Below are positions 1 through 64,000 of a stretch of DNA of 64,000 nt, piece after piece. The translations under genes and the position numbers were made by a program. This DNA comes from an uncultured virus (IMG/VR IMGVR_UViG_3300021091_000002). Its lineage: Duplodnaviria > Heunggongvirae > Uroviricota > Caudoviricetes. Under the pieces are notes generated by a model, which had not been told where the DNA came from, made no database searches, and saw only the letters and a list, made by a program, of their open reading frames with translations. Positions within the stretch are counted from its first letter, which is position 1; every line of letters begins with the position of its first letter. The stretch lies in IMG/VR virus record IMGVR_UViG_3300021091_000002; one strand, 5' to 3'.

Positions 1-38
1 CAGGAACTGCCTATCAAGCTAGGTCAGTTTCAGGAACG

Positions 39-1610
39 ATGCGTGCCCCTCAGGGCGGTACTGCCTACGGCCCCGGCTCAGAAGAGCAAACCGTAAAGAA
101 CTTTTTTGGTAAAATGGGTAAATTAAAGACCAAAAAAGATCAAGAATCTAAAGAAAAAACACCTAAAGGTGGACAACCAGCGCCAGGTGGCGGAGGAGTA
201 GATATGGGCTCACAGCAAAGTGGAAACACATCAAATAAAAGAGTCAAAGCCAAGAACATGAACCAATCCGCCAATACCAACGTTGGCGGTAACCAAGTTA
301 TATCTGGTGGTAACACCAGCATTGACGGTGACTTTAACATGGCTCAAATTGGCGCTGGTGCAACTGCGCTTTCTCGTGGAGCAAGCCTACAAAACTTTAT
401 GTTTGACCCTAACCACCCATTTTTTGGAAGCGGTGGTGGCACCCCACAACAACCTCCTACCGCACCTCCTTCTTCCTTCCCCCCACCTACCGCTAAAGAT
501 ACCCCTCCTCCACCCCCAGGTAAGGCCCCTACCCCTAAAGGAAATCCAGAAAAAGGGTGGGAACCTGAAGATCGTGGTGTAATGGACATTGGCGTTCCCC
601 GCCCAGGACAGCCCGGTTCAAACACCGGAGGAATGCCACCACAATACGAGGGGATGGGTGGGGACTATGACACTAGCGGTAATCCTGCTTCTAAACCAGA
701 AACAGGTACACCTAGACCCATGCCTGAAATAGAAAAGCCCATAAAAGGTGGCACTTTCCGTGATTACGACCCAGATCTGGGCCCCGTAGTACCACGACGA
801 CGGCCAGAAACACGCCCATACGACCCCGAACCCACTCCTGGTACCGGGCTAGAGCGGTATCGTGGTGGCACACCAGCCACAACTGGTGCCCCAACAGGAG
901 CACCAACGACTGGTGCACCAGCGGGTGGTCCTGGCGCACCAGCACCAACCACTGGTCTTCCAGGAAAGAGACCTGGCGTACTCGACCGTATGTGGAACAG
1001 AGCTGCTGACCGTGTAATGGGTGGTACTACTTATGGCCCAGGTCCGGAGTACACATCACAAGCTACTATGGACTATATGGCAGACACTAGAGGATTGCCA
1101 TCAGGTGCCCCAACCACTGGTCTCCCAGCAGGTGGAGCACCTATGGGTGCGCTAAATGGGTATAACCGGGCAGCATGGGAGCAGATGCAGGCAATGGGTA
1201 TTAGTCCATCTGCGCTGCGGGATATGACCTACGGTAACTCTGCAAACAACGGGTCACCGGCAAGCTCCCCCATTAATAGGGTTACTCAGCGAGGAGGTGG
1301 CACACTTGGTCGCTTTGGTGGACGTGGGCCAGTTCCAGCTGGTGCCAAAGCAGGAAGATACGGTGAACAGCCCAATTCAAATACCGTTGAACCCTCTAGG
1401 CACGACATTAACCCAATCACAGGAGCTGTACGTCCTGACTTTGGTAACCCATCGTACACTGGTCCATCACGTCACCCTAAGCCCCCGGCTCGTGACATGA
1501 CCCAAGGTCAGACTGGATATATTGGCGTTGCTATGCAAGCTATAGGCCAAGCAGACAGTGAATTAAAGCGCCAAGCTTTCCGTCAACGCTCAAGACGGCC
1601 AGGAACCTGA
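39..1610 (+). CDS. Pro/Gly-rich low-complexity protein, possibly 5'-truncated by the window edge
   Basis: 523-aa ORF; frame is open back to position 3; repeats GGTxYGPG and GAPTTG. Confidence 0.7.
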   Translation: MRAPQGGTAYGPGSEEQTVKNFFGKMGKLKTKKDQESKEKTPKGGQPAPGGGGVDMGSQQSGNTSNKRVKAKNMNQSANTNVGGNQVISGGNTSIDGDFNMAQIGAGATALSRGASLQNFMFDPNHPFFGSGGGTPQQPPTAPPSSFPPPTAKDTPPPPPGKAPTPKGNPEKGWEPEDRGVMDIGVPRPGQPGSNTGGMPPQYEGMGGDYDTSGNPASKPETGTPRPMPEIEKPIKGGTFRDYDPDLGPVVPRRRPETRPYDPEPTPGTGLERYRGGTPATTGAPTGAPTTGAPAGGPGAPAPTTGLPGKRPGVLDRMWNRAADRVMGGTTYGPGPEYTSQATMDYMADTRGLPSGAPTTGLPAGGAPMGALNGYNRAAWEQMQAMGISPSALRDMTYGNSANNGSPASSPINRVTQRGGGTLGRFGGRGPVPAGAKAGRYGEQPNSNTVEPSRHDINPITGAVRPDFGNPSYTGPSRHPKPPARDMTQGQTGYIGVAMQAIGQADSELKRQAFRQRSRRPGT

Positions 1611-1620
1611 GGAGGATCAA

Positions 1621-1842
1621 ATGGCAGTAAATACATCAAGATCGATGAACGACGACCTTCATAGTGGTATCAACGATGGTCGTCTAAAGAGCTTAACCCC
1701 TGGACGAGGTGGAGAGCGCACGGATGATTACGCTGTAACCAGAGCAAAAATGCTACAAACTCAATACAATGTTGTTGACTTTATGCGTGGGATTACTGTA
1801 TCATCTGATGATGAATACGAATATGGTTACGCAGAAGACTGA
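1621..1842 (+). CDS. hypothetical protein
   Basis: 73 aa, SD GAGGAGG upstream. Confidence 0.7.
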   Translation: MAVNTSRSMNDDLHSGINDGRLKSLTPGRGGERTDDYAVTRAKMLQTQYNVVDFMRGITVSSDDEYEYGYAED

Positions 1843-1873
1843 ATAATTAAATAAACCTAATTAGGAGTACAAT

Positions 1874-2332
1874 ATGCCCCGTCTTTTGACGTGTCAATCC
1901 TGTGGTACGATGTACCGTATGCTCGACTATGATGGTCCAGCTGAATACGATATGGAACTTATTGAGCTCTGTAATCGTCACCTTGGACAAGCCTCAAATC
2001 CAGATCCTGACGCACACAAGTCAATAATCTTGCGATGCGACCAAGAAACTTGGGAGAAGCTTGGTGATGAGACCAAGATTAAACAGGAGCTAGCAAAGAA
2101 CGAGTGGGAAGTACGGGAAGTGCGCAACGACCTAAAAGTTGAAGCTCTAAAGTGCTTTAACCGACATAACCGCCCATCCGGGATGTGCCCTGACTACGAG
2201 AACGAGTCAAAAACGATTGGACGTAAGATTGGCGTTCCAAAAGAAAACCGCCAATATCTGTGCCATTACTGCCCAGCGTCAGCTTTTGTGACTTTCAAGA
2301 ACCGTCAAGTAAAAGGGATGTATGACGGGTGA
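1874..2332 (+). CDS. Cys-rich putative zinc-binding protein
   Basis: CQSC and CHYC motifs, SD AGGAG. Confidence 0.7.
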   Translation: MPRLLTCQSCGTMYRMLDYDGPAEYDMELIELCNRHLGQASNPDPDAHKSIILRCDQETWEKLGDETKIKQELAKNEWEVREVRNDLKVEALKCFNRHNRPSGMCPDYENESKTIGRKIGVPKENRQYLCHYCPASAFVTFKNRQVKGMYDG

Positions 2333-2799
2333 TCATATTTAACTTTTCTGTGCTGGCTCGCCCAGCGGAAATTCTGGCTTTAAGACAGCCAGATCCTCAG
2401 GGGTTTTCACTCTGGCGTATGATGCACGATTTTTCAATTGGTCGTGTTTGCTTGGTAGTCAACGAAACATACGACAAGTTACCAATTGAAGACTGGCTAA
2501 AAAAAGAGGGGATAAAACCCTCGTTTTATGAAATGCTAGACGAGCCAAACTCCCATTTAAGAGCTGAGAAAGTTCATCGAGTAGCCGCAGTGTTTGGCAA
2601 GGCTGAATGGTACGTTGATAACGACCCAATAACCTGTGCCGAAACCTTAAAACTAGGTATCCCAACACTGCTGGCCGCTTCACCCTATGTCGTGCGCCCA
2701 GAATGGGCTGGATTGCGTGTTATAAAAGATTGGGATACTCTTGTCCATGAGATGAATGAGCAAGCCCTAAAGGCCGCAGAAAAGACTTGGAGAGAATAA
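2329..2799 (+). CDS. HAD-superfamily-like protein (motif I degenerate)
   Basis: IIFNFS motif-I-like start, WYVDND motif IV, LKLGIPTL; GTGA overlap. Confidence 0.5.
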   Translation: MIIFNFSVLARPAEILALRQPDPQGFSLWRMMHDFSIGRVCLVVNETYDKLPIEDWLKKEGIKPSFYEMLDEPNSHLRAEKVHRVAAVFGKAEWYVDNDPITCAETLKLGIPTLLAASPYVVRPEWAGLRVIKDWDTLVHEMNEQALKAAEKTWRE

Positions 2800-4229
2800 T
2801 GAAGATATTCTTTGGCGGTGCTGAAAAGGGAACCCATAGAAGCCTACTGGTTGCCAATGGTGTCGACAAGATGGGTATAAACATCACACACTTTCCAGTA
2901 CCAAAGCGTAAGGAGCTAGATCTGTCCACGCTTTACGGTGGAGCTGAGTTACTTGTGTACACATCAGAAAACGACGAGGATCTTAACAAGTATGAAAACT
3001 TTGTAAGAGACCACGCGGACAGTTTATCTGTAGTTATTGGCAGGCCAGATATGGATGGTGAATGGCTAGGGGAAAAGTACGTGCCCGTTTGGTCAGATGG
3101 GGACGACCTAGAACGCATGGCATGGCTTTGTCAGAAGAACGGAAGAGTGGCCATATCAGACAAGGCCATAAACAGCAAGACGTTGCCAAGAATACGATCT
3201 CTATCCCAGCGCTGGGGAGCAAAGCTGTATGGCCTTACAAGCAAGCCAGACATCATTCAGGAGCTTCCCTGGGAGGCAGTGGTTGTGGGGTCATGGACTT
3301 CCTCCATTAGATATGGGGAAACCCAGGTATGGGATGGTCACGGATTGCACAGATACCCAGCTCAACAGAAAGAGTCTGCCAGACGTAAGCACCGGGCCGA
3401 CATCATGCGTCTTGGTATAGATTACGATTTAATTATGGAAGACGATGTTTCAGAGGTAGGAGCGCTGTCAATAAGGTCTTGGAAGGCTTGGGAAGAGGGA
3501 ACTTTTTGGGCCTATGACCCCATTGATGAAGACGACGAGTCAGAGATTACCCCCCAAGAAAGGGAGGATATAGTTGATATACCCCCCATTACCCATACTT
3601 TACCTAAACCGGTTTCACGTGGGGGAAGTATTGCTATACCACCTCTAGAAAAGCGGCACGACAGTGAGCGATTATTACTACCGGTTATGGGCATTGAAAA
3701 CATAGTTTCAATAGGTACACAAACAGGCGCTGAGCAGGATGAATACATAGAAATAGCACCAAAAGAAACCCCTGTAATTCGGTATCAAAGCAGCCCCTTG
3801 CGTCAGTGTGATAGTTGCTATTTAGCCTCACGTTGTCCCGCATTCCGCGAACATTCTGATTGTGGCTTTAAGTTGCCCGTAGAGATACGATCCAAGGATC
3901 AGCTACAAGCTGTGCTACAGGCAATGATTGAGATGCAAGCCAGTAGAGTTTTGTTCGCAAGATTTGCTGAGGAACTTGAGGGTCAGGGACTCGACCCAGC
4001 CCTCTCATCAGAGATGGATAGACTGTTCTCACTCATAGATAAGTTTAAGAACATTTCAGACACCCGTGATTTGATGCGCATTGAGGTTGAGGCACGAGGC
4101 AATGCTGGTGTACTTTCTAGACTGTTTGGTACGAAGGCTGGAGAAATATCAAAGCAACTTCCTAGTGGTGGTTTTGGTCCAAATCAAACTGACCAATTTA
4201 TTCAGGATGTTATTGACTTTACCGAATGA
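2799..4229 (+). CDS. TGT/DpdA-like TIM-barrel protein with apparently degenerate catalytic sites, fused to a Cys-cluster and helical C-terminal domain
   Basis: VPVW..D.L, RVAIS, LYGLT...LPWEAVVVGSW...RYG pattern; CDSC-x5-C-x8-C. Confidence 0.5.
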   Translation: MKIFFGGAEKGTHRSLLVANGVDKMGINITHFPVPKRKELDLSTLYGGAELLVYTSENDEDLNKYENFVRDHADSLSVVIGRPDMDGEWLGEKYVPVWSDGDDLERMAWLCQKNGRVAISDKAINSKTLPRIRSLSQRWGAKLYGLTSKPDIIQELPWEAVVVGSWTSSIRYGETQVWDGHGLHRYPAQQKESARRKHRADIMRLGIDYDLIMEDDVSEVGALSIRSWKAWEEGTFWAYDPIDEDDESEITPQEREDIVDIPPITHTLPKPVSRGGSIAIPPLEKRHDSERLLLPVMGIENIVSIGTQTGAEQDEYIEIAPKETPVIRYQSSPLRQCDSCYLASRCPAFREHSDCGFKLPVEIRSKDQLQAVLQAMIEMQASRVLFARFAEELEGQGLDPALSSEMDRLFSLIDKFKNISDTRDLMRIEVEARGNAGVLSRLFGTKAGEISKQLPSGGFGPNQTDQFIQDVIDFTE

Positions 4230-4274
4230 CCCACCTAAACTTGGTGGCGCAACCACTACAACAAGGAGCACAAC

Positions 4275-4586
4275 GTGGCAAGAACATGGCACAAGATCGG
4301 TACCCCCAGTAGTAACAAGTCAAACAATGTTTGTGTAGATGGTTCACAGATTGTCGCGGACAACGTTACCATAAACGGAGATGATTATCTATCTAAAACC
4401 CCATTGAGCGTAGATACCGTCAAAGAATACCTGTCAACAAAGGGATGCACTTTGTGGATGAATTGGGACATAACTAACGAGGATAGTCGTGAAGAAGCAG
4501 CAGAATGGCTTATTAGCGAAATTTACAATGTTTTGATGTTTTCAGTGTACAACGACAACGAAATGGACAACACCAACAATGCATAA
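4275..4586 (+). CDS. hypothetical protein
   Basis: GTG start after AAGGAG. Confidence 0.65.
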   Translation: MARTWHKIGTPSSNKSNNVCVDGSQIVADNVTINGDDYLSKTPLSVDTVKEYLSTKGCTLWMNWDITNEDSREEAAEWLISEIYNVLMFSVYNDNEMDNTNNA

Positions 4587-4875
4587 TCCAAATGAGTTTA
4601 TGGATGCAATACAAGAGGTCATTGACATGCATGACAGGAAAGGGGCTGACTACGGATCACAACTTGATCAGTTTGCAAACGTATCGTCCTCAAGTCAATG
4701 GGGAATCCCACCGTGGGTTGGAGCAATGATGCGTGCTAACGACAAGGTTGTTCGCCTTCAATCTGCGGCCAGAGGGTCAACACTACGAAATGAGGGCATA
4801 GAGGACAGTCTTTTGGACATCGCTACCTACGCCTTAATTGCTCTGTGTCTATTCAGACGAAATCTAGAACAGTAA
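4579..4875 (+). CDS. DUF1599 / nucleotide-modification-associated (MazG-like all-alpha NTP pyrophosphatase fold) protein
   Basis: RKGADYG...DKVVRL...EDSLLDIATYA. Confidence 0.75.
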   Translation: MHNPNEFMDAIQEVIDMHDRKGADYGSQLDQFANVSSSSQWGIPPWVGAMMRANDKVVRLQSAARGSTLRNEGIEDSLLDIATYALIALCLFRRNLEQ

Positions 4876-4876
4876 T

Positions 4877-5251
4877 ATGGAATGGTTGGAAGATGCTCCT
4901 TGCCGCGGGTTGAACCCGGATATCTTCTTTCCCCCGCTTGACCAAACAAACCACAATGCATACTACAAAGCTGGAAAAGCCGTATGTCACACATGTGATG
5001 TGTGGGAAGAGTGCTTGAATTATGGTATGAACGAAACATGGGGATTGTGGGGTGGGTTGACTCCACAAGAGCGCAGAGGCACCGCAAGGCTTCACCACGG
5101 AGTTATCGAAATGTACCGTTTCGGCTGTCGGTGCCCAAAGTGTAGAGAGTGCTCTGTAACGGTAAGAAAAAAGATTCCAAAAGAAGTATTCCCTGCTAGA
5201 GGACAAGAATTCAACATAGAATCGTTGGTTTTCAAACTTTCCAGCATGTGA
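4877..5251 (+). CDS. whiB: WhiB-family transcription factor with C-terminal Cys-rich extension
   Basis: W..A.C..FFP..K.VC..C.V..EC..GLWGG.T..ER; extra HG..Y..GCRC..CR. Confidence 0.9.
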   Translation: MEWLEDAPCRGLNPDIFFPPLDQTNHNAYYKAGKAVCHTCDVWEECLNYGMNETWGLWGGLTPQERRGTARLHHGVIEMYRFGCRCPKCRECSVTVRKKIPKEVFPARGQEFNIESLVFKLSSM

Positions 5252-5346
5252 TTTAGCAAGTTTCCGTCATAGTTTGGTAATATAGATACGTGCCCAACCA
5301 CCCAATGGTTGGGCACTGTCATTATCCCCTATCAAGGAGAATACTT

Positions 5347-5886
5347 TTGAAATTGAAATACTCAAAACCAGTGATTTTGGTGGCGTTTGCTATCAATATC
5401 GCGATCTTGACACCACTGGCAAACTGTATAGAAAACCCAAAAGAAGAAGTACTCACTCAATTAGCCACCACAACCACACCACAAACCACTGTGGTACAAC
5501 CAACAACTACCACCACCACCACCACCACAGAAGCACCAGTTACCACTACGACTACATTGGTGCCTCCCGGTAGCAAATGTGAAGAATTAGCACCAATTGC
5601 GCTTGCAGCCGGATGGCCTCAAGAACTACTAATAGACGTATTAGATGAGGCTTGGAACGAAAGTCGTTGTCTAAACATCATCGAGGGGCACCCCCGCTGG
5701 AATGGACACGATTCAGGCCCGCTACAGATCAACCAGGTGTGGCACGACGAGATTAATGACAAATACGGCAGTTGGACATACGTAAATGATCCGTATTACA
5801 ACTTTGCGTGGGCATGGGAAATGTACATTTGGCACGATATTCACCGTGGATGCGGATTTGAGCCTTGGACACGTACGTGCAAATAA
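5347..5886 (+). CDS. secreted lytic transglycosylase (SLT/lysozyme-like) with Thr-rich linker
   Basis: hydrophobic N-terminus, poly-Thr linker, WNESRC, DSGPLQIN, N..WAW motifs; TTG start after AAGGAG. Confidence 0.7.
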   Translation: MKLKYSKPVILVAFAINIAILTPLANCIENPKEEVLTQLATTTTPQTTVVQPTTTTTTTTTEAPVTTTTTLVPPGSKCEELAPIALAAGWPQELLIDVLDEAWNESRCLNIIEGHPRWNGHDSGPLQINQVWHDEINDKYGSWTYVNDPYYNFAWAWEMYIWHDIHRGCGFEPWTRTCK

Positions 5887-5978
5887 CTAAAAAAAATAAA
5901 CAACAATAGTTGCAATTGAAAATAGCCACGTGTAGCATACAAACAACGGGCAAAGCCCAAGACACAAGGAGAAACACA

Positions 5979-6218
5979 ATGGATGAAAACACACTTACAG
6001 TTCAACTTCCCGAAGAAATGTTGTTGATTAAGATTGAAGACATTGCTGGAACAGCAGAGGTTGCCAGCATTCTTAACTGCCCCAAACAGCAGATACATGC
6101 TTTGAGAAAGCGCGCAGATTTCCCTGCTCCAATTACTCAACTGTCAGCAACCCCTCTTTGGAATGCTCAACACATCATTGAATTCGGCTCAAACTGGAAG
6201 CGTCGCACAAAGGTCTGA
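5979..6218 (+). CDS. AlpA/excisionase-like HTH DNA-binding protein
   Basis: GTAEVASIL...FPAP.....PLW. Confidence 0.75.
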   Translation: MDENTLTVQLPEEMLLIKIEDIAGTAEVASILNCPKQQIHALRKRADFPAPITQLSATPLWNAQHIIEFGSNWKRRTKV

Positions 6219-6421
6219 TGAGTAGTACAATGTTGCTCATGGAGACAAGCAGACAAAAATACCCACCTGGTATCTATGAGTGCGCTAAGTGCAGTGCGTG
6301 GGTGGAGGTGTTCGTTCCTCTGAACGAGCTCCCCACCCACCCCTGCGGGGTTGGAAAGAGGTCAAAAACTATGGAGTACAAAGGAACTAGCAGTGCTAAG
6401 ACTAGGAATAGTGTCGGGTGA
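6218..6421 (+). CDS. small zinc-ribbon protein (real start may be 6239)
   Basis: YECAKC...HPC. Confidence 0.55.
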   Translation: MSSTMLLMETSRQKYPPGIYECAKCSAWVEVFVPLNELPTHPCGVGKRSKTMEYKGTSSAKTRNSVG

Positions 6422-7457
6422 TTGGCTCCACCCTATAAAAACAGGGGAGCCTGTAGCATTGTGGGGAGGAAGTGGATGGGCACGCCTGGGTCAGTATGTT
6501 GACCACCTCCCATTTGAAGTACACGTTGGTGTACTCACTTGGTATCACGACAGATTTGTTGTAGTATCTGAGGATAAAGAGATGCACGAAGTAGACGTGA
6601 TCTACATGCAACGTTTAATGCATGAGGGGCTTACCCAGCACGTGCCCATGGCTATCGCAAATGGGCAAAAAATAATAAACGACCTCGATGATTGGTATTG
6701 GGGTCTAGACACCTCAAATATGGCGTTCTTGCATAACCACCCAAAAGTTAACAAAATTGAGAACATCAACAACTACAAAGCAATCTTGTCAAAGTCCATG
6801 ATTTTAACTGTCAGTACCACCTATCTTGCTGATAGGGCTTCATCATTTGTAAGGTGCCCAATACAGGTTATTGAAAACACTGTAGACATCAATCGATTTA
6901 CACAGACAACCTACACAGACACCAACACTCCAGTTGTTGGATGGGTGGGATCAACAGCACATCGAAGCAGGGACATTGAGACACTAAAAGGTGTGCTTAA
7001 CCCAATGGCAAAGAGTGGTTCAATAACTCTTTACCACGGTGGTCACCACAGTGGTGCACCAACCTTTGCAAGCAGGCTTGGGGTTTCAGAAGACCTGGTA
7101 ACTGTAGAAGACCTGCGCCCAGCTGAACGTTACCCAGAACTTATGAAAATGGATATTGGGATTGTTCCACTAAACAAGACTCCGTTCAACATGGCAAAAT
7201 CAGACATAAAAGGTTTAGAGTATGCAGCGTCAGGAATTCCATTTATTGCCCAAGATCTTAATGCATACGTGAATTTACACAAAAAATTAAATGTAGGGTT
7301 TATAGCAAACAAGCCAAAGGACTGGGTGAAGCACATAAAATACTTGTCAAACCCAGACAATCGTAGAAATGTTGGAATTGAGCTACGTTCCCGCATACAA
7401 CCACGAGACATATCCTGCGGTGTACAAAAACTCACAGACTTAATCAGTAACATATGA
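6393..7457 (+). CDS. GT-B glycosyltransferase (GT4-like)
   Basis: DLDD, VGWVGS, DIGIVPL...FN.AKS.IK.LEYAASGIP. Confidence 0.85.
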   Translation: MLRLGIVSGDWLHPIKTGEPVALWGGSGWARLGQYVDHLPFEVHVGVLTWYHDRFVVVSEDKEMHEVDVIYMQRLMHEGLTQHVPMAIANGQKIINDLDDWYWGLDTSNMAFLHNHPKVNKIENINNYKAILSKSMILTVSTTYLADRASSFVRCPIQVIENTVDINRFTQTTYTDTNTPVVGWVGSTAHRSRDIETLKGVLNPMAKSGSITLYHGGHHSGAPTFASRLGVSEDLVTVEDLRPAERYPELMKMDIGIVPLNKTPFNMAKSDIKGLEYAASGIPFIAQDLNAYVNLHKKLNVGFIANKPKDWVKHIKYLSNPDNRRNVGIELRSRIQPRDISCGVQKLTDLISNI

Positions 7458-7846
7458 TTACCACAAGACAGCTTAAATGGCTTGACTACGCTGTCGATGT
7501 TTCATCGACAGCAACACACTCACAATGGAGAGTGGGAGCAGTGCTCGTAAAAGGTGGAAGAGTGCTGAGCATGGGTGTAAATCGATATAGAAATTTACCT
7601 TCTCAGGTTGACCTTGAAGGGGTTTCGTACCATGCGGAAGAGGTTGCTTTGAAGCGTGCTGGGGATGCAACAGGAGCGACAATATTTGTCGCAAGAGTTA
7701 CCAGAAATGGGCACCTTGGATTGGCAAAACCTTGCGAAAGATGCCAAGAACTGTTGCATGAGTATGGGGTTCACTCAGCGATTTGGACCGAGCCGTCGGG
7801 GTTTGGAAAATCGAAAATTGATGACATGATTTTCAGCCGGATTTGA
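7454..7846 (+). CDS. zinc-dependent cytidine/dCMP deaminase-like protein
   Basis: VGAVLV, HAE, PCERC. Confidence 0.85.
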   Translation: MITTRQLKWLDYAVDVSSTATHSQWRVGAVLVKGGRVLSMGVNRYRNLPSQVDLEGVSYHAEEVALKRAGDATGATIFVARVTRNGHLGLAKPCERCQELLHEYGVHSAIWTEPSGFGKSKIDDMIFSRI

Positions 7847-7860
7847 GACAAAAAAATAAT

Positions 7861-7906
7861 ACCCCGAGCGGACAACTACGGTGTGTAGTCGCCCGCTCGG
7901 GGTTTT
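7861..7906. terminator. probable bidirectional intrinsic terminator between convergent gene blocks
   Basis: ACCCCGAGCGG...CCGCTCGGGGT stem with A-rich 5' flank and T-rich 3' flank. Confidence 0.8.
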
Positions 7907-7943
7907 GTTATTTGGACGGGGCCACGTTTAGCACGTGGCTATG

Positions 7944-8387
7944 TCAAACTGGCCAATGATACGGAAGGTCATTAGGAACAGCTGGGAAGTGTGGAGCGTA
8001 GTGGCCTGAGAGTTTACGCAACAGGTTTGATTGATGAGACACCATCACCTTTTGTTCAACTTCTTCATCATCAAGCCACCAAGGTAAAACTGGTAGAGAA
8101 TTTGCTATTACTGGGTCCTTAGTCATTACTACTGCACTCTTAACTAGACAAGTGTCTTTGTACCCTCTTTTCACCCATTCATCGCAAATAGCAACTTGAT
8201 ACTGTAACAGGGCTTTTTCATAACCTCTCCACATCTTTACCGCTGGATGGTTTCTCCAACCTGTGGACACACCAACCAAGCAGTTGATTATCTGAAGGTT
8301 TTCAACACGTTGCTTGCCGAGACGCTTGTTGTCTAAAACTTGTGCGTTTTGTCTGTAGTTTTTGCCGTAAGGCAAGAAAGTTTGCAT
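7944..8387 (-). CDS. pyrimidine-dimer DNA glycosylase-like protein (MSMEG_6728 / T4 endo V-like family)
   Basis: MQTFLPY..LD.KRLGKQRVE..GWRNHPAVKMWRGY..SHQSNLLRK. Confidence 0.85.
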   Translation of the reverse strand: MQTFLPYGKNYRQNAQVLDNKRLGKQRVENLQIINCLVGVSTGWRNHPAVKMWRGYEKALLQYQVAICDEWVKRGYKDTCLVKSAVVMTKDPVIANSLPVLPWWLDDEEVEQKVMVSHQSNLLRKLSGHYAPHFPAVPNDLPYHWPV

Positions 8388-8617
8388 TAGTTATTCTCCT
8401 CCATCTCGTTGTACCATTCTTCAGCCAACTCAATTGCTGGAGCGTACTCGTGCCACGTACCGTCGTCTCCGACTTCAGTTGAGTATGGGACCCTACCAAC
8501 AGCGCACAAATACTCAAACGCGGCGAGAATGCGTTTCCACTGCTCCTCATTGGGTAACTCATCCCATTCCGGTTGGTACTTGCAGTAGTAGTCCTCGTCA
8601 TCGTTGTACCTAAACAT
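8387..8617 (-). CDS. acidic hypothetical protein
   Basis: SD AAGGAGG, coupled to next gene. Confidence 0.65.
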   Translation of the reverse strand: MFRYNDDEDYYCKYQPEWDELPNEEQWKRILAAFEYLCAVGRVPYSTEVGDDGTWHEYAPAIELAEEWYNEMEENN

Positions 8618-8626
8618 CAATCCTCC

Positions 8627-9250
8627 TTAAGTCCACACCGTGTCGTTGGGCATACTTGCAGAAGTGCACCGGCGACGAATCTTGTGACGAATCTTGTCTT
8701 TGTCTTGTAAGAGGTTCGACGGATCGTCAAATACAAGCGGGAACTTTTCAGCAATACGCCACAAAAGACCGGCGTCAGACATTCGTGCGATGTTTTTGTC
8801 CCAGTTGATCACTAACAAATCTGACTTTGGCGGGCATACCCCCCGCACATCATGTTCGGTCAACACACGATCTTCGTGCATTACGAAGACAAACAGGTCA
8901 ACACCCTTTCTATTGAGTATTGACCGTAACGAATAATACGAATTCGTTCCGACCATGACGACCTTATCAAATTCGTTAAAATCGTAGCTGTCCCCATTGA
9001 TGATTGCTATGAGGTCGGGCTCGGACCAGTCGTCCGAGTGTCGAACCAGGCCCGCTTGCCGACGCAATCGCCATTCCGGCAAAGACCGGAACGTCTCAAT
9101 CTTTTTTGGCAGGTCCCAGCAGCTAAGGAATTCGTGCGAATCAACGAAATGGACTAGCTTGTCGTTGTCTTTAACTAGCTGGCAGGCCAAAGCAAGGCCA
9201 AACGTCGAAGCTCCGACGCCACCTCCTGCTTGTGCAATTGCAATTTTCAT
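8627..9250 (-). CDS. degenerate ParA/MinD-like P-loop protein
   Basis: IAIAQAGGGVGASTFGLALA...VHFVD. Confidence 0.55.
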   Translation of the reverse strand: MKIAIAQAGGGVGASTFGLALACQLVKDNDKLVHFVDSHEFLSCWDLPKKIETFRSLPEWRLRRQAGLVRHSDDWSEPDLIAIINGDSYDFNEFDKVVMVGTNSYYSLRSILNRKGVDLFVFVMHEDRVLTEHDVRGVCPPKSDLLVINWDKNIARMSDAGLLWRIAEKFPLVFDDPSNLLQDKDKIRHKIRRRCTSASMPNDTVWT

Positions 9251-9272
9251 TTTAATTCTCCTTTTTCTCTTT

Positions 9273-9791
9273 TTAACCAAACATAATGTCGCCGTACATA
9301 GCGTACTGCCAGAACAGGTCCTGGCTTTCGCTGTCCACGTCGTCTTCTATTACGTCTTTAAGCAAAGTTTGAGCCCAAACTTGATCCACGGGCAAAGACT
9401 TTAAAACTTCGATAATGTCTGGAACACTGAAAGTTTTGGTTACTTCGAAACGGGAAACGTGCCCCAACTTGCTTATAGCACGCGCCTCAATCTGACGGAC
9501 GCGCTCGCGGGTGAGATTGAATTGCTTGCCCACTTCCTCGAGGGTGCGGGGTTCGCCCCGATCGAGGCCGAAGCGAAGTTTCATGATCTCGCGCTCGAAC
9601 TCGTCGAGAGTGTTTTCTGGGTCAACCATAGTAATAGTTATGAGGCCATCTTGTCTTTCAACGCGATTAACCCAACTATACCAAGCATTGCCGGTTAACA
9701 TGTCAAAAACTTCGTTTTCATCCAAAGTTAATGTTGTTGGCAACAACAGTGTAAACATGTGTTTTTTTGTTTTCATTTTCATTTGAGTCAC
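9273..9791 (-). CDS. phage protein carrying an internal sigma-70 region 4 HTH
   Basis: [50 protein letters not shown]. Confidence 0.85.
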
Positions 9792-10258
9792 ATCTCTTTC
9801 TGTAGTGTGTCTGGGTTGTAACCAATGTCGATTAGAAACTCTCTGAGTCTTTTTATCTCGGCATTGAGGGCATGGTACAGGTGCTGTCTTTCGATGTTTT
9901 CAATCAACGCCACCTTTTCTAAATGTTCTGGATTACAGCAAAGCGTGTTACGGCAAAGGTGATCCAGAGTTTCTGCTTTGGTCAAACTTACATGCTTATG
10001 CTGTTCATAAGACCATCTGTGTGCTTGATAGGCTTTGTTGCCTATGTACATTCGCCCGTATCCTTTGTCTACGGTGCCTGTCCATATCCAACACCCATCA
10101 TCTGTTTTTTTGATGTTCTTCCAGAACTTATCTTCTGGAAGCTTGGATTCTTCAATTACGTGCAGAACTCCATCACGCTTTAGTTGTTTGTAATGGGCTG
10201 CACATAATCCTTTTGCTACTACCGGTTTATTGCACACCGGCCCTCTACATAGCGCCAT
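9788..10258 (-). CDS. HNH endonuclease with N-terminal zinc finger
   Basis: CWIWTG..GYG..AHRWSY..LDHLCRN..CCNPEHL. Confidence 0.9.
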
Positions 10259-10305
10259 GCGTACTCCTTACATTTGACGTCATCACGATTGCGACGGGAG
10301 CTAGT

Positions 10306-10557
10306 CTACATGTTTGCTTTTTTTTTAGCTCGTCTTTGGCGTTCCTTTGTGCGTTCTCTTGGGCATAGACCACCAAATATTCCAAATCTGTCTACCTCTT
10401 GGTTGATATTCAGTGATTCTTCCAAGCATTCTGTTTTCACTTTGCACGAGTTGCATATCTTTTTTGCTGGGCGACTTGATTGTCCTCTTTCAATAAAAAA
10501 GATTTCAATAGGTTTTCCTCTGCAAGCAGCGTGCTCTAGCCAATTTGAATTTCTCAT
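10306..10557 (-). CDS. whiB: WhiB-family transcription factor
   Basis: WLEHAACRG..FF..AKKICNSCKVKTECLE..GIFGG..RER. Confidence 0.9.
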   Translation of the reverse strand: MRNSNWLEHAACRGKPIEIFFIERGQSSRPAKKICNSCKVKTECLEESLNINQEVDRFGIFGGLCPRERTKERQRRAKKKANM

Positions 10558-10558
10558 A

Positions 10559-10768
10559 CTATACCTCTACTTTGTACAACTTTTTGAAGTCTCGCCTCAT
10601 TGGGTGCAGCGATGATTCAGTTCCATGTGTAGAATATGTCGGTCCAGAAATGTTGGGTGGGGGTGTAATTTTGTACACCCCACCCTTGTTCCTAGTAATG
10701 GAAAACCCAAGATCCTTAAGTTTCCTAAACATTTTCTTCACAGCTTTTGATTGATGTTGTGTGACCAT
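10559..10768 (-). CDS. HicA-like (dsRBD-fold) small basic protein
   Basis: KKMFRKLKDLGFSITRNKGGVYKITPP pattern; the usual catalytic GxH is absent. Confidence 0.45.
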   Translation of the reverse strand: MVTQHQSKAVKKMFRKLKDLGFSITRNKGGVYKITPPPNISGPTYSTHGTESSLHPMRRDFKKLYKVEV

Positions 10769-10799
10769 GAGAGCACTCTATCGTAGGCGGATTATTCCG

Positions 10800-11402
10800 T
10801 CAACTATCGTCTTTTCCTGTTAGAAGCGCAAACCCAGTTTGGATGTTTTTGTCCACCATGTCTACCAATTCCCGAGTCTTAATTGTTTGAGGAAGAAGAT
10901 CGAAAGCCAACTTGTTAGACAACAACAGAACTGCGTCACCCAAAGTTCCGTTACTACGCGTCAACTTGTAAGGTTTCATGAGTAGCACTCGTTCATTATT
11001 GTCCCACACAACCACTTCAACAGAACCGGGGCCGTCGCTTAACAGGCAAACGTAAATCGTACGCATCTCTCCCATACCCATATTCATGCCTTTGCCAGGA
11101 GCAATCACACCAAACCGTTGGTAACTAAGCATTCCAGGGTTTACACAAATGTGTGCGATAAGTTCTTGGATAGTTTCAAACTTATCACCAATTTCGTAGT
11201 GTCTTGCCAAAGCACCTTCGTCGTCTATCTCTAAAACACAGGGGTCAACACTGTCGAACAACATCGAACGGTTGGGCAACCTGTTTGACAGTTTGTCAAG
11301 AAGATTCACTAACGAAAGAACGCTTATACCACTTGGGGATTCAATGAATCCCTCTGTCTCTCCGTCTTCGTTTTCATAGACGAAAGATGTTAATTCATCC
11401 AT
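10800..11402 (-). CDS. hypothetical protein
   Basis: 200 aa, SD GGAGG. Confidence 0.7.
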   Translation of the reverse strand: MDELTSFVYENEDGETEGFIESPSGISVLSLVNLLDKLSNRLPNRSMLFDSVDPCVLEIDDEGALARHYEIGDKFETIQELIAHICVNPGMLSYQRFGVIAPGKGMNMGMGEMRTIYVCLLSDGPGSVEVVVWDNNERVLLMKPYKLTRSNGTLGDAVLLLSNKLAFDLLPQTIKTRELVDMVDKNIQTGFALLTGKDDS

Positions 11403-11571
11403 TTGAAATTTCCTCCGTATCTAGTAGTGCGTTTACAATGTTTCTTATGTCCCAAAGCCTGTCGGTCAGTCTAGCCGCTGACACAAAATGATGGCCGGCA
11501 GTGGTACTCAGTGTGTTATCGATTTCTGAGATGACCTTGCACAGCTCTTGGTGCAATTGTTTTTTGTTCAC
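11395..11571 (-). CDS. small hypothetical protein (58 aa, not in the ORF track)
   Basis: GTG start overlapping upstream stop; MNKKQLHQELCKVISEID...; fills the gap exactly. Confidence 0.65.
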   Translation of the reverse strand: MNKKQLHQELCKVISEIDNTLSTTAGHHFVSAARLTDRLWDIRNIVNALLDTEEISNG

Positions 11572-12152
11572 TTGTCCTCTTCTTCACTGTTTGTTCCAAA
11601 GATAGCATCGAACGTTTTAAACACATTGTCAAGCTCGCTTGTCTGCATCAAGTATTCCATGCGCCCGACTTCTGCATCCATCTGGCGCTTTTTAGCGTGA
11701 CGCTCTTTAAGCATTCGTGCCATGTCTTCGGCTAGTTCCATGACCTCTTCATCGACAATTTCATTCTCAAAACTATTATCGACTTCTTGCTCTCTACGCA
11801 ACAGTTCCTCGTAGCGTTCACGGGCAAACTGACGAGCGGCTTCTGGGTCGTCACGGAATTCCCGGTCCACCGCAATAACTTGCCCGAAACGGGCTGCAAC
11901 ACCCGTTTCTTCAGGGCATAACCCCGTCTGTCGTTGCAACTCCTCGATGAACAGATCCATTTCATTTGCCATGATTTCTGCATCTCTGTGGTCGTGCATG
12001 TATCTGCCCATCAGACGCTCGGTGAAATGGGACGTAATGAGGTACATCCACACCAAGTCGTGTCCGGTTCTCATGTGTTGCCACTCTTCGGGGGTTGCTG
12101 GTGAAGTCCCAAACTGTTCAAATACTTCGTAATAATCAAACATCTCTTTCAT
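11568..12152 (-). CDS. acidic helical hypothetical protein
   Basis: 194 aa, SD AAGGAG. Confidence 0.7.
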   Translation of the reverse strand: MKEMFDYYEVFEQFGTSPATPEEWQHMRTGHDLVWMYLITSHFTERLMGRYMHDHRDAEIMANEMDLFIEELQRQTGLCPEETGVAARFGQVIAVDREFRDDPEAARQFARERYEELLRREQEVDNSFENEIVDEEVMELAEDMARMLKERHAKKRQMDAEVGRMEYLMQTSELDNVFKTFDAIFGTNSEEEDK

Positions 12153-12160
12153 TCTCCTTC

Positions 12161-12526
12161 TTATTTGACTCTGATTTGCTTGTATTCGGTTTTCTTTGTC
12201 ACTTTGTCAACCACTTCTGGTTTGATAGCGCCCATTTTGATCGCGGCATCCATCAACTGCGTATCAACGGTTGGTTTAGTAACCTTGTTGAACACTGAAG
12301 CACTAACCAAGTCTTTGAGCATTTGCGCGTCGAAAGACCGTCTAGCAGGTGTGGACAGCTCAATCGTTACTTCGTCCAGAGTTACAGTTGTAATTCCAGA
12401 TTCATGCATCATGTCTTTCAAAATCTCGTCCAAGACTTTGAAATGTCTTTCAGCACTCTCTAACTCATCTTTGAGTTTGAGCCAATTTTGTGCTGCTTCT
12501 TTGATTACTTCGTGTATTGCTGACAT
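12161..12526 (-). CDS. coiled-coil plus beta-strand phage protein (Gam/Gp157-like architecture)
   Basis: N-terminal coiled coil, RRSFD...TKPTVD...QIRVK. Confidence 0.5.
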   Translation of the reverse strand: MSAIHEVIKEAAQNWLKLKDELESAERHFKVLDEILKDMMHESGITTVTLDEVTIELSTPARRSFDAQMLKDLVSASVFNKVTKPTVDTQLMDAAIKMGAIKPEVVDKVTKKTEYKQIRVK

Positions 12527-12528
12527 GC

Positions 12529-13989
12529 TTATTTTCGCTTTCTGTACGAGTCCAGGACTCCGTTTTGTATTTGTTCTAGCAATACCTCTCCTTGCCCGTC
12601 AATTAGAATGCCGGTAGAAAAGGCTTTTTCTTCAAGGACACTCCACAATCTTTCATCGATCGTCTCGCATCCTTCGATGTGGCACAGAGGTATGGTTATG
12701 TGTACATCAACTGTTTGTGATATACGGTGTAACCTATCTTCTGCTTGTTTCAGTGAGGCAGGATTCCAAGGTAACTGGGCAATGACACCACGATAGTTTT
12801 GGTTTACACCATTACCAGTAAGTGTTAGCCCAGTACCAGCTGAGATAATCTGCCCAACCATTACTCGTGAAGCACCACTGTTGAAGTCGTTGACCGCTGC
12901 TTTCTTAGCGCCATCTGACATACCACCCCGTACTTCACAGGGATTGTACTTAAATAACCCAGCAGTAAGGGCATTCATTGTGTCTACGTGCTCGGCAACA
13001 ATGAACATTCCCCCCGGCTCGTTGTCAAGTATCTCCGATACATGTTTAATAATGGCATTTGTTTTTGCTCTACCAACATGTTTTCGCAGATAACCCAGTT
13101 GAACCAAAGCGTACGCCCTTTCTGCTCCCGTAGTGTTTCTGTTTATTGACTCAAGCCACGCAATAAGATCGTTATGTACATCCATGTAATCTTGCACTGC
13201 GTGGCCAGAGCCTTCCAAAGCAATGGTCGCCCGAAACTTAGTAGGAAGGTCAATTACCTCGTCTCTTTTACGTCTGAACATAAAAGAGCCATGCATACGG
13301 TTTTTAAGGTCTAGGTCATTGGTTGATACTCTACCAACTTTTCGACCGTTTACTGTTTTACCAGACCACGGTGCGTAGTGTTGATAGAAATGACCAATAC
13401 CACCTATTCCTGTCCATGCTTTAGAACCCAGGAAATCTATCTGAGATACTAGTTCTATGTTTCTACCGTTTGGAGCGGGCGTACCACTCATTAGCACTTT
13501 AACCGCATCACTTGGCAGATAGTTACTTATGCTTATCAAAGCCTTGGTGCGCTTTGATGGATTTTTGAAGAAATGTGCCTCATCAACTATGATTGCATCT
13601 ATTTCTCCCATAAGAGCTACTGACCAGTGAGTTAGAACTGCGTTACCGATGATGTAAACATCTGCATCAGGGAGTATGTGCACAGACTGACCTCTGAGCA
13701 CAGCAGTCTTTAGGTTAGGGTTGAATTTGCTTATCTCGCTAACCCAGTTCCACACCAAACTTGGTGGAACTACAATTAGTACTTTCTTGCGCTCTTGTTC
13801 AACTATGGCAGACGCCACAGCAATGGCTATTGCTGTTTTACCTAAACCCATATCTAACGCAAGATAAGACTGCTTTTTAGAAACAGCCCATTCAAACGCT
13901 TCGATTTGGTAGTCGTACAGGCTCATGTTGAGCGATGGTAAAACTAGTTGGTTGGACGGCGGCACGATTGCCGACCTAGGCTGTCTCAT
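12529..13989 (-). CDS. SNF2-family helicase
   Basis: DMGLGKT, DEAH, SGTP, GTGLTL, WNP..QAEDRLHR. Confidence 0.92.
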   Translation of the reverse strand: MRQPRSAIVPPSNQLVLPSLNMSLYDYQIEAFEWAVSKKQSYLALDMGLGKTAIAIAVASAIVEQERKKVLIVVPPSLVWNWVSEISKFNPNLKTAVLRGQSVHILPDADVYIIGNAVLTHWSVALMGEIDAIIVDEAHFFKNPSKRTKALISISNYLPSDAVKVLMSGTPAPNGRNIELVSQIDFLGSKAWTGIGGIGHFYQHYAPWSGKTVNGRKVGRVSTNDLDLKNRMHGSFMFRRKRDEVIDLPTKFRATIALEGSGHAVQDYMDVHNDLIAWLESINRNTTGAERAYALVQLGYLRKHVGRAKTNAIIKHVSEILDNEPGGMFIVAEHVDTMNALTAGLFKYNPCEVRGGMSDGAKKAAVNDFNSGASRVMVGQIISAGTGLTLTGNGVNQNYRGVIAQLPWNPASLKQAEDRLHRISQTVDVHITIPLCHIEGCETIDERLWSVLEEKAFSTGILIDGQGEVLLEQIQNGVLDSYRKRK

Positions 13990-14258
13990 TATTCACCTGG
14001 CGCATAAAGTATGTTGTCGTTTTCGTCTGCGAATATAAGGTTCTCTGGATTCATTGGATGGTTCCAGTCACACCCAAAGTCCTCGCTTGCCCATGTTGCC
14101 ACAACGTTTATAACGTCATCTATCGTTGGTTCTGGGTAATCCCCAAACTCCTGAAGAATGTTTAGCGCGTCCTCTACGGAGTAACTAATAATTCGCATGA
14201 CGTTGATTACTTTGGGAAGTTCAAGTTCTTCTACATCAGATACTTCTGACCATTCCAT
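13989..14258 (-). CDS. acidic hypothetical protein
   Basis: SD AGGAGG, TAATG coupling. Confidence 0.65.
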   Translation of the reverse strand: MEWSEVSDVEELELPKVINVMRIISYSVEDALNILQEFGDYPEPTIDDVINVVATWASEDFGCDWNHPMNPENLIFADENDNILYAPGE

Positions 14259-14266
14259 GTTTCCTC

Positions 14267-16612
14267 CTATGCTAGGAAAGTTGCTAGGGCTTTCTCAACT
14301 TTATTCGGTAACTTTGCCACATCATTGATGGTTAAAGCTACGTTAGCACCCTTACCTTCTACGTAGGTGCCGGCATATATGCCGTCTCCTAGAGCAATCA
14401 GTATCCAGTACTGTCCTGGGCTGGTAAAAGGCTTTATTGACTTCACATCAGACCACGCACCGTCTGTCAACACGACAACCAGTTGTTGATCTTTACCTGC
14501 TCTTTGGTTTTCAACTTGCTTCAAAGCAGCTCGAGGGTTTGTACCCCCACCGTCGTGAATGTGCAATGGGTGCACATCTTCGTCGCTAGGGTAAAGCATA
14601 TAGGCGTCCGTGTCGAATGTTGAAACAGTGCAAGGAATTCCCAGGCTATCACACGCACTACGAATACCGTACGCTGCAACCGAAAGTTCATCCATCCACG
14701 CGTCCATCGATCCAGACGTGTCTAGCAACACAGACACAGAAAGGTTGTGTCCCGTTGAGCCTTCACCTTCGTAGTCAATCCAGTAGTCACTGTCACCCGG
14801 TTCGTGAGTTTTGTAAGCTATCGGGTCCAAGACACCGGTTTCCTGTCGGAATCGCCACGCAGGGTCAGCGGCTACAGCCAGAGGAGCAAGCGCGCTCAAC
14901 ATATCGTTGGCAACCTTTTTTGCTTTGTTAATCAACTTGGTGTCCATTACCGATGTTGCTTGAGTTCTAATGAGAGGTTTTGACAGTTGAATGTTCACAT
15001 CGCTCATGAACTGTTCGGCTTCTTGTAAGGTGGACAAACCTCTTGTTGACTCAAAGATTCTGTTTTTGAGTTTATTGCGCAGACCCTCGTAGTCTACATT
15101 GTGTTTGATGTCGTTGACTGTACCGCCAGTACCACGAGCCCCAGCATTACGGTCAACCGATGTGCTATTCACACCTTCGTCGTTTCCTGTTGTTTGGCTG
15201 AGACGAGGTGTGGTTGAGTGGTGGTTACCGTCACCACCACTACCGTCAACCTTTTCGCCGCCCTGCGGGTCGCCAGAACTTGGCATCGGTCTTTTGTTGA
15301 CAGGCTTAGCGTTTATTTCCTCGTCTTCAAAACGGGGTTTCTCTTGTACAACAACCTCCTTGCCTGTGCCGCCGTCCCAATATGGGTGAGTACCAGGTGT
15401 GGATGCGCCTCTGGGATTTTGAGAAGTATCACTTTTTTGTCCCGTTCGGTTGGGGTGTCCTCCGCGACCGGGTGGTACACGCGGTGCAACTTCTTCACCG
15501 GAAGACCACTTGTGTAGGAAATTTGCAAACTGCCACGAAGCCACAACCACCTCAGTAGGTGTTGTAGCTTTTCTAAAGTTTTGCACCAACTTCTCACACT
15601 CGTCGATCTCCGTAAGTGATCTACCACATACCGTAAGGTAATCAACAGCAAGTTCTCTGATCAGGTAATACACGTCATCCGAAAGGTGCGAACGAGCGGC
15701 TACCATTGGCCACGTTGCACCCGGGTGTCTGGATGGTTCGACGATCAATTTGAGAGTCACTGCTTCCAAATAACCAGCCATTGTTGGCGTATTACGAACC
15801 AATGTATCTTCCATACGCCCGTCCTCTAGAGCGTTCCATGCTGGTCTGATCCAGTCTTTAACTTTAGTGAATTGGTGTTGATGCAAACTCAAACCAGCTT
15901 TAAGTAAGTTCACTTCTTCTAACGTGTCGGTTGAAGAAATTGCCTTATCTGTTGGCAACTCCATACTCACGTATGGGGATTTGAAGTTTACTTCGTCATC
16001 CAAATAAGCTGGGTAATTGTTTTTCATGCTTTCAACCCCACGCCCATCTGAATAGCGGTTGAAGACAATCGGTTCAACGTTGTTGTCCATCAATGCACAA
16101 TCAAACAACGTGTCAAATGCAAGCGTGTGGAGTATGTGACCACCTTCGTGATACACCACACCCTTGACAGCCAGCAAAATATCTGCAACCGATTCCATGT
16201 TTTGGAAGTCAACTTTATGTAGGTTGATCATTATCTCGATGTCTTTGTAGTTAGTACACGCCAAGACAGGAGTATCAATAGAAGTGTCTTCTTTAATCGT
16301 CACATTTGGATTGACGCCAAATGATGTAAGAACTGCCTGCGCGCGTTGTCCAAGGACATACGCAAGAGCAGCGCTCTGTCTGCGCCACAGTGCGTGTGCC
16401 TCATGCCCCAGTCCTCCCAGTGGGCCATGCAATCCTTGGCGAAACACAGACGGCTGGTACAGGGCCGAGGTGTAATCGTCGTGAGCAATCATTGACAACA
16501 CCGACTCACGATGAGTTTCTTCAATGCGCTTACGTTCTCTGTTGGCTGATGCTCTCTCGGCATTTCTGCGCTTGAGAATCTCAGGATCTAGTTTTGGTTT
16601 TTTGGTAACCAT
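14267..16612 (-). CDS. vWA-domain protein with N-terminal HExxH metallopeptidase-like domain (CobT-like partner)
   Basis: HEGGH, NALEDGRME, DTSGSM MIDAS, GGT, LTDG. Confidence 0.85.
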   Translation of the reverse strand: MVTKKPKLDPEILKRRNAERASANRERKRIEETHRESVLSMIAHDDYTSALYQPSVFRQGLHGPLGGLGHEAHALWRRQSAALAYVLGQRAQAVLTSFGVNPNVTIKEDTSIDTPVLACTNYKDIEIMINLHKVDFQNMESVADILLAVKGVVYHEGGHILHTLAFDTLFDCALMDNNVEPIVFNRYSDGRGVESMKNNYPAYLDDEVNFKSPYVSMELPTDKAISSTDTLEEVNLLKAGLSLHQHQFTKVKDWIRPAWNALEDGRMEDTLVRNTPTMAGYLEAVTLKLIVEPSRHPGATWPMVAARSHLSDDVYYLIRELAVDYLTVCGRSLTEIDECEKLVQNFRKATTPTEVVVASWQFANFLHKWSSGEEVAPRVPPGRGGHPNRTGQKSDTSQNPRGASTPGTHPYWDGGTGKEVVVQEKPRFEDEEINAKPVNKRPMPSSGDPQGGEKVDGSGGDGNHHSTTPRLSQTTGNDEGVNSTSVDRNAGARGTGGTVNDIKHNVDYEGLRNKLKNRIFESTRGLSTLQEAEQFMSDVNIQLSKPLIRTQATSVMDTKLINKAKKVANDMLSALAPLAVAADPAWRFRQETGVLDPIAYKTHEPGDSDYWIDYEGEGSTGHNLSVSVLLDTSGSMDAWMDELSVAAYGIRSACDSLGIPCTVSTFDTDAYMLYPSDEDVHPLHIHDGGGTNPRAALKQVENQRAGKDQQLVVVLTDGAWSDVKSIKPFTSPGQYWILIALGDGIYAGTYVEGKGANVALTINDVAKLPNKVEKALATFLA

Positions 16613-16687
16613 GCTTATACCTCTTTTGTTGTTTTAGGGGATTCGGGTTTACTACTTCAAATGACGCAAGTACTTGGTGGGGTAAAA

Positions 16688-17968
16688 TCATTCTGGTGCC
16701 AGAGGGTGCTCCACGTCGGGCACGGCGGGTTCTTCAGGCTGAGGCTCAAACTCAGCACGAAGCATGTCTTCGATGCCACGGTCCTTGATGATTTCGGATA
16801 CCACGATCTTCTCGTTTTGAGAGACGAACTGTCCCATGAACGCCCACAAGCTGAAGTCAACTCCAAGATGAACCAAGTCGCCTTCAAGCAACTGCAACGA
16901 TTTGGTACCGATTGGAGTGGTTATACTACGTTGTGCGCGAGCGTTACGCAATGCCTGACCAAGCAAACGTATAGCAGGAGACTTGATCAGTTTCTTTTCC
17001 ACTTCTTCATCGTAATTCCATTCCAACAACTTGAAGCGGTTGGCAAAGGCTTCGTTCGTCTTGGACATGCCAGCATAACCGGGATTCCATGAGGAAAGAA
17101 TCCACAAGTTTTTGTTGGCATGTACGATTTCGGGACGGAACGAACCCTCATGGGTTTCCACTCCAGTAACCGGATCGGTGAACACTCGTCCGTCCCACAC
17201 CGGCTTGCGGATGTTGACGAACTGGTGACGGTTGTCTAGCAACGGGTGGATCGCAGCGGTAACAGCACCGCTCATTGCGTTCACCTCGTCAAGGTACAAG
17301 ATACCGCCGATACGTACCGCTAAGGCAACAATGCCCTCCATCCACACCAACTGCTCCTGACCATTGGCAACCACTGGTCGGTACTGGCCAAAGAGGTCAT
17401 GGTCGGTGATTGCTGACGAACCGGCAAGAGTAAAAACCGGTAACGGTTTGCTAAGTCCCAACTGCTGTGCCACCTTGAATGCCATAACTTGAGTTAAGTA
17501 TGTCTTACCTGACTGAGTGTCGCCCACTAGGGCGATAGACACCGGATACCCGTCGTTCTCGTCACGACGATTGAAGTATTTCATCATCACGTCGATATCG
17601 GTGAGGTTTCCTGCAAGAGTACGGGATACGTAGTTCTTGGGGTCGATGTTCGGTCGGAACGGATCGAGCGCCGGATCATCCAACGACTCGATTCGCAGGT
17701 TGCTGACTATCACCGCGTGCTGGTGCTGAGGGACATTGGACGCGGCGGCGTTTGGGACGTTGGAACGTCCCAAGATAACAATGCCTTTGGGCAGTATCTC
17801 AACGACGCCCAGCATAGGCTCATCGAACGTCACTTCGATTTTGCTGCCGGGGCCACCAGGCACCAACGTTGCTCGGGTGATTGTTCCTTCGGCATTCTTG
17901 AACGGCGGGTACTTACCCATCACTCTCATGCCTTCTTTTAATTCTTTGGTACTTGCCATTCTTACCAT
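16688..17968 (-). CDS. MoxR/CbbQ/CobS-like AAA+ ATPase
   Basis: GDTQSGKT, LYLDEVN, NPGYAG...NEAFANRF. Confidence 0.88.
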   Translation of the reverse strand: MVRMASTKELKEGMRVMGKYPPFKNAEGTITRATLVPGGPGSKIEVTFDEPMLGVVEILPKGIVILGRSNVPNAAASNVPQHQHAVIVSNLRIESLDDPALDPFRPNIDPKNYVSRTLAGNLTDIDVMMKYFNRRDENDGYPVSIALVGDTQSGKTYLTQVMAFKVAQQLGLSKPLPVFTLAGSSAITDHDLFGQYRPVVANGQEQLVWMEGIVALAVRIGGILYLDEVNAMSGAVTAAIHPLLDNRHQFVNIRKPVWDGRVFTDPVTGVETHEGSFRPEIVHANKNLWILSSWNPGYAGMSKTNEAFANRFKLLEWNYDEEVEKKLIKSPAIRLLGQALRNARAQRSITTPIGTKSLQLLEGDLVHLGVDFSLWAFMGQFVSQNEKIVVSEIIKDRGIEDMLRAEFEPQPEEPAVPDVEHPLAPE

Positions 17969-18035
17969 TCCTTGTCTCGTGTTGTTTTACCTTGTATAAC
18001 AACCCACAAACTCATGGGAGATGCGGGGATCTTGA

Positions 18036-18051
18036 TGTGACAGAAGTCACA
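18036..18051. promoter_or_regulatory. perfect CRP/GlxR-like palindrome upstream of the AAA ATPase operon
   Basis: TGTGA-cagaag-TCACA, intergenic. Confidence 0.55.
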
Positions 18052-18052
18052 G

Positions 18053-18253
18053 TCACTTGGGATTCATGTACGATTTGTTAGCAGTGACAAGGTTGTCATC
18101 TGCTGAACAAATTATGGGGGTGCTCTTATGCACACCGAGTATAAAATACTCGGCTTGTTTGTACCCTAACTTATAGCACTCAGGGGCCAAACAATAATCA
18201 TAAGGGCGTTCACTTGGCATTTCTGCGTTACAGAACGCACAAAGTTTTGTCAT
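18053..18253 (-). CDS. small Cys-rich protein
   Basis: CAFC...CLAPEC. Confidence 0.65.
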   Translation of the reverse strand: MTKLCAFCNAEMPSERPYDYCLAPECYKLGYKQAEYFILGVHKSTPIICSADDNLVTANKSYMNPK

Positions 18254-18259
18254 TGGTAA

Positions 18260-18511
18260 TCACTCCTCTTCTAAAAGCCAGTAATCGTTTATGAACTCCA
18301 TAGAGTCTTCCAATTGAGACAACACAACTAGCAGTTGAACCAAGTGTCTAACGATTACGTATTGATCAGTGTATTCAATGGTGTCTGAACTAAACCAACA
18401 CTTGGTTGGTGTTGCCTCTCCATTGAATTCGATTGTCACGGTTGTGCCGTGTTCAATCTTTCTTAAGACTAACAACAGCCTGATGTCGCTGTTTAACGCT
18501 ATGGCTATCAT
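18260..18511 (-). CDS. hypothetical protein
   Basis: SD GGAG. Confidence 0.6.
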   Translation of the reverse strand: MIAIALNSDIRLLLVLRKIEHGTTVTIEFNGEATPTKCWFSSDTIEYTDQYVIVRHLVQLLVVLSQLEDSMEFINDYWLLEEE

Positions 18512-18528
18512 TTGTTCTCCAATTCATT

Positions 18529-18936
18529 TCATTGATCTCTCCGAACCGCGTTCTCGAACTCTTCTTTGAGTTTGAGCCAATCAAACACCCAATCGGGGCA
18601 GTCGGTCGTGTCGCCGTTCTCGTCAACCGGTCCCTGAACGACCACGGTTCCAACAAGACGGTCGCCAGCCTCAACGCAACCGTACTCATCAACAGCAGCC
18701 CAAAGCTCAGTCGCCGTTTTGTTGAACGGCAGCCCGAGCAACTTGCCTTCCTCATTACACCAAATCGTCAGCGAGGTGTCGCTGTCGGCAGAGGCGGCCC
18801 AGTAGTCCGGTTTGACGGGCACAAGTTCAATCAATCCGCCAATTGCGTTGCTCAACGGCTCGTAGCCATCCAGTGTTTCTGGCTCAATTGACTCAAAGCC
18901 TTCGTCACTCACTCGTATCACGATTGATCTCGTCAT
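18529..18936 (-). CDS. DUF3846-family protein
   Basis: IGGLIE..WCNEEGKLLGLPFN..AT..LVGTVVV.G. Confidence 0.8.
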   Translation of the reverse strand: MTRSIVIRVSDEGFESIEPETLDGYEPLSNAIGGLIELVPVKPDYWAASADSDTSLTIWCNEEGKLLGLPFNKTATELWAAVDEYGCVEAGDRLVGTVVVQGPVDENGDTTDCPDWVFDWLKLKEEFENAVRRDQ

Positions 18937-18937
18937 T

Positions 18938-19189
18938 TCATTCCTTCCCTTCCTGTGGTTCAGGAGGATTGATTGGGTGGCGCATATCAAAACGATCTAT
19001 TTTGCGCAATTCTGATGCTTTTCGCATCAGCCAGTTCCGGGTTCCACGACGGGTAAGTCCGTCGTAGGACCAACATTGGTGCCACTGAGACTTTATACCA
19101 GTAACATCCACTGTTCTCATATACAGGCGTCCTCGGTGTCGAAACGCGCGTATTTTTACTACGCTGTGCTTGTATTGATTAGCTTTCAT
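18938..19189 (-). CDS. basic hypothetical protein
   Basis: MKANQY start after GGGAG. Confidence 0.55.
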   Translation of the reverse strand: MKANQYKHSVVKIRAFRHRGRLYMRTVDVTGIKSQWHQCWSYDGLTRRGTRNWLMRKASELRKIDRFDMRHPINPPEPQEGKE

Positions 19190-19424
19190 TGCTTGTCTCC
19201 CATTCTGTCCAAGTAACGGACTCTGTTGCTTTTGCTCCAAATTTCTCCATGGAATCACGGACGATGTTTTCAACATGCATCTCAAAGAGATAGTCTTCTA
19301 CATCTTCTAAACTAAGTGATGCTGACACCTCGTCGATAACTTTCTGAGTCGGTGCATACCCCTCTGGAAGATAGATTCCTTCGTCAACCTCCCAGGTTAC
19401 TGTCACTGTCACTAGTTTCTTCAC
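19179..19424 (-). CDS. hypothetical protein
   Basis: GTG start after AAGGAG. Confidence 0.55.
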   Translation of the reverse strand: MKKLVTVTVTWEVDEGIYLPEGYAPTQKVIDEVSASLSLEDVEDYLFEMHVENIVRDSMEKFGAKATESVTWTEWETSNES

Positions 19425-19719
19425 TTTCTTCTCCTTCCTCAAAGAGGTCGAAATCCTTCGCAAAGACGATAAGGTCGACCAACATACTCCAAAGTTCGGT
19501 GGTCGAACTGAAGTATGCGAATTGCCCAGTCACATCTTGTCTGATGTTGACAAAGTTGATAGCCCAACTAGACACGGGGATGATATCCCCGTCTTCTGTA
19601 ACAGACAACATAAGGGTGGGCCCGTCGGATCTCATTACGAGGGCGTACTCTTTGTTGTCTTTGGTTGTTATTGGGACTGTGACAACACCCCAACTGCTTT
19701 CTTTCATGTTTCTATCCAT
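19384..19719 (-). CDS. hypothetical protein
   Basis: ORF in a tightly packed minus-strand operon. Confidence 0.55.
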   Translation of the reverse strand: MDRNMKESSWGVVTVPITTKDNKEYALVMRSDGPTLMLSVTEDGDIIPVSSWAINFVNIRQDVTGQFAYFSSTTELWSMLVDLIVFAKDFDLFEEGEESEETSDSDSNLGG

Positions 19720-19904
19720 TCCTGCCCGCTGAGAACCAGCTTGACATATTTAAGGACGGTACCGACATCTGGTCCGTCGTTGTTTATACCAAGGTTGCGT
19801 TGAAGCCACCTTAGATTTTGGTCTTCTGACATGTTTCGTCTATCCAACGGTATATCCATTGGAATGAGCATCATCCTGATTGCTGATCGAATTGAAACTT
19901 GCAT
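19704..19904 (-). CDS. hypothetical protein
   Basis: SD GAGGAGG, TGATG coupling. Confidence 0.6.
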   Translation of the reverse strand: MQVSIRSAIRMMLIPMDIPLDRRNMSEDQNLRWLQRNLGINNDGPDVGTVLKYVKLVLSGQEWIET

Positions 19905-20257
19905 CACTTGTCCTCCTCTTCCCACATCGTGTTGATCCATTCAAACTCACATTCCAGTGAACACACCCCTGTCACTAGGTGAAGTTTCTCAGCTTTGCTC
20001 AGGTAACTGAGAGTTTGGACGTACTCAACGAGCCTATTCATGGCCTCTGGCATGTCTTCTTCAGCGACCCCACCAAGTATGAGCGAGTACATCGCCCCCA
20101 CCTCATCGGGTAGCACGTAGAAGTACTTGCTCTGACACACTGGGCATCTAAACGTGCCCAGCACATATAGGCTGTCACACTCTGGGAAATAATCATCGGG
20201 TGCTTTTACTGAATACCCGATTTTTTGCATTTCTTTCTCTGTGAACTTGATAACCAT
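19904..20257 (-). CDS. Cys-containing hypothetical protein
   Basis: CPVC, CSLEC; SD AAGGAG. Confidence 0.65.
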   Translation of the reverse strand: MVIKFTEKEMQKIGYSVKAPDDYFPECDSLYVLGTFRCPVCQSKYFYVLPDEVGAMYSLILGGVAEEDMPEAMNRLVEYVQTLSYLSKAEKLHLVTGVCSLECEFEWINTMWEEEDK

Positions 20258-20336
20258 TGTTGCTCCTTTTTTCAGCTTGAATTTTGTTAAAAAAAACACG
20301 AGGCTCACATATAGGTGTGTGAGTCTCGTGTTGGAC

Positions 20337-20510
20337 CTAGTCGTCGTAACGGTTGCGCCATTCCTCGTAGTACCATTCCGTTATTTCCTTCACCCCAAAC
20401 GGGATAATGGAAGCAACGAAAAAGCCCAGAGAGAACAAACTCCAGTCCTCGTTGTATGACAGTAGAGCCAGTATAAAACTGGCTATGATCATCAACTCTG
20501 TTACTATCAT
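20337..20510 (-). CDS. small two-TM membrane protein (57 aa, not in the ORF track)
   Basis: MIVTELMIIASFILALLSY...FSLGFFVASIIPFG; SD AAGGAG, ATGA overlap. Confidence 0.65.
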   Translation of the reverse strand: MIVTELMIIASFILALLSYNEDWSLFSLGFFVASIIPFGVKEITEWYYEEWRNRYDD

Positions 20511-20674
20511 TGCTTCTCCTTTTTCCTGCGGCTAGCGGCTGCTGTCCGCTTTTCTTTTGCTTTTCCAACACACGCTGCACATGGTGCTGGGTTGTTCCAA
20601 ACCCTGTCACCGTACGGGTGGTCGACCTCGACGTGGTTTTCGTGACCACATCTGTAAATGCATACAAACTTCAT
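20507..20674 (-). CDS. small zinc-finger-like basic protein (55 aa, not in the ORF track)
   Basis: MKFVCIYRCGH...PCAAC; SD AAAGGAG. Confidence 0.7.
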   Translation of the reverse strand: MKFVCIYRCGHENHVEVDHPYGDRVWNNPAPCAACVGKAKEKRTAAASRRKKEKQ

Positions 20675-20701
20675 GGATTCTCCTTTTTTGTGGAAACTAG
20701 A

Positions 20702-20839
20702 GGTTGTAACAGCGGGTTACCTTTCCCAGCGAGCAAGAGAAGACGGATAATGAACCAAACCGTCTTGTGCTGGTGATTTAACGCCATGATGTCGCAGGTT
20801 ACCCTTAACCCGGAAAGGACGGGGCTAGCTGTTACAACC
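20702..20839 (-). ncRNA. candidate structured RNA immediately 3' of tRNA-Arg
   Basis: perfect 12-bp terminal stem GGTTGTAACAGC/GCTGTTACAACC enclosing nested helices. Confidence 0.6.
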
Positions 20840-20841
20840 AG

Positions 20842-20914
20842 TGCATCAGGAAGGGGTCGAACCTACAACCTACAGATTAGAAATCTGTTGCTCTATCCAT
20901 TGAGCTACTGATGC
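20842..20914 (-). tRNA. tRNA-Arg (anticodon UCU), CCA not encoded
   Basis: GCATCAG/CTGATGC acceptor, D arm GCTC..GAGC, anticodon arm ACAGA-TTTCTAA-TCTGT, T loop TTCGACC. Confidence 0.93.
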
Positions 20915-21766
20915 ATGTCATCGGTGGGCACAACAAGCATGTGCGGGAAGTTCCTCGAACTACAGCCTACACTACCTAGGATGTGTACTGTATTCTTCTC
21001 AACTCTATGCAGCTTACAGTTGTTGATAATCCCATTGTTATCATGCCTATTGTAGGAAGCCATTTTCGCTTCATACATAATAGGGTTCGATGGTTACCTG
21101 CCCGACAACACACAGGTAATGGCTAGGTACTAGCAGCCACGACTAGGATGTGTAAACCCCACTTACGCCTGGGGGTACGGCGTTTTCGCGTTGGCTGTCT
21201 TTATATAGTACATCAGTCTACATTACTCATGGCCAACACTACACGAAGTAGCATGTTAGGATTCTCACCAAAGAGACTATACAGTCTGTTTGTATAGTGA
21301 TTTTGCTACTACATTTACCGTGATACTGCCCACGGCTGCAACCTGTGCAACATAGAAATAGGAAGCATTTGCACATGCTTTGGTTTATGAACCACTACCT
21401 GCCGGGATACACCCAATGCGTTTCTATTGCGCATCTGTACACTTGTAGTTCTGCAGAACTACGCACTGCGTCTAGTGCCTAGGTCGGCTGTACATCACCG
21501 CTTAGATCTTAGTCCTCTGCGAAATTTCTGCGATGCTCACTTCACTTGCTCCTTTTCTAATAATGCCCCACTCAAATATGGTGGAGTCAATGGTTGATAC
21601 AGCCAACAACGATCTTGCCAGTGCATGGATCAGCCAGTCTTGCAGGGGGTGAGACGGCGATCAACATACACTGGCTTATGCCGTATACAAGGCTATGTGC
21701 TGATAGCAACTACAAATGGGGGGTGAGTAGTGCTAAAGCAGACGTTGCACTCAGACAACCTGGCAC
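20915..21766. ncRNA. candidate large structured non-coding RNA (~850 nt)
   Basis: no convincing protein gene in an otherwise gene-dense genome; more than 15 short inverted repeats, nested long-range helices, pseudoknot and loop-loop complementarity. Confidence 0.55.
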
Positions 21767-21772
21767 AACGAA

Positions 21773-21873
21773 AGCATAGACCCATACATAGGCACAAGTT
21801 GTGACATTTGTCACATGATAGTGACAAGTGCCACATGGTGAGACATTTGTCACATGGTGAGACATTTGTCACA
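21773..21873 (-). promoter_or_regulatory. promoter with four tandem CRP-like boxes and -10 TATGCT
   Basis: TGTGAcatttgTCACA 21800-15, AGTGAcaagtgCCACA 21820-35, TGAGAcatttgTCACA 21839-54 and 21858-73. Confidence 0.7.
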
Positions 21874-22000
21874 CTAGGCACCTCGTACTGGACGTCGCAC
21901 CGTTTGCGACGCAAACCGGTCCAACCAGACGCAGGGAGCAGAGATGCCCCTCACACTAGGCTGGGTATGGCAGGGCAGATTTCTCAGCCGGATTTCGGGC

Positions 22001-22036
22001 AAAGAAGAAAGCCCCCCACCCTTGCGGGCGGGGGGC
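22001..22036 (-). terminator. intrinsic terminator after the 183-aa gene
   Basis: GCCCCCCGCCC-GCAA-GGGTGGGGGGC followed by TTTCTTCTTT on the minus strand. Confidence 0.9.
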
Positions 22037-22053
22037 AATCTCCCTGGGGGGGG

Positions 22054-22605
22054 TCAGAGGCTCTTGGAGAGAGCCACGACCAACGCTACCAGTTGCTGCT
22101 GAGCAACTGTCCGCTGATCGGCGGGTGTGGTCACCAATGCCAACTGGCAGGCTGCGAGTTGGCTGGTGGCACGCTCTGTGGCTATCCGCACTTCACGCTG
22201 TGCGGGGGTCTCTCCGTTGTTGGATTGACCCTCGGTCAGCCGTGCCCACGCTGCGTTCTGGTCTTGTGCCCCTGCGAGCAACGCCCTCAGAACGTCCGCG
22301 GACTTCTTGGAAGCCAAGAGCCGGTTCCAAACCGTCTGCCCCGCTTTCGCGGAGCCGACCGCCGGAAGGCTGAAGAAGAGTCCCCAAACGATGAGGATTC
22401 CCTCCCAGCCCGCGGGTAGCGTGTTGGCGGTGTACGCCTTAGCGATGACGTCCCCGATTTCCCTGCGGATTTCGGTCTCCTTGAGAGCCGCAATAGCGGG
22501 GGCGGAGGGACGCAAGTCGTCCCACGCTGCTTTCGCGGTTGCCTTGGAGTTGGACGCTGTGGCATCTGCCAAGAGCGTTTGCCTGACTGTGTCTAACACC
22601 GACAT
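22054..22605 (-). CDS. Ala-rich helical hypothetical protein in a GC-rich segment
   Basis: SD AAGGAG, followed by its own terminator. Confidence 0.8.
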   Translation of the reverse strand: MSVLDTVRQTLLADATASNSKATAKAAWDDLRPSAPAIAALKETEIRREIGDVIAKAYTANTLPAGWEGILIVWGLFFSLPAVGSAKAGQTVWNRLLASKKSADVLRALLAGAQDQNAAWARLTEGQSNNGETPAQREVRIATERATSQLAACQLALVTTPADQRTVAQQQLVALVVALSKSL

Positions 22606-22806
22606 GTTGTCTCCTTGTCGTAATGCCGGCGCTTGTCGCCGGTCATGCCATCGTTATGGGGGCGACCGGAAAGCGTCCTCGGTAGGGCCCAGCCCCCAAT
22701 GATCACCCCACTACGCAATAGCCCTATTCTAAATGGGGGGTTACCCGTGGGTAACTGGGCACCTGGGTATAGGGTAATATAGACCTATACACAAGAAGGT
22801 TAACAC

Positions 22807-23610
22807 ATGCCCTACTTCTCTAACCATTACAGATATTACGGGTACTCTAGCGGTGAAAGACGACCTGACGCAAGTCTTACTGTCAAGCACAACCCAGATA
22901 AAACAACAACTCTTATTCGTGAATCCGGTGCTCGCCCTCTTGGGCATAATGGCGATATTCCCCAGCTTTTTACGATGGAAGAAAACGCTAAAGCTCTTGC
23001 GCAAGTTAGAAAACTTCGTAAAAAACGGAAGTACCGCAGTGGCGTGCCATTCTCAGAATCAGGACTGACGTACGACCATAAGAGCGGCACATTCCGCGTC
23101 GCCAAAGAAGACGACCAATTGCAGTTGTTTGCCCATGATCCCCCGAAACCTTCACAGGTTGAAATGCTAGTTTCCCGAGACAATATGGGAGCCAGAATAA
23201 CCGCAATGACATTGCTGGGGCTAGCCGACATGGATGCACGGGCACGAACGGGGCACCCATTGCAAACTTCATCGGACTTGTCCCCCCACAGTTTGCGTCT
23301 TGTACGACATCTGCGAGACCGTGGAGCCGTGAGCAACACGGATGTTCCGAGTACCAGCACTAACACGATAGGTTTTGAGTTTGCTGAAGCAACCCTTGAC
23401 GAGGCAGGAAATAATCTTAAGGACATACAACGCCCCGGTTCTGGATACACAGATAGATCCCCCGACGCCCGTAGTGCCCGTGAGCACATTATATCAATGC
23501 GTCGCCCCGCTAAGGAAACGCCTAAGCCGCAACCTACGCAGACCGAGCAACCTACATTGTGGGAGGGTTTAGGTATTCAACACCTTAATCGTACCCAATT
23601 CCAAATTTAA
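22807..23610 (+). CDS. hypothetical protein (candidate internal virion protein)
   Basis: 267 aa, ends HLNRTQFQI. Confidence 0.7.
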   Translation: MPYFSNHYRYYGYSSGERRPDASLTVKHNPDKTTTLIRESGARPLGHNGDIPQLFTMEENAKALAQVRKLRKKRKYRSGVPFSESGLTYDHKSGTFRVAKEDDQLQLFAHDPPKPSQVEMLVSRDNMGARITAMTLLGLADMDARARTGHPLQTSSDLSPHSLRLVRHLRDRGAVSNTDVPSTSTNTIGFEFAEATLDEAGNNLKDIQRPGSGYTDRSPDARSAREHIISMRRPAKETPKPQPTQTEQPTLWEGLGIQHLNRTQFQI

Positions 23611-23719
23611 TAAGTAAAGCCGCCCAACCGACAAGTGGGCTATAATAGACCTATTCCATATAGATAAGACTGAAATATAGTTGGGGTAAAAATTTGCCGG
23701 TTGACTGAGGAGGTAAACC

Positions 23720-24724
23720 GTGGTTGACTTGCTGAGGAATAGTAAAGAAACCTTTGTTGATGCTGATGACTTTGGGAGGTCATTTGATCCTAAAAGGACT
23801 TTCCGTCTTGCTGACCCTGAAGCTCATATACGTAGACTATCCGCATTTACCGCTGGTGTGGGGGATGTTGCTTCTACCCACCCAGTATTTAGTGACAAAC
23901 AAATGTTTATTTCTCCAACTGATCCTAGGGAGCTATGGAATAGGTCTATTTACGCACCTAGCAATAGAGTAGACTTTGACGAACATGATGAAGGGCTAAT
24001 CCACACAAGAGGTCACCTACATGAGGCTGCGAGGGCCTCTATTTACTCTCCCTTGCGCGACCCCAGATCAACTATTGGGGGGTCGGGGATTGTTGATGCC
24101 GCTGGCGATGCTGCCTTTTGGCACTTAAGGACTACTAGAAAGCCATACAGCCATACTATAGACATCATACCTGGAGAGCCTGGGTTGAGAAACGAGCATG
24201 CTGGGAATACCGCAAAACTTATTGGTGTTGTTCAGGAGGAGGACCTTGCGCGGAGCAAAGCCCAAAATAAGGAGTATCTCACGGGGAGAGGTCCAAATTA
24301 TCAAAATACGGGGTTATCGACCTTTGATATTTATCAAAAAGAAGACGTAGACTGGCAAGCATTTGGGGATGACACACAGAGTAATAACTTTAGAGAGGCC
24401 ATGGGCGATTTAAGACATAGAGTACGGGGGGTTCTGCGCGACCCCAGTTCTCCAAGAGTTCGTCAAATAATGGAACATGCATTAGCAAACCCTATGCCTA
24501 TGCCAAAGATGAGAGGTAACTACCCAGAGATGTTTAGTCCACAATTCCTTAAAATAATACAGAAACCTCGTCCAGGAGGAGAATCTTGGCTAGCTGATGG
24601 TGATGCTGGTTCACCAGCGGAAATAACGCGTCTATACGGTCATACACAACATACACAAGACGTAATTGACTTGAAAACCGGTACTTGGGCCAAAATCCAC
24701 CCAGACGAATACTTCCCAACGTGA
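23720..24724 (+). CDS. hypothetical protein, paralog of 24758-25717
   Basis: shared PE.HI.RL..F.AG.G, FD.HDEGL...RG, D..DL.TG.WAK..P.EYFP. Confidence 0.8.
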   Translation: MVDLLRNSKETFVDADDFGRSFDPKRTFRLADPEAHIRRLSAFTAGVGDVASTHPVFSDKQMFISPTDPRELWNRSIYAPSNRVDFDEHDEGLIHTRGHLHEAARASIYSPLRDPRSTIGGSGIVDAAGDAAFWHLRTTRKPYSHTIDIIPGEPGLRNEHAGNTAKLIGVVQEEDLARSKAQNKEYLTGRGPNYQNTGLSTFDIYQKEDVDWQAFGDDTQSNNFREAMGDLRHRVRGVLRDPSSPRVRQIMEHALANPMPMPKMRGNYPEMFSPQFLKIIQKPRPGGESWLADGDAGSPAEITRLYGHTQHTQDVIDLKTGTWAKIHPDEYFPT

Positions 24725-24757
24725 TGCTATCCTGGGATTTAAAGAGAATGGCATAAC

Positions 24758-25717
24758 ATGGTCAACATAAATAATTCTTCTCAAAGAGACCTATTAAGAA
24801 ACCAAGACTTTCTTCAACCTGACATAAATACTGGGAGAATGGTCCGTTCGGGTAATCCTGAGGTGCACATCAATAGGTTGCATCACTTTGCTGCTGGTCT
24901 GGGGGCTCATACGCACGAGAGTGGGCCCAACCTCCACATAGCGGAAAATCGCCCAGGGTATAGTAGTAAAGTTTTAGTAAATAATTACTTAGACCCCCGC
25001 AAACGTTACGATCCCCTCATACAGAACTTTGCGTTTGATAGGCATGATGAGGGGCTAACAACCCCACGCGGGGTTATGATGGCGTCTCAAGCAACCTATC
25101 GTGACTCGTTGAGAGACCAAGGGAGAGACCAAGGCGTTGATTATTCTGGCTCCCATATTGCTAAGTTTGATTCAGACAAAGGATATAATGAACTGACGCA
25201 TCGGATGCCCTATCAAGAATTAGTGACTAGCGCGCCACAGCATCGTACACGAGGCCAAAACCCCAGCGTACCAATGCGTGGGGAATTGTATAAAGCTGTG
25301 AATAGGGGAAGTATCCTACCATTCAACTTACTAAAGGAGACATGGGGAGATAATATACCCAGGTGGCGTGGGGTTGAAACCGAGGAAACCACGGAGGATG
25401 TTGGGAGTCACCCTAGTCGTCGTGACGCGCTAAACTCTATTGAGAGCAGATTTAGGAGCATCAATTTTCAAAATCGTGAGGATGTCCGACCTCAAACTCC
25501 TGAAAATCGTGAAAGACTACAGTATGCGCTTGATAATCCAAATGAAGAAAGCCTAAGATTTTTTCGTAGAACGTCTCCCAACATGCTTGGTCCACAGTTT
25601 GTGAATGTCTGGCATATGGATGAGAGTGGTCGCAGGTATGAAGATATGCTCGATTTACAAACCGGTAACTGGGCTAAACTTGATCCAGAAGAGTACTTCC
25701 CATTTTCCAGAGAATAG
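24758..25717 (+). CDS. hypothetical protein, paralog of 23720-24724
   Basis: same shared blocks as 23720-24724. Confidence 0.8.
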   Translation: MVNINNSSQRDLLRNQDFLQPDINTGRMVRSGNPEVHINRLHHFAAGLGAHTHESGPNLHIAENRPGYSSKVLVNNYLDPRKRYDPLIQNFAFDRHDEGLTTPRGVMMASQATYRDSLRDQGRDQGVDYSGSHIAKFDSDKGYNELTHRMPYQELVTSAPQHRTRGQNPSVPMRGELYKAVNRGSILPFNLLKETWGDNIPRWRGVETEETTEDVGSHPSRRDALNSIESRFRSINFQNREDVRPQTPENRERLQYALDNPNEESLRFFRRTSPNMLGPQFVNVWHMDESGRRYEDMLDLQTGNWAKLDPEEYFPFSRE

Positions 25718-25745
25718 CCGTTTCTAAATAAAAGGAAAATTAAAT

Positions 25746-26237
25746 ATGAACACAACGTTTAACGACGACGAAAGTGACGACGAGCCAGACGAATCTACTC
25801 CTCAGGAGGTGCGAAGGCGTAACCACCCGAGCATGAGCGGGCGTAAGAAGCTTTCTCCGCTAAATCCTAGACAGTTTTACGCTCAGAGTATGCATTTTAC
25901 GATGGTTAAAGACCTAACATCAGATGATGGGGAACGTACCGAGAGAGAATACGCTATAGGTGAGGACGATTTAGATAAACCGTCGGTTTCAACACACATT
26001 TATACCACCTATCCAGGGTCATCAGACTGGCAAATTAACGTAATTGGCCCTAACGGTACAGAGTACCACCGCCATAACAGTGTTTCATCACGCAAAAGAG
26101 CCGAAATGGTCGAGCGCGGCATGGTAAGTCGGCTAGCTGGACCCACTGGAGACCCCAAAAAGACAGCAGTTAGACAGTATGATGACGTTCAAGAGGGTAT
26201 AAAGGCCCTTGAACAGGCAGCAAACGAAGAAAAATAG
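25746..26237 (+). CDS. hypothetical protein
   Basis: 163 aa, RRNHPSM and LNPRQF motifs. Confidence 0.7.
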   Translation: MNTTFNDDESDDEPDESTPQEVRRRNHPSMSGRKKLSPLNPRQFYAQSMHFTMVKDLTSDDGERTEREYAIGEDDLDKPSVSTHIYTTYPGSSDWQINVIGPNGTEYHRHNSVSSRKRAEMVERGMVSRLAGPTGDPKKTAVRQYDDVQEGIKALEQAANEEK

Positions 26238-26288
26238 TGTAAATTAGGTATTTTAGGCTAAAATTAACAAAAAAGACAACAATTAGGC

Positions 26289-27095
26289 ATGTCTATAGGG
26301 ATCGGCATAACAACAAGGAACAGACCAGAATGTCTGGAAGCATGTCTACGTCACTTTACCGAATTTGGTCATGGTGACAAAGTTGTTGTTATAGATGATA
26401 ACAGTGAATTATGGCAAGTTAATAAAATTGTTGCTGAATCCTTTAATATTAACGTTATATACAAATATAGCACTTCACGATTAGGTGTATCAAAGGCAAA
26501 AAATGCATGCCTATGGGAACTCCGCGACTACGACCATGTATTCCTGTTTGATGATGACACCTGGCCACAGTGTTATAACTGGGCTGAAACGTGGATCAAC
26601 ATAAATGAGGTAAATGGTGTTGGGCACTCTATGTTTAATGTCACTGCTGCAGAACTACTGGACTTAAACCCAGCATTTAGGGCAGTTGTTCAGCCAATTG
26701 CTTCAATTGGGGATAACGAAACGAAGATGGTTTCATTTTCTAACTGTTTTGGCGTAATGCTCTACTTCAATAGAAAATGTATAGATGCCCTGGGTGGTTA
26801 CCCCAATGATGCCCCCCACCTGTATGGTTATGAGCATGCTCAGATTAGTAAAAGGGCAAATATGGCTGGATTTACACGGGGACACCAGTATCTCACTCCA
26901 GCAATAGCAAGTAATTTGATTTACAGCATTGACATCACATATTGCATGCTAAAAATCCTACCATTTTTTGATACTAGATGGATAGGGAACTTCCGCTCAT
27001 CGGTAACATTGGAAGAATCATCTCAAGCAGGCAAAAACTCTGCCATAATGGACATTAGAGAAATATACTCCCCACTAGTACCACCATTAGGGTAA
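26289..27095 (+). CDS. GT2 glycosyltransferase
   Basis: IGITTRNR, VIDDNS, GVSKAKN, FLFDDD, YGYEH. Confidence 0.85.
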   Translation: MSIGIGITTRNRPECLEACLRHFTEFGHGDKVVVIDDNSELWQVNKIVAESFNINVIYKYSTSRLGVSKAKNACLWELRDYDHVFLFDDDTWPQCYNWAETWININEVNGVGHSMFNVTAAELLDLNPAFRAVVQPIASIGDNETKMVSFSNCFGVMLYFNRKCIDALGGYPNDAPHLYGYEHAQISKRANMAGFTRGHQYLTPAIASNLIYSIDITYCMLKILPFFDTRWIGNFRSSVTLEESSQAGKNSAIMDIREIYSPLVPPLG

Positions 27096-27775
27096 TGATA
27101 AACATGTTTGAAATGACCATGCTCGTACCATCACGTGGACGGCCACAAAATATAATTCGTCTAATGGACGCTTGGAATACAACAACCACACGCAATACAC
27201 GCCTTCTAGTATTGGTTGATAACGACGATCCCAAGCTGGACGAGTACCTCGCTATTCCAAATATTGACATACAGGTTGGCCCACGTCTAAGAATTGGGGG
27301 TACCCTTAATGCTGTCGCCCCAATTGAAGCAGAAAACTGCTTTGCTATTGGATTCCTGGGAGACGACCACTTGCCACGCACTAAGGGATGGGATGATCGG
27401 TTCCTTACAACGTTGGAAAAGGCTGGAGTAGGCATCACCTGGGGCAATGACCTTTACCACGGCGCAAACTTACCAACTGCGGTAGCCATGACTTCAAATA
27501 TTGTCAGTACTCTTGGTTACTTTGTTATGCCGGGAGGGATACACCTATTTCTAGATAACTTCTGGCTAGCAATAGGTCGTGGGCTAGACAGCGCGCACTA
27601 CCTAGATGATGTTGTTATTGAGCACATCCACCCATTTTTTGGAAAAGCAGCACACGATACAACTTACACTGAAGCAAATGACTTAAAAGTGTCCAATGCC
27701 GATGAACTGACTTTTAACAACTATGTTGCTACCCAATTACAAGCTGATCTGCAGAAATTGAGAACCTTAAAATGA
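27095..27775 (+). CDS. GT2-like glycosyltransferase
   Basis: LVPSRGRP, VDNDD, FLGDDH, HLFLDN, IEHIH. Confidence 0.85.
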   Translation: MINMFEMTMLVPSRGRPQNIIRLMDAWNTTTTRNTRLLVLVDNDDPKLDEYLAIPNIDIQVGPRLRIGGTLNAVAPIEAENCFAIGFLGDDHLPRTKGWDDRFLTTLEKAGVGITWGNDLYHGANLPTAVAMTSNIVSTLGYFVMPGGIHLFLDNFWLAIGRGLDSAHYLDDVVIEHIHPFFGKAAHDTTYTEANDLKVSNADELTFNNYVATQLQADLQKLRTLK

Positions 27776-28359
27776 GAGAAGATAGGTTTTTCCCGTTAGG
27801 CACTATCCCAGAGTATTGTACTGCCGAGTGGTATTTAGACCGCGAGATCGCACCACATGTTGACCAAGAAATGCACCGACCTCGCTTAAACACCGCGGCA
27901 CAATTTGTAATGACCGTATGGTCACCAGAGCTGACTGTTGTTGACCTAGGTTCTGGTGATGGTGGGCTCTTATCACTTCTAACAGAAGTCCCCAAAGCTC
28001 AAAAATGGGGGTATGACCTACAACCATCAAATGTGGCTGGAGCAGTAAATCGAGATCAGGATGTTCGCTACGGTAGTGTATTCGATCCTATTGATTGGGC
28101 GGATATCGCTATTGCCACAGAGATGATTGAACATCTAGCAGGACCACACCAGTTTGTAAATATGGTTAGTCAGAAGAGCAAATACCTAATTGCTAGTTCT
28201 CCTTGGACAGAAAGTGTCAACAACCACTACGAATATCATGCTTGGGCATGGGATGTAGAAGGATACGCTCGTATGCTTGAATCCAACGGGTGGAGAGTTG
28301 TACGGCACGAAACGCCTGGTAATTTCCAAGTAGCACTATGCGAATCGGTAAACGTATGA
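27772..28359 (+). CDS. class I SAM-dependent methyltransferase
   Basis: VVDLGSGDG, EMIEHL. Confidence 0.85.
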   Translation: MREDRFFPLGTIPEYCTAEWYLDREIAPHVDQEMHRPRLNTAAQFVMTVWSPELTVVDLGSGDGGLLSLLTEVPKAQKWGYDLQPSNVAGAVNRDQDVRYGSVFDPIDWADIAIATEMIEHLAGPHQFVNMVSQKSKYLIASSPWTESVNNHYEYHAWAWDVEGYARMLESNGWRVVRHETPGNFQVALCESVNV

Positions 28360-29222
28360 AAAAAGCTCTAATTACTGGATACGCCGGGTTTGTTGGACGG
28401 CATTTTGTTGAAAAACTTGAAGGTTCATATGATCTAACTTTAATTGACATTAAAGATGGAAACGATTGTAGAGATTTCTTTAAAGTAGACGACACCAAAT
28501 TTAATTTAGTAATTCATTTGGCCGCAATTGTAGGTGGAAGAGCCACAATAGAAGGCAACCCGCTGAAGGTAGCAACTGACCTTGCTATTGACTCCGACAT
28601 GTTTCAGTGGGCTCTACGCACACGCCCAGACAGAACGGTGTACTACTCTTCTTCAGCTGCCTACCCAACGGCATACCAAACCCATACTATGAAGTATGCT
28701 CTCCACGAAAATCACATTGATCTGGACTCTGTTATGTCACCGGATCTAACCTACGGATGGGCAAAGCTCACAGGAGAGACCTTGGCTAAATACGCCAGTA
28801 ACGAAGGTCTTCGTGTTCATGTTTTCCGCCCGTTCTCTGGATACGGGGAAGACCAAGATCTGGATTACCCGTTCCCTTCATTTATTGCGCGAGGAAAGCG
28901 TAAAGATAACCCATTTGAAATTTGGGGTACTGGAGAACAGGTGCGGGATTTTATACATATTGATGATGTAGTTAACGCTACTTTAGAAGCAGTTAAGCAA
29001 GACATACAAGGCCCCGTCAATCTAGGGTGTGGGAGAGCAACAAGTTTTAATGAACTTGCTAGCTTGGTAGCAAAAGAAGCTGGGTACATACCAGCTATTA
29101 CTCATATATTGGGCGCACCTGAAGGGGTGTCATACCGAGTATGCGATCCTTCAAAGCTTTTTACGTTCTATATCCCCAAGATATCCCTAGAAGAAGGCAT
29201 ACGACGAGCTATTCGTTCCTGA
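28356..29222 (+). CDS. NAD-dependent nucleotide-sugar epimerase/dehydratase
   Basis: ITGYAGFVG, HLAA, SSSAAY, YGWAK, RDFIHIDD. Confidence 0.92.
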   Translation: MKKALITGYAGFVGRHFVEKLEGSYDLTLIDIKDGNDCRDFFKVDDTKFNLVIHLAAIVGGRATIEGNPLKVATDLAIDSDMFQWALRTRPDRTVYYSSSAAYPTAYQTHTMKYALHENHIDLDSVMSPDLTYGWAKLTGETLAKYASNEGLRVHVFRPFSGYGEDQDLDYPFPSFIARGKRKDNPFEIWGTGEQVRDFIHIDDVVNATLEAVKQDIQGPVNLGCGRATSFNELASLVAKEAGYIPAITHILGAPEGVSYRVCDPSKLFTFYIPKISLEEGIRRAIRS

Positions 29223-29236
29223 AAGCTGAAGTTTCA

Positions 29237-29310
29237 GCCGGATGGTGCGTCCGGTTGACGCAAGGTGTCTTATAAACACCCGTAGACGGGTTCAACTCCC
29301 GTATCCGGCA
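29237..29310 (+). tRNA. tRNA-Ile (anticodon UAU), CCA not encoded
   Basis: GCCGGAT/ATCCGGC acceptor, anticodon arm GGTGT-CTTATAA-ACACC, T arm ACGGG-TTCAACT-CCCGT. Confidence 0.85.
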
Positions 29311-29327
29311 CTGTTATAATTGATAAC

Positions 29328-29492
29328 ATGGTTGTTACTTACACTATCAGCACTCCAATGATGCACGATGCACGTAGCATTGCTATGCGCCGTGCTACGG
29401 CAGAGGGCTGGGGTAGAGTGTCAGTAACTAACGTAAAGCAAGTTGGCGCACAAGCTTACGAAGTTACTTTGATAGTTTCTAAGTACTCATGA
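29328..29492 (+). CDS. small hypothetical protein (54 aa, probably leaderless)
   Basis: TGTTATAAT 7 nt before the ATG; ATGA overlap with next gene. Confidence 0.55.
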   Translation: MVVTYTISTPMMHDARSIAMRRATAEGWGRVSVTNVKQVGAQAYEVTLIVSKYS

Positions 29493-29620
29493 GCGACGAA
29501 AAGCAGTGTGATACCTCGACACAGTGTGTTTACTGTGGTGGTCAGCTGGTTCCAGAACATGCACACTATAAGTGTAAAGATTGTGGTAGACGTGACGCAT
29601 GCTGTGAAGGAGTATATTGA
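29489..29620 (+). CDS. small zinc-ribbon protein (43 aa)
   Basis: CVYCGG..PEHAHYKCKDCG...CCEG. Confidence 0.7.
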   Translation: MSDEKQCDTSTQCVYCGGQLVPEHAHYKCKDCGRRDACCEGVY

Positions 29621-30789
29621 TTAAAAAGCTATTTGGAAGAGTCATAAGTGTCTCAAAATGGTCTTTAATAGTTTTATCAATATTCCCAGTTAGCTCTGCT
29701 AAAGCAGAACCAGTGACTTACACCGTAACAGGGGCTAACGATCTGTGGTTCACGTACACAGAACCTTCTGATTTCAAGGTACGTACTTATGCATGGCAGT
29801 ACGGTATTGACTCGATGCTATGGCTATACGACGCGCAAGATAACCTAATTGCTCAAAACGACGACTTCTTTGGTTTGGATTCATGGATTGAAGTACCCGT
29901 ACAACCAGGTACGTACAGGTTGCGTACTGGGGTATGCTGTGGAGATCCAAACAGGTGGTATGGTACTAGCTATACTGTAGAGCTAAACACCACCCCAACG
30001 AACACTCCTGAGACGACAACGACATGGCCGGAAACTACAACATCCACAACTTCAACGACGACGAGTACTACCACTGCCCCAACAACGACTGTGCCTGTCA
30101 CGGAACCCCCGGTTACTACGAGCACCTCAACGTCTACGGAGGCCCCGACCACTACGGAAATGCCGACCACTACGGAAATACCGACGACCACGGAAATACC
30201 GACCACTACGGAAATACCGACAGCGCCCAGTATTCCCATTGTGATTCCCCCGACTCTCCCTTCTACTACCACTACTACCACTACAACAACGGTCGTCTCA
30301 ACGTCTACGAGCACCTCCATACCGGAGTCAACCAGTTCGTCTACCAGCACGCCCACAACAACGACTGTGCCTGTGGAGAATGGCCCTCAGGTATCTGAGG
30401 AAGAGCTACTAAATCTCTCAGACGAGGAACTCACCGATCTAGTAGAATCTATAGAGATAAGTGAACTAACTGAGGAAGCAATTGCCGCTGTATTCAGCGA
30501 AGAAGTACTTAGCGAACTATCTGTAGACCAGGTAGAAGCACTAATTGACGCAATTGAGCCCGAAACATTGTCTGATGAACAAGCTTTAATACTGTCTGAG
30601 GCTTTAACTAACGCCCCAGATAGCGTAAAAGAAGAGTTTGAATCTGAAATAGATGTTTTTGGTGGCCAGTTTGACACATACGTACCCATTGGTTCTACGG
30701 TGTCCGTAGGCGCACGACGAGTAGTAGTTGCTGCTGCGGCAGCAAGTTTTGCAATGCCAACCCCCACTAGCTCAAGGAAAGTTAGATGA
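29617..30789 (+). CDS. secreted/membrane-associated protein with PPC-like beta domain, Thr-rich mucin-like stalk and acidic helical domain
   Basis: signal peptide (SSAKA-E), DSMLWLYD...NDD..GLDS, PTTTE repeats. Confidence 0.75.
   Translation: MIKKLFGRVISVSKWSLIVLSIFPVSSAKAEPVTYTVTGANDLWFTYTEPSDFKVRTYAWQYGIDSMLWLYDAQDNLIAQNDDFFGLDSWIEVPVQPGTYRLRTGVCCGDPNRWYGTSYTVELNTTPTNTPETTTTWPETTTSTTSTTTSTTTAPTTTVPVTEPPVTTSTSTSTEAPTTTEMPTTTEIPTTTEIPTTTEIPTAPSIPIVIPPTLPSTTTTTTTTTVVSTSTSTSIPESTSSSTSTPTTTTVPVENGPQVSEEELLNLSDEELTDLVESIEISELTEEAIAAVFSEEVLSELSVDQVEALIDAIEPETLSDEQALILSEALTNAPDSVKEEFESEIDVFGGQFDTYVPIGSTVSVGARRVVVAAAAASFAMPTPTSSRKVR
30145..30220 (+). repeat. 18-bp tandem coding repeat encoding PTTTE(I/M)
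   Basis: CCGACCACTACGGAAAT x4 plus a partial copy. Confidence 0.85.
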
Positions 30790-30965
30790 TTAAGAAATTC
30801 TTTAAAGAAACGTCTTCGCTGTCATGGACATTGGGTGGAACAGCCCTAGTATTAATTACATTAAGTGGGCCCACAAAAGCAATAGGTTTATGGATATCCG
30901 GTGTATCATTAATTATCCACTTTCTCGGTGTCTTTTTTACAAAAGAAATGGAGTCTGAGGAATGA
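30786..30965 (+). CDS. two-TM membrane protein (59 aa)
   Basis: WTLGGTALVLITLSG...GLWISGVSLIIHFLGVFF; ATGA overlaps. Confidence 0.7.
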   Translation: MIKKFFKETSSLSWTLGGTALVLITLSGPTKAIGLWISGVSLIIHFLGVFFTKEMESEE

Positions 30966-31081
30966 AAAAAGCTGTATTATTATTAGCAACATTACTGGCT
31001 CTATCGGCCTGTTCGGACAGATATAGGAACCCTGCAGATGACCCAAGAAACCAATCAACGACAGTTGTACCAGCCCCGTAA
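30962..31081 (+). CDS. small lipoprotein (39 aa)
   Basis: MKKAVLLLATLLALSA-C lipobox. Confidence 0.7.
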   Translation: MKKAVLLLATLLALSACSDRYRNPADDPRNQSTTVVPAP

Positions 31082-31334
31082 GCGCTTATCTCCAGAAGAT
31101 CTAGAGGCACGAACCAGAGCGGTGGTTATTATGACACTTGCCGGAGTACTTCTATTCAGTGTATGCGCTTTACTATATTCATTAATCTTTGTGTATCAAC
31201 CTGCGGAGCAGAGTCCAAATGATGCGGCATTTCTTAAAATACTTGAGCCTCTCATGTTTAGCATTGGCGGCGCCCTTACTGGCTTGGCTGCTGGGCGTGC
31301 TATGTCTTCTGGTAAAAAAGAGGATAGCGAGTAA
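31038..31334 (+). CDS. two-TM membrane protein (holin-like)
   Basis: two hydrophobic segments. Confidence 0.65.
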   Translation: MTQETNQRQLYQPRKRLSPEDLEARTRAVVIMTLAGVLLFSVCALLYSLIFVYQPAEQSPNDAAFLKILEPLMFSIGGALTGLAAGRAMSSGKKEDSE

Positions 31335-31576
31335 TGGAGCCGGTGTACATACCAATTGTGGTCGCTTTAATAGGTGGGCCCGTAATGTGGTTCCTCCATC
31401 GGTTTGATAAGCGAAACACCGAGCAGCACGGACAGAACATGAAGGTCTTAGAGAGAATAGAGCATAAGCAAGACCGCATGGACGGTAAGGTAGACCGCCT
31501 TGATGAGAAGGTAGATCGGTTAGACGGGCGGGTAACTAATCTAGAGGCAGTAAAAACACGAAAGAAAAGTGTATAA
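31334..31576 (+). CDS. single-TM coiled-coil membrane protein (lysis-cassette-type)
   Basis: IPIVVALIGGP TM, RNTEQHG, heptad DRLD repeats. Confidence 0.7.
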   Translation: MEPVYIPIVVALIGGPVMWFLHRFDKRNTEQHGQNMKVLERIEHKQDRMDGKVDRLDEKVDRLDGRVTNLEAVKTRKKSV

Positions 31577-31596
31577 TTATTAACACGGAGTCCGAT

Positions 31597-31635
31597 TGGG
31601 GTGGGCTATCTGAGGATGGCCCACCCCACATTCTT
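31597..31635 (+). terminator. probable terminator hairpin
   Basis: TGGGGTGGGCTATC-TGAG-GATGGCCCACCCCA. Confidence 0.7.
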
Positions 31636-31651
31636 AGGCTAAAATGGAACC

Positions 31652-32389
31652 ATGACTAATACAGTTAACTATTCCGTATCTAAGGGCCTGCCGTGGGAGC
31701 GCTTAATCATAGTGCGTGATCAACGTACTCATAGAATTATTTTTCCTACATCAGCACGCGGCAGCATCAAGACAAGTACTACTGGCCGCAAAGAATTCAA
31801 TGTAACCCTTACAGCAGAAGGTGGCATACTACTTGGATTAACCGAGGAAGACACCACAGGTCTACCGAACGGTAACTTAGAGTACGATGTTTTGGCAACT
31901 TATCCAAGAAAAGCTCCATATTCAGGAGCTAGCAAAGAGGTAACCAGACCTGTTGCTCGGGGTACAATTACTGTTACAGGGTTGGAGAATATTACTCCAT
32001 TGGAGGATACGCAGGCTATGGAAATTAGGTTTAAACAGCGTGTGGACTTCCGTAGAACCTTTACCTGGAGGGACGGCGCAGGTGCAATTATTTCAGTGCA
32101 AGATGCCTTTATGCAGGCAAAAGACTCCTCTGGGACTACTGTACTTGACCTTCGATGGTATTCGTCTACACCGTCCGAAGCAACAGTTATTGGGTTAACT
32201 GGTAACAGACGTGGTTACCTGGCTCCCTCAACTGGGGCAACTCTAGAGATGCACGTATCTGATAAAAACACCATCTCAGCAGGTATCTACCCATTTGACA
32301 TGTTCGTTCAAGACTCCGCAGGAGACTGGGACTGTTTGGCTTCCGGAACAGTCGTCGTTGAGGCTGCCGTATCAACGTACCCAACATGA
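31652..32389 (+). CDS. virion structural protein with two tandem beta-sandwich (BppU-N-like) repeats
   Basis: repeated YD(V/M)...G.(I/V).V motif in both halves. Confidence 0.6.
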   Translation: MTNTVNYSVSKGLPWERLIIVRDQRTHRIIFPTSARGSIKTSTTGRKEFNVTLTAEGGILLGLTEEDTTGLPNGNLEYDVLATYPRKAPYSGASKEVTRPVARGTITVTGLENITPLEDTQAMEIRFKQRVDFRRTFTWRDGAGAIISVQDAFMQAKDSSGTTVLDLRWYSSTPSEATVIGLTGNRRGYLAPSTGATLEMHVSDKNTISAGIYPFDMFVQDSAGDWDCLASGTVVVEAAVSTYPT

Positions 32390-32712
32390 GCACCGTAGAG
32401 GTAACAAAGTCACCAAACAAGTTTGTTACCGTTACAAAAACCCAAAACATATCGACAATCTCCCAACCGGTTGATCGAGTAGTTGAAATCCGTGATACAA
32501 ACCAGATTGCTATTCCAATTTTTAATTACACCCATACACAAACTGCTGCGTCAGCAACGTGGGTTATACAACACCTACTTAATTATCTCCCAGCGGTAAC
32601 CACGGTTACAACTGAAAAACAAGTCGTATTTGGGGATGTGCGCTATACTGGGGATAAGCAAATCACGGTATACTTTTCAGTTCCTTTTAGTGGATACGCC
32701 TATCTGTCCTAG
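32386..32712 (+). CDS. minor virion/tail protein
   Basis: YTHTQ..AS.TW.I.H.L...P.V...F..PFSG.AYL. Confidence 0.65.
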   Translation: MSTVEVTKSPNKFVTVTKTQNISTISQPVDRVVEIRDTNQIAIPIFNYTHTQTAASATWVIQHLLNYLPAVTTVTTEKQVVFGDVRYTGDKQITVYFSVPFSGYAYLS

Positions 32713-32720
32713 GAGATCTC

Positions 32721-34196
32721 ATGGCGACTAAGTTTTTAAATAACGTAGACCTCAGCCAGAACCAGCTGATTAACGCCAGGTTTGAAGTCATTGCCGGTCC
32801 TGGTGACCCATCAAGTGACAACTTCGAAGGTCGTCTGATTTACAACAGTACTGAAGATGTAATCAAGGTATACACCGGCAGTGCCTGGCGTAAGATGATT
32901 CACAACGTTTCTTCGGGTGGATCGTACTCGGGTTCGCTAAGTATCACCGAAGCTAACGGTACTGTAACCATCACCCCCAACCTAGCTACGCAAAGCGTTG
33001 CTGGTGTTATGTCTGCAAGTGACAAAACCAAGCTAGATGGTATTGAGGCTGGGGCAACCGCGGACCTCACCGCTTCAGAGATCCTAACCCTGCTACTTAC
33101 AGTTGACGGAGCCAGCAGCGCTCTTGACGCCGATCTTCTTGATGGTAGCCACGGATCACATTATCTAGATCGTACCAATCACACTGGAACTCAAGCGGCT
33201 TCCACTATTTCTGACCTGGCTACCACGGTCAAGGCGTACCGTCTTGATGAGTTTGCAGCACCAACAAGCCCTGTTGCCTTTAACAACCAAAAGATTACTG
33301 GACTTGGTACACCAGCTGCCGACACTGATGCTGCTACTAAGGGGTATGTAGACGCAGCCCGATCTGGTTTAGACGTTAAGCAATCGGTTCGCGCGGCGAC
33401 TACAGCATCTGTAACTCTGGCCAGTGATCTTGAGGCTGGGGATACCCTTGATGGTATAACTCTTGTTGCTGGTGACCGTATTTTGGTAAAAGACCAGAGT
33501 ACGGCTTCAGAAAACGGCATCTACACGGTTAACGCTTCGGGTGCTCCAACTAGAGCGACCGATGCGGATAGCGATGCGGAAGTTACGGCTGGCATGTTCA
33601 CCTTCGTTGAAGAAGGTACCGTAAACGCAGACTCCGGCTGGGTACTCACTACTAACAACCCAATTACTGTCGGTTCAACCAACTTGGCGTTTGCCCAGTT
33701 CTCTGGTGCTGGCCAGGTAGTTGCTGGTGACGGACTTACTAAGTCCGGTAACACACTAAACGTAGGTGCTGGAACTGGTATCACGGTAAACGCCGACACC
33801 GTTCAAATTTCAGCAGCTTATTCTGGTCAAGCAACCATTACAACCCTAGGAACCATCACCTCTGGTACATGGAATGGTACTGACATTGCCGTAGCTGACG
33901 GTGGTACTGGGGCTTCGACTGCAGCTGATGCACGTTTTAACCTTGGAGCAACAGTTTCAAGTGCTAGCGTTTCTCTAGCTCAAAAGTACACCACTACAAT
34001 TGGTAATACCAACGCTACTGATTTTACGGTTACCCATAGCCTAAACACCCGAGATGTAGCCGTAACTGTCAGGGAAGTTGCGTCGCCTTACGCGGTAGTT
34101 TACGCTGACGTAGAATGCGCGACTGTAAACGCCATTACGGTTAAGTTTGCAAGCGCCCTAACTAGCACTCAATACCAGGTAACAGTCGTAGGCTAA
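32721..34196 (+). CDS. tail fibre/structural protein
   Basis: MSASDKTKLDGI, RTNHTGTQ, DAATKGYVD, GDRILVKDQ...ENGIY, VTHSLNTRD. Confidence 0.8.
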   Translation: MATKFLNNVDLSQNQLINARFEVIAGPGDPSSDNFEGRLIYNSTEDVIKVYTGSAWRKMIHNVSSGGSYSGSLSITEANGTVTITPNLATQSVAGVMSASDKTKLDGIEAGATADLTASEILTLLLTVDGASSALDADLLDGSHGSHYLDRTNHTGTQAASTISDLATTVKAYRLDEFAAPTSPVAFNNQKITGLGTPAADTDAATKGYVDAARSGLDVKQSVRAATTASVTLASDLEAGDTLDGITLVAGDRILVKDQSTASENGIYTVNASGAPTRATDADSDAEVTAGMFTFVEEGTVNADSGWVLTTNNPITVGSTNLAFAQFSGAGQVVAGDGLTKSGNTLNVGAGTGITVNADTVQISAAYSGQATITTLGTITSGTWNGTDIAVADGGTGASTAADARFNLGATVSSASVSLAQKYTTTIGNTNATDFTVTHSLNTRDVAVTVREVASPYAVVYADVECATVNAITVKFASALTSTQYQVTVVG

Positions 34197-34216
34197 TACA
34201 CAAAAGGCAACAACAG

Positions 34217-35284
34217 ATGGCTAACTTTCTAAAGTCCCTCTTTGTTAAGGGGGTTGAAATTGATACAGCTGGTGCAGCCAATGGTAACGTTCTTTCGTAT
34301 AACGGTACTAAGTTTGTTCCTGCTACACCAGGTTCAGGATCGTTAGCCCTCGATGACCTTTCTGACGTAACGGTATCTTCTCCCAACTCTGGTGAGTTTC
34401 TTAAGTACAATGGTTCTGCATGGGTAAATGACCCCATTGACCTTGGAACCGACACAACAGGTAACTACATGTCTGGGGTGTCAGCAGGTACAGGCATTAG
34501 TGTGACCCATACCCCCGGTGAAGGCTCAACTGCTACTATTGCTGTTGATTCTACTTACACGGGGTTTGTTCCTACTGGAACTGTGGTGCAGTACGCAGGC
34601 CTTTCTGCACCTTCTGGATGGTTGATTTGTGATGGCACGGCCGTATCTAGAACAACATATTCAAACCTGTGGATCGCATTGGGGGAAACCTCTTCCGTGT
34701 GGGGGCAAGGAAACGGGAGCACGACCTTCAATCTGCCCGACATGACCTCCAGACTCCCATATGGTGGGAACTCAGGAGCAGTATCACCAACTGTCACGAC
34801 AATAACAGCCAACACTGATCATAGTCACAATGCTAATTCTGGGTGGGAGAATTCTAACCACTCTCATACGATTAGCGCGAGTTCAGGCAACAACTCCACT
34901 AACCACAACCACTCAATCACATCTAACGCGGGCAACGTAAACGCTGATCATTCCCACAACTGGGGTAACAACACGGGTAATGTGAGTAACGGCCATACTC
35001 ACAACTACACTGGTAATGCTGGCGCTACTAAAACTACAGCTGACATCAACCAAAACCACTACCACTACGTCGGTGGAACCACGTCAGGGATTAGTACTAA
35101 CCACCAACATCCAATTACCTCAAACGCTGGTAACCAGTCGCAGAACCACAATCACATTATTGGTGCCACGGCTGGTATCCAGACGGGGAACCACGACCAT
35201 ACGATTACTATAGCATCGACAAGTTCAATGACACATTCACACACCTTGACGGCAACTCAATTCATCTACATCATTAAGGCATGA
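34217..35284 (+). CDS. tail fibre with collar domain and HxH-repeat tip
   Basis: PTGTVVQYAG..PSGWLICDG..SRTTY..GNGSTTFNLPD; ten HxH motifs; FIYIIKA. Confidence 0.85.
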   Translation: MANFLKSLFVKGVEIDTAGAANGNVLSYNGTKFVPATPGSGSLALDDLSDVTVSSPNSGEFLKYNGSAWVNDPIDLGTDTTGNYMSGVSAGTGISVTHTPGEGSTATIAVDSTYTGFVPTGTVVQYAGLSAPSGWLICDGTAVSRTTYSNLWIALGETSSVWGQGNGSTTFNLPDMTSRLPYGGNSGAVSPTVTTITANTDHSHNANSGWENSNHSHTISASSGNNSTNHNHSITSNAGNVNADHSHNWGNNTGNVSNGHTHNYTGNAGATKTTADINQNHYHYVGGTTSGISTNHQHPITSNAGNQSQNHNHIIGATAGIQTGNHDHTITIASTSSMTHSHTLTATQFIYIIKA

Positions 35285-35994
35285 TTATGGACAGAAAAGT
35301 AGAACGGCTTAGAGATCATCCAGTACATCGAGGAGGAGTAGGCTTCTATCACAAAGACTTATCTACAACGTCGACTGGATTCTTTGCTTTATCTGGAGCA
35401 AGACTAAACCCAGAGGTAGCTGTTGACCCAAGTGGTGTATGGGTTCGTTGCGATAGTGCATCGTATGGTCCGTACGGCTATCATCGTTGGGATGCGGAGT
35501 TAGAAATCTGCAACTGTGGACGTACAGATGAACCAGATCCATCGTTTGGACATCACGAGATCGTACTAGCGAATATCAACTTCGTATTTTCTGTGATAAG
35601 TGCAGTCCCCCACGGTTATGTACTCTACTTCGAACTAAAGAACGAGGTAGATGAAGAAACGTGTATTAGGCAGAGACATTCAGATTGTGCTAGATCTTTG
35701 CAAGAAATCTTTAGACTAATGCTTGAGTGGGACTACGCTTATACGGAGCTAAACAACAGAGAAGAAGTAGCAACATCTTGTCACGGGATCGTCGGGTACC
35801 TAGACATCCCAGAAGATATTAAGTCATGGCTATTGTCTGCTCTACCAGACGAGAAAGTGTCTAAGTTCATCAAGGGAGATCCTAACGCAACAACTCCAGC
35901 GGATAGAACGGAGGTACCTGATCTAGCTTCGGAGTTTAACGAGTGGGTGTGTGAGAAGATTCTACAGTCTAAGCCAATTGGAGGGTACAAGTGA
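35281..35994 (+). CDS. hypothetical protein
   Basis: 237 aa, coupled to the tail fibre gene. Confidence 0.65.
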   Translation: MIMDRKVERLRDHPVHRGGVGFYHKDLSTTSTGFFALSGARLNPEVAVDPSGVWVRCDSASYGPYGYHRWDAELEICNCGRTDEPDPSFGHHEIVLANINFVFSVISAVPHGYVLYFELKNEVDEETCIRQRHSDCARSLQEIFRLMLEWDYAYTELNNREEVATSCHGIVGYLDIPEDIKSWLLSALPDEKVSKFIKGDPNATTPADRTEVPDLASEFNEWVCEKILQSKPIGGYK

Positions 35995-36695
35995 TCAAGT
36001 TTGAGTGGCCAGCAGGTCGTAGTGGTGGGATTCTAGTAGCAGACAATGCTCTAGACGAACAAGTATGTCGTGAGTTTCTTAATTACGCTTCTTCCGTGAT
36101 TGACGTTATCGGACACCAAGGTAAGACAATAAGCGGTGTTAGACTAGATCACAAGAACTCAACAGACATGGTGATTTCACACATTTCGATCCAAGAAGAG
36201 CATCAAATGACTGTACAGCCTATGCTACGGATGTTTGAAGGTGAAGTGATAAGAGCTATTGCAACATGTGTATCTCATTACAGACATCAGATCAGAGCTC
36301 TATGGGAGTGGACAGATATCGTCGATTCAGGTTTTCAAGTGCAACGATATAAGACGTGTGATGGGTACTATCGAGAACACTATGATTCAGCGCCATGGGT
36401 CTCACAGACAGCTAATAGAGTTCTATCTGCAGTCGTCTATCTGAACACTGTCGAGTCTGGGGGAGAGACAGAGTTTCCTCTACACAAGGTTGCAGTGAAT
36501 CCGGTAGTCGGAAGAATATGTCTATTCCCTTCAAACTATACTCATCCGCATATGGGTAACCCGACATATTCGCAGGACAAGTGGATCATTAGTACATTCT
36601 TAAGTAGTCATCCATACGGTACACCTACGAACTTTCAGACGATAGAAGATCTACATTCGACTCATCACCACGATCACAGTCATATTGGAATCTAA
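35991..36695 (+). CDS. 2OG-Fe(II) oxygenase (prolyl-hydroxylase-like)
   Basis: HYD, RVLSAVVYLN..GGETEF, FPS..THPH, KW. Confidence 0.9.
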   Translation: MIKFEWPAGRSGGILVADNALDEQVCREFLNYASSVIDVIGHQGKTISGVRLDHKNSTDMVISHISIQEEHQMTVQPMLRMFEGEVIRAIATCVSHYRHQIRALWEWTDIVDSGFQVQRYKTCDGYYREHYDSAPWVSQTANRVLSAVVYLNTVESGGETEFPLHKVAVNPVVGRICLFPSNYTHPHMGNPTYSQDKWIISTFLSSHPYGTPTNFQTIEDLHSTHHHDHSHIGI

Positions 36696-36713
36696 CTAAA
36701 CAAGGAGAATAAA

Positions 36714-36869
36714 ATGTCCGATGTACAGATTGACGTTAACACCGTAATCGAGTCACTAACAACGCAGATTGCACAGCAGGCTCAGCGTATAGCCATCTTA
36801 GAGGCTACAATTAATGCTATCCAAAAGGCCAAGCAGGAGGTCCCCGATGTTTCTGACAAAGCAAAATAA
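36714..36869 (+). CDS. small coiled-coil protein (51 aa)
   Basis: SD AAGGAG; VIESLTTQIAQQAQRIAILEA. Confidence 0.7.
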   Translation: MSDVQIDVNTVIESLTTQIAQQAQRIAILEATINAIQKAKQEVPDVSDKAK

Positions 36870-37038
36870 AGCCCTAATTGCATCCTACGCTCGTAGCGTT
36901 CTTGGCGCAGGTGTAGCTACTTACACCGCTACCCAGGACTGGAAGCTAACCCTAAACGCTCTTTGGGCCGCTGCCATTCCAGTTGTAATGCGCTTCATCA
37001 ACCCCAAGGACGCTGCCTTTGGCAAGGGGGCCGAGTGA
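36847..37038 (+). CDS. holin
   Basis: two TM segments, NPKD..FG motif, directly upstream of the endolysin; SD AGGAGG. Confidence 0.7.
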   Translation: MFLTKQNKALIASYARSVLGAGVATYTATQDWKLTLNALWAAAIPVVMRFINPKDAAFGKGAE

Positions 37039-37850
37039 TTTACCCCTACATTAAACTGGTACTTCCCTCAGCCCTAGCAAACCACAAGAACGGCCAGCTC
37101 CCCCAAGAGCTGCTTGCCAAGGTGAAAACTGGTGGGTTGATGTACAAACCTGCCGCTGAGCAGTTCAATAAGATGTACGATGCAGCTCTTGCTGCCGGTC
37201 ACAAGCTCAAGAACGTCGGTGACTACCGCTCGTTCCAGGGTCAGCTGAACATGTTCATGGACCGGTACACCACTACTGACCAGGGACGTAAGCCCCAGGT
37301 TACCCGCCAGTACGAAGGCAAGACCTGGTACCTCAAGCCCGGTAAGGCTCCCAGCGCTGCACCAGATCCCACTGGTAAGAAGGGTTCCAACCACGGTTGG
37401 GGCCTTGCCATTGACCTTGGTTACGAGGCTGGTGGCAAGCTTCAGTCCATGGGCGGAGCTTGCTTTGAGTGGATGTGCGCCAACGCCCCTAAGTGGGGTT
37501 TCTACCTTCAGACTGGTGACAAGAACTCCAAGGAGTTTGAGTCCTGGCACTGGCAGTACTGTCTTGGTGATAAGACCCCAGACGGCTCTGTAGCAGCTCC
37601 AGTAGAGGCTCTAGTACCTTCTGGTGGTTCTCCAGAGGCGGGCCCCATGAAGTTTGACTATCCTGGCACCCCAATCAAACGTGGCTCTAAGGGCCCAGCT
37701 GCCGCTCTTGTACAGGCCATTATTGGTGCTACCCCTGACGGGGACTTTGGCCCCCGCTCAGAACAGTCTCTAAAGGCATGGCAGACCGCTAACGGCCTAA
37801 AAGTAGACGGTGTAGTCGGGCCTGTAACATGGAAGAAGATGTTTGGCTGA
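37035..37850 (+). CDS. endolysin: M15-family Zn peptidase plus PG_binding_1 domain
   Basis: YRS..Q, SNHGWGLAID, ESWHW; DGDFGP...WQ..NGL.VDGVVGP.TW. Confidence 0.9.
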   Translation: MIYPYIKLVLPSALANHKNGQLPQELLAKVKTGGLMYKPAAEQFNKMYDAALAAGHKLKNVGDYRSFQGQLNMFMDRYTTTDQGRKPQVTRQYEGKTWYLKPGKAPSAAPDPTGKKGSNHGWGLAIDLGYEAGGKLQSMGGACFEWMCANAPKWGFYLQTGDKNSKEFESWHWQYCLGDKTPDGSVAAPVEALVPSGGSPEAGPMKFDYPGTPIKRGSKGPAAALVQAIIGATPDGDFGPRSEQSLKAWQTANGLKVDGVVGPVTWKKMFG

Positions 37851-37862
37851 TAGGAGCCTCAA

Positions 37863-38807
37863 ATGGCAGTTAGAATACAAATGCGGCGTGGTACCACTCA
37901 ACAGTGGGCTGCAGCATCCCCCGAATACGCTACATTGGCAGCTGGTGAGATTGGTGTAGACACTACATCAAAACAGCTAAAAGTTGGAGATGGCTCCACT
38001 CCATGGGCGTCTTTGCCTTTTTTTAACTCAGGAACAATAACTGGGGTAACAGCTGGCACTGGGTTAACGGGTGGTGGGACTTCAGGAGTCGTCACACTCA
38101 CTGTAGCTACGTCTGGGTCTACTGGTTTAATTACCAGAGGTACGTTAACAACCAAGGGTGATGTACTGGTTGCCTCAGCTGCAAACACACCAACAAGACA
38201 ACCAGTTGGTACAAATGGTCAAATGCTAGCAGCTGATTCGACTCAAACTACTGGTTTAACATGGGTTAACGGGGCAACACTTGCTGGATTGGAAACACTA
38301 ACAAACAAAACTTTATCAAGCCCCACTATTTCCGGTGGCACAGTAGCCGCTGCTACGGTTACAAACCCAACTGTTACTACTGGTACATTTACATCGCCAG
38401 CCTTAGTAACACCAGTATTTACTTCTCCAATAGAATCATGGAATGTTGTTGGCTCAGCACCATCGTCTACCCAAAACATAGACATTAAAACTTCATCTGC
38501 GTGGGTGTATACCAGCAATGCAACAGTAAACACTGTTCTTAATATACGTGGAGATGGTTCGACAACTCTCAACTCTATGCTTTCAAATAACCAAAGCATC
38601 ACAGTTGCGGTAGGTGTAACAAACGGTTCTACACCGTACTACCCAACATCGGTAACTATTGATGGTTCATCAGTTACACCTAAATGGCAAGGCGGTACAG
38701 CACCTACAGCTGGTAGCGCAAACAGCGTAGATATTTACGCTTACACTATCATTAAAACCGCTACTAATACATACACGGTGTTTGCCTCACAGACTAAGTT
38801 TGCGTAA
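37863..38807 (+). CDS. tail fibre/minor tail protein with Mtd_N-like N-terminus
   Basis: RIQMRRGT..W....LAAGEIGVDT....KVGDG...W..L. Confidence 0.8.
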   Translation: MAVRIQMRRGTTQQWAAASPEYATLAAGEIGVDTTSKQLKVGDGSTPWASLPFFNSGTITGVTAGTGLTGGGTSGVVTLTVATSGSTGLITRGTLTTKGDVLVASAANTPTRQPVGTNGQMLAADSTQTTGLTWVNGATLAGLETLTNKTLSSPTISGGTVAAATVTNPTVTTGTFTSPALVTPVFTSPIESWNVVGSAPSSTQNIDIKTSSAWVYTSNATVNTVLNIRGDGSTTLNSMLSNNQSITVAVGVTNGSTPYYPTSVTIDGSSVTPKWQGGTAPTAGSANSVDIYAYTIIKTATNTYTVFASQTKFA

Positions 38808-40303
38808 TGCCCCTAGTATCCACCTTTTCTTCTGGGTCTTCACGATCCCTAGGTCTTGGCAGTGGTATAAGACCGGGAGCCCCAACAATAACTGGTATTG
38901 CATATTTGAATGGTACTACCGGTGGACGATTAGAGGTGTCGTTTACTGCTGGTACGGTTGGTACAACAGCCACAACTGACTATCAATACTCAATAGACAA
39001 CGGTTCAACGTGGGTAACTAGATCTGGCACTGCATCTCCAGTAGTTATTACTGGATTAACAAACGGTACAAGCTATACAATAAGGCTACGTGCTGTTAAC
39101 TCAATTGGAGCCTCCGAACAATCCAACTCTACGATTGGTCGTCCAGTTGCCCTACCCGGTGCACCGACAGTTACTGTTACAGAACATGCTACTGATAATG
39201 GTAAACTAAGCGTTGCTGTCACGGCAGGAACTGCTGGTACTGACAACCTAAACGGTAGCACCCCGTATGAGTACAGTTTGAACTCTGGAGGTACTTGGAC
39301 TGGTGTGTCATCTGCTAACTTTACGATAAGTGGGTTAGCTGATGAAGCTTCTTATACTGTAACTGTGCGAGCGATTACAACAAATAATGACAGATCTACA
39401 AATGGTAGTGGTACCGGATCAACAAAGGCAATTGCCCCAGTTGTCCCACAACCGTCAGTTTCTATTAATGGTACAACTGTCACAGTTTCATGGGGTGCAA
39501 TAACAGACGCTCATAGTGGTGTTGCATCAGCAACTCTTCATGAACTATTTTTTGGAAGTTCCAGCGGATTTGTTTCCGGATCAAGCTATGTAATACCGTC
39601 TAATAAGTGGTCTGGTTCTTCAACTACATTCACAACACCCTCCAATAGACGCGCTACACCAGGAGGAGAATCTTGGCTAGTTGTGTATTATATAGTTGCT
39701 ACTGACAATGTAGGTAAGTCAGGTCAAGGACCAGGTTCTGTTACTAGATGGACTAAACCTCTCGGTACTTTCTACGTAAAAGCAAAAGGGTGGGGAACCT
39801 GGGGGAGCAGCAGTGGTTGGAGAAACGATCCTCAAAGTCTCGTTTCTGTATTATCTGGGTGGCTCAACACTACCTATGGATATCAGTACGGCTATTGGTT
39901 CTATGGTTCAAGCGTTAGTGATGTAACAAAGGGATTTATCCCTGATAGTGCAACTTTTCGCACACTTAGAGGAACAGCGGATGGTTGTTCAGGAGCTGTT
40001 GTTGCTTTTGCAACACACAACTATGCGTCACCACCTGCTGGCGCACCTGTCAACGACACAGCCTATTGGACAACTGGAACATCACAAACGCAAGGCAACG
40101 CGAGAGAGTTTACACTAACCTCGGGAACACGTGGTCGCATGGCAGTTGATAGTGACTTTGGAATGTTTATGTATCCTGGAAATGCTGATGGTAGTATAAA
40201 CGGAACAGCTGCTACTACCTGTTCCAATGGAACTACTTATCGTGTTTTTAATTCACCTTGGGGTGATGCAGACTCTGGCAGACTAACAATAGTATTCAAC
40301 TAA
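38807..40303 (+). CDS. fibronectin type III repeat virion protein
   Basis: PGAPTIT...YQYSIDNG...GLTNGTSYTIRLRAVNSIG.S repeats. Confidence 0.8.
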   Translation: MPLVSTFSSGSSRSLGLGSGIRPGAPTITGIAYLNGTTGGRLEVSFTAGTVGTTATTDYQYSIDNGSTWVTRSGTASPVVITGLTNGTSYTIRLRAVNSIGASEQSNSTIGRPVALPGAPTVTVTEHATDNGKLSVAVTAGTAGTDNLNGSTPYEYSLNSGGTWTGVSSANFTISGLADEASYTVTVRAITTNNDRSTNGSGTGSTKAIAPVVPQPSVSINGTTVTVSWGAITDAHSGVASATLHELFFGSSSGFVSGSSYVIPSNKWSGSSTTFTTPSNRRATPGGESWLVVYYIVATDNVGKSGQGPGSVTRWTKPLGTFYVKAKGWGTWGSSSGWRNDPQSLVSVLSGWLNTTYGYQYGYWFYGSSVSDVTKGFIPDSATFRTLRGTADGCSGAVVAFATHNYASPPAGAPVNDTAYWTTGTSQTQGNAREFTLTSGTRGRMAVDSDFGMFMYPGNADGSINGTAATTCSNGTTYRVFNSPWGDADSGRLTIVFN

Positions 40304-40313
40304 GGAGTATCTC

Positions 40314-41039
40314 ATGGCTAATGAGCCCATGGACCCGGAGACAAAACAGAGACTTAATGCTTTAAAGAAAAGAAAAAGACTAGGTACTAGTCTAGAAGAG
40401 ATTCTTGAGAAAAGTGAGGAGTCTGAAGTCCTTGCTAAAACGTTGTTTACAGACACAAGCTTAGACGACTTAGACGAATCAAACACAGACGAATCAAACA
40501 CAAGCTTCGACGACTTAGACGAATTATGCAAAGAATTAGCTAGTAGAATGACTAGAGAACTTGATGAAATAGTTGAGTTTGGCCAAGCTGAGGAGTACGC
40601 TGAAGGTACGTCTTTAATGAGCACAAGAGTTAAAAGTATGAAGTTTATGGCTATGTTTGAAAAAGTCACATGTGACCAAATTAAAACTATTAACGATTGG
40701 GAAACACTTGTAAAAGATGAAGACATACCCAGGATTGCTCAAGAACTAGGGTTAGAGGGAACATTAGAAGTTGTATTTTGGAAGTGGGGGTCAGTTTATC
40801 ATTACGGACCAGGTGAAAACTTTCCTTATACAGAATTTTATCTATGTAAATCAGGGCGAGTAGCTTCAATAGGTCGTAAGATACTGGATTGGGAAAGAGA
40901 CTACGGCTTTTCCCGAATAGATGCAGGTTCACCACCGGGTGATGTAGCAGAGCGTAAAAAGACAAAACAAGCTAGAGAAGAGTTTATTGATATGGCATCA
41001 CAATATGGTGTAAACGTTCGTTCAAGAAAGAGAAGTTAG
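40314..41039 (+). CDS. hypothetical protein, C-terminal domain weakly KTSC-like
   Basis: GTLEVVF..GSVYHY...F...SIGR. Confidence 0.55.
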   Translation: MANEPMDPETKQRLNALKKRKRLGTSLEEILEKSEESEVLAKTLFTDTSLDDLDESNTDESNTSFDDLDELCKELASRMTRELDEIVEFGQAEEYAEGTSLMSTRVKSMKFMAMFEKVTCDQIKTINDWETLVKDEDIPRIAQELGLEGTLEVVFWKWGSVYHYGPGENFPYTEFYLCKSGRVASIGRKILDWERDYGFSRIDAGSPPGDVAERKKTKQAREEFIDMASQYGVNVRSRKRS

Positions 41040-41043
41040 CAAG

Positions 41044-41370
41044 TTGATAATATTTACTATTCTAATAATAATCTTGTCTTTATACATGCTGCTTAGAGAC
41101 ACCTTAAATAGACTGCAGTCTATAGGCCCTGTTTATTGGATAACACGAGATAACACACCTAAAAAAACACCATTGTTGTCTATTGGATTTATGCGGCAGA
41201 CTAACTTTCCTTGGAAAGTAGGTAAGGGTTTACAGGTAAGTATTGGTAGGTATTCGTTTCAATTTGGTATTTGTAAAAAATCAAACCATTATGATGAAAC
41301 TGAGGGTATCCTAGGTGCCCTAGGTGGTAGGTACTTAGATACTTCAACAAGTGACATACGGGAGTGGTGA
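41044..41370 (+). CDS. membrane-anchored hypothetical protein
   Basis: N-terminal TM segment. Confidence 0.6.
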   Translation: MIIFTILIIILSLYMLLRDTLNRLQSIGPVYWITRDNTPKKTPLLSIGFMRQTNFPWKVGKGLQVSIGRYSFQFGICKKSNHYDETEGILGALGGRYLDTSTSDIREW

Positions 41371-41606
41371 TGTTTTTTAAACGAGAACAAAAACCCCAGA
41401 CACACAAAAAGCTAGCACGAATTGAAAAAATGGACACCCCATCCATCATTAATTGGATGGATCTCACGATCATGAATCTTGGTCAAACATTTGACAGCTG
41501 GCGGTATAGCGACCTTCCAGAAGAAGAGGTTGCGCAACATTTAGATATTATTAATGCTCTCTGGGATGAACTTTTGATTAGAAAAACTAGTTTAAACAAT
41601 AAATAG
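41364..41606 (+). CDS. hypothetical protein
   Basis: 80-aa ORF in operon. Confidence 0.6.
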   Translation: MVMFFKREQKPQTHKKLARIEKMDTPSIINWMDLTIMNLGQTFDSWRYSDLPEEEVAQHLDIINALWDELLIRKTSLNNK

Positions 41607-41635
41607 TGTATTATTGAGCGTACAGGAGACAACTA

Positions 41636-41935
41636 ATGGTAAATTTAAACAGAAAAACAGACAAGGTAAACCCTCTCCCGAATCGTAAGGCTTTGCTTCG
41701 TGGTAACGGGCAAGATCGTAAATACCTGCACGATCTGGTTAACAGTATTAACCACCTTGGTTATGACTTCGGGGCTGTGTCACCCATAATTTCTGGTGAA
41801 ATAGAAGATTATGGTTACTTAGTAAGTTTGCCAGATCTATTTTACTTGATCGATCGAATTTCTGAGTCTATTGGAATGCCTAAGAAACCGCTGGACATTC
41901 CTAGTCAGGGAAGCCTCTTCACAGAGGAAGTATAA
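41636..41935 (+). CDS. hypothetical protein
   Basis: SD AGGAG. Confidence 0.65.
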   Translation: MVNLNRKTDKVNPLPNRKALLRGNGQDRKYLHDLVNSINHLGYDFGAVSPIISGEIEDYGYLVSLPDLFYLIDRISESIGMPKKPLDIPSQGSLFTEEV

Positions 41936-41941
41936 TTAAGC

Positions 41942-43501
41942 ATGCAGCAAGTGGCAGAAGAGGGGTCAATACCAGAAGACATTGAAGCTCTTGAGCTTGA
42001 TGAAACATCTCAAGAGTTTATTGACCAACTTGTTATGAAATTAATCTTATTTACAGAAGAATTTTGTAACGTAACTTTCTTCCCGTACCAAATACCGATT
42101 GCTTATAGGATGATCGAGTCAATAGTTATTGGAGATGGTGAAGAAATAACACTAATTGCTACTCGTCAATCAGGTAAATCTGAAGTTCTATCAAATGTCC
42201 TTGCGTCTATGATGGTGATTCTTCCAAAATTGTCCAAGGTCTACCCAACATGGTTGGGTAAGTTTGAAAGGGGGTTTTGGTGTGGAGTGTTCGCGCCCGT
42301 TGAGGACCAGGCTGACACGGTGTTCAGTCGTATTGTTAGTAAACTCACTAGTGACCACGCACTGGATTTTCTCCTTGATCCTGAGATTGACGACAAAGCC
42401 ACATCCGGAGGATCTAGAGGAAAAGGACGAATAATAAGTCTTAAGCATTCTGGGTCTTTTTGTCGTATGCAGACCTGTAACCCTAAAGCAAAGATTGAAT
42501 CTAAAACGTATCACTTTGTTCTAGTAGATGAGGCCCAAGAGGCTGACGAGTTCATGATAACCAAGTCAATAAAGCCAATGTTGGCGTTCAACAACGGAAG
42601 TATTGCGCTTACTGGCACCGCAACCCGTAATAAATCTTATTTTTACAAAATGATACAATTCAATAGACGACGGGATGTTAACTCCCGTCGTAACCACCGT
42701 CAGTGTCACTTTGAGTACGATTGGAAAACAGCCGCAAAGTATAATGACAACTATGCAAAATTCATATCTAAAGAAAAAATAAGAATTGGAGAAGATTCGG
42801 ACGAGTTTCAGATGTCCTACTGCAATAAATGGATTCTTGAAAAAGGAATGTTTGTTTCAGATGAGCGTCTATCACGCATGTACGACCAGTCAATGGGCCT
42901 CGTAAAGCAGTGGTGGAGAACTCCGGTTGTTGTTGGTATTGACGTAGCTAGATCAAACGACTCTACTGTAGTGACAGTCTGTTGGGTTGATTGGGATCAC
43001 CCTGACGGATTTGGGTTCTACGAACACCGAGTCCTAAACTGGTTGGAGATTAATAATGAAGAATGGGAATCCCAGTATTTTGAGATTATTGACTTTCTTC
43101 GCAATTATAATGTGTACAGAATTGGTGTTGATGCCCAAGGTGTTGGCGGTGCTGTAGCAGAGAGGTTGCAAATTTTGCTTCCAAAAATTGAGGTCCTTTC
43201 TGTCACCTCAGACGCCAAAAACCAAAACGAACGTTGGGTTCATCTGACTGAACTTATACAACGTGACCAACTCATTATCCCTGGCCACTCAAAAGCACGA
43301 CGTACACGATCATGGAAACGCTTTAATCAACAAATGTCAGACCTAGAGAAAGTATACCGAGGGCCCTATTTATTAGCCTCAGCACCAGACGAAAAGGGAG
43401 CTTTTGACGACTATCCAGATTCCTTGGCTATCGCATGCGCCATGTCTGTGGCTGACACCATGCCAATGGTGACCGTATCCGAGAGTCCGTTTTTCAGATA
43501 A
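41942..43501 (+). CDS. terL: terminase large subunit
   Basis: YQ, TRQSGKS, LVDEAQ, LTGT, GIDVARSNDST, DDYPDS. Confidence 0.93.
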   Translation: MQQVAEEGSIPEDIEALELDETSQEFIDQLVMKLILFTEEFCNVTFFPYQIPIAYRMIESIVIGDGEEITLIATRQSGKSEVLSNVLASMMVILPKLSKVYPTWLGKFERGFWCGVFAPVEDQADTVFSRIVSKLTSDHALDFLLDPEIDDKATSGGSRGKGRIISLKHSGSFCRMQTCNPKAKIESKTYHFVLVDEAQEADEFMITKSIKPMLAFNNGSIALTGTATRNKSYFYKMIQFNRRRDVNSRRNHRQCHFEYDWKTAAKYNDNYAKFISKEKIRIGEDSDEFQMSYCNKWILEKGMFVSDERLSRMYDQSMGLVKQWWRTPVVVGIDVARSNDSTVVTVCWVDWDHPDGFGFYEHRVLNWLEINNEEWESQYFEIIDFLRNYNVYRIGVDAQGVGGAVAERLQILLPKIEVLSVTSDAKNQNERWVHLTELIQRDQLIIPGHSKARRTRSWKRFNQQMSDLEKVYRGPYLLASAPDEKGAFDDYPDSLAIACAMSVADTMPMVTVSESPFFR

Positions 43502-43560
43502 GAGCATAAAAACGTGGTAATCTAAATATATACACATCCATTCCAACAGGAGGATAACCT

Positions 43561-43962
43561 ATGGCTGTAGCCCCCGCCCCAATGTTCCCAGAAAAAGGTG
43601 AACCACAATTTGAGAGAGCGCTTGCTCCCAGCATTCCCATGAACCGTGGTCCACTCCGCTTTGAGGAAGGCGTAGCAACTGACACCGACGTTCCCATGGA
43701 CTTTAGCATTGGCGCCTACCAGGACACCGCCCCTTCGCCAATGCGGGTGAACCATAACAACCCCGAGATGTTTTACAAGTACCCTGAGGAGACCATGCGT
43801 GAGCGTGCCCACGTTGGCTCAGCTACCTGGATTGAAGCCCCTGACCACCTCCAAGAGTTCGTTATGGGTTCAATGGCAGGCGACGGCATGCCTCAGTTTG
43901 AGTACTCCTATAACACAGGTGGGCACATGAATCTGCCCAACAAGACGGTTGTTTCTGGCTGA
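43561..43962 (+). CDS. hypothetical protein (head-region gene)
   Basis: SD AGGAGG; GPLRFEEGVATDTDVP. Confidence 0.7.
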   Translation: MAVAPAPMFPEKGEPQFERALAPSIPMNRGPLRFEEGVATDTDVPMDFSIGAYQDTAPSPMRVNHNNPEMFYKYPEETMRERAHVGSATWIEAPDHLQEFVMGSMAGDGMPQFEYSYNTGGHMNLPNKTVVSG

Positions 43963-44000
43963 GATCTGATACAGTAGTGCTCCACCAAAAAGGAGCACTT

Positions 44001-44162
44001 ATGAATATCCTGCAGATTGCAGCAGCACTCAAATACCTTCAGCGCGTAACAGCTCGTGGAGTTGAGGAAGAGCAGGAACTCTACGCACTAATACAATCAC
44101 TTTCAAATGCGTTGCCTAACGCAAAACCTGTGTATACTACGAGTGGCACAACTGCCGCATAA
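44001..44162 (+). CDS. small hypothetical protein
   Basis: SD AAGGAG. Confidence 0.55.
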   Translation: MNILQIAAALKYLQRVTARGVEEEQELYALIQSLSNALPNAKPVYTTSGTTAA

Positions 44163-44201
44163 CCACACTCTCAAGCAGAGTGGTATCACAAGGAGTATTA
44201 G

Positions 44202-44477
44202 ATGTCAGATTCCAACGGTCTTATCAAAGACTTAATGGAGCGTCATACGGGCTCTATGAAACAAAAGTGCTCGTACACGCGCATCAAAGAAAACCTTCCA
44301 GCTGATGAAGCTGAGGCTGTAGAAAACGCAGAAAAGGCAATAAAAACGGACTCCGGTAATGGTAGAGCAAAGATTTACTCTTGCACTTGGTTGTCTGAAA
44401 TTCTAACCAAGAATGGTTACCCAGTTAGCTCAAGCACAATTTCTCGTCATATGAACGGGCGGTGTGGCTGTGAGTAA
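44202..44477 (+). CDS. small HTH/Cys protein
   Basis: LSEILTKNGYPVSSSTISRH..G.C.C. Confidence 0.65.
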   Translation: MSDSNGLIKDLMERHTGSMKQKCSYTRIKENLPADEAEAVENAEKAIKTDSGNGRAKIYSCTWLSEILTKNGYPVSSSTISRHMNGRCGCE

Positions 44478-45450
44478 CCTTATTAAAGCGTTGACCGTTG
44501 CACCTGAATGGCCTGTGGTACAGCCAGGGCCCTCTGTACGAATGCCAAAACTAACGGCAAAAGCATCATCTAACAAAGATGGGTATGAAACCTGTGTGGT
44601 TCTACCGGACATGCAAATTGGTTATTTTAGAGCTCGTTCTGGTGAGCTAGAGCCAACACATGACGAAAAAGCAATTGATATTGCGTTTTCGATAGTTAAG
44701 AATCTAAACCCAAATCTTGTGGTTTTGGTAGGAGATAATTTGGATTTTCCTGAATTTGGAAAGTACAGATTAAGCAGCGCGTATGCATTGACTACACAGG
44801 CGTCCATAGACCGGGCTACAGTACTTTGTGCTCAATTACGCACGGCTGCTCCAAACGCTAAAATAGTTTGGTTAGCTGGAAACCACGAAGAAAGATTGGT
44901 GAACTTTGTCCTCGACAACGCAAAAGCAGCGTTCGGCATCAAGCGTGGGAACACCCCTGACTCTTGGCCTGTTCTGTCTATCCCTTATCTCTGCCGTTTC
45001 GATGATTATGGGGTGGATTATGTACCGGGCTATCCGGCGGGACAATTTTGGATCAACCAAAAACTTCGAGTCATCCACGGCACAAAAGTACGAAGTAACG
45101 GGTCTACAGCGCATGCCTACCTCAACACCGAAAAATCCTCTGTACTTTATGGGCACATCCACCGCCGCGAGTGGGCGGAGCGTTCACGTGACGACTTTGA
45201 TGGACCCAAAACGATCATGGCCGCATCACCAGGTACGTTGGCCAGATGCGACGGTACGGTACCTTCCACCAAAGGGTCAATAGACTTGGACGGACGGCCA
45301 ATGACGATTGTTGAGGACTGGCAGCAGGGCATTGGTGTTGTGACTTACCAACCCGGTGAGGGAAACTTTTTCTACGAGCAAATACCGTTTCATAACGGAA
45401 CAGCATTTTTTAGAGGAAAGTTTTACAATGCACAAAACCAAAAAGTCTAA
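44464..45450 (+). CDS. calcineurin-like metallophosphoesterase
   Basis: PDMQ, GDNLD, GNHE, HG, GHIHR, WQQG. Confidence 0.85.
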   Translation: MAVSNLIKALTVAPEWPVVQPGPSVRMPKLTAKASSNKDGYETCVVLPDMQIGYFRARSGELEPTHDEKAIDIAFSIVKNLNPNLVVLVGDNLDFPEFGKYRLSSAYALTTQASIDRATVLCAQLRTAAPNAKIVWLAGNHEERLVNFVLDNAKAAFGIKRGNTPDSWPVLSIPYLCRFDDYGVDYVPGYPAGQFWINQKLRVIHGTKVRSNGSTAHAYLNTEKSSVLYGHIHRREWAERSRDDFDGPKTIMAASPGTLARCDGTVPSTKGSIDLDGRPMTIVEDWQQGIGVVTYQPGEGNFFYEQIPFHNGTAFFRGKFYNAQNQKV

Positions 45451-45787
45451 AAAATCTAAAAAACCAGCTATTCCAAAGCTTGTTTTAATTACATGGCTTG
45501 ACGCCTTTGATGGCCCTACTGGGTGGGTGGACCCCGCAGAGTACAAGCCCCACCCAGTTCGCCCAATCTCAGTTGGTTGGGTAGTAGAAGATTTTTTAAA
45601 AGACCACATTACGTTAATTGGCACATGGTTAGCAGACCGTAACGAGTTAGGTAACAAGACTTATTACAGCAATCCTGCTCATATCCCGTTAGGGATGATA
45701 CAATCAATAACATACATTGACGTTCCGAGTTCTATAGAACAACTAATCATTAATGATTTAAACACCAGGGGATTTAATGCCGATTGA
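45428..45787 (+). CDS. conserved phage hypothetical protein
   Basis: LVLITWLDA..GW..SVGW..IP.GMI. Confidence 0.65.
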   Translation: MHKTKKSKKSKKPAIPKLVLITWLDAFDGPTGWVDPAEYKPHPVRPISVGWVVEDFLKDHITLIGTWLADRNELGNKTYYSNPAHIPLGMIQSITYIDVPSSIEQLIINDLNTRGFNAD

Positions 45788-47471
45788 TTTCTGGTCACCA
45801 AGTTACAGAGCTTCTTCTAGTGATTTAACTGTTGCAATATCCCCGCTGGGTCTAGTTGAACTTGCTGATGAAGAGTTTGAAGTGCATGGACCTAGGCTAA
45901 ACCGCTATAGCGCATGTTGGGCATGGTACCTTGGTCACCACTGGTCGTATCGTCGTGAGCAGGGCGAACAGAACATCACACTAAATTACGCTAGAACTTT
46001 TGCCGATTACATTACAAACTTTTGTTTTGGTAAGGGCGTACAATGGAAAGTTCCAGAACAGAACGCTGCAATTATCCCTCACCTACTACACAAAGTTTGG
46101 GAAGTAGACAACTCTAAGCACAACGTTTTATGGGAAATGGGGCAGCTTGCCGGAGTAACAGGGGACTGCTTTGTCAAAGTTGCTTACGAAGACCCATTTA
46201 TTGACCCTCTAGGTATCACGGTTGAGGGGCGAATCAGAGTAATACCATTAAACCCCGCTCACTGCTTCCCTGAATACCACCCACATGATCGTGATCGTCT
46301 TCTGAGATTTAAGCTCAAATACCGATTCTGGGGGACTTCACCAGAAGGTACACGGCAGGTATACACATTTACTGAAATCCTTACTGATGACAGTATCGAA
46401 CAATATATCAATGATGAACTAGTGGATCAGTACCCTAACCCGATTGGCCGTGTGCCAGTAGTGCATATTCCAAATATAACTATCACGTCGTCACCTTGGG
46501 GTCAATCTGACATTTGGGACATAATCCCACTTAACCGCGAACTAAACGAAAAGATGACCGAAATATCGGACATAATTAACTATCATGCTGCTCCCGTGAC
46601 AATCATCATTGGTGCTAAGGCAAGCCAGCTAGAGCGTGGACCAAAGAAGGTTTGGGCTGGGTTGCCAAAGGATGCGTCAGTTACAAACCTAGAGTCACGT
46701 GGTGACATGGCTGGAGCTCTTCAATACATTCAGTTCCTAAAGCGTGTTATGCACGAAATAACTGGAGTACCGGAGACCGCACTTGGCCAGTTCCAACCAG
46801 TGTCTAACACTTCTGGTGTAGCTTTGTCAATTCAATATCAGCCGTTGATGAATCGCTACAACATGAAGAGAATACATTTTACAAAAGGTCTGGAAAAGAT
46901 TAACGAAATAATCATCCGAACTGCTGCAATTTTCCAACCTGAGCTTCTTATTTACGACCCCTCTAAGGCCGAAGCGCCGGAGGGTGATCAATTGCCACAA
47001 CTTGACCCAGCCGACCCTTTGACCTACAAAACTCAAGTACACTGGCCAGAACCACTCCCAGTTGATGTTCTTATTAAACTTAACGAAGCTCAGGCAAAGA
47101 TGGCGATGGGGCTTGAGTCCAAAGAAGGCGCTATGCGTATGTTGGGTGAAGAGTTCCCACGTGAAAAACTTGCTGAGATATTTGAAGAATTGCGAGATGA
47201 TGCTGTTGATCAAGGAGCGCTTGACATGCTTCGCGCACAGATCAACCAAGCGGTCATGCTCGCCACAGGCTTGCTACCCGGCCCCGAAGGTACCAGCACG
47301 GTACCCGCTGGAGGTGCTAATGTAACAAGTGCAGGTTCTCCTGCCCAACCTGGAGGCCCCTTACCGGGAACCCAGGCGACAGGCGGTCCTGTAGAAGGAA
47401 TGGTAAACAATATAGTTGCAAAGGCATACGGAGCTAGGTTTGCCCAGCGCCGTGTTCCTGACGAAGAATAA
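45777..47471 (+). CDS. portal protein (SPP1 gp6-like)
   Basis: NPIGRVPVVHIPN..WGQSDI, NTSGVAL; lies between terminase and scaffold. Confidence 0.88.
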   Translation: MPIDFWSPSYRASSSDLTVAISPLGLVELADEEFEVHGPRLNRYSACWAWYLGHHWSYRREQGEQNITLNYARTFADYITNFCFGKGVQWKVPEQNAAIIPHLLHKVWEVDNSKHNVLWEMGQLAGVTGDCFVKVAYEDPFIDPLGITVEGRIRVIPLNPAHCFPEYHPHDRDRLLRFKLKYRFWGTSPEGTRQVYTFTEILTDDSIEQYINDELVDQYPNPIGRVPVVHIPNITITSSPWGQSDIWDIIPLNRELNEKMTEISDIINYHAAPVTIIIGAKASQLERGPKKVWAGLPKDASVTNLESRGDMAGALQYIQFLKRVMHEITGVPETALGQFQPVSNTSGVALSIQYQPLMNRYNMKRIHFTKGLEKINEIIIRTAAIFQPELLIYDPSKAEAPEGDQLPQLDPADPLTYKTQVHWPEPLPVDVLIKLNEAQAKMAMGLESKEGAMRMLGEEFPREKLAEIFEELRDDAVDQGALDMLRAQINQAVMLATGLLPGPEGTSTVPAGGANVTSAGSPAQPGGPLPGTQATGGPVEGMVNNIVAKAYGARFAQRRVPDEE

Positions 47472-47521
47472 ATAGTTGTTTTAAATCAGTCATTATCAGC
47501 TCAACTAAAAGAGGTTAACTT

Positions 47522-48295
47522 ATGTCAAAATTTGAAGATGGTATTCAGGTTCCCGTAGATCAGGAAGAAACTCCGGCTCCAAAGGTTCAGGAAGAAAAGT
47601 ACTTCTCTGAAGAGGACATCCAAAAGGTGCGCCAACAGGAGAAGGAGAAGATGTACAAACGTCTAGAAGACGCTGATCATCGCGTCAAGGCACTGGAAGA
47701 AAAGCTAAACATTATTAGTAGCGAACGTGAAACGGCAATTAAAGAAGCCTCAGATCGCGCTAAAAAAGAAGCTGAACTCCTTCGTCAACGTGAGATTGAA
47801 GAGCTAAGCGCCAAGGAACTCCTCTTAAAGAAGGAGGATGAATGGAGCCAGCGAATCAACCAGGTTGAGCACGAATGGGGCCAGAAGTTTGCCGAACTTG
47901 AGAAACAGCGGCAGGCCCAGGATGCCATCCTTGAAAAGGAGCGCTATCTCCAGCAACTAGAGGCTTATCGCCAGAGACGTATCCAGGCGGAGTCAGAAAC
48001 CATAATTCCAGAGCTGCGCGATCTTATTTCAGGTAATACTGAAGAAGAGATTGAACACAGTATTACCGTACTTCGTGATAGAAGTACTGCTATAATTGAA
48101 TCAATCCAGCAGGCGAGTCCCCCTCGCTTGAAGGGGGCTCCGGTAACGGCTCCTCCGTCTGGGCCACTGGACAACCAAATGGAATATCAAACGGTTAGCG
48201 CGGAGGATATCCGCAACATGCCGATGGATCAATATGTAAAAATGCGTGAAAAGTTACTGTCAGCAACACGGTCTCAGCAACGGGGCCGCTACTAA
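47522..48295 (+). CDS. capsid scaffolding protein
   Basis: FSEEDIQKVR.QEKEK, long coiled coil, I.NM.M..Y...R; upstream of the capsid gene. Confidence 0.8.
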   Translation: MSKFEDGIQVPVDQEETPAPKVQEEKYFSEEDIQKVRQQEKEKMYKRLEDADHRVKALEEKLNIISSERETAIKEASDRAKKEAELLRQREIEELSAKELLLKKEDEWSQRINQVEHEWGQKFAELEKQRQAQDAILEKERYLQQLEAYRQRRIQAESETIIPELRDLISGNTEEEIEHSITVLRDRSTAIIESIQQASPPRLKGAPVTAPPSGPLDNQMEYQTVSAEDIRNMPMDQYVKMREKLLSATRSQQRGRY

Positions 48296-48330
48296 ACCCA
48301 AACTAACCACATCCATCGGAGGATATTAAT

Positions 48331-49437
48331 ATGGCATTACCCGCACCCGCAGGTGGAGCAATTACAGGTACAGCTACCGGTTCAGTGACCGGTTATACTG
48401 ACGGTAGTTCCGCTCTATCTCCCGCAATCCAGCAAATTTGGTCAAAGGAAATCCTTTTCCAGGCCATGCCCGTACTTCGGTTTGAACAGTTCGCTGTTAA
48501 GAAGACCGAACTCGGTGTCATGCCCGGTTTGACCATCAACTTTATGCGTTACAACAACCTGTCAGTTGATGAGTCAGCAGGAGCAACCCTTAGCGAAGGT
48601 ACCCGTATGGAGCCCGTCGCTTTGTCCGCAAGCCAGATTCAGATCACCGTTACCGAACATGGTAAGGCTGTCGCCGTCACCGAGCTGCTTCTCAATGCAG
48701 CTTTTGATGACGTTATGGCATCAGCTTCGCGCCTACTTGGTCGCCACATGGCTCAGAGCATGGACATCCAGGCTCGCAACACCCTCTACAAGAACGGTGT
48801 ACCGTTCGGTGGTGGAGCAGCTGTACCTCCAAGCGTTGTGTTTGGTCGTACCGCTGTTGCAGCCCGTGGCTCAATCAGCCCCTACGACGGCGGTGACGTT
48901 GGTACCGCTTCTGCCCCCGGTTTCCTCAGCCCCGCGTCCATCAAGGACGCAGTTGAGGTTCTCGCCGGCCAGAACATCCCCCGTTTGGGCGACACTTATG
49001 TCTGCTTCGTACACCCAAGTCAGAGCCGCTCACTCCGTGACTGGCCTGAGTTCATCGAAGTCACCAAGTACGCTGCCCCCGGCAACTTCATGCTTGGTGA
49101 AATCGGTCGTCTGTACGACGTAGTTTTCATTGAAACCACTCAGGTTAAGAAGGGTCTGGATGCCACTGCTGCTACCTCCCCTCTGTTCGGATTGGGATCA
49201 ACTTTAGACACCAGCGCTAGCGCTGGCTTCCAGGAAAACCCCAACTCTTTTAACGCCATTATGATCGGTGACAACGCTTTCGGTCACGCAATCAGCCTCC
49301 CGGTTGAGCTTCGTGACGGTGGTGTCATTGACTTCGGTCGTGAGCATGGTCTTGCCTGGTACGCCATTTGGGGATTCGGTGTAATCACCCACGAAAGCCG
49401 AGTAATTCTAAACACATTCGGTGGCGCAATTTCCTGA
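48331..49437 (+). CDS. major capsid protein (N4 gp56-like, HK97 fold)
   Basis: G.TINFMRY, LSEG, YVCFVHP, GEIGRLYDVVFIET, DFGRE..LAWY. Confidence 0.9.
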   Translation: MALPAPAGGAITGTATGSVTGYTDGSSALSPAIQQIWSKEILFQAMPVLRFEQFAVKKTELGVMPGLTINFMRYNNLSVDESAGATLSEGTRMEPVALSASQIQITVTEHGKAVAVTELLLNAAFDDVMASASRLLGRHMAQSMDIQARNTLYKNGVPFGGGAAVPPSVVFGRTAVAARGSISPYDGGDVGTASAPGFLSPASIKDAVEVLAGQNIPRLGDTYVCFVHPSQSRSLRDWPEFIEVTKYAAPGNFMLGEIGRLYDVVFIETTQVKKGLDATAATSPLFGLGSTLDTSASAGFQENPNSFNAIMIGDNAFGHAISLPVELRDGGVIDFGREHGLAWYAIWGFGVITHESRVILNTFGGAIS

Positions 49438-49459
49438 ACCTAGCGTTCAGATGCTGTAG

Positions 49460-49487
49460 TATGGTGGGGGATAATTCCCCCACCATA
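49460..49487 (+). terminator. hairpin/terminator after the capsid gene
   Basis: TATGGTGGGGGA-TAAT-TCCCCCACCATA. Confidence 0.75.
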
Positions 49488-49521
49488 TTGCTGTATATGG
49501 TAAAACCAAAAGGAGAACACA

Positions 49522-49773
49522 ATGCCTCGTAAAATTACAACCACAACAAATTGGGCAGAACCTGCTGAAGAGCAGGACGAAGTAGTAATTGAAGAGCCCG
49601 TTACCGTTTCTAGCACGGACGGAGATTTCGTTAAGGCCCGAGTAAAGGGAACATGGCTCATGATTTGGGGACTAACAAAATTTGACTTTAAGGACGGCAA
49701 AACCTACAAGCTTCCAAAAGATCTGTTTAACTACCTTCGTGCAAACGGAAACATTTACGACACTATGGCTTGA
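49522..49773 (+). CDS. small head-associated hypothetical protein
   Basis: SD AAGGAG. Confidence 0.7.
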   Translation: MPRKITTTTNWAEPAEEQDEVVIEEPVTVSSTDGDFVKARVKGTWLMIWGLTKFDFKDGKTYKLPKDLFNYLRANGNIYDTMA

Positions 49774-49780
49774 GGTGTAA

Positions 49781-51232
49781 ATGCCTTACATAATCCCTAA
49801 CGCAACTGATGTTGACGGTAATAAATTTATTGCCCTTGATCAAGCGGAACCAGACTCACTTGATTTTGAAATTTTGGGTGATAGGTCGACTGGTGTATTG
49901 TCTGGGTGTGCAGTAACTGCCTCAACGTCATCTGGGTTCCTTGCCATCGCTAGTGGTTTTGTAGCCCTTAGAGGAGTAGTATACGAAGTTTTTGGTGATG
50001 CTAGTAAACCACTAAACACTGGCCCATCATCTGGGTATAGATTTGATGCTGTTGTTGTTAGATGCACACCCTCAGCAAACACAGCATCTATCACTATTAT
50101 TGACGGTGTACAAAATGTTACAAACCCAACGTACCCCAAGTCAGCAGCCCGTTTGGTAACTACTGATGGAATTAACACAGCTACGTACATAACAGAAAAT
50201 GACGTTGTTTTGGCTATGGTGTTCCGTCAAGGAACAACATCCCCGTCAAATGCCAACATTGTTGACAAACGTGTAAACGTCCCATCTACCACAAGCCTCC
50301 GTGGAAACGTGGTGCCATCAAACGGCATTGGTTTGGATGGTGATTTTTACTATAAAAACTCTGTTGGCACTAGCTCATCAGGTGTGTACGTTAAGCGTGA
50401 TGGGGCATGGATTGAGCTTCTTTTAAGTGATGACTCGGGTTCAGTAACACCTATTGGGTCAATCATTATGTGGCCAAGTAACGTCGCTAGCCCTAACCCT
50501 GCTAATAAAACGTTTTGGCTAGAGTGTAACGGTCAGTCGGTCTCAAAAGAGTCGTATGCTGAGTTGCACAATCTTTTAGGCGACACTTACGGACCTCAAA
50601 CAGCTACCCAATTTAGCCTTCCAAACCTGTACTCTGAGACATCAAAATTTGTTACTGGTAACTCTACGGCGGGAGCCATTAGTGGAAGTTCAACAATAAC
50701 CATCGGTTCGGGCAACTTGCCCAGCCACACTCACAGTCTTGGGTCGCACACCCACACAATTGGTGATCACACGCACAATATTGCCCATGGTCATGGTTCT
50801 GGCACCACTGTCAATGGTGGGCAACACAGCCACCAACCCTTGGGTGGTCAAGACGAAACGCCGTCAGAAGGTATTGGGTTTGTTACTAGGCTTGGACAAG
50901 CAATTGCTGGAGTTCTATACCCTGGAACTACCGGGTGGTTAAAGGGTTATGTAGTACCTGGGTCAGCTACCGCTGATTTAGTTGCAGATGGGCTAACAGG
51001 AATTGTTGGTCAAGGAATGCAGGTACACTACACTCTCAACACCACTGAGCACTCCGGGCACACCCATGTGTTTGCCACTCCTACCCACTCAGGAACAAGT
51101 GGTTCCGTTGTAAACCAATTATCTTCAACTGGTGGGCCGTCAGACGCAAACACAGGAACAACTGGTGCTTCAACCCCAATAACCCATTTGCCACCAAATA
51201 TCAGTATGCGCTGGTTTATAAGAGCAAAATGA
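49781..51232 (+). CDS. fibre/collar-domain structural protein
   Basis: PIGSIIMW..WLECNGQ..Y.EL, NLPSHTH HxH repeats, PP.ISMRWFIRAK. Confidence 0.8.
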   Translation: MPYIIPNATDVDGNKFIALDQAEPDSLDFEILGDRSTGVLSGCAVTASTSSGFLAIASGFVALRGVVYEVFGDASKPLNTGPSSGYRFDAVVVRCTPSANTASITIIDGVQNVTNPTYPKSAARLVTTDGINTATYITENDVVLAMVFRQGTTSPSNANIVDKRVNVPSTTSLRGNVVPSNGIGLDGDFYYKNSVGTSSSGVYVKRDGAWIELLLSDDSGSVTPIGSIIMWPSNVASPNPANKTFWLECNGQSVSKESYAELHNLLGDTYGPQTATQFSLPNLYSETSKFVTGNSTAGAISGSSTITIGSGNLPSHTHSLGSHTHTIGDHTHNIAHGHGSGTTVNGGQHSHQPLGGQDETPSEGIGFVTRLGQAIAGVLYPGTTGWLKGYVVPGSATADLVADGLTGIVGQGMQVHYTLNTTEHSGHTHVFATPTHSGTSGSVVNQLSSTGGPSDANTGTTGASTPITHLPPNISMRWFIRAK

Positions 51233-51384
51233 CAGAAAAACTGCCTAAGCCATCTGGCACTGCCGACCAGATTAAGTTAAGGAAGGTAACCGCTGTTCCG
51301 TCTATGCGTGTAGAGCAGCCTGCGTTAAACCAACCTATACAAAAAACCGTCCCAGGCAAGGACTCGGCAGACACTCCGTCATAA
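51229..51384 (+). CDS. small hypothetical protein (51 aa)
   Basis: ATGA overlap; fills the gap. Confidence 0.5.
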   Translation: MTEKLPKPSGTADQIKLRKVTAVPSMRVEQPALNQPIQKTVPGKDSADTPS

Positions 51385-51398
51385 GGTAAACTTATACC

Positions 51399-52199
51399 AT
51401 GGCAACATTAGCAGACATTGAAAATATTGCAAGAACTTATCTCAGGGATTTCCCTAAGTTCTTTCAAACATCCTTTGATGTTGTCGGAAGAACTTATGAT
51501 TTAAGCCATATCAACGTCGATTCAGAATCCTTATGGGTTGCCGTCTACACCACTGGATCTGGGTCTGCGTCTGCCTTAAGTGCCTCTCAGTACTCTCTTG
51601 ATGAGCGCAACGGAATACTGCGTTTAGCTAACACGTATGCGTCAGGGACAAAAGTGCTGGTAGAAGGCTATTACTACGAGTGGGTTACGCCCACTGATCT
51701 TTCTTTCTATACCAAAAGAGCTTTAGAAAAGCATCTACATACTATCCACCTCTCTGTTGACCAGTTAGCTGATGTTGTGATTAACACTATCGGTATATCT
51801 GCAATTTGTGAGTGTCTGTGGGCGCTGATGACAGAGTATAGCCGAGACATTGACGTCATTACTTCTGAGTCAGTTCATATACCAGCAAGCCAGAGATTTA
51901 GAATGGTACAAGGACTACTATCTCAGTGGGAAAGGGAATACGCACGACACGCAGCAAATCTAAACATTGGTTTTGACCGTCTTGAAGTTATGAATTTGCG
52001 AAGAGTGTCTAGAACAACCAACAGGCTTGTCCCCCTGTACAAGCAGAAAGAGCTTGGCGACTTCTCCCCTATGGAGCGGCTATGGCCAGAAATTGACGAT
52101 GGAACTGTTACCCCTGAAACTAAGGGTGATCGACTTCGTGAAGATGTTTATATTGACACAACCCCGCCGTCAGGCGCTACTACTAACGCTTTCCACTAA
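51399..52199 (+). CDS. neck/head-tail adaptor protein
   Basis: synteny; V.IPASQRF motif. Confidence 0.6.
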   Translation: MATLADIENIARTYLRDFPKFFQTSFDVVGRTYDLSHINVDSESLWVAVYTTGSGSASALSASQYSLDERNGILRLANTYASGTKVLVEGYYYEWVTPTDLSFYTKRALEKHLHTIHLSVDQLADVVINTIGISAICECLWALMTEYSRDIDVITSESVHIPASQRFRMVQGLLSQWEREYARHAANLNIGFDRLEVMNLRRVSRTTNRLVPLYKQKELGDFSPMERLWPEIDDGTVTPETKGDRLREDVYIDTTPPSGATTNAFH

Positions 52200-52741
52200 T
52201 GAATCTTCATACCGAACTTTCGTTAATAAACAAACACTTTAACAAACGCCACAAAGAGGCTGGGGAAGAATTTGTTGTCTGGTACGAATTTGTTCCTCTC
52301 GGAACCTCTGCAGCACTAAACAGTGTTTATGATGACGTGTACGATGAAGCACCATCAGGTATAGGTGGGCGTAAATACAAGCCTGGTGTTATCTTGCCGG
52401 TGCTTCTAGTTTCAGAGGCTGAGGATCAACGTAGGTCTATCCCTGAAGGCCGTTTAACTCTAGAGACTATTGACGCTTTTATACCAATAAAAGCTATGCG
52501 AGATGCTGGTGTATCACACGTATGGGAATATAGAGAACATCTAAACGATGTGTTTTCCTACGATGGTAGATTCTATTCAGTCTTTGATTACCGGGTTAGA
52601 GGGCGTCTAAAAGAGGAAGTATTTGTCCTCTTACAAGGTCAAGAACTGTACGTTGACCAAGAGTTTGTCAACGACGATACATTCCCAACACTCAGCAGTA
52701 ACAACCTTCCATGGCCTACATCCTTACCTCAAATAGGGTAA
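52199..52741 (+). CDS. head-tail stopper/closure protein
   Basis: synteny; D.F.YDGR.Y.V. Confidence 0.55.
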   Translation: MNLHTELSLINKHFNKRHKEAGEEFVVWYEFVPLGTSAALNSVYDDVYDEAPSGIGGRKYKPGVILPVLLVSEAEDQRRSIPEGRLTLETIDAFIPIKAMRDAGVSHVWEYREHLNDVFSYDGRFYSVFDYRVRGRLKEEVFVLLQGQELYVDQEFVNDDTFPTLSSNNLPWPTSLPQIG

Positions 52742-52801
52742 AATTAAGATAGTTATGGCGAGCGCCATAGCATCCAACGCCTAGAACTGTAAGGAGACCC
52801 A

Positions 52802-53215
52802 ATGATTGGGAATTCTAAATCTGTGTCTTCTGATTTCAGTTCTGACGTTCAAGTATCTAAACCAAAGCCCAGAATGCCATGGGCTGTTCATAGTCTTATT
52901 TCTAAACTAGGTGAGTTCCACAATGCTGTGGATAGGGCCGTTGCCGAGTACCAGAAGGAAGTACGCCAAGATGCTGCTGCCGACTGGGGCGACGTAGCCA
53001 ACACAATAATTGTTGAATTTGATAAAGAAAAAATGGTAGTTAATATTCACTCGCCACACCCCGATGCGACACTGTTGGAGTACGGTACCCCAGAACTACC
53101 ACCAGCACCTGTTATACGTATGGCTTCCATCCGGGCTCAGGAAAAGTTAGTTCCATTAATTAAAGAAGAACTCTATAAATTAGGACTATCGAGAGGTAGT
53201 GGTCATGCCAAATAA
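52802..53215 (+). CDS. HK97 gp10-like neck/tail completion protein
   Basis: LEYGT...PP.P.IR. Confidence 0.65.
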   Translation: MIGNSKSVSSDFSSDVQVSKPKPRMPWAVHSLISKLGEFHNAVDRAVAEYQKEVRQDAAADWGDVANTIIVEFDKEKMVVNIHSPHPDATLLEYGTPELPPAPVIRMASIRAQEKLVPLIKEELYKLGLSRGSGHAK

Positions 53216-53903
53216 GGGGTTCTTGCTTGCAGAAGATGCTGCGGTTAAAAACCGATTTAGCAACTTAACTGTTTCTGATGACAGAGACGCCAACCGAGCA
53301 GTTCAGGTGTTCTTTAGGTACCCAGAGGGAGAAACCGAAAAGGCATATCCGTTTATAACTGTTGAAATGGTGGGCATGTCCCACGACACCCGTAGACAGC
53401 TGTCTGAAACTACGCTGTATTACAGCAATAGCGTTTCGGCATCAAGTAAGTCTAATTACATTAATTATTACCCATCAGAACTGACCGCATCTGAAATGTC
53501 TTCTATGGTTAATAACTCTACTATTTTATCTGTACACTCGTTTATACCAGTTAACCTGGTATATCAAATAACTACTCACACCAGAAGTGCTCTACACGAC
53601 AGACAACTTTCAAGTAAAATACTCCGCAGAGTAGTGCCCTTTAGGCAGGGCTTTATAGAAATACCTGAAGATGGTACTATTAGAAGGTTTGATTTACTGT
53701 CGTGGTCTACGTCTGACTTATTGGACAGAGAATCTGGTTATAGAAAACGCATATTTAGAAAGATGTTTACAATACAAATGAACGCTGAGATAGCTGCAAC
53801 AGACCTAACACCTGTCAAGAAGGTAGCATCTGTAGTTGGTAATATATATGATAACGATACGGCAATTCACACCCTAACACCCCAAATTTCAGAGGAGTTT
53901 TAA
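53205..53903 (+). CDS. tail terminator-like protein
   Basis: YPFITVE, P.NL.YQI; precedes the sheath gene. Confidence 0.6.
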   Translation: MPNKGFLLAEDAAVKNRFSNLTVSDDRDANRAVQVFFRYPEGETEKAYPFITVEMVGMSHDTRRQLSETTLYYSNSVSASSKSNYINYYPSELTASEMSSMVNNSTILSVHSFIPVNLVYQITTHTRSALHDRQLSSKILRRVVPFRQGFIEIPEDGTIRRFDLLSWSTSDLLDRESGYRKRIFRKMFTIQMNAEIAATDLTPVKKVASVVGNIYDNDTAIHTLTPQISEEF

Positions 53904-55424
53904 ATGCCTGAATATAAGAATCCAGGAGTATACGTATCCGAATCGGCATTCTTGCCGAAGGTGCGTAGAGGAGTAACCTCAAGATCAGCGGCTGCCTTCT
54001 TTGGTGAAGCACCTCGAGGACCCTCAGCCGCAACCCTAGTGCAGTCATGGTCTGAGTACAAGACACTATATGGTGATCTTTCACAGACCTCTGATCTTGG
54101 ATTTGCTGTTTACCATTACTTTGCAAACGGTGGTAGAGACGCATGGATCACCAGAGTTATTGGTAGCACTGCTGTAACCGCAACAGCCACAGTTGCCTAC
54201 TATCCCAATGGTTCTGGTCAAGCATCAGCCTCGTTGTTTACTGCTTCTGCAAAGAGCAAGGGTTCTTGGGGTAACAACCTTACCCTTGAATTCTCAAACG
54301 GAAATACCGCAGCCTCGTCAACGGTTATGCCTACATTTAACTTGGTAGTTAAGTTGAGTGGTATAGAAGTAGAGAGATGGAATGATCTGTCTCCAGACAT
54401 CGCTAGTAGTCGGTACTTTGTTACTATCCTTAATAACTACTCAAGCTACATCACAAACGTTGCCGCTGGTTCAGGAATTGTAGCCAACGCTTACTGGATA
54501 TATAACTCAGTAGCAACCACGTTTGCAAGTGGTTCAAACGGAAGCGCAGTGCAGGATACCGACTACGTGACGGCCCTTGGCCAGCTTGATTCAGTAGAGG
54601 GTGTGTTACTACTTAACGCCGTTAATAAAACTTCAGCAACTGTTATTAACCAGTTCCTTGCAAAGGCAGAATCCCGAGGAAACTCCTTTGTGATTATCGA
54701 CCCAGACATGACCGCTGTTGATGTGTCTACCATTGGTGGTTCAGTAGTAGGAAGCTACACTAGTTCAAACTACGGAGCTGTGTACTACCCACATCTAACC
54801 ATGGTTGACCCCTCTAAGACTGGACCGGGAGCAGTTAGGGCAACTGCACCAGGTGGTGCAATCGCTGGAGTGTATGTTCGCACCGAGATTGAGCGCAACG
54901 TAGCTAAGAGCCCAGCTGGGTACAACGTTACTGTTCGTAACTCACTGGGCCTTGGTACTTCATTTACCGAAGCTCAAACAGGTACGCTTTACTCAACCTA
55001 CAACGTTAACGTATTGAAGACTGTTCCTGGTGGTGGAATCATTATCAATGGAGCTCGCACTCTAGACAAGGCAGCTCCTGGTAAGTTCATCTCTGCACGT
55101 AGAACTTTAAACTACTTGAAACAAGTTCTTAAAGAAGGTACTGAGTCTGCTGTGTTTGAGCCAAACGACTCTCGACTTTGGGACCAGATTACTGGGTCTG
55201 TCTCTGCACTACTTGGGGAGTTCTGGCGCCAAGGTGGTCTTAAGGGCAAGAATGCTTCAGAGGCTTACTACGTAATTTGTGATGCGTCAAACAACACGTC
55301 TGTAACCGTTGATAATGGTGAAGTACATATCGAGGTTGGTGTTGCCCTGCAATATCCAGCCGAATTTGTGGTAATAAACCTGTCCCAATGGACCGGTGGT
55401 TCAAACGCAACAGAGACACTCTGA
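53904..55424 (+). CDS. contractile tail sheath protein
   Basis: PGVYVSE, YFANGG, G.WGN, YYP, KSPAG, GARTL, VFEPND, PAEFV. Confidence 0.95.
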   Translation: MPEYKNPGVYVSESAFLPKVRRGVTSRSAAAFFGEAPRGPSAATLVQSWSEYKTLYGDLSQTSDLGFAVYHYFANGGRDAWITRVIGSTAVTATATVAYYPNGSGQASASLFTASAKSKGSWGNNLTLEFSNGNTAASSTVMPTFNLVVKLSGIEVERWNDLSPDIASSRYFVTILNNYSSYITNVAAGSGIVANAYWIYNSVATTFASGSNGSAVQDTDYVTALGQLDSVEGVLLLNAVNKTSATVINQFLAKAESRGNSFVIIDPDMTAVDVSTIGGSVVGSYTSSNYGAVYYPHLTMVDPSKTGPGAVRATAPGGAIAGVYVRTEIERNVAKSPAGYNVTVRNSLGLGTSFTEAQTGTLYSTYNVNVLKTVPGGGIIINGARTLDKAAPGKFISARRTLNYLKQVLKEGTESAVFEPNDSRLWDQITGSVSALLGEFWRQGGLKGKNASEAYYVICDASNNTSVTVDNGEVHIEVGVALQYPAEFVVINLSQWTGGSNATETL

Positions 55425-55441
55425 TAAGGAGAGATGATTAA

Positions 55442-56059
55442 ATGGCACGTTCAGCGAGCACAGATCCGGTAAGGAACTTTAAGTTCCAAGTACAAATTCA
55501 ACCAACTAGTAACACACGACTCGCTACTGTCCTTAACGGCATTGGAGATCTTGGGTTTGCTGCTATGACTGGTGTTTCAGTCCAGCACCAAATGGTTGGT
55601 TACCGTGAGGGTGGCATGAACACCCACACACATAAGCTAGTCGGCCAATCCGACTTTGGACCAGTAACATTCAGTCGTGGTGTAATTGCTGAGCAAAGCC
55701 ACCTCTGGAAGTGGTCTGAGTTTATTCACTCTTGGAACCAGGCCGCTGGTAACTCGGGTTCAAACTCAACAGTTGCCAACGGAAATGACTATCGGTGCCA
55801 CATTTTGGTGCGGGTTTTTGACCACCCACACTCAGTAGGAACCTACCAGGAATCTGGGGTTGTTAGTTCAGCAGCAACCAACCTTGGTAAGCCTCGTCTT
55901 GGAATTAAACTGTTCAACTGCTGGCCAGGAGCCTACACACTGAGTGACCTCTCAGCTGGTGACTCTGGGATTGTTGTACAACAATTGACTGTTCACCACG
56001 AGGGGTTTAAACTTGCATGGACAGAGACTGATATTACTGCTCTAGCAAGCGTTAACTGA
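55442..56059 (+). CDS. tail tube protein (T4 gp19-like)
   Basis: DPVRNFKF, YREGG, VTFSRG, NCWP, HEG. Confidence 0.92.
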   Translation: MARSASTDPVRNFKFQVQIQPTSNTRLATVLNGIGDLGFAAMTGVSVQHQMVGYREGGMNTHTHKLVGQSDFGPVTFSRGVIAEQSHLWKWSEFIHSWNQAAGNSGSNSTVANGNDYRCHILVRVFDHPHSVGTYQESGVVSSAATNLGKPRLGIKLFNCWPGAYTLSDLSAGDSGIVVQQLTVHHEGFKLAWTETDITALASVN

Positions 56060-56082
56060 TTTAACTAAATAAGGAGAACAAA

Positions 56083-56877
56083 TTGGAAAAATCAATAGAA
56101 GTTGAGTCGTTAGACCACGCATTTAAAGACCCCGCTCCATCAATAGCTACACCAGAGACAGTTATTGTTGAACTTCATAGGGGCTTGATAAATCCAAATA
56201 CCGGTCAATGGCAAACAACGGCAGAGGTGCGAGAGCTAACTGGCAAGGATGAGGAGTTTTTAGCTTCTCTTGAAAGCAACAAAACTATAACGTACGCAAT
56301 GTACGTCAACCAGTTGGTCAGCAGAGCTACTGTGAGAATTGGAGACACCCTGATCCAAGGCCACAAGGCGTTGATTGAAGAATTAATTACCGGTGACAGA
56401 GACACCCTTTTGTTGGGTATTATCAAAGCTACTTATGGTCCTGAGCGCACGTTTAACTACCCGTGTAACGCTTGTAAAACACCAAACTTGATAACTATTG
56501 AACTTGACAAAGACTTCCCAATTCAAGAATATGAGGGAAATTTGAGAGAGCCATTTGAGGTAACATTCAAAAATGGCAACAAGGTAAAGTTTAAGTACCC
56601 AGTTGGTTCCGACAACATTGCTATGGGCAAAGCTGAAACAACAGCTCAACAGAGTACAATTTTAATTTCTCGTTGTGTTGTTTGGCCGGATCACAGAGAT
56701 TCTCTGTACAACGAAGAGTGGGCTAAGAACCTATCTATGAACGATAGAAACCTAGTACTAAGAGCCCTACTTTCACCAAAAGTAGGGCCCAAGCTTGGGG
56801 AGGTGAATACCCAGTGCGTACATTGTGGCGCTGATATAAACATCAATATCGACTGGGTATCCCTTTTACTCGCCTAA
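56083..56877 (+). CDS. tail assembly chaperone / T4 gp26-like hub assembly protein
   Basis: VRELTGKDEE, GDRD.LL, CxxC twice; lies between tube and tape measure. Confidence 0.75.
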   Translation: MEKSIEVESLDHAFKDPAPSIATPETVIVELHRGLINPNTGQWQTTAEVRELTGKDEEFLASLESNKTITYAMYVNQLVSRATVRIGDTLIQGHKALIEELITGDRDTLLLGIIKATYGPERTFNYPCNACKTPNLITIELDKDFPIQEYEGNLREPFEVTFKNGNKVKFKYPVGSDNIAMGKAETTAQQSTILISRCVVWPDHRDSLYNEEWAKNLSMNDRNLVLRALLSPKVGPKLGEVNTQCVHCGADININIDWVSLLLA

Positions 56878-57025
56878 TCTAAAAAGTATATACTGGGAAT
56901 ACGAAGGCGTAGCCTCTGTCTACAAAGGGTTTAGTTTAAACGACATACGGGACATGAGTGTCCGGCAAAGAGATTTTTGGTTTCGTATGGCTAAGTGGCG
57001 ACTAACGGATGGAGGTGGTGGTTAA
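56864..57025 (+). CDS. frameshifted C-terminal extension of the tail chaperone
   Basis: +1 frame with no start near its 5' end: FYSPNLKSIYWEY...GFSLNDIRDMSVRQR; TAATG-coupled to the tape measure gene. Confidence 0.7.
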   Translation, partial: FYSPNLKSIYWEYEGVASVYKGFSLNDIRDMSVRQRDFWFRMAKWRLTDGGGG

Positions 57026-60000
57026 TGGCAAATGATGATGAAATCCAGAAAATGGTTTCAAAAGAAACTCAGTCTATGGCTAAGGCTGAAGTTGGTATTA
57101 ACGCTGACACCACCGACTTACGTAACATTACGGAAGCCCTTAAAAAAGCGTCTGAGGAAGGTAAACGCCTAGCGACAAGCCTGGGTCAGGCTGTGAAGGC
57201 CATGCGCCAACTAAAGGAGATGGGTCTCGTACAAGTGTACGACCAATCCGCGCATTGGAGTGGGGGTCAAGGTGGAGGTGGGGGCGGTGCTGGTGGTGGA
57301 CAGCTAAGCGTCGGCAGCACTCCAGTAGCAGGTTCCAAACCAAGTCACCCAGCACCTGTAACACCAGCACCAAACGCCGTTGCAGCTGCGGGAGGTGCCC
57401 CAGCTGGTATTGCTGGACTACAGGGGGTAGCAGGTTCATTTTTTAGAGGAGCTAACCCTGGAACATTCCCAGGCGTTCCGGGGGTACTCGGTTCCGGTGG
57501 AACTGGGGTAATTGGTGGAGCTGCTCAGGTGGGAGCGGGTGGTCTTGGTGCAGGAAACATAGCAACAATAATTGGAAGTCTTGGTTCACAAATTGTTAGT
57601 GCAATTGACAAGCGTGTTGACGCTGGTAGAGGGTACTCACTAGCCGCAGATAAAAGCACACTAGTGATGCAGCAGCTCACAGGCATGAGCCAAAGCGGAG
57701 TAATGAACAACCTAAGAATGCCACTAACCCAGTATAAACTTGGAGTTAACGGTATTAACGAAATGCTGGACCTACAGGCCAGGACTGGTATAAATGCTGC
57801 AGGTCAGGCCCGAAGCGTTGAAATGATGAGAACTCTTAGCGGGTTTACCATGGATGCTGCTGGAGCTACTGGGATTATTGAGAGTATGGCTGACCCAGAA
57901 ACAGTCAACAAAATGTTCATGATGACTGGTATGAGTTTAATTGGGCCTGGTGGTAAACAACGGTCCGCTCAATCTTTGATTGAAAGCATGGCTAAGCGAG
58001 CTGGACTAATGGACCCCAAGCTCGCCGCATCGGCTATGGCTCCAGGTTCTGTATCGCGTGCAACACTATCTCAAATGGGTGTTACTGGCGACATGCAGGA
58101 ACAGGTTCTTAGATTTGCACAATCAAACGCAGCATTTCGTAAGCGCGGTGGAAAAGGCACATACGATCCAACAAAAGAAGAAGATCGTAAGCTTATGGGT
58201 ATCGATGATACCTTTGCTATGGAAGCTGAGGAAACTCAACGTCGTCGTGGGAAGCGCGAAGAGCAGTTTTATAGAGACCAGGCGGATGCTTACGCAAAAT
58301 TAGAACGTCAGACACAACGCCTTACCGACGTGATGGCTAAGTTTGAGCATGCAATGGAAGGAATAATTGGCGCAAGAACCAGTGGAAGAGTTGGTCAAAA
58401 GCTTCTTGGTGGTATGGCAGGAGCTGCTGGAATCGGAATGTTGGGGTTAGGTGTCGCTACCGGTGGAATTGGGTGGTTGGCTGGTGGAGCTATTCTCGGT
58501 GGTTTAGGCAAAGTACTAGGCGACCCAAATACCAGCGATGATTTTTCGTCCTCAATATGGACCCCACGTAGTTCTAGTACACCGGTTACTGGGAGTAGTA
58601 TGTCTACTGTACCAGCTGGTACACCTGCTGGTCCACCTCCTGCTGCTCCCCCAGCCATACCAGAATCACCTCCAGTAGCGGTTTGGACTCCTGGCCAATT
58701 TGACGAATTTAGAACTGGACTTGCAGCTACCTACACTGACACTTTTCTTGAAACTCAATACAGTCGTAAACAAGAGCACACGATTCAAGACACTGGTGAA
58801 TTTAAAGAACTGAACAGGGCGCTAAGGAAAGCCGTAAACAGCATGGCAGACAGAGCAATGGCAGAAGCCGGACTAGATATTAACCTAGTCAGTGGTAGGC
58901 GGTCTACTGATGAGCAAGCAAAACTTTTCTTAGAGAGGTATCAAGTAGCACCTGCAGGTGTAACACAGTACAAAGACTCTTACGACGGCAAATATTATAA
59001 AGTTAAACAATTCTACGGCGCTAACTGGATGAAGAAGCCATTCAACAGTGCCCCCCCAGTTGCGGTACCAGGTACTTCGCTGCACGAAATTGGTATGGCG
59101 GCAGACATTGACATGTCTGATCCGCGTGTCGCAGCATGGGTACGTAATAACAAATGGAGGTTCAATCTGGTTTCAGGTGAAGGGGAAGAGCACCACCTAC
59201 AGCTTGCTTGGACAAAAGACATGTCACTAAGCCAGTTCTTGGGCACCACCGGTTTAAGTATGGAGCAAGCAAACACTAATGCCCATGTAGCCATTGGTGG
59301 ACGCGCTCGTTATACAAATTCGTTTAGACCTGGTTTTGGTGTTGACATTAATAAGTTTTCAGAGGCACTTCTTAGAAGGTGGGGTTACACCATAACTCCT
59401 GAAAAAATCATGTTACTTAGATCATGGTCCGACAAAGAAGGTACTGGTGGATCATACAACCCAATGAACGTAGTCTCCGGCAATAACCGTTATGATCCTA
59501 CTACTGGGTACGAACGAGTCGAAACAAACTATAACATCAATGGTCGCCACCCTGTTCAAAACTTTGATAATTTTGAACAGGGTGTTGAATACACAGCGCT
59601 TCATCTAGGGACAAATAACTCCGCATTAATGAGCGTTTTGTCAAAAACCAACCCAACGGTTGACGAAATAAGAGCAGTCCTATCCTCAGTTGGTAGGCAA
59701 ACAATGCTAGGAATATTCAATAATTACGTTAAAAGATCACAAGATTCTGGATACACTATACACAATGCGGCTAAAATGACCGGAACATCCGGAGTTCAAA
59801 AGTTTCTATCTGGCATGGACCTTGGTACAAGAAATATATTTACTTTTGCCGGTGATCCTCAGATGCCAGGTAGTGGCTCAACTTCTCCAGTATCACTTCC
59901 AAGTCTTATGCCAGTGTCTCAATCGTCTGGTACTTCTTCGGTTGTCCATCAAGGCAGCACAGTTACTATATCACCAGTAATAAACTTGCAAACAACTGGT

Positions 60001-60102
60001 AATGCAGGGAACATAAGTGAGTATGATTTAAGATTAATGGCAAAGAGGATTGCAAAGTTAATAGAACAAGAAACAAATCTTGACAAGATCAGGAGAGCGT
60101 AA
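57025..60102 (+). CDS. tape measure protein with M15 peptidase and lysozyme-like domains
   Basis: Ala/Gly-rich helical region; SGRRS..EQ..PGTSLHEIGMAAD..EEHH; W..EG...YNPMN. Confidence 0.88.
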   Translation: MANDDEIQKMVSKETQSMAKAEVGINADTTDLRNITEALKKASEEGKRLATSLGQAVKAMRQLKEMGLVQVYDQSAHWSGGQGGGGGGAGGGQLSVGSTPVAGSKPSHPAPVTPAPNAVAAAGGAPAGIAGLQGVAGSFFRGANPGTFPGVPGVLGSGGTGVIGGAAQVGAGGLGAGNIATIIGSLGSQIVSAIDKRVDAGRGYSLAADKSTLVMQQLTGMSQSGVMNNLRMPLTQYKLGVNGINEMLDLQARTGINAAGQARSVEMMRTLSGFTMDAAGATGIIESMADPETVNKMFMMTGMSLIGPGGKQRSAQSLIESMAKRAGLMDPKLAASAMAPGSVSRATLSQMGVTGDMQEQVLRFAQSNAAFRKRGGKGTYDPTKEEDRKLMGIDDTFAMEAEETQRRRGKREEQFYRDQADAYAKLERQTQRLTDVMAKFEHAMEGIIGARTSGRVGQKLLGGMAGAAGIGMLGLGVATGGIGWLAGGAILGGLGKVLGDPNTSDDFSSSIWTPRSSSTPVTGSSMSTVPAGTPAGPPPAAPPAIPESPPVAVWTPGQFDEFRTGLAATYTDTFLETQYSRKQEHTIQDTGEFKELNRALRKAVNSMADRAMAEAGLDINLVSGRRSTDEQAKLFLERYQVAPAGVTQYKDSYDGKYYKVKQFYGANWMKKPFNSAPPVAVPGTSLHEIGMAADIDMSDPRVAAWVRNNKWRFNLVSGEGEEHHLQLAWTKDMSLSQFLGTTGLSMEQANTNAHVAIGGRARYTNSFRPGFGVDINKFSEALLRRWGYTITPEKIMLLRSWSDKEGTGGSYNPMNVVSGNNRYDPTTGYERVETNYNINGRHPVQNFDNFEQGVEYTALHLGTNNSALMSVLSKTNPTVDEIRAVLSSVGRQTMLGIFNNYVKRSQDSGYTIHNAAKMTGTSGVQKFLSGMDLGTRNIFTFAGDPQMPGSGSTSPVSLPSLMPVSQSSGTSSVVHQGSTVTISPVINLQTTGNAGNISEYDLRLMAKRIAKLIEQETNLDKIRRA

Positions 60103-60104
60103 GT

Positions 60105-62387
60105 ATGACTTACAAGATAAGCAGGGACTCACTATTTAACCAACTACCCCCCGGTGTCAGACAGGGTGAAGTAACTAATAATCAACTGGTTGAAAACACA
60201 CCATTTTCGTATCCAACGAACGTTGCTAGAATTTCTGATTTTAGTGGACTTGGGCAAGGCTCTCTGTCTAATGCCAATAACCAAAGTGTTACGCTAACAC
60301 GTGGGTTTATGCGAAACCTAATGACAAACCTGGGACAAGACCAACCAAAATTCCCAGATGTTAGGTGCTTCTTTCAGTTTAACCCCCAAGACATCGAACA
60401 CGTAATTGAAGCTAGAAAAGACATGTACTTGCCTATTCTTCAAGATCCAAACCAGCTGCGACAGCCAATGGCTGGCAATGCAATGTTCAACTTTGAGCTA
60501 ATTTTTGACAGAACAATGGAAGTTAACTCATCCACGTACAGCACTGTTTCTCAAGGTGGAGAACCACTTCCTAACTCTAAACTTCCAGGAACCGTGGGGG
60601 TGTTTCATGATTTACGTGTTCTGTATTCAATTATAGGTCAAGGTTTAAGTGAAGAGTTGCTTGAAGCACAGCAGGCAAAACTAAAGAATGACGTTAGACA
60701 ATTTGCTATAAAAAACTACAACTCTTTAAACCTGCAATACAACTCAGAGACTACCGAGTTTAAGGCAAACCAAACTCTATTAGACCCATCAGAAGACACC
60801 TATGGTGACGACCCTAATGCGGCAGCAACCGCCAACTTCTTAAATAGCATTGTGTCTAACCCCGAATCGTCATCTATAAATACATTCATGGCAGACTTCA
60901 ACGTAGGGAACTCAGCTTTCTTAATTCCCCAACCATGTCGTGTTGTATTTTCACCAGTGTTTATGGTCGATGGATTTGTTATGGGTACAAAAGTTTTGTT
61001 TACTAAATTTAGTACAAAAATGATCCCTACTCAGTGTAAAGTTTACATAACTATGCAAGCTACTTATCTTGGATTTGCTAGAGCAAAAACATTTATAACT
61101 GAGCAGCTTGATGAAACTGCAAGACAAAATACAGAAAACGTTAGAATTGCTGAGAGGGAGTTAGGGTCTGTTGGGTCCGAGCTGTCCTCAGCTGTTCCCA
61201 ACATTACGGTTGGGTTTTCCAGTGATCCTAGAGTAATAACCAAACCTAGTGATTCTGCATCAGGTCTGTATTCCACTGAACTTTATGATTCTATATTAAA
61301 TAACATACCCACTACAGTTGGCTACGCTTATCAACCTCTTTGGTTATACGCTACCAAAGGGTTTTGGTACACTCGTCCATCGATTACAAACTACGCGGGA
61401 GCACCAGCTGGAACTGGCTCTAAAACAAACATAGCTGTTAACGGTGGTAGTGAGAGTTACGACCCGCTATACATGCTTCAAAGCCCATTAACAGACAGAA
61501 CCCCGCATTTCCAACCACAGTTATCTGTGAGAATTTGCCCTAGCGAAGAAAGCAAAAAACAGATAAAAGAAGATATATTTGAAAAACTGCAGTCATCTAA
61601 CCCAAAGCTTTCTTTTGAAGTAGTAGCACATATTTTTGGTCCATTTGCAACCCAATCAGCTGCACAAACATTTGTTGATACTAAGATGGGGAAAACCCCA
61701 TTCTCTGCGTTATCTAAAGATGTTAGAGACTCTGGTTTGTATGTCGGTAAATATTATGTTCGTAAAGACATTGACACAGCGGATAAATGGGATGACTACG
61801 CTAAAGATCCGCAGAACTGGACTATGGACATGAAGACCGCCAACGATGACTCAAACAGCTTAAATACCGCCTCTAGTCCAATAACACCTAGTACTAAAAA
61901 CTCCCAAAACAAGTCTGTAGTAGATGAAGTAGACGCCCGAATTGCAGCGGCTTATGATAGCGCCCTAACCGGTTACCCTGACCAAGCATCTTCAGTAAAC
62001 ACAGCTATTAGTAACACAAAAAAGCTGTATTACGACGGGATATCATCGAAAGTTGAAAATATTAATCCAAGATGGGTCGGCCCAGCTATAAACTTTAGAG
62101 GAGCGGTTGGAATGCCGCAAGAGGTATACCTAATAACGACAGAGAGTGGTGGAGATAGGCTAGACTCTCTACTACAGTTAGTAGACAACGTACATGGATT
62201 AAGTACTAAGTACTTTGCAATCGTAGTTGACGCAGTAATTACGTATGAAATCGAAACAGCAGCTGGTGTCTATAAAAAGGCTTCTCCAGGTGGAGTTAGA
62301 AACACCGCAGTTAAATCAGGTGGTGACTTTGGTTTTACAACTTCATTGAACTTGGGCTGGGGAGGGTTGGCTCTTTTGCCAATATAA
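60105..62387 (+). CDS. tail tube initiator/baseplate-associated protein
   Basis: FQFNP..I, FELIFDRT, G.V...V.FTKF...MIP. Confidence 0.65.
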   Translation: MTYKISRDSLFNQLPPGVRQGEVTNNQLVENTPFSYPTNVARISDFSGLGQGSLSNANNQSVTLTRGFMRNLMTNLGQDQPKFPDVRCFFQFNPQDIEHVIEARKDMYLPILQDPNQLRQPMAGNAMFNFELIFDRTMEVNSSTYSTVSQGGEPLPNSKLPGTVGVFHDLRVLYSIIGQGLSEELLEAQQAKLKNDVRQFAIKNYNSLNLQYNSETTEFKANQTLLDPSEDTYGDDPNAAATANFLNSIVSNPESSSINTFMADFNVGNSAFLIPQPCRVVFSPVFMVDGFVMGTKVLFTKFSTKMIPTQCKVYITMQATYLGFARAKTFITEQLDETARQNTENVRIAERELGSVGSELSSAVPNITVGFSSDPRVITKPSDSASGLYSTELYDSILNNIPTTVGYAYQPLWLYATKGFWYTRPSITNYAGAPAGTGSKTNIAVNGGSESYDPLYMLQSPLTDRTPHFQPQLSVRICPSEESKKQIKEDIFEKLQSSNPKLSFEVVAHIFGPFATQSAAQTFVDTKMGKTPFSALSKDVRDSGLYVGKYYVRKDIDTADKWDDYAKDPQNWTMDMKTANDDSNSLNTASSPITPSTKNSQNKSVVDEVDARIAAAYDSALTGYPDQASSVNTAISNTKKLYYDGISSKVENINPRWVGPAINFRGAVGMPQEVYLITTESGGDRLDSLLQLVDNVHGLSTKYFAIVVDAVITYEIETAAGVYKKASPGGVRNTAVKSGGDFGFTTSLNLGWGGLALLPI

Positions 62388-62390
62388 ACT

Positions 62391-62636
62391 ATGAAGACAA
62401 AATACTTTTCCACTGATAGATACTCATTAGATAGCTCCGGGCAAACTGCTTCAAGAACCCGGTTTGTTGCAAGTGGGTACTCTGTGTACACATCCGTTGC
62501 TGGAGATACCTTTATGTCCTTAAGTATCAGATTTTTAGGGGATCAATCTCGTTATTGGGAAATTGCAGATATTAACCCTCAAGTTGAATGGCCCGATAGA
62601 ATACCAATTGGTACCACACTGAGGATTCCAATATGA
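62391..62636 (+). CDS. LysM-like baseplate protein (P2 gpX-like)
   Basis: GDT...S...LGD...WEIADINP......G..LRIP. Confidence 0.85.
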   Translation: MKTKYFSTDRYSLDSSGQTASRTRFVASGYSVYTSVAGDTFMSLSIRFLGDQSRYWEIADINPQVEWPDRIPIGTTLRIPI

Positions 62637-63796
62637 TTGGCCCTTCTATAAACAAGTTTTCTGCAAGCTGCAGATTCCAAATACACGGAGTACCCCTAGA
62701 CCACACGTCTATTATTGAATACGAACTTTCATTGTCCGAGAACAAACACGATTTACTAATCGTAACTATGGCTGGCGTTCCAGCAGCCGCAGTAACTGAC
62801 TACATAGGAGTACCAGTAACTTTTTCCCTTGGGGAGGGTGTGGGGACATCACAACAGTTTGTTGGGTATGTTTCGTATGTTGAGCCAATGCACAACGCAA
62901 GAGACGGTCTAATAAACAAAAGCCCAATACAGCTAGCGAAAGTGTACTGCATTGGGGCATCAATGATTATGAAAGAAGTAAGATCAAAAGTATGGGAAAC
63001 CCCATCACTTACAGAGATCGTTACTTTTATATCAGACACTCATGGATTTAGTGTTGATTACCCTAAGGATTCTTATAAGCCTATTCGGCTGGTTCAATCA
63101 AGTGAAAGCGATTGGTCGTTTTTAAACAGAGTCTGTAAGAAGTTTGGTTTGGCTTTTTCACTACACGGAACACACCTTCATCTATGGGACAGAAGCAAGT
63201 TTACTGGTCGAGCCTCGTCATACCATAGAGCTATGACTAGCAATAGGACTCAAGAAAATAGACCGTTCTACGTGCTTAATTTTGAAGCAACCCTAGGAAA
63301 AATCTCGTCTTCGGGAGACCGAAGTCGAAATGTAGTTACTGTTTTGGATTCACAAAATAACATACATGTAGTATTGGACGAAACCTCTGAGTATTTTCCC
63401 GGATCTACTGACTCACCCAAACTATTTAAAAAACCTCTTACTCTATCTCTTAACTCTTTAGAAGAGGGTGTTAGAACTATAGATTCATACGACAAGTACA
63501 ACTCAATTTACAATGCAAAACTTAACGTAATGTATGGCGGAGGGGCTGTTCCTGGTGGCATACTTTACCTTGATGGATTTGACTCAAAGTTCGACGGGTT
63601 CTGGTATATATCTGATGTAACTCATTTTGTTAAATCAGAGAACTATGTAACAGAGTTAATCCTGGCAAAATCAGAGGAATTTAATCAGGTTGTTGACACT
63701 TCTAATGTCACTACATTTCAAACACCACAGGAGTACAAGATGAGTTTTAATGAAGAGTGGATTGCTAGCACAGCTAGGGTGTATGAGTATGCCTAG
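62633..63796 (+). CDS. baseplate hub (late control D / gp27-like)
   Basis: Q..ESDWSFL.R...G, FDGFWYI..VTH. Confidence 0.8.
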   Translation: MIGPSINKFSASCRFQIHGVPLDHTSIIEYELSLSENKHDLLIVTMAGVPAAAVTDYIGVPVTFSLGEGVGTSQQFVGYVSYVEPMHNARDGLINKSPIQLAKVYCIGASMIMKEVRSKVWETPSLTEIVTFISDTHGFSVDYPKDSYKPIRLVQSSESDWSFLNRVCKKFGLAFSLHGTHLHLWDRSKFTGRASSYHRAMTSNRTQENRPFYVLNFEATLGKISSSGDRSRNVVTVLDSQNNIHVVLDETSEYFPGSTDSPKLFKKPLTLSLNSLEEGVRTIDSYDKYNSIYNAKLNVMYGGGAVPGGILYLDGFDSKFDGFWYISDVTHFVKSENYVTELILAKSEEFNQVVDTSNVTTFQTPQEYKMSFNEEWIASTARVYEYA

Positions 63797-64000
63797 CTCA
63801 GATATAACCCTGCATAGGGCCCTGGTGGTTCGGGTATCTGGTAACAGCGTGTATGTAAAGATACCCAGCGTTCTTGGGTCAAATGAGTCAATAGCATTAC
63901 ACACCCCTAAGAACCCAGCAGCTAATTGGCCACCTGTTGATGGTAACCAGTTAATTGTTGCAGTTGAAGGTGAGAACTTTAATAAAGTTTACGCTATAGC
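63789..64000 (+). CDS. baseplate spike (gpV-like OB fold), truncated at the window end
   Basis: RALVV...V.VKIP.V.G...PP..G..LIVAVEG. Confidence 0.65.
   Translation, partial: MPSSDITLHRALVVRVSGNSVYVKIPSVLGSNESIALHTPKNPAANWPPVDGNQLIVAVEGENFNKVYAI

Follow-up and report, generated by a model that had tools for sequence, protein, structure and literature searches.

We found that a small protein of an uncultured lake phage carries, inserted in frame, a piece of a bacterial housekeeping sigma factor. The protein is encoded by a 172-aa open reading frame (the fusion ORF; 9273..9791, minus strand, GTG start at 9791) in the window analysed here, a 64,000-nucleotide stretch from IMG/VR record IMGVR_UViG_3300021091_000002. 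A 150-nt segment of this ORF (50 codons; 9459..9608, minus strand) is host-derived region 4 of a primary (rpoD/sigA-type) sigma factor, as identified by Pfam, DNA identity and BLAST edges. It is a true insertion in a variable surface loop of a conserved phage protein of ~110 aa, and its origin from the 3′ end of an Acidimicrobiia-type primary sigma gene is established. The captured domain is the part of a sigma factor that recognises promoters and onto which regulators dock. The capture and the class of the donor are settled; as a decoy, the domain would have a plausible but putative role.

Known phage takeovers of transcription rely on proteins that bind sigma region 4 or the beta flap, on whole phage-encoded sigma factors, or on WhiB-like regulators. 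An inserted near copy of the host housekeeping region 4 would reach this control point by another route. That phage takeover genes can contain host-derived parts is already known, but a single-domain capture from a host as clean as this one is rare, and a full-text search of the open-access literature found no phage protein carrying a captured host region 4.

Results

The insert encodes amino acids 62–111 of the fusion ORF. The donor segment begins where the second helix of region 4.1 begins, spans the helix-turn-helix of region 4.2 and ends at the His that follows the recognition helix, which is the His of the bacterial Arg-His-Pro motif. A first-pass annotation of this DNA had proposed that these 50 codons match region 4 of primary sigma factors. 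Indeed, the residues are the exact translation of 9608..9459, and Pfam family PF04545 (Sigma70_r4) matched amino acids 61–109 with an E-value of 1.7e-16 and 59.9 bits (gathering cut-off 24.1), over profile positions 4–48 of 50. PF04545 was the sole Pfam family found in the fusion protein; because region 2 (PF04542) is absent from its 172 amino acids, the fusion protein does not qualify as a sigma factor. It belongs both to the Sigma70_r4 domain family and to the ~110-aa phage protein family. Sequence comparison also bore out that the fusion ORF has His-Val where bacterial genes read His-Pro. The junction codons Val-Ser-Arg (9450..9458, minus strand) could be aligned neither to the bacterial gene nor to insert-less relatives, and inspection of the sequence revealed no convincing microhomology at either insert junction. 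Alternative starts of the fusion ORF are ATG codons 4, 6 and 12, the start in relatives falling at about codon 8–12.

The GC content was 0.60–0.63 across 9460–9609 and 0.30–0.44 in most flanking windows (90-nt windows). The codons of the insert are more often G/C-ending than those of the flanks, in line with the first-pass annotation: GC3 was 0.76 in the 50 codons and 0.736 in the 53 extra codons of the ORF, versus 0.36 in the N-terminal and 0.517 in the C-terminal flank. Just 41 of 15,416 53-codon windows in the 78 called genes (mean 0.417, sd 0.105) reached a GC3 of 0.736 or more; since these 41 include patches in five or six other genes, the GC3 of the insert is extreme but not unique. Other 53-codon stretches with a GC3 of 0.70–0.79 lie in the genes at 36963–37850, 16688–17968, 21808–22419, 48331–49437, 18529–18990 and 43561–43962, and the GC3-rich genes include a VanY/PG_binding endolysin-like gene and an AAA_5 ATPase gene. 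The GC3-rich stretches of other genes gave no DNA match in the sampled bacterial genomes at E<=1e-8.

The two flanks of the insert together make up the base phage protein. Its N-terminal half (amino acids 12–61; 9609..9758, minus strand) forms a helix and a beta hairpin (alignments A1–A3; AF2), and its C-terminal half (amino acids 115–172; 9276..9449, minus strand) a third strand and three helices (alignments, AF2), and contains the acidic motif ...Q-Y-A-x-F/Y-G conserved in the family. A search of 5.8 billion proteins returned the identical fusion protein (P0001, from codon 4) on 11 contigs, the longest of 93 kb, as well as a 112-aa protein without a Pfam domain (P0002), which aligned to both flanks with 63–64% identity and lacked amino acids 62–114. 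In IMG/VR we found four contigs (L004–L007) of a syntenic relative that has a 112-aa insert-less version of the gene; the flanks are 60% identical to the L004 protein. This relative and the window have in common a 200-aa ORF, a 69-aa ORF and genes for WhiB, HNH, glycosylase, deaminase and glycosyltransferase, and DNA alignment with L004 and L007 left a single clean 159-nt extra block in the window. A further locus, L008, is the window's own phage, and its fusion ORF is identical.

A profile of the flanks alone, run against 1.84 billion representative proteins, gave 17 matches at E<=0.001, of which 14 were 99–127 aa long and three were left out (a 40-aa fragment and weak hits of 282 and 1,473 aa). 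To the question whether homologs of the flanks lack the insert, the answer was uniform: it is absent from all 13 aligned distant representatives and, with P0002 and L004–L007 counted, from 16 of 16 other aligned family members, syntenic relatives included. Both halves of the base protein align over their full length with the family, including the invariant Trp and the acidic D..D....D...Q motif; W29, D140, D142, D147 and Q151 are invariant in 17 of 17 sequences of alignment A3. The insertion point is the most length-variable loop of the family in the same alignment. The flanks, which the first-pass annotation had called unrelated phage segments, thus both belong to a separate, sigma-free phage family (P0002, P0121–P0136), whose fold and C-terminal motif the fusion protein shares, being the only member with the 53-residue insert.

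No Pfam assignment was obtained for the base family at E<=1 across 17 members. In a named phage collection, tblastn matched 31 records, all limited to the sigma-4 part, and blastn with 4 kb gave zero matches. Of the distant members whose loci were sought, P0122 yielded none. At L099, the locus of P0123, the family gene lies among small unknown genes, with an HNH gene ~2.5 kb downstream and a homolog of the 69-aa ORF; no WhiB was seen there within the 6.3 kb examined.

In the AF2 model of the fusion protein (pLDDT 89.1, pTM 0.69; insert blocks pLDDT 84–93), the insert is predicted as three helices, placed between the second and third strands of the base fold, which consists of a helix, three strands and three helices; the model of the insert-less P0121 had a pLDDT of 91.7 and a pTM of 0.81. 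Foldseek, with E-values of only 2e-3 to 5e-2 for the whole fusion model, placed the insert helices on solved sigma-4 structures (1ku7_D, rmsd 1.1 Å over 52 columns; 3n97_D, 1.0 Å over 49) and also superposed the insert on sigma-A4 in the WhiB1, WhiB3, WhiB6 and WhiB7 complexes. For the base fold, the best Foldseek E-value against the PDB was 0.16, and the best Z among 48,161 chains (VIA-align) was 3.9, with many uninformative E2-like rows at Z ~3. The ESM Atlas returned viral hypothetical clusters only, and BFVD only uncharacterized phage proteins, some of them of Microbacterium, Gordonia and Burkholderia phages; these look-alikes include an uncharacterized protein of Microbacterium phage Squash.

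Because contigs of public runs showed bacterial fragments sharing exact words with the insert, we scanned metagenome contigs with the 30-mer 9549–9578. Four loci were found. L095 and L096 are the phage, identical over 211 nt, and L097 and L098 are bacterial, with a primary-sigma-type ORF of at least 315 aa ending 11 residues past the Arg-His-Pro motif. L098 is a 200,237-nt bacterial contig with a GC content of 0.637. The comparison with bacterial rpoD proposed at first pass gave a clear result: the insert matched the 3′ end of the L098 primary-sigma gene at 136 of 150 nt (90.7%), with edges exactly at 9459 and 9608, and identity in the adjoining 30 nt on each side (5/30 and 8/30) was at chance level. 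Taken with the insert-less homologs of the flanks, this sharp-edged rpoD identity upholds the claim of a host-derived capture in a phage protein. Among the species representatives L098 has no close genome, its rpoD being about 84% identical to the best of them.

We also searched for relatives of the insert with a pattern-based protein scan (one genome per species), in which, among the matches listed, the 19 best were 79–85% identical to the insert and the next tier at most 68%. By their titles, 12 of the 19 best listed matches are Acidimicrobiia, Acidimicrobiales, Ilumatobacter(aceae) or Microthrixaceae, the last three of which we take to lie within class Acidimicrobiia; four are titled 'Actinomycetes bacterium' (one tagged acIV), two are unnamed bacteria, and one is 'Candidatus Aldehydirespirator'. 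At the species-representative loci of the listed protein matches, DNA identity was at most 125/159 (78.6%). When 9430–9630 was compared by BLAST with 401 genomes, the set being defined by the class of G006 (the genome behind L011), 192 genomes matched at E<=1e-10, the best with 85% over 150 nt, and in these 192 the alignment always began at 9608 and stopped by 9459. Two genomes of this class, G218 and G281, are unpublished, and no conclusion rests on them. A search with 60 kb of the window against 101–151 genomes of the class (E<=1e-8, best two candidates per genome scored) gave matches only at 9459–9610 and at the tRNA-Arg gene 20841–20914.

The suggestion that the insert may identify the host held in part. 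The donor is of the Acidimicrobiia type and its allele abounds in the runs in which the phage occurs, which gives this uncultured lake phage a host lead; Acidimicrobiia-type bacteria are, however, only a possible host lineage. One captured fragment shows past contact, not the present host, and the 18-point gap in GC between the phage (0.46) and L098 (0.64) is a caveat for host assignment. The phage tRNAs read the A-ending codons AGA and AUA, which are expected to be rare in a GC-rich host. They are a tRNA-Arg(TCT) at 20841–20914 (minus strand) and a tRNA-Ile(TAT) at 29237–29311 (plus strand); the former is 92–94% identical over 52–60 nt to loci in ~21 genomes of ~1 Mb in the class searched.

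Compared with L098, the insert has 14 nucleotide differences in 11 codons, which result in seven amino acid replacements (Arg4Phe, Leu9Met, Glu28Lys, His29Gln, Ile37Val, Met45Ile and Arg49Gly in insert numbering); the Val following the insert's His is beyond the homology edge. The insert contains no stops and no indels. Many donor-class genomes share an identical 53-residue sequence despite 20–30% DNA divergence, which makes the phage lineage the most likely place for all seven replacements. The Nei-Gojobori method gave Sd 6, Nd 8, dS 0.20 and dN 0.073, a ratio of 0.37 (binomial P 0.08 versus neutrality). With seven replacements and a dN/dS of ~0.37 that is not significantly below neutrality, constraint on the insert is much weaker than in the host; these figures fit neutrality and a new, narrower constraint alike, and cannot separate the two. 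In ten of the 14 nucleotide changes G/C has given way to A/T, a bias that drift towards the composition of the phage would produce. The capture, described at first pass as recent, is so in a relative sense only, given the 14 differences (dS ~0.2) and a nearest species-representative genome at 85%.

A single replacement, Ile to Val, falls in the otherwise retained recognition helix T-R-E-R-x-R-Q-I-E; three of the seven replacements conservatively exchange one hydrophobic residue for another. Beside the retained His, the Arg before it has become Gly and the Pro after it Val, a pattern compatible with altered specificity as well as with decay. The insert lacks the first region-4 helix and the C-terminal tail. 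A stretch of 51 nt in a row (9528–9578) is identical to L098, all 14 differences falling in the remaining 99 nt. Such a change-free core is mildly unusual (P 0.03 for a uniform spread, 0.13 for synonymous sites only). Chance may account for it, as may strong constraint or later gene conversion with the host gene; more speculatively, recombination with host rpoD during infection could still be refreshing the phage copy.

We considered whether the insert might exist in no single molecule, phage and bacterial reads having been joined at shared words during assembly. One contig does have such a structure: X12 record 9 leads from the phage C-terminal flank through the insert into the bacterial sequence upstream in rpoD, switching inside the shared 51-nt stretch 9528–9578. 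The contig's mean depth of 33 is consistent with phage at ~3.7 joined to a bacterial tail of high depth, and we read it as a graph chimera at the shared 51-mer in that assembly and as a warning for assembling the locus. For the insert itself, however, an assembly chimera is highly improbable and is largely refuted by coverage across the junctions, a check the first-pass annotation had named. Region 9000–10300 is present in 20 lake or freshwater metagenome runs from 18 coded studies; 11 of these runs are possible sources of the window itself, none of the 20 is listed as RNA data, and four runs were examined contig by contig. Contigs of several public runs bridge both junctions with 0 differences, at 9459 in X1 record 1 (9000–9578) and X13 record 17 (9000–9513), and at 9608 in X1 record 7 (9549–10300) and X15 record 27 (9549–10005). 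These contigs show phage-specific letters where phage and bacterium differ, and so tie phage-specific insert alleles to each flank. The same sequence came from four independent collections (G001, L008, L095 and L096), 14 positions set the insert apart from the bacterial allele that abounds in the runs with the phage, and the insert-less relatives hold no sigma-like sequence to seed entry and exit of such a join.

That contigs end within the insert is explained by the bacterial allele, which occurs at high depth in these runs too (depth 137 in X1 record 8, and 57 and 68 in X15 records 24 and 28). The bacterial-allele contigs have 4 and 5 differing letters, just as many as the L098 allele has in those spans. 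The phage with the insert was unchanged in the 20 runs (studies dated 2018 and 2021), and the chimeric gene is shown to be intact and fixed in the sampled phage population. The stretch 9528–9578 makes de Bruijn assemblies branch.

The window belongs to a tailed phage, with a large terminase (41942–43501), portal (45777–47471), tail sheath (53904–55424) and tape measure protein; its overall GC content is 0.461, and its nearest record is G001 (68.6 kb, 74% complete). On the minus strand, the order of genes around the fusion ORF is 69-aa ORF, WhiB, HNH-like gene, fusion ORF, 217-aa ORF, 77-aa ORF and pyrimidine-dimer glycosylase. The WhiB-like protein (10306..10557, minus strand; 83 aa, four Cys) matched PF02467 with an E-value of 6.7e-17 (alignment A6), and its gene sits upstream, 698 nt from 9608, in agreement with the earlier claim of a phage WhiB ~0.7 kb away. 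A terminator-like hairpin (7861..7903, minus strand) with a 19-bp stem followed by a T run, identified by consensus scan only, closes the minus-strand string of WhiB, HNH, fusion and pyrimidine-dimer glycosylase genes. The same consensus scan found no strong terminator between the WhiB and fusion genes, and the fusion gene probably shares a transcription unit with the phage WhiB gene.

A second WhiB-like protein of 124 aa is encoded elsewhere in the window (4877..5251, plus strand). At its C-terminus it is longer by ~50 residues, including an additional Cys-rich stretch that the 83-aa WhiB lacks. A complex prediction for the fusion protein (A3), the 83-aa WhiB (A6) and a 4Fe-4S cluster gave a score of 0.01 and a mark of 0.32, values that speak neither for nor against binding.

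The HNH/His-Me endonuclease-like gene (9788..10258, minus strand) matched PF05551 and PF13392, both below cut-off, and its stop overlaps the start of the fusion ORF. It has near-identical copies in L004 (3115–3585) and L008 and a homolog in L099 (6114–6332); it is far more conserved in L004 than the adjoining genes and stands beside a different gene in L099, a distant phage, a distribution expected for a mobile homing-type gene. The 69-aa ORF (10559–10768, minus strand), which immediately precedes WhiB, had no Pfam match; it has conserved counterparts in L004, L008 and L099 (5824–6090). The 217-aa ORF (8627–9280, minus strand) directly downstream of the fusion gene matched neither Pfam nor PHROG; its glycine-rich N-terminus resembles, by eye, a degenerate ParA/MinD Walker A, it contains a second GC-rich patch (GC 0.63 at 9010–9099), and in L004 its place is taken by an unrelated 91-aa ORF.

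Discussion

Like sigma-A4 of Actinomycetota, the insert has a three-helix helix-turn-helix, the recognition-helix residues and the His, at 79–85% identity among the listed Acidimicrobiia-type proteins. Unlike a primary sigma factor, it consists of 50 residues without regions 1–3, the first region-4 helix or the C-terminal tail, lies within the loop of a phage protein unrelated to sigma factors, and has the Arg and Pro beside the His replaced.

We consider the chances about even that the grafted domain is a working sigma-4 mimic engaging WhiB-like proteins, −35 DNA or the beta flap. The domain encoded by the 150-nt rpoD segment in the loop of the phage protein would then be displayed by the phage scaffold and would compete with sigma-A region 4 of the host holoenzyme for its binders. 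This might draw transcription away from the sigma-A promoters of the host or set the time at which the phage WhiBs act.

WhiB-like (Wbl) Fe–S regulators, either the two of the phage or the 6–8 encoded by each donor-type genome, are a possible though doubtful partner, which would dock through the retained His. CRP-type activators, also named at first pass, would be conjectural candidates. All Wbl proteins studied, three phage ones included, bind sigma-A4 at His516-Pro517 (PMC6954389, PMC10245118, bioRxiv 10.1101/2025.06.05.653497); H516A, H516F and P517A (the last in M. tuberculosis, PMC6954389) abolish binding of WhiB1, and R515H weakens binding of WhiB3 by two-hybrid but not by pull-down (PMC6954389, PMC10245118, bioRxiv 10.1101/2025.06.05.653497). 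In the insert, the His equivalent to H516 by comparison with the bacterial Arg-His-Pro motif is kept as the last host-derived codon, and the Pro equivalent to P517 is not kept, Val being found instead. Host partners for a sigma-4 mimic exist, since five of five donor-type genomes encode 6–8 Wbl matches each, to which the phage adds two. The base fold occurs in Burkholderia phages too, and the scaffold is therefore not tied to WhiB biology. Since the DNA-reading helix is intact, binding of −35-type DNA is equally conceivable, if rather unlikely when taken singly. The beta-flap tip of RNA polymerase is an improbable partner, and the least likely, because the first region-4 helix, which contact with the flap needs, was not captured.

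As a narrower and tentative proposal, the sigma-A region 4 graft may serve as a decoy or adaptor for WhiB-like regulators, soaking up host Wbl proteins or timing the phage WhiBs away from RNA polymerase. Indirectly, the recognition helix and the His needed by Wbl proteins, both retained, and the two phage Wbl genes, one of them 0.7 kb upstream, would count for a mimic; the changed P517 equivalent, the changed Arg before the His, the missing first helix and tail, and the seven of 50 residues that differ from a segment invariant in the donor class would count against it.

The same changes suit a serious rival, to which we assign a considerable probability, though short of even: that the insert is a tolerated passenger. 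A stray piece of host rpoD would have landed in frame in a permissive loop by illegitimate recombination, perhaps during break repair, and, self-folding and harmless, would be in slow decay with loss of GC. No other part of the family varies as much in length as this loop (A3), the event is singular and left the first sigma-4 helix behind, and constraint is relaxed, with seven amino acid changes against none among donor-class genomes, a dN/dS of 0.37 not significantly below 1, and 10 of 14 nucleotide changes from G/C to A/T, towards phage composition. Moreover, the changed Arg and Pro beside the His are partner contacts according to PMC6954389 and PMC10245118. Against a mere passenger speaks, on the other hand, that the segment starts exactly at a helix start and stops right after the recognition helix, that it is free of stops and indels with conservative core replacements and an intact DNA-reading helix and His, and that it is seen unchanged with its phage in 20 runs from 18 coded studies. 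These points fit neutrality too, and none excludes it.

Split and minimal sigma factors exist in other phages, and the region-4 module might likewise work with a separate phage region-2 protein as a phage-specific sigma factor. We regard this as very unlikely: six-frame translation of G001 (68.6 kb) gave no Sigma70_r2 (PF04542) match at E<=0.1, a result that stops short of proving absence as G001 is only 74% complete; other sigma domains were absent from 59 window ORFs by Pfam; and the insert nearly duplicates region 4 of the housekeeping sigma of the host, unlike a diverged phage sigma.

If the domain does act as a mimic, its control point would be the same as that of T4 AsiA/MotA, P23-45 gp39, phage G1 ORF67 and Xp10 P7. 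These proteins are sigma-4 or flap binders without relationship to sigma, whereas the fusion protein contains a copy of sigma-4 (PMC6755090, PMC3950348, PMC5053324; 4g6d). Actinophage WhiB-like proteins, which bind sigma-A4 via His516, are like the insert in being host-type transcription parts at the same interface (bioRxiv 10.1101/2025.06.05.653497); the phage described here differs in carrying the other side of that interface plus two WhiB genes. If it does serve as a decoy or adaptor, the protein would be the first case of a virus encoding a mimic of a sigma factor domain: an 'anti-activator' made from the docking site of activators. Should the insert bind Wbl proteins, it would offer a natural tool for probing the Wbl–sigma interface.

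The locus is also a clean case for the origin of a protein, with the recipient family, permissive loop, donor gene, base-level junctions and later changes all visible. The capture event is unique: among 2.9 million viral contigs we found no second Acidimicrobiia-type region 4, the best of 409 relatives reaching 63%. We note a 162-aa protein on a 2.5-kb public contig (P0003) that is a stand-alone tandem of two region-4 copies, the second of which is near the Acidimicrobiia type.

Follow-up and report, generated by a model that had tools for sequence, protein, structure and literature searches.

Two separately conserved RNA modules, apparently joined by a deletion, at the predicted front of a phage tRNA operon

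We analyzed a 64,000-nt stretch of DNA from an uncultured phage (hereafter, the window). Judged from related phages, its positions 20915-21766 are two separately conserved RNA modules joined by a deletion, an upstream one (hereafter, block A, 21557-21766) and a longer downstream one (hereafter, block B, 20922-21500), both on the minus strand. Our preferred reading, to which we give a probability of about 0.55, is that the region is the non-coding front of a minus-strand phage tRNA operon and that B is a processed, stable, stand-alone RNA resembling GOLLD and ROOL. Such a role for B was rated the most likely one, and a cis-acting spacer or leader is its main rival. Few non-coding RNAs of bacteria and phages are both large and intricately folded.

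A gene-free region beside tRNA-Arg

Pfam matches in the window show a myovirus-like phage contig with tail sheath, baseplate hub, portal, terminase and capsid genes, and further domains on the contig include a helicase, an AAA ATPase and a protein with sigma-70 region 4. Genes lie on the minus strand for ~7.9-22.6 kb and on the plus strand from 22.8 kb onward, and all genes flanking 20915-21766 share the minus strand with a tRNA-Arg gene (anticodon UCU, 20841-20914, 70.8 bits in Rfam and also called by ARAGORN). The upstream neighbor of the region is an array of palindromes (21793-21875), preceded by a gene of 183 aa (22054-22605, minus strand). An intrinsic terminator with an 11-bp G+C stem and a T run (22011-22036, minus strand) ends this gene and marks the start of the unit, and it is also kept in the related locus L003. 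From the array down to a 55-aa ORF (20507-20674, minus strand), ~1.1 kb is gene-free. The tRNA-Arg gene sits 7 nt past the closing helix of B and 1 nt before that of a further element (hereafter, element C). It was the only tRNA detected here by ARAGORN and the Rfam models, with no tRNA, tRNA-like or tmRNA element inside A or B. The phage has a second tRNA gene, for tRNA-Ile (anticodon TAT, 29237-29311, plus strand), among its plus-strand genes.

The initial annotation had found no convincing protein gene in the region, and this was borne out: the longest ORFs touching it have 61, 57 and 56 aa, and in block B three-base periodicity is absent and nine of ten indels break the frame. The flanking proteins and those of the cassette described below matched no Pfam or PHROG family, and a DNA search of cultured phages gave matches only at the tRNA level. 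In a protein search with the ATPase, the matches were to actinophages, at no more than 30% identity.

Relatives split the region into two blocks

Relatives were sought by exact-word scans of IMG/VR and JGI metagenomes, which recovered B in three lineages only. These are the window's own lineage (L020 and L022, identical to the window over block B), the L003 type (L003, identical to L033, with L023 and L025) and the L006 type (L006, identical to L008 and L027, with the partial L009/L031). Seven of the 14 metagenome loci, L010, L013 and 11 of the 21 loci of one viral scan were set aside as chance matches. Scans of prokaryote genomes gave no match, and thus yielded no prophage and no clue to the host.

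Both other lineages are interrupted at window positions ~21517-21550, where an insert of 777 nt (L006) or about 1180 nt (L003) separates A from B. This cassette contains one or two small ORFs, a tRNA-Met (CAU) and another small ORF, and one of its ORFs is common to the L003 and L006 types (43% identity). The window has what appears to be a deletion scar instead (21502-21556, minus strand), consisting of a ribosome-binding site (21549-21556) and the remnant of an ORF of 12 codons (21502-21540), the start of which resembles the N-terminus of the relatives' 92/122-aa protein. The junction of A, scar and B recurs in two independent metagenome contigs, L020 (99.9% identity) and L022 (100%).

A scan for the neighboring ATPase gene (30 loci) revealed a sister clade with ~78% ATPase identity. 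Its loci have the palindrome array, a homologue of A, an ORF, tRNA-Met, two ORFs, a non-coding stretch and tRNA-Arg, a shared layout indicating that the cassette is ancestral and was lost in the window's lineage. The proposal of one giant RNA unit in the initial annotation therefore has to be given up, as all relatives have 0.8-1.2 kb of sequence, including ORFs and tRNA-Met, between A and B, and the supposed 850-nt RNA is block A, a scar and block B.

Two small features mark the edge of B. L023 carries a 15-nt tandem duplication (GGACTCTAGATCTTA, twice; L023:1080-1110) exactly between the stop codon of the small ORF and the first helix of B, and an AGATCT palindrome is kept in all lineages at this small-ORF/B boundary.

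Block B as a structured non-coding RNA

Block B measures about 580-590 nt in the window; its counterparts in relatives have 524-529 nt. It is closed by the pairing of CGGTG (21496-21500) with CACCG (20922-20926), 7 nt before the tRNA, and RNAalifold, covariation, shuffles and codon tests together describe it as a multi-helix RNA of ~24 helices. The 5' domain (21308-21500) is highly conserved. The 3' part is variable; it contains covarying hairpins and two insertions found only in the window. With 78.9% identity to L003, where the coding DNA downstream has 67%, the 5' domain is the best conserved DNA nearby, and a run of 21 nt in B is invariant across all three lineages.

Codon tests gave no coding signal. 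Mismatches in B are spread evenly over the codon positions (41/38/43, p=0.86), as opposed to 45/22/82 in the 183-aa gene (p=1e-8), and of ten indels that separate the window from L006, nine have a length not divisible by 3. Each frame holds 5-16 stop codons, and the longest frame (59-84 codons) lies on different strands in different lineages. When TAG is read as sense, a plus-strand frame at 20915-21506 stays open for 197 codons in the window's phage only; the equivalent run in L006 covers 76 codons, and that in L003 covers 154 and lies on the other strand. A TAG-readthrough gene across B was rejected, as the frame is not kept in relatives and reflects the many CTAG words. At the invariant 5' end of B is a mini-ORF, MYSRPRH (21478-21500, minus strand), which has 7 codons in both the window and L006 and runs to 16 in L003. 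It shows no synonymous change, which argues for a constraint at the level of RNA and not of coding.

RNAalifold on five distinct sequences from the three lineages gave a consensus of 135 pairs. Covariation, which the initial annotation had named as a check, was found in this consensus, with 37 of the pairs changed on both sides in a compensatory manner, across three lineages only. Shuffling the partners gave 17.8 +/- 2.7 double-change pairs, with none of 500 shuffles reaching 37, and slid partners gave 1-10; likewise, 92% of the cells were paired, against 31-44% with slid partners. Ten helices have at least two covarying pairs. A candidate H-type pseudoknot (21345-21380, minus strand) combines stem 1 (21376-21380/21363-21367) and stem 2 (21369-21374/21345-21350), with compensatory changes in one and two pairs, respectively. 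The terminal helix and helix 2, which define B as one domain, never vary and so lie outside the reach of the covariation test.

The consensus structure was derived from the same sequences as the covariation counts, and from three lineages only, so that the double-change counts are inflated. We therefore added a test with the structure predicted from the window sequence alone. Of the substituted pairs, 31 of 52 were still canonical in the comparison with L006 and 36 of 81 in that with L003, compared with 26/75, 20/65, 18/57 and 18/80 in coding controls, meaning that base pairs in B survive substitution about twice as often. The column-shuffle z of B was -7.16 and that of a clean coding control -2.51. 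A control region containing element C reached z -6.48, with 20 of 134 double-change pairs by RNAalifold, which makes the proportion in B an enrichment and not a proof.

Single sequences also folded better than shuffles. The z of the minimum free energy was -3.71 for block B (0 of 100 shuffles as low), -4.04 for block A (0 of 200) and -4.25 for element C (0 of 200), and two coding controls of 592 nt gave -1.94 and +1.22. Taken with the conserved fold, the compensatory changes and the preference for one strand described below, these results indicate that B is a structured non-coding RNA, as seen in three lineages.

They also bear on the idea that B is former coding sequence, left decaying by the deletion, with hairpins formed by chance. 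The 12-codon remnant between A and B and the confinement of B to one small clade would suit such decay. B is equally gene-free, however, in relatives that kept the cassette, its compensatory changes and pair retention exceed those of the coding controls, and its fold z is better than theirs, all of which make decay very unlikely.

Most of the individual helices that the initial annotation had listed were recovered. Seven of the ten match the comparative consensus (21094/21113, 21248/21304, 21318/21331, 21344/21369, 21445/21455, 21618/21669 and 21704/21731) and a further one (21190/21232) is shared by two lineages but not the third; of the remainder, 21276/21291 is inside an insertion private to the window's phage, and 21122/21130 found no support in the consensus. 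Two other reported features are exact in the window and, by alignment, absent from the relatives: a 10-bp long-range pair (20935-20944/21371-21380) and a 12-nt direct repeat (20976 and 21143), for which none of 100 shuffles gave two matches.

B did not pair significantly with the rest of the window, where the best complementarity was 14 nt (E 0.17). A complementarity of 11 nt between A and B weakens in relatives, by eye, and was taken as chance. When B, the tRNA and C were folded jointly, all pairs stayed within their own domain (135 B-B, 21 tRNA-tRNA and 38 C-C pairs, none cross-domain), indicating a modular structure.

Consensus folding favors the minus strand

The consensus fold energy is lower for the sense strand (minus) than for the antisense in all three elements, at -105.99 vs -82.46 kcal/mol for B, -61.21 vs -42.10 kcal/mol for A and -46.96 vs -41.22 kcal/mol for C. 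Several hairpins switch G-C or A-U pairs to or from G-U on the minus strand. A point against this strand is that single-sequence folding of the whole 852 nt is no better there than on the plus strand: it beats shuffles on both, as the initial annotation had suggested checking, with z -2.81 (minus) and -3.38 (plus) from 20 shuffles each. The same annotation had leaned to the minus strand on account of the promoter and tRNA and had left the choice undecided; the lean stands, and the consensus energies of A, B and C now decide in its favor.

Block A and the putative promoter

Block A (21557-21766, minus strand) is a predicted structured leader RNA of ~210 nt, based on its minimum free energy, RNAalifold and nhmmer. 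Its identity is 87% with L006 and 82% with L003, and it is conserved in two phage clades, with nhmmer matches to five sister-clade loci (E 2.4e-9 to 2.6e-6). Its parts are a hairpin with a conserved C-rich loop of 13 nt, a long irregular hairpin of ~25 bp and a terminal hairpin. The base of the long hairpin covaries between the clades (GCCAGTG/CACTGGC vs GTCAGTG/CACTGAC). RNAalifold on four sequences gave 69 pairs, only four of them compensatory because the sequence varies little, and the column-shuffle z was -7.96 sense and -2.85 antisense.

A comes directly after the putative promoter whatever follows it, be it an ORF (most relatives), tRNA-Met (L040) or B (the window). As A is retained where the next ORF is gone, in the window and L040, it is not merely the translational leader of that ORF.

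Upstream of A, the array (21793-21875) has three copies of a 25-nt unit with TGTGAC-N4-GTCACA palindromes, one perfect (21800-21815) and two with one mismatch each (21839-21854 and 21858-21873), plus a degenerate copy near 21819-21835. It is kept in all relatives and in the sister clade. Over the whole window the motif is no more frequent than by chance (4 found, 3.3 expected); its clustering and conservation are what stand out. A putative -10 hexamer, TATGCT (21773-21778, minus strand), was read from the sequence and is invariant among the aligned relatives. With a start near 21766, it would occupy -12 to -7, and the last palindrome would be centered 41.5 bp upstream, so we infer a promoter here. 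Of the earlier statement that the region is bounded by a dedicated promoter array and tRNA-Arg, the array and the tRNA-Arg are real, and the promoter part was not matched by a consensus sigma-70 scan, which called none on the minus strand here.

The arrangement recalls class II promoters that depend on CRP/FNR-type activators, in which the consensus TGTGA-N6-TCACA is centered at -41.5. The promoter-proximal palindrome fits this motif exactly and has the same distance from the predicted start. The phage differs in having several tandem sites and not one.

Other sequences may belong to the same regulation. A further perfect TGTGAC-N4-GTCACA lies at 18036-18051, upstream of the AAA-ATPase gene (16688-17968, minus strand), and phage promoters that carry this motif may be regulated together. 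Upstream of the array, at 21885-21935, nested inverted repeats (CTGGACG...CGTCCAG) surround TTTGCGTCGCAAA; the relatives keep this block, the sister clade retains it in part, and it could be another protein-binding site. The protein with sigma-70 region 4 (172 aa, 9273-9791, minus strand, E 1.7e-16) is a possible sigma-like or anti-sigma factor of the phage, recognizing the unusual promoter of the operon.

The palindromes could also be initiator sites, with the region acting at the level of DNA as a replication origin or packaging region and its hairpins forming in single-stranded DNA. The array has the form for this, with 3-4 palindromes spaced by about 19-20 bp, and it is near the switch of gene orientation (~22600-22800), which coincides with the minimum of the cumulative GC skew. 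We consider such a DNA element improbable, however, because G-U pairs favor one strand (-106 vs -82 kcal/mol), the lone palindrome at the ATPase gene is placed as a promoter or operator motif would be, and relatives tolerate 0.8-1.2 kb of genes between A and B.

Element C and a different RNA in the sister clade

On the other side of tRNA-Arg is element C (20702-20839, minus strand), a predicted three-way-junction RNA of 138 nt with a perfect 12-bp closing helix (12 of 12 complementary). This helix has compensatory changes across all three lineages, and the alifold z was -13.03. Element C ends at the ribosome-binding site of the 55-aa ORF, which encodes a Cys-rich protein, and had no match in Rfam. 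The sister clade is without C, and its next ORF starts 18-20 nt after the tRNA.

The sister clade also has a different sequence in the slot that B takes before tRNA-Arg. This conserved stretch of ~415 nt (hereafter, B') is found at L041:3877-4291 and L047:4073-4494, and in the same place in L040, L042, L043 and L045. Its consensus has 86 pairs, 16 of them compensatory, including a covarying A/U-rich hairpin that abuts the 5' end of tRNA-Arg, and no Rfam match was obtained. A search of the sister clade for B by nhmmer found none at E<=0.01, and a covariance model of the B 5' domain (R1) scored nothing above 9.2 bits there with filters default or off, so homology of B and B' was rejected. Both clades thus have a long structured RNA in this slot, though not the same one.

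A proposed single transcript punctuated by tRNA-Arg

We propose that an operator-controlled promoter with a start near 21766 would give a single transcript, on which A, the scar, B, tRNA-Arg, C and then the small ORFs would follow one another. A scan reported no terminator-like site on the minus strand from 21766 to 20841, and the intrinsic terminator precedes the array. The tRNA would serve as punctuation, with a cut by RNase P at 20914/20915 making the 3' end of B, 7 nt behind its closing helix, and 3' processing of the tRNA releasing C together with the downstream mRNA. B would then persist during infection as a compact, stable RNA, possibly acting in trans, like GOLLD and ROOL and without belonging to them. 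With the cassette lost, A, scar and B would stay one molecule of ~850 nt in the window's phage; in the relatives, A and B would be separate products, B together with the preceding small ORF.

Processing of polycistronic transcripts at tRNAs that punctuate them is known, and so is the making of a 3' end by RNase P at a tRNA-like element (MALAT1/mascRNA). Block B resembles these cases in ending a few nt before a tRNA, with a terminal helix at that end, and because it stops there, the cut that matures the 5' end of the tRNA would also set the 3' end of B. Established cases are organellar, from bacterial rRNA/tRNA operons or eukaryotic, whereas that of B is predicted from sequence.

The same arrangement could mean that A, B and C are only the cis-acting leader, spacer and trailer of a precursor, steering read-through, tRNA maturation, and mRNA stability or translation. 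We regard this as possible, though clearly less probable than a stand-alone B. All three elements lie within one predicted transcription unit in which the scan reported no internal terminator-like site, A is right after the putative promoter regardless of what comes next, and C stops at the ribosome-binding site of the next ORF. Leaders for processive antitermination sit directly after the promoter, as A would. The presence of a different B' at the same site fits a role set by position and structure over sequence. On the other hand, the 5' domain of B is more conserved than the flanking genes and has the invariant 21-nt run, which exceeds what a spacer needs, and ~580 nt with 24 helices are far beyond the needs of known tRNA leaders. 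If B were only a processed spacer, the operon would have an ordinary, though unusually elaborate, tRNA leader.

For the preferred reading of B as a processed, stable RNA, the natural variants provide ready comparisons that bear on whether processing at the tRNA makes the ends of the RNA, with the cassette present or deleted, B or B' in the slot, and a tRNA sandwiched between self-contained domains.

Comparison with known large RNA families

Rfam models gave only the tRNA in the window at the gathering threshold, and again only the tRNA, with no GOLLD or ROOL, at E<=10 with relaxed filters on 1501 nt or 611 nt; the relatives had no GOLLD or ROOL at E<=0.1, and they and the sister-clade loci likewise gave only tRNAs. 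The "Plastid-ycf2 5'UTR" model matched the antisense of every phage tRNA at 34-49 bits (gathering score 65.7) and was rejected as a model artefact. Membership of GOLLD, ROOL, OLE, HEARO, tmRNA or the intron families, as the initial annotation had considered, thus gained no Rfam match even at E<=10, and B, failing the family models, is not a member of GOLLD or ROOL. Its alternative, a class analogous to these, keeps its footing, as B is structured, non-coding, phage-borne and beside a tRNA. A limited literature search found no published description of block B.

GOLLD and ROOL are described as RNAs of phages or prophages, often near tRNA islands, and the function of such large RNA classes, which have unprecedented architectures such as RNA-only cages, is unknown (10.1101/2024.12.08.627333, PMC5737381). 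Many GOLLD members exceed 800 nt (10.1101/2024.12.08.627333, PMC5737381), and ROOL (Rumen-Originating, Ornate, Large) is given a mean length of 581 nt (PMC5737381).

That B, or A and B together, is a very divergent GOLLD or ROOL missed by the Rfam models is hardly credible to us. Its size (524-590 nt, against the 581 nt quoted for ROOL in PMC5737381) and its place in a phage beside tRNAs, with tRNA-Met between A and B in relatives, would fit such an origin, but none of the Rfam searches above returned either family, in the window at E<=10 or in the relatives at E<=0.1.

ROOL and B are alike in length and in occurring in phages next to tRNA genes, and neither is known to have a protein partner or a function. 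Like ROOL, B is predicted to be rich in helices, and its consensus has several multistem junctions and one candidate pseudoknot, although three lineages cannot fix its full architecture; three pseudoknots are reported for ROOL. ROOL is also described from several phyla, whereas B is from three metagenomic phage lineages.

GOLLD, as portrayed in the same material, shares with B a phage location beside tRNAs, being phage-borne and near tRNA islands. It has two domains of unequal conservation, with phage tRNAs sometimes in the linker, an arrangement that can be likened to A and B flanking tRNA-Met in the relatives and to B and C flanking tRNA-Arg. The differences are that the 3' region is the conserved one in that account of GOLLD, whereas here the 5' module A is the most widely conserved, and that the relatives carry protein genes between A and B.

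It is a tentative and rather doubtful step further that B, with ~580 nt, at least 20 helices and a pseudoknot, founds a new class of large phage RNA, made by processing at a tRNA and acting in the manner of GOLLD or ROOL as a stand-alone, possibly self-assembling RNA particle tied to phage tRNA function, with A and C as new motifs and B' as an independent analogue. If this is true, an RNA of similar size to GOLLD and ROOL, unrelated to them and yet in the same niche, would lend weight to the view that phages combine tRNAs and large structured RNAs to a shared end.
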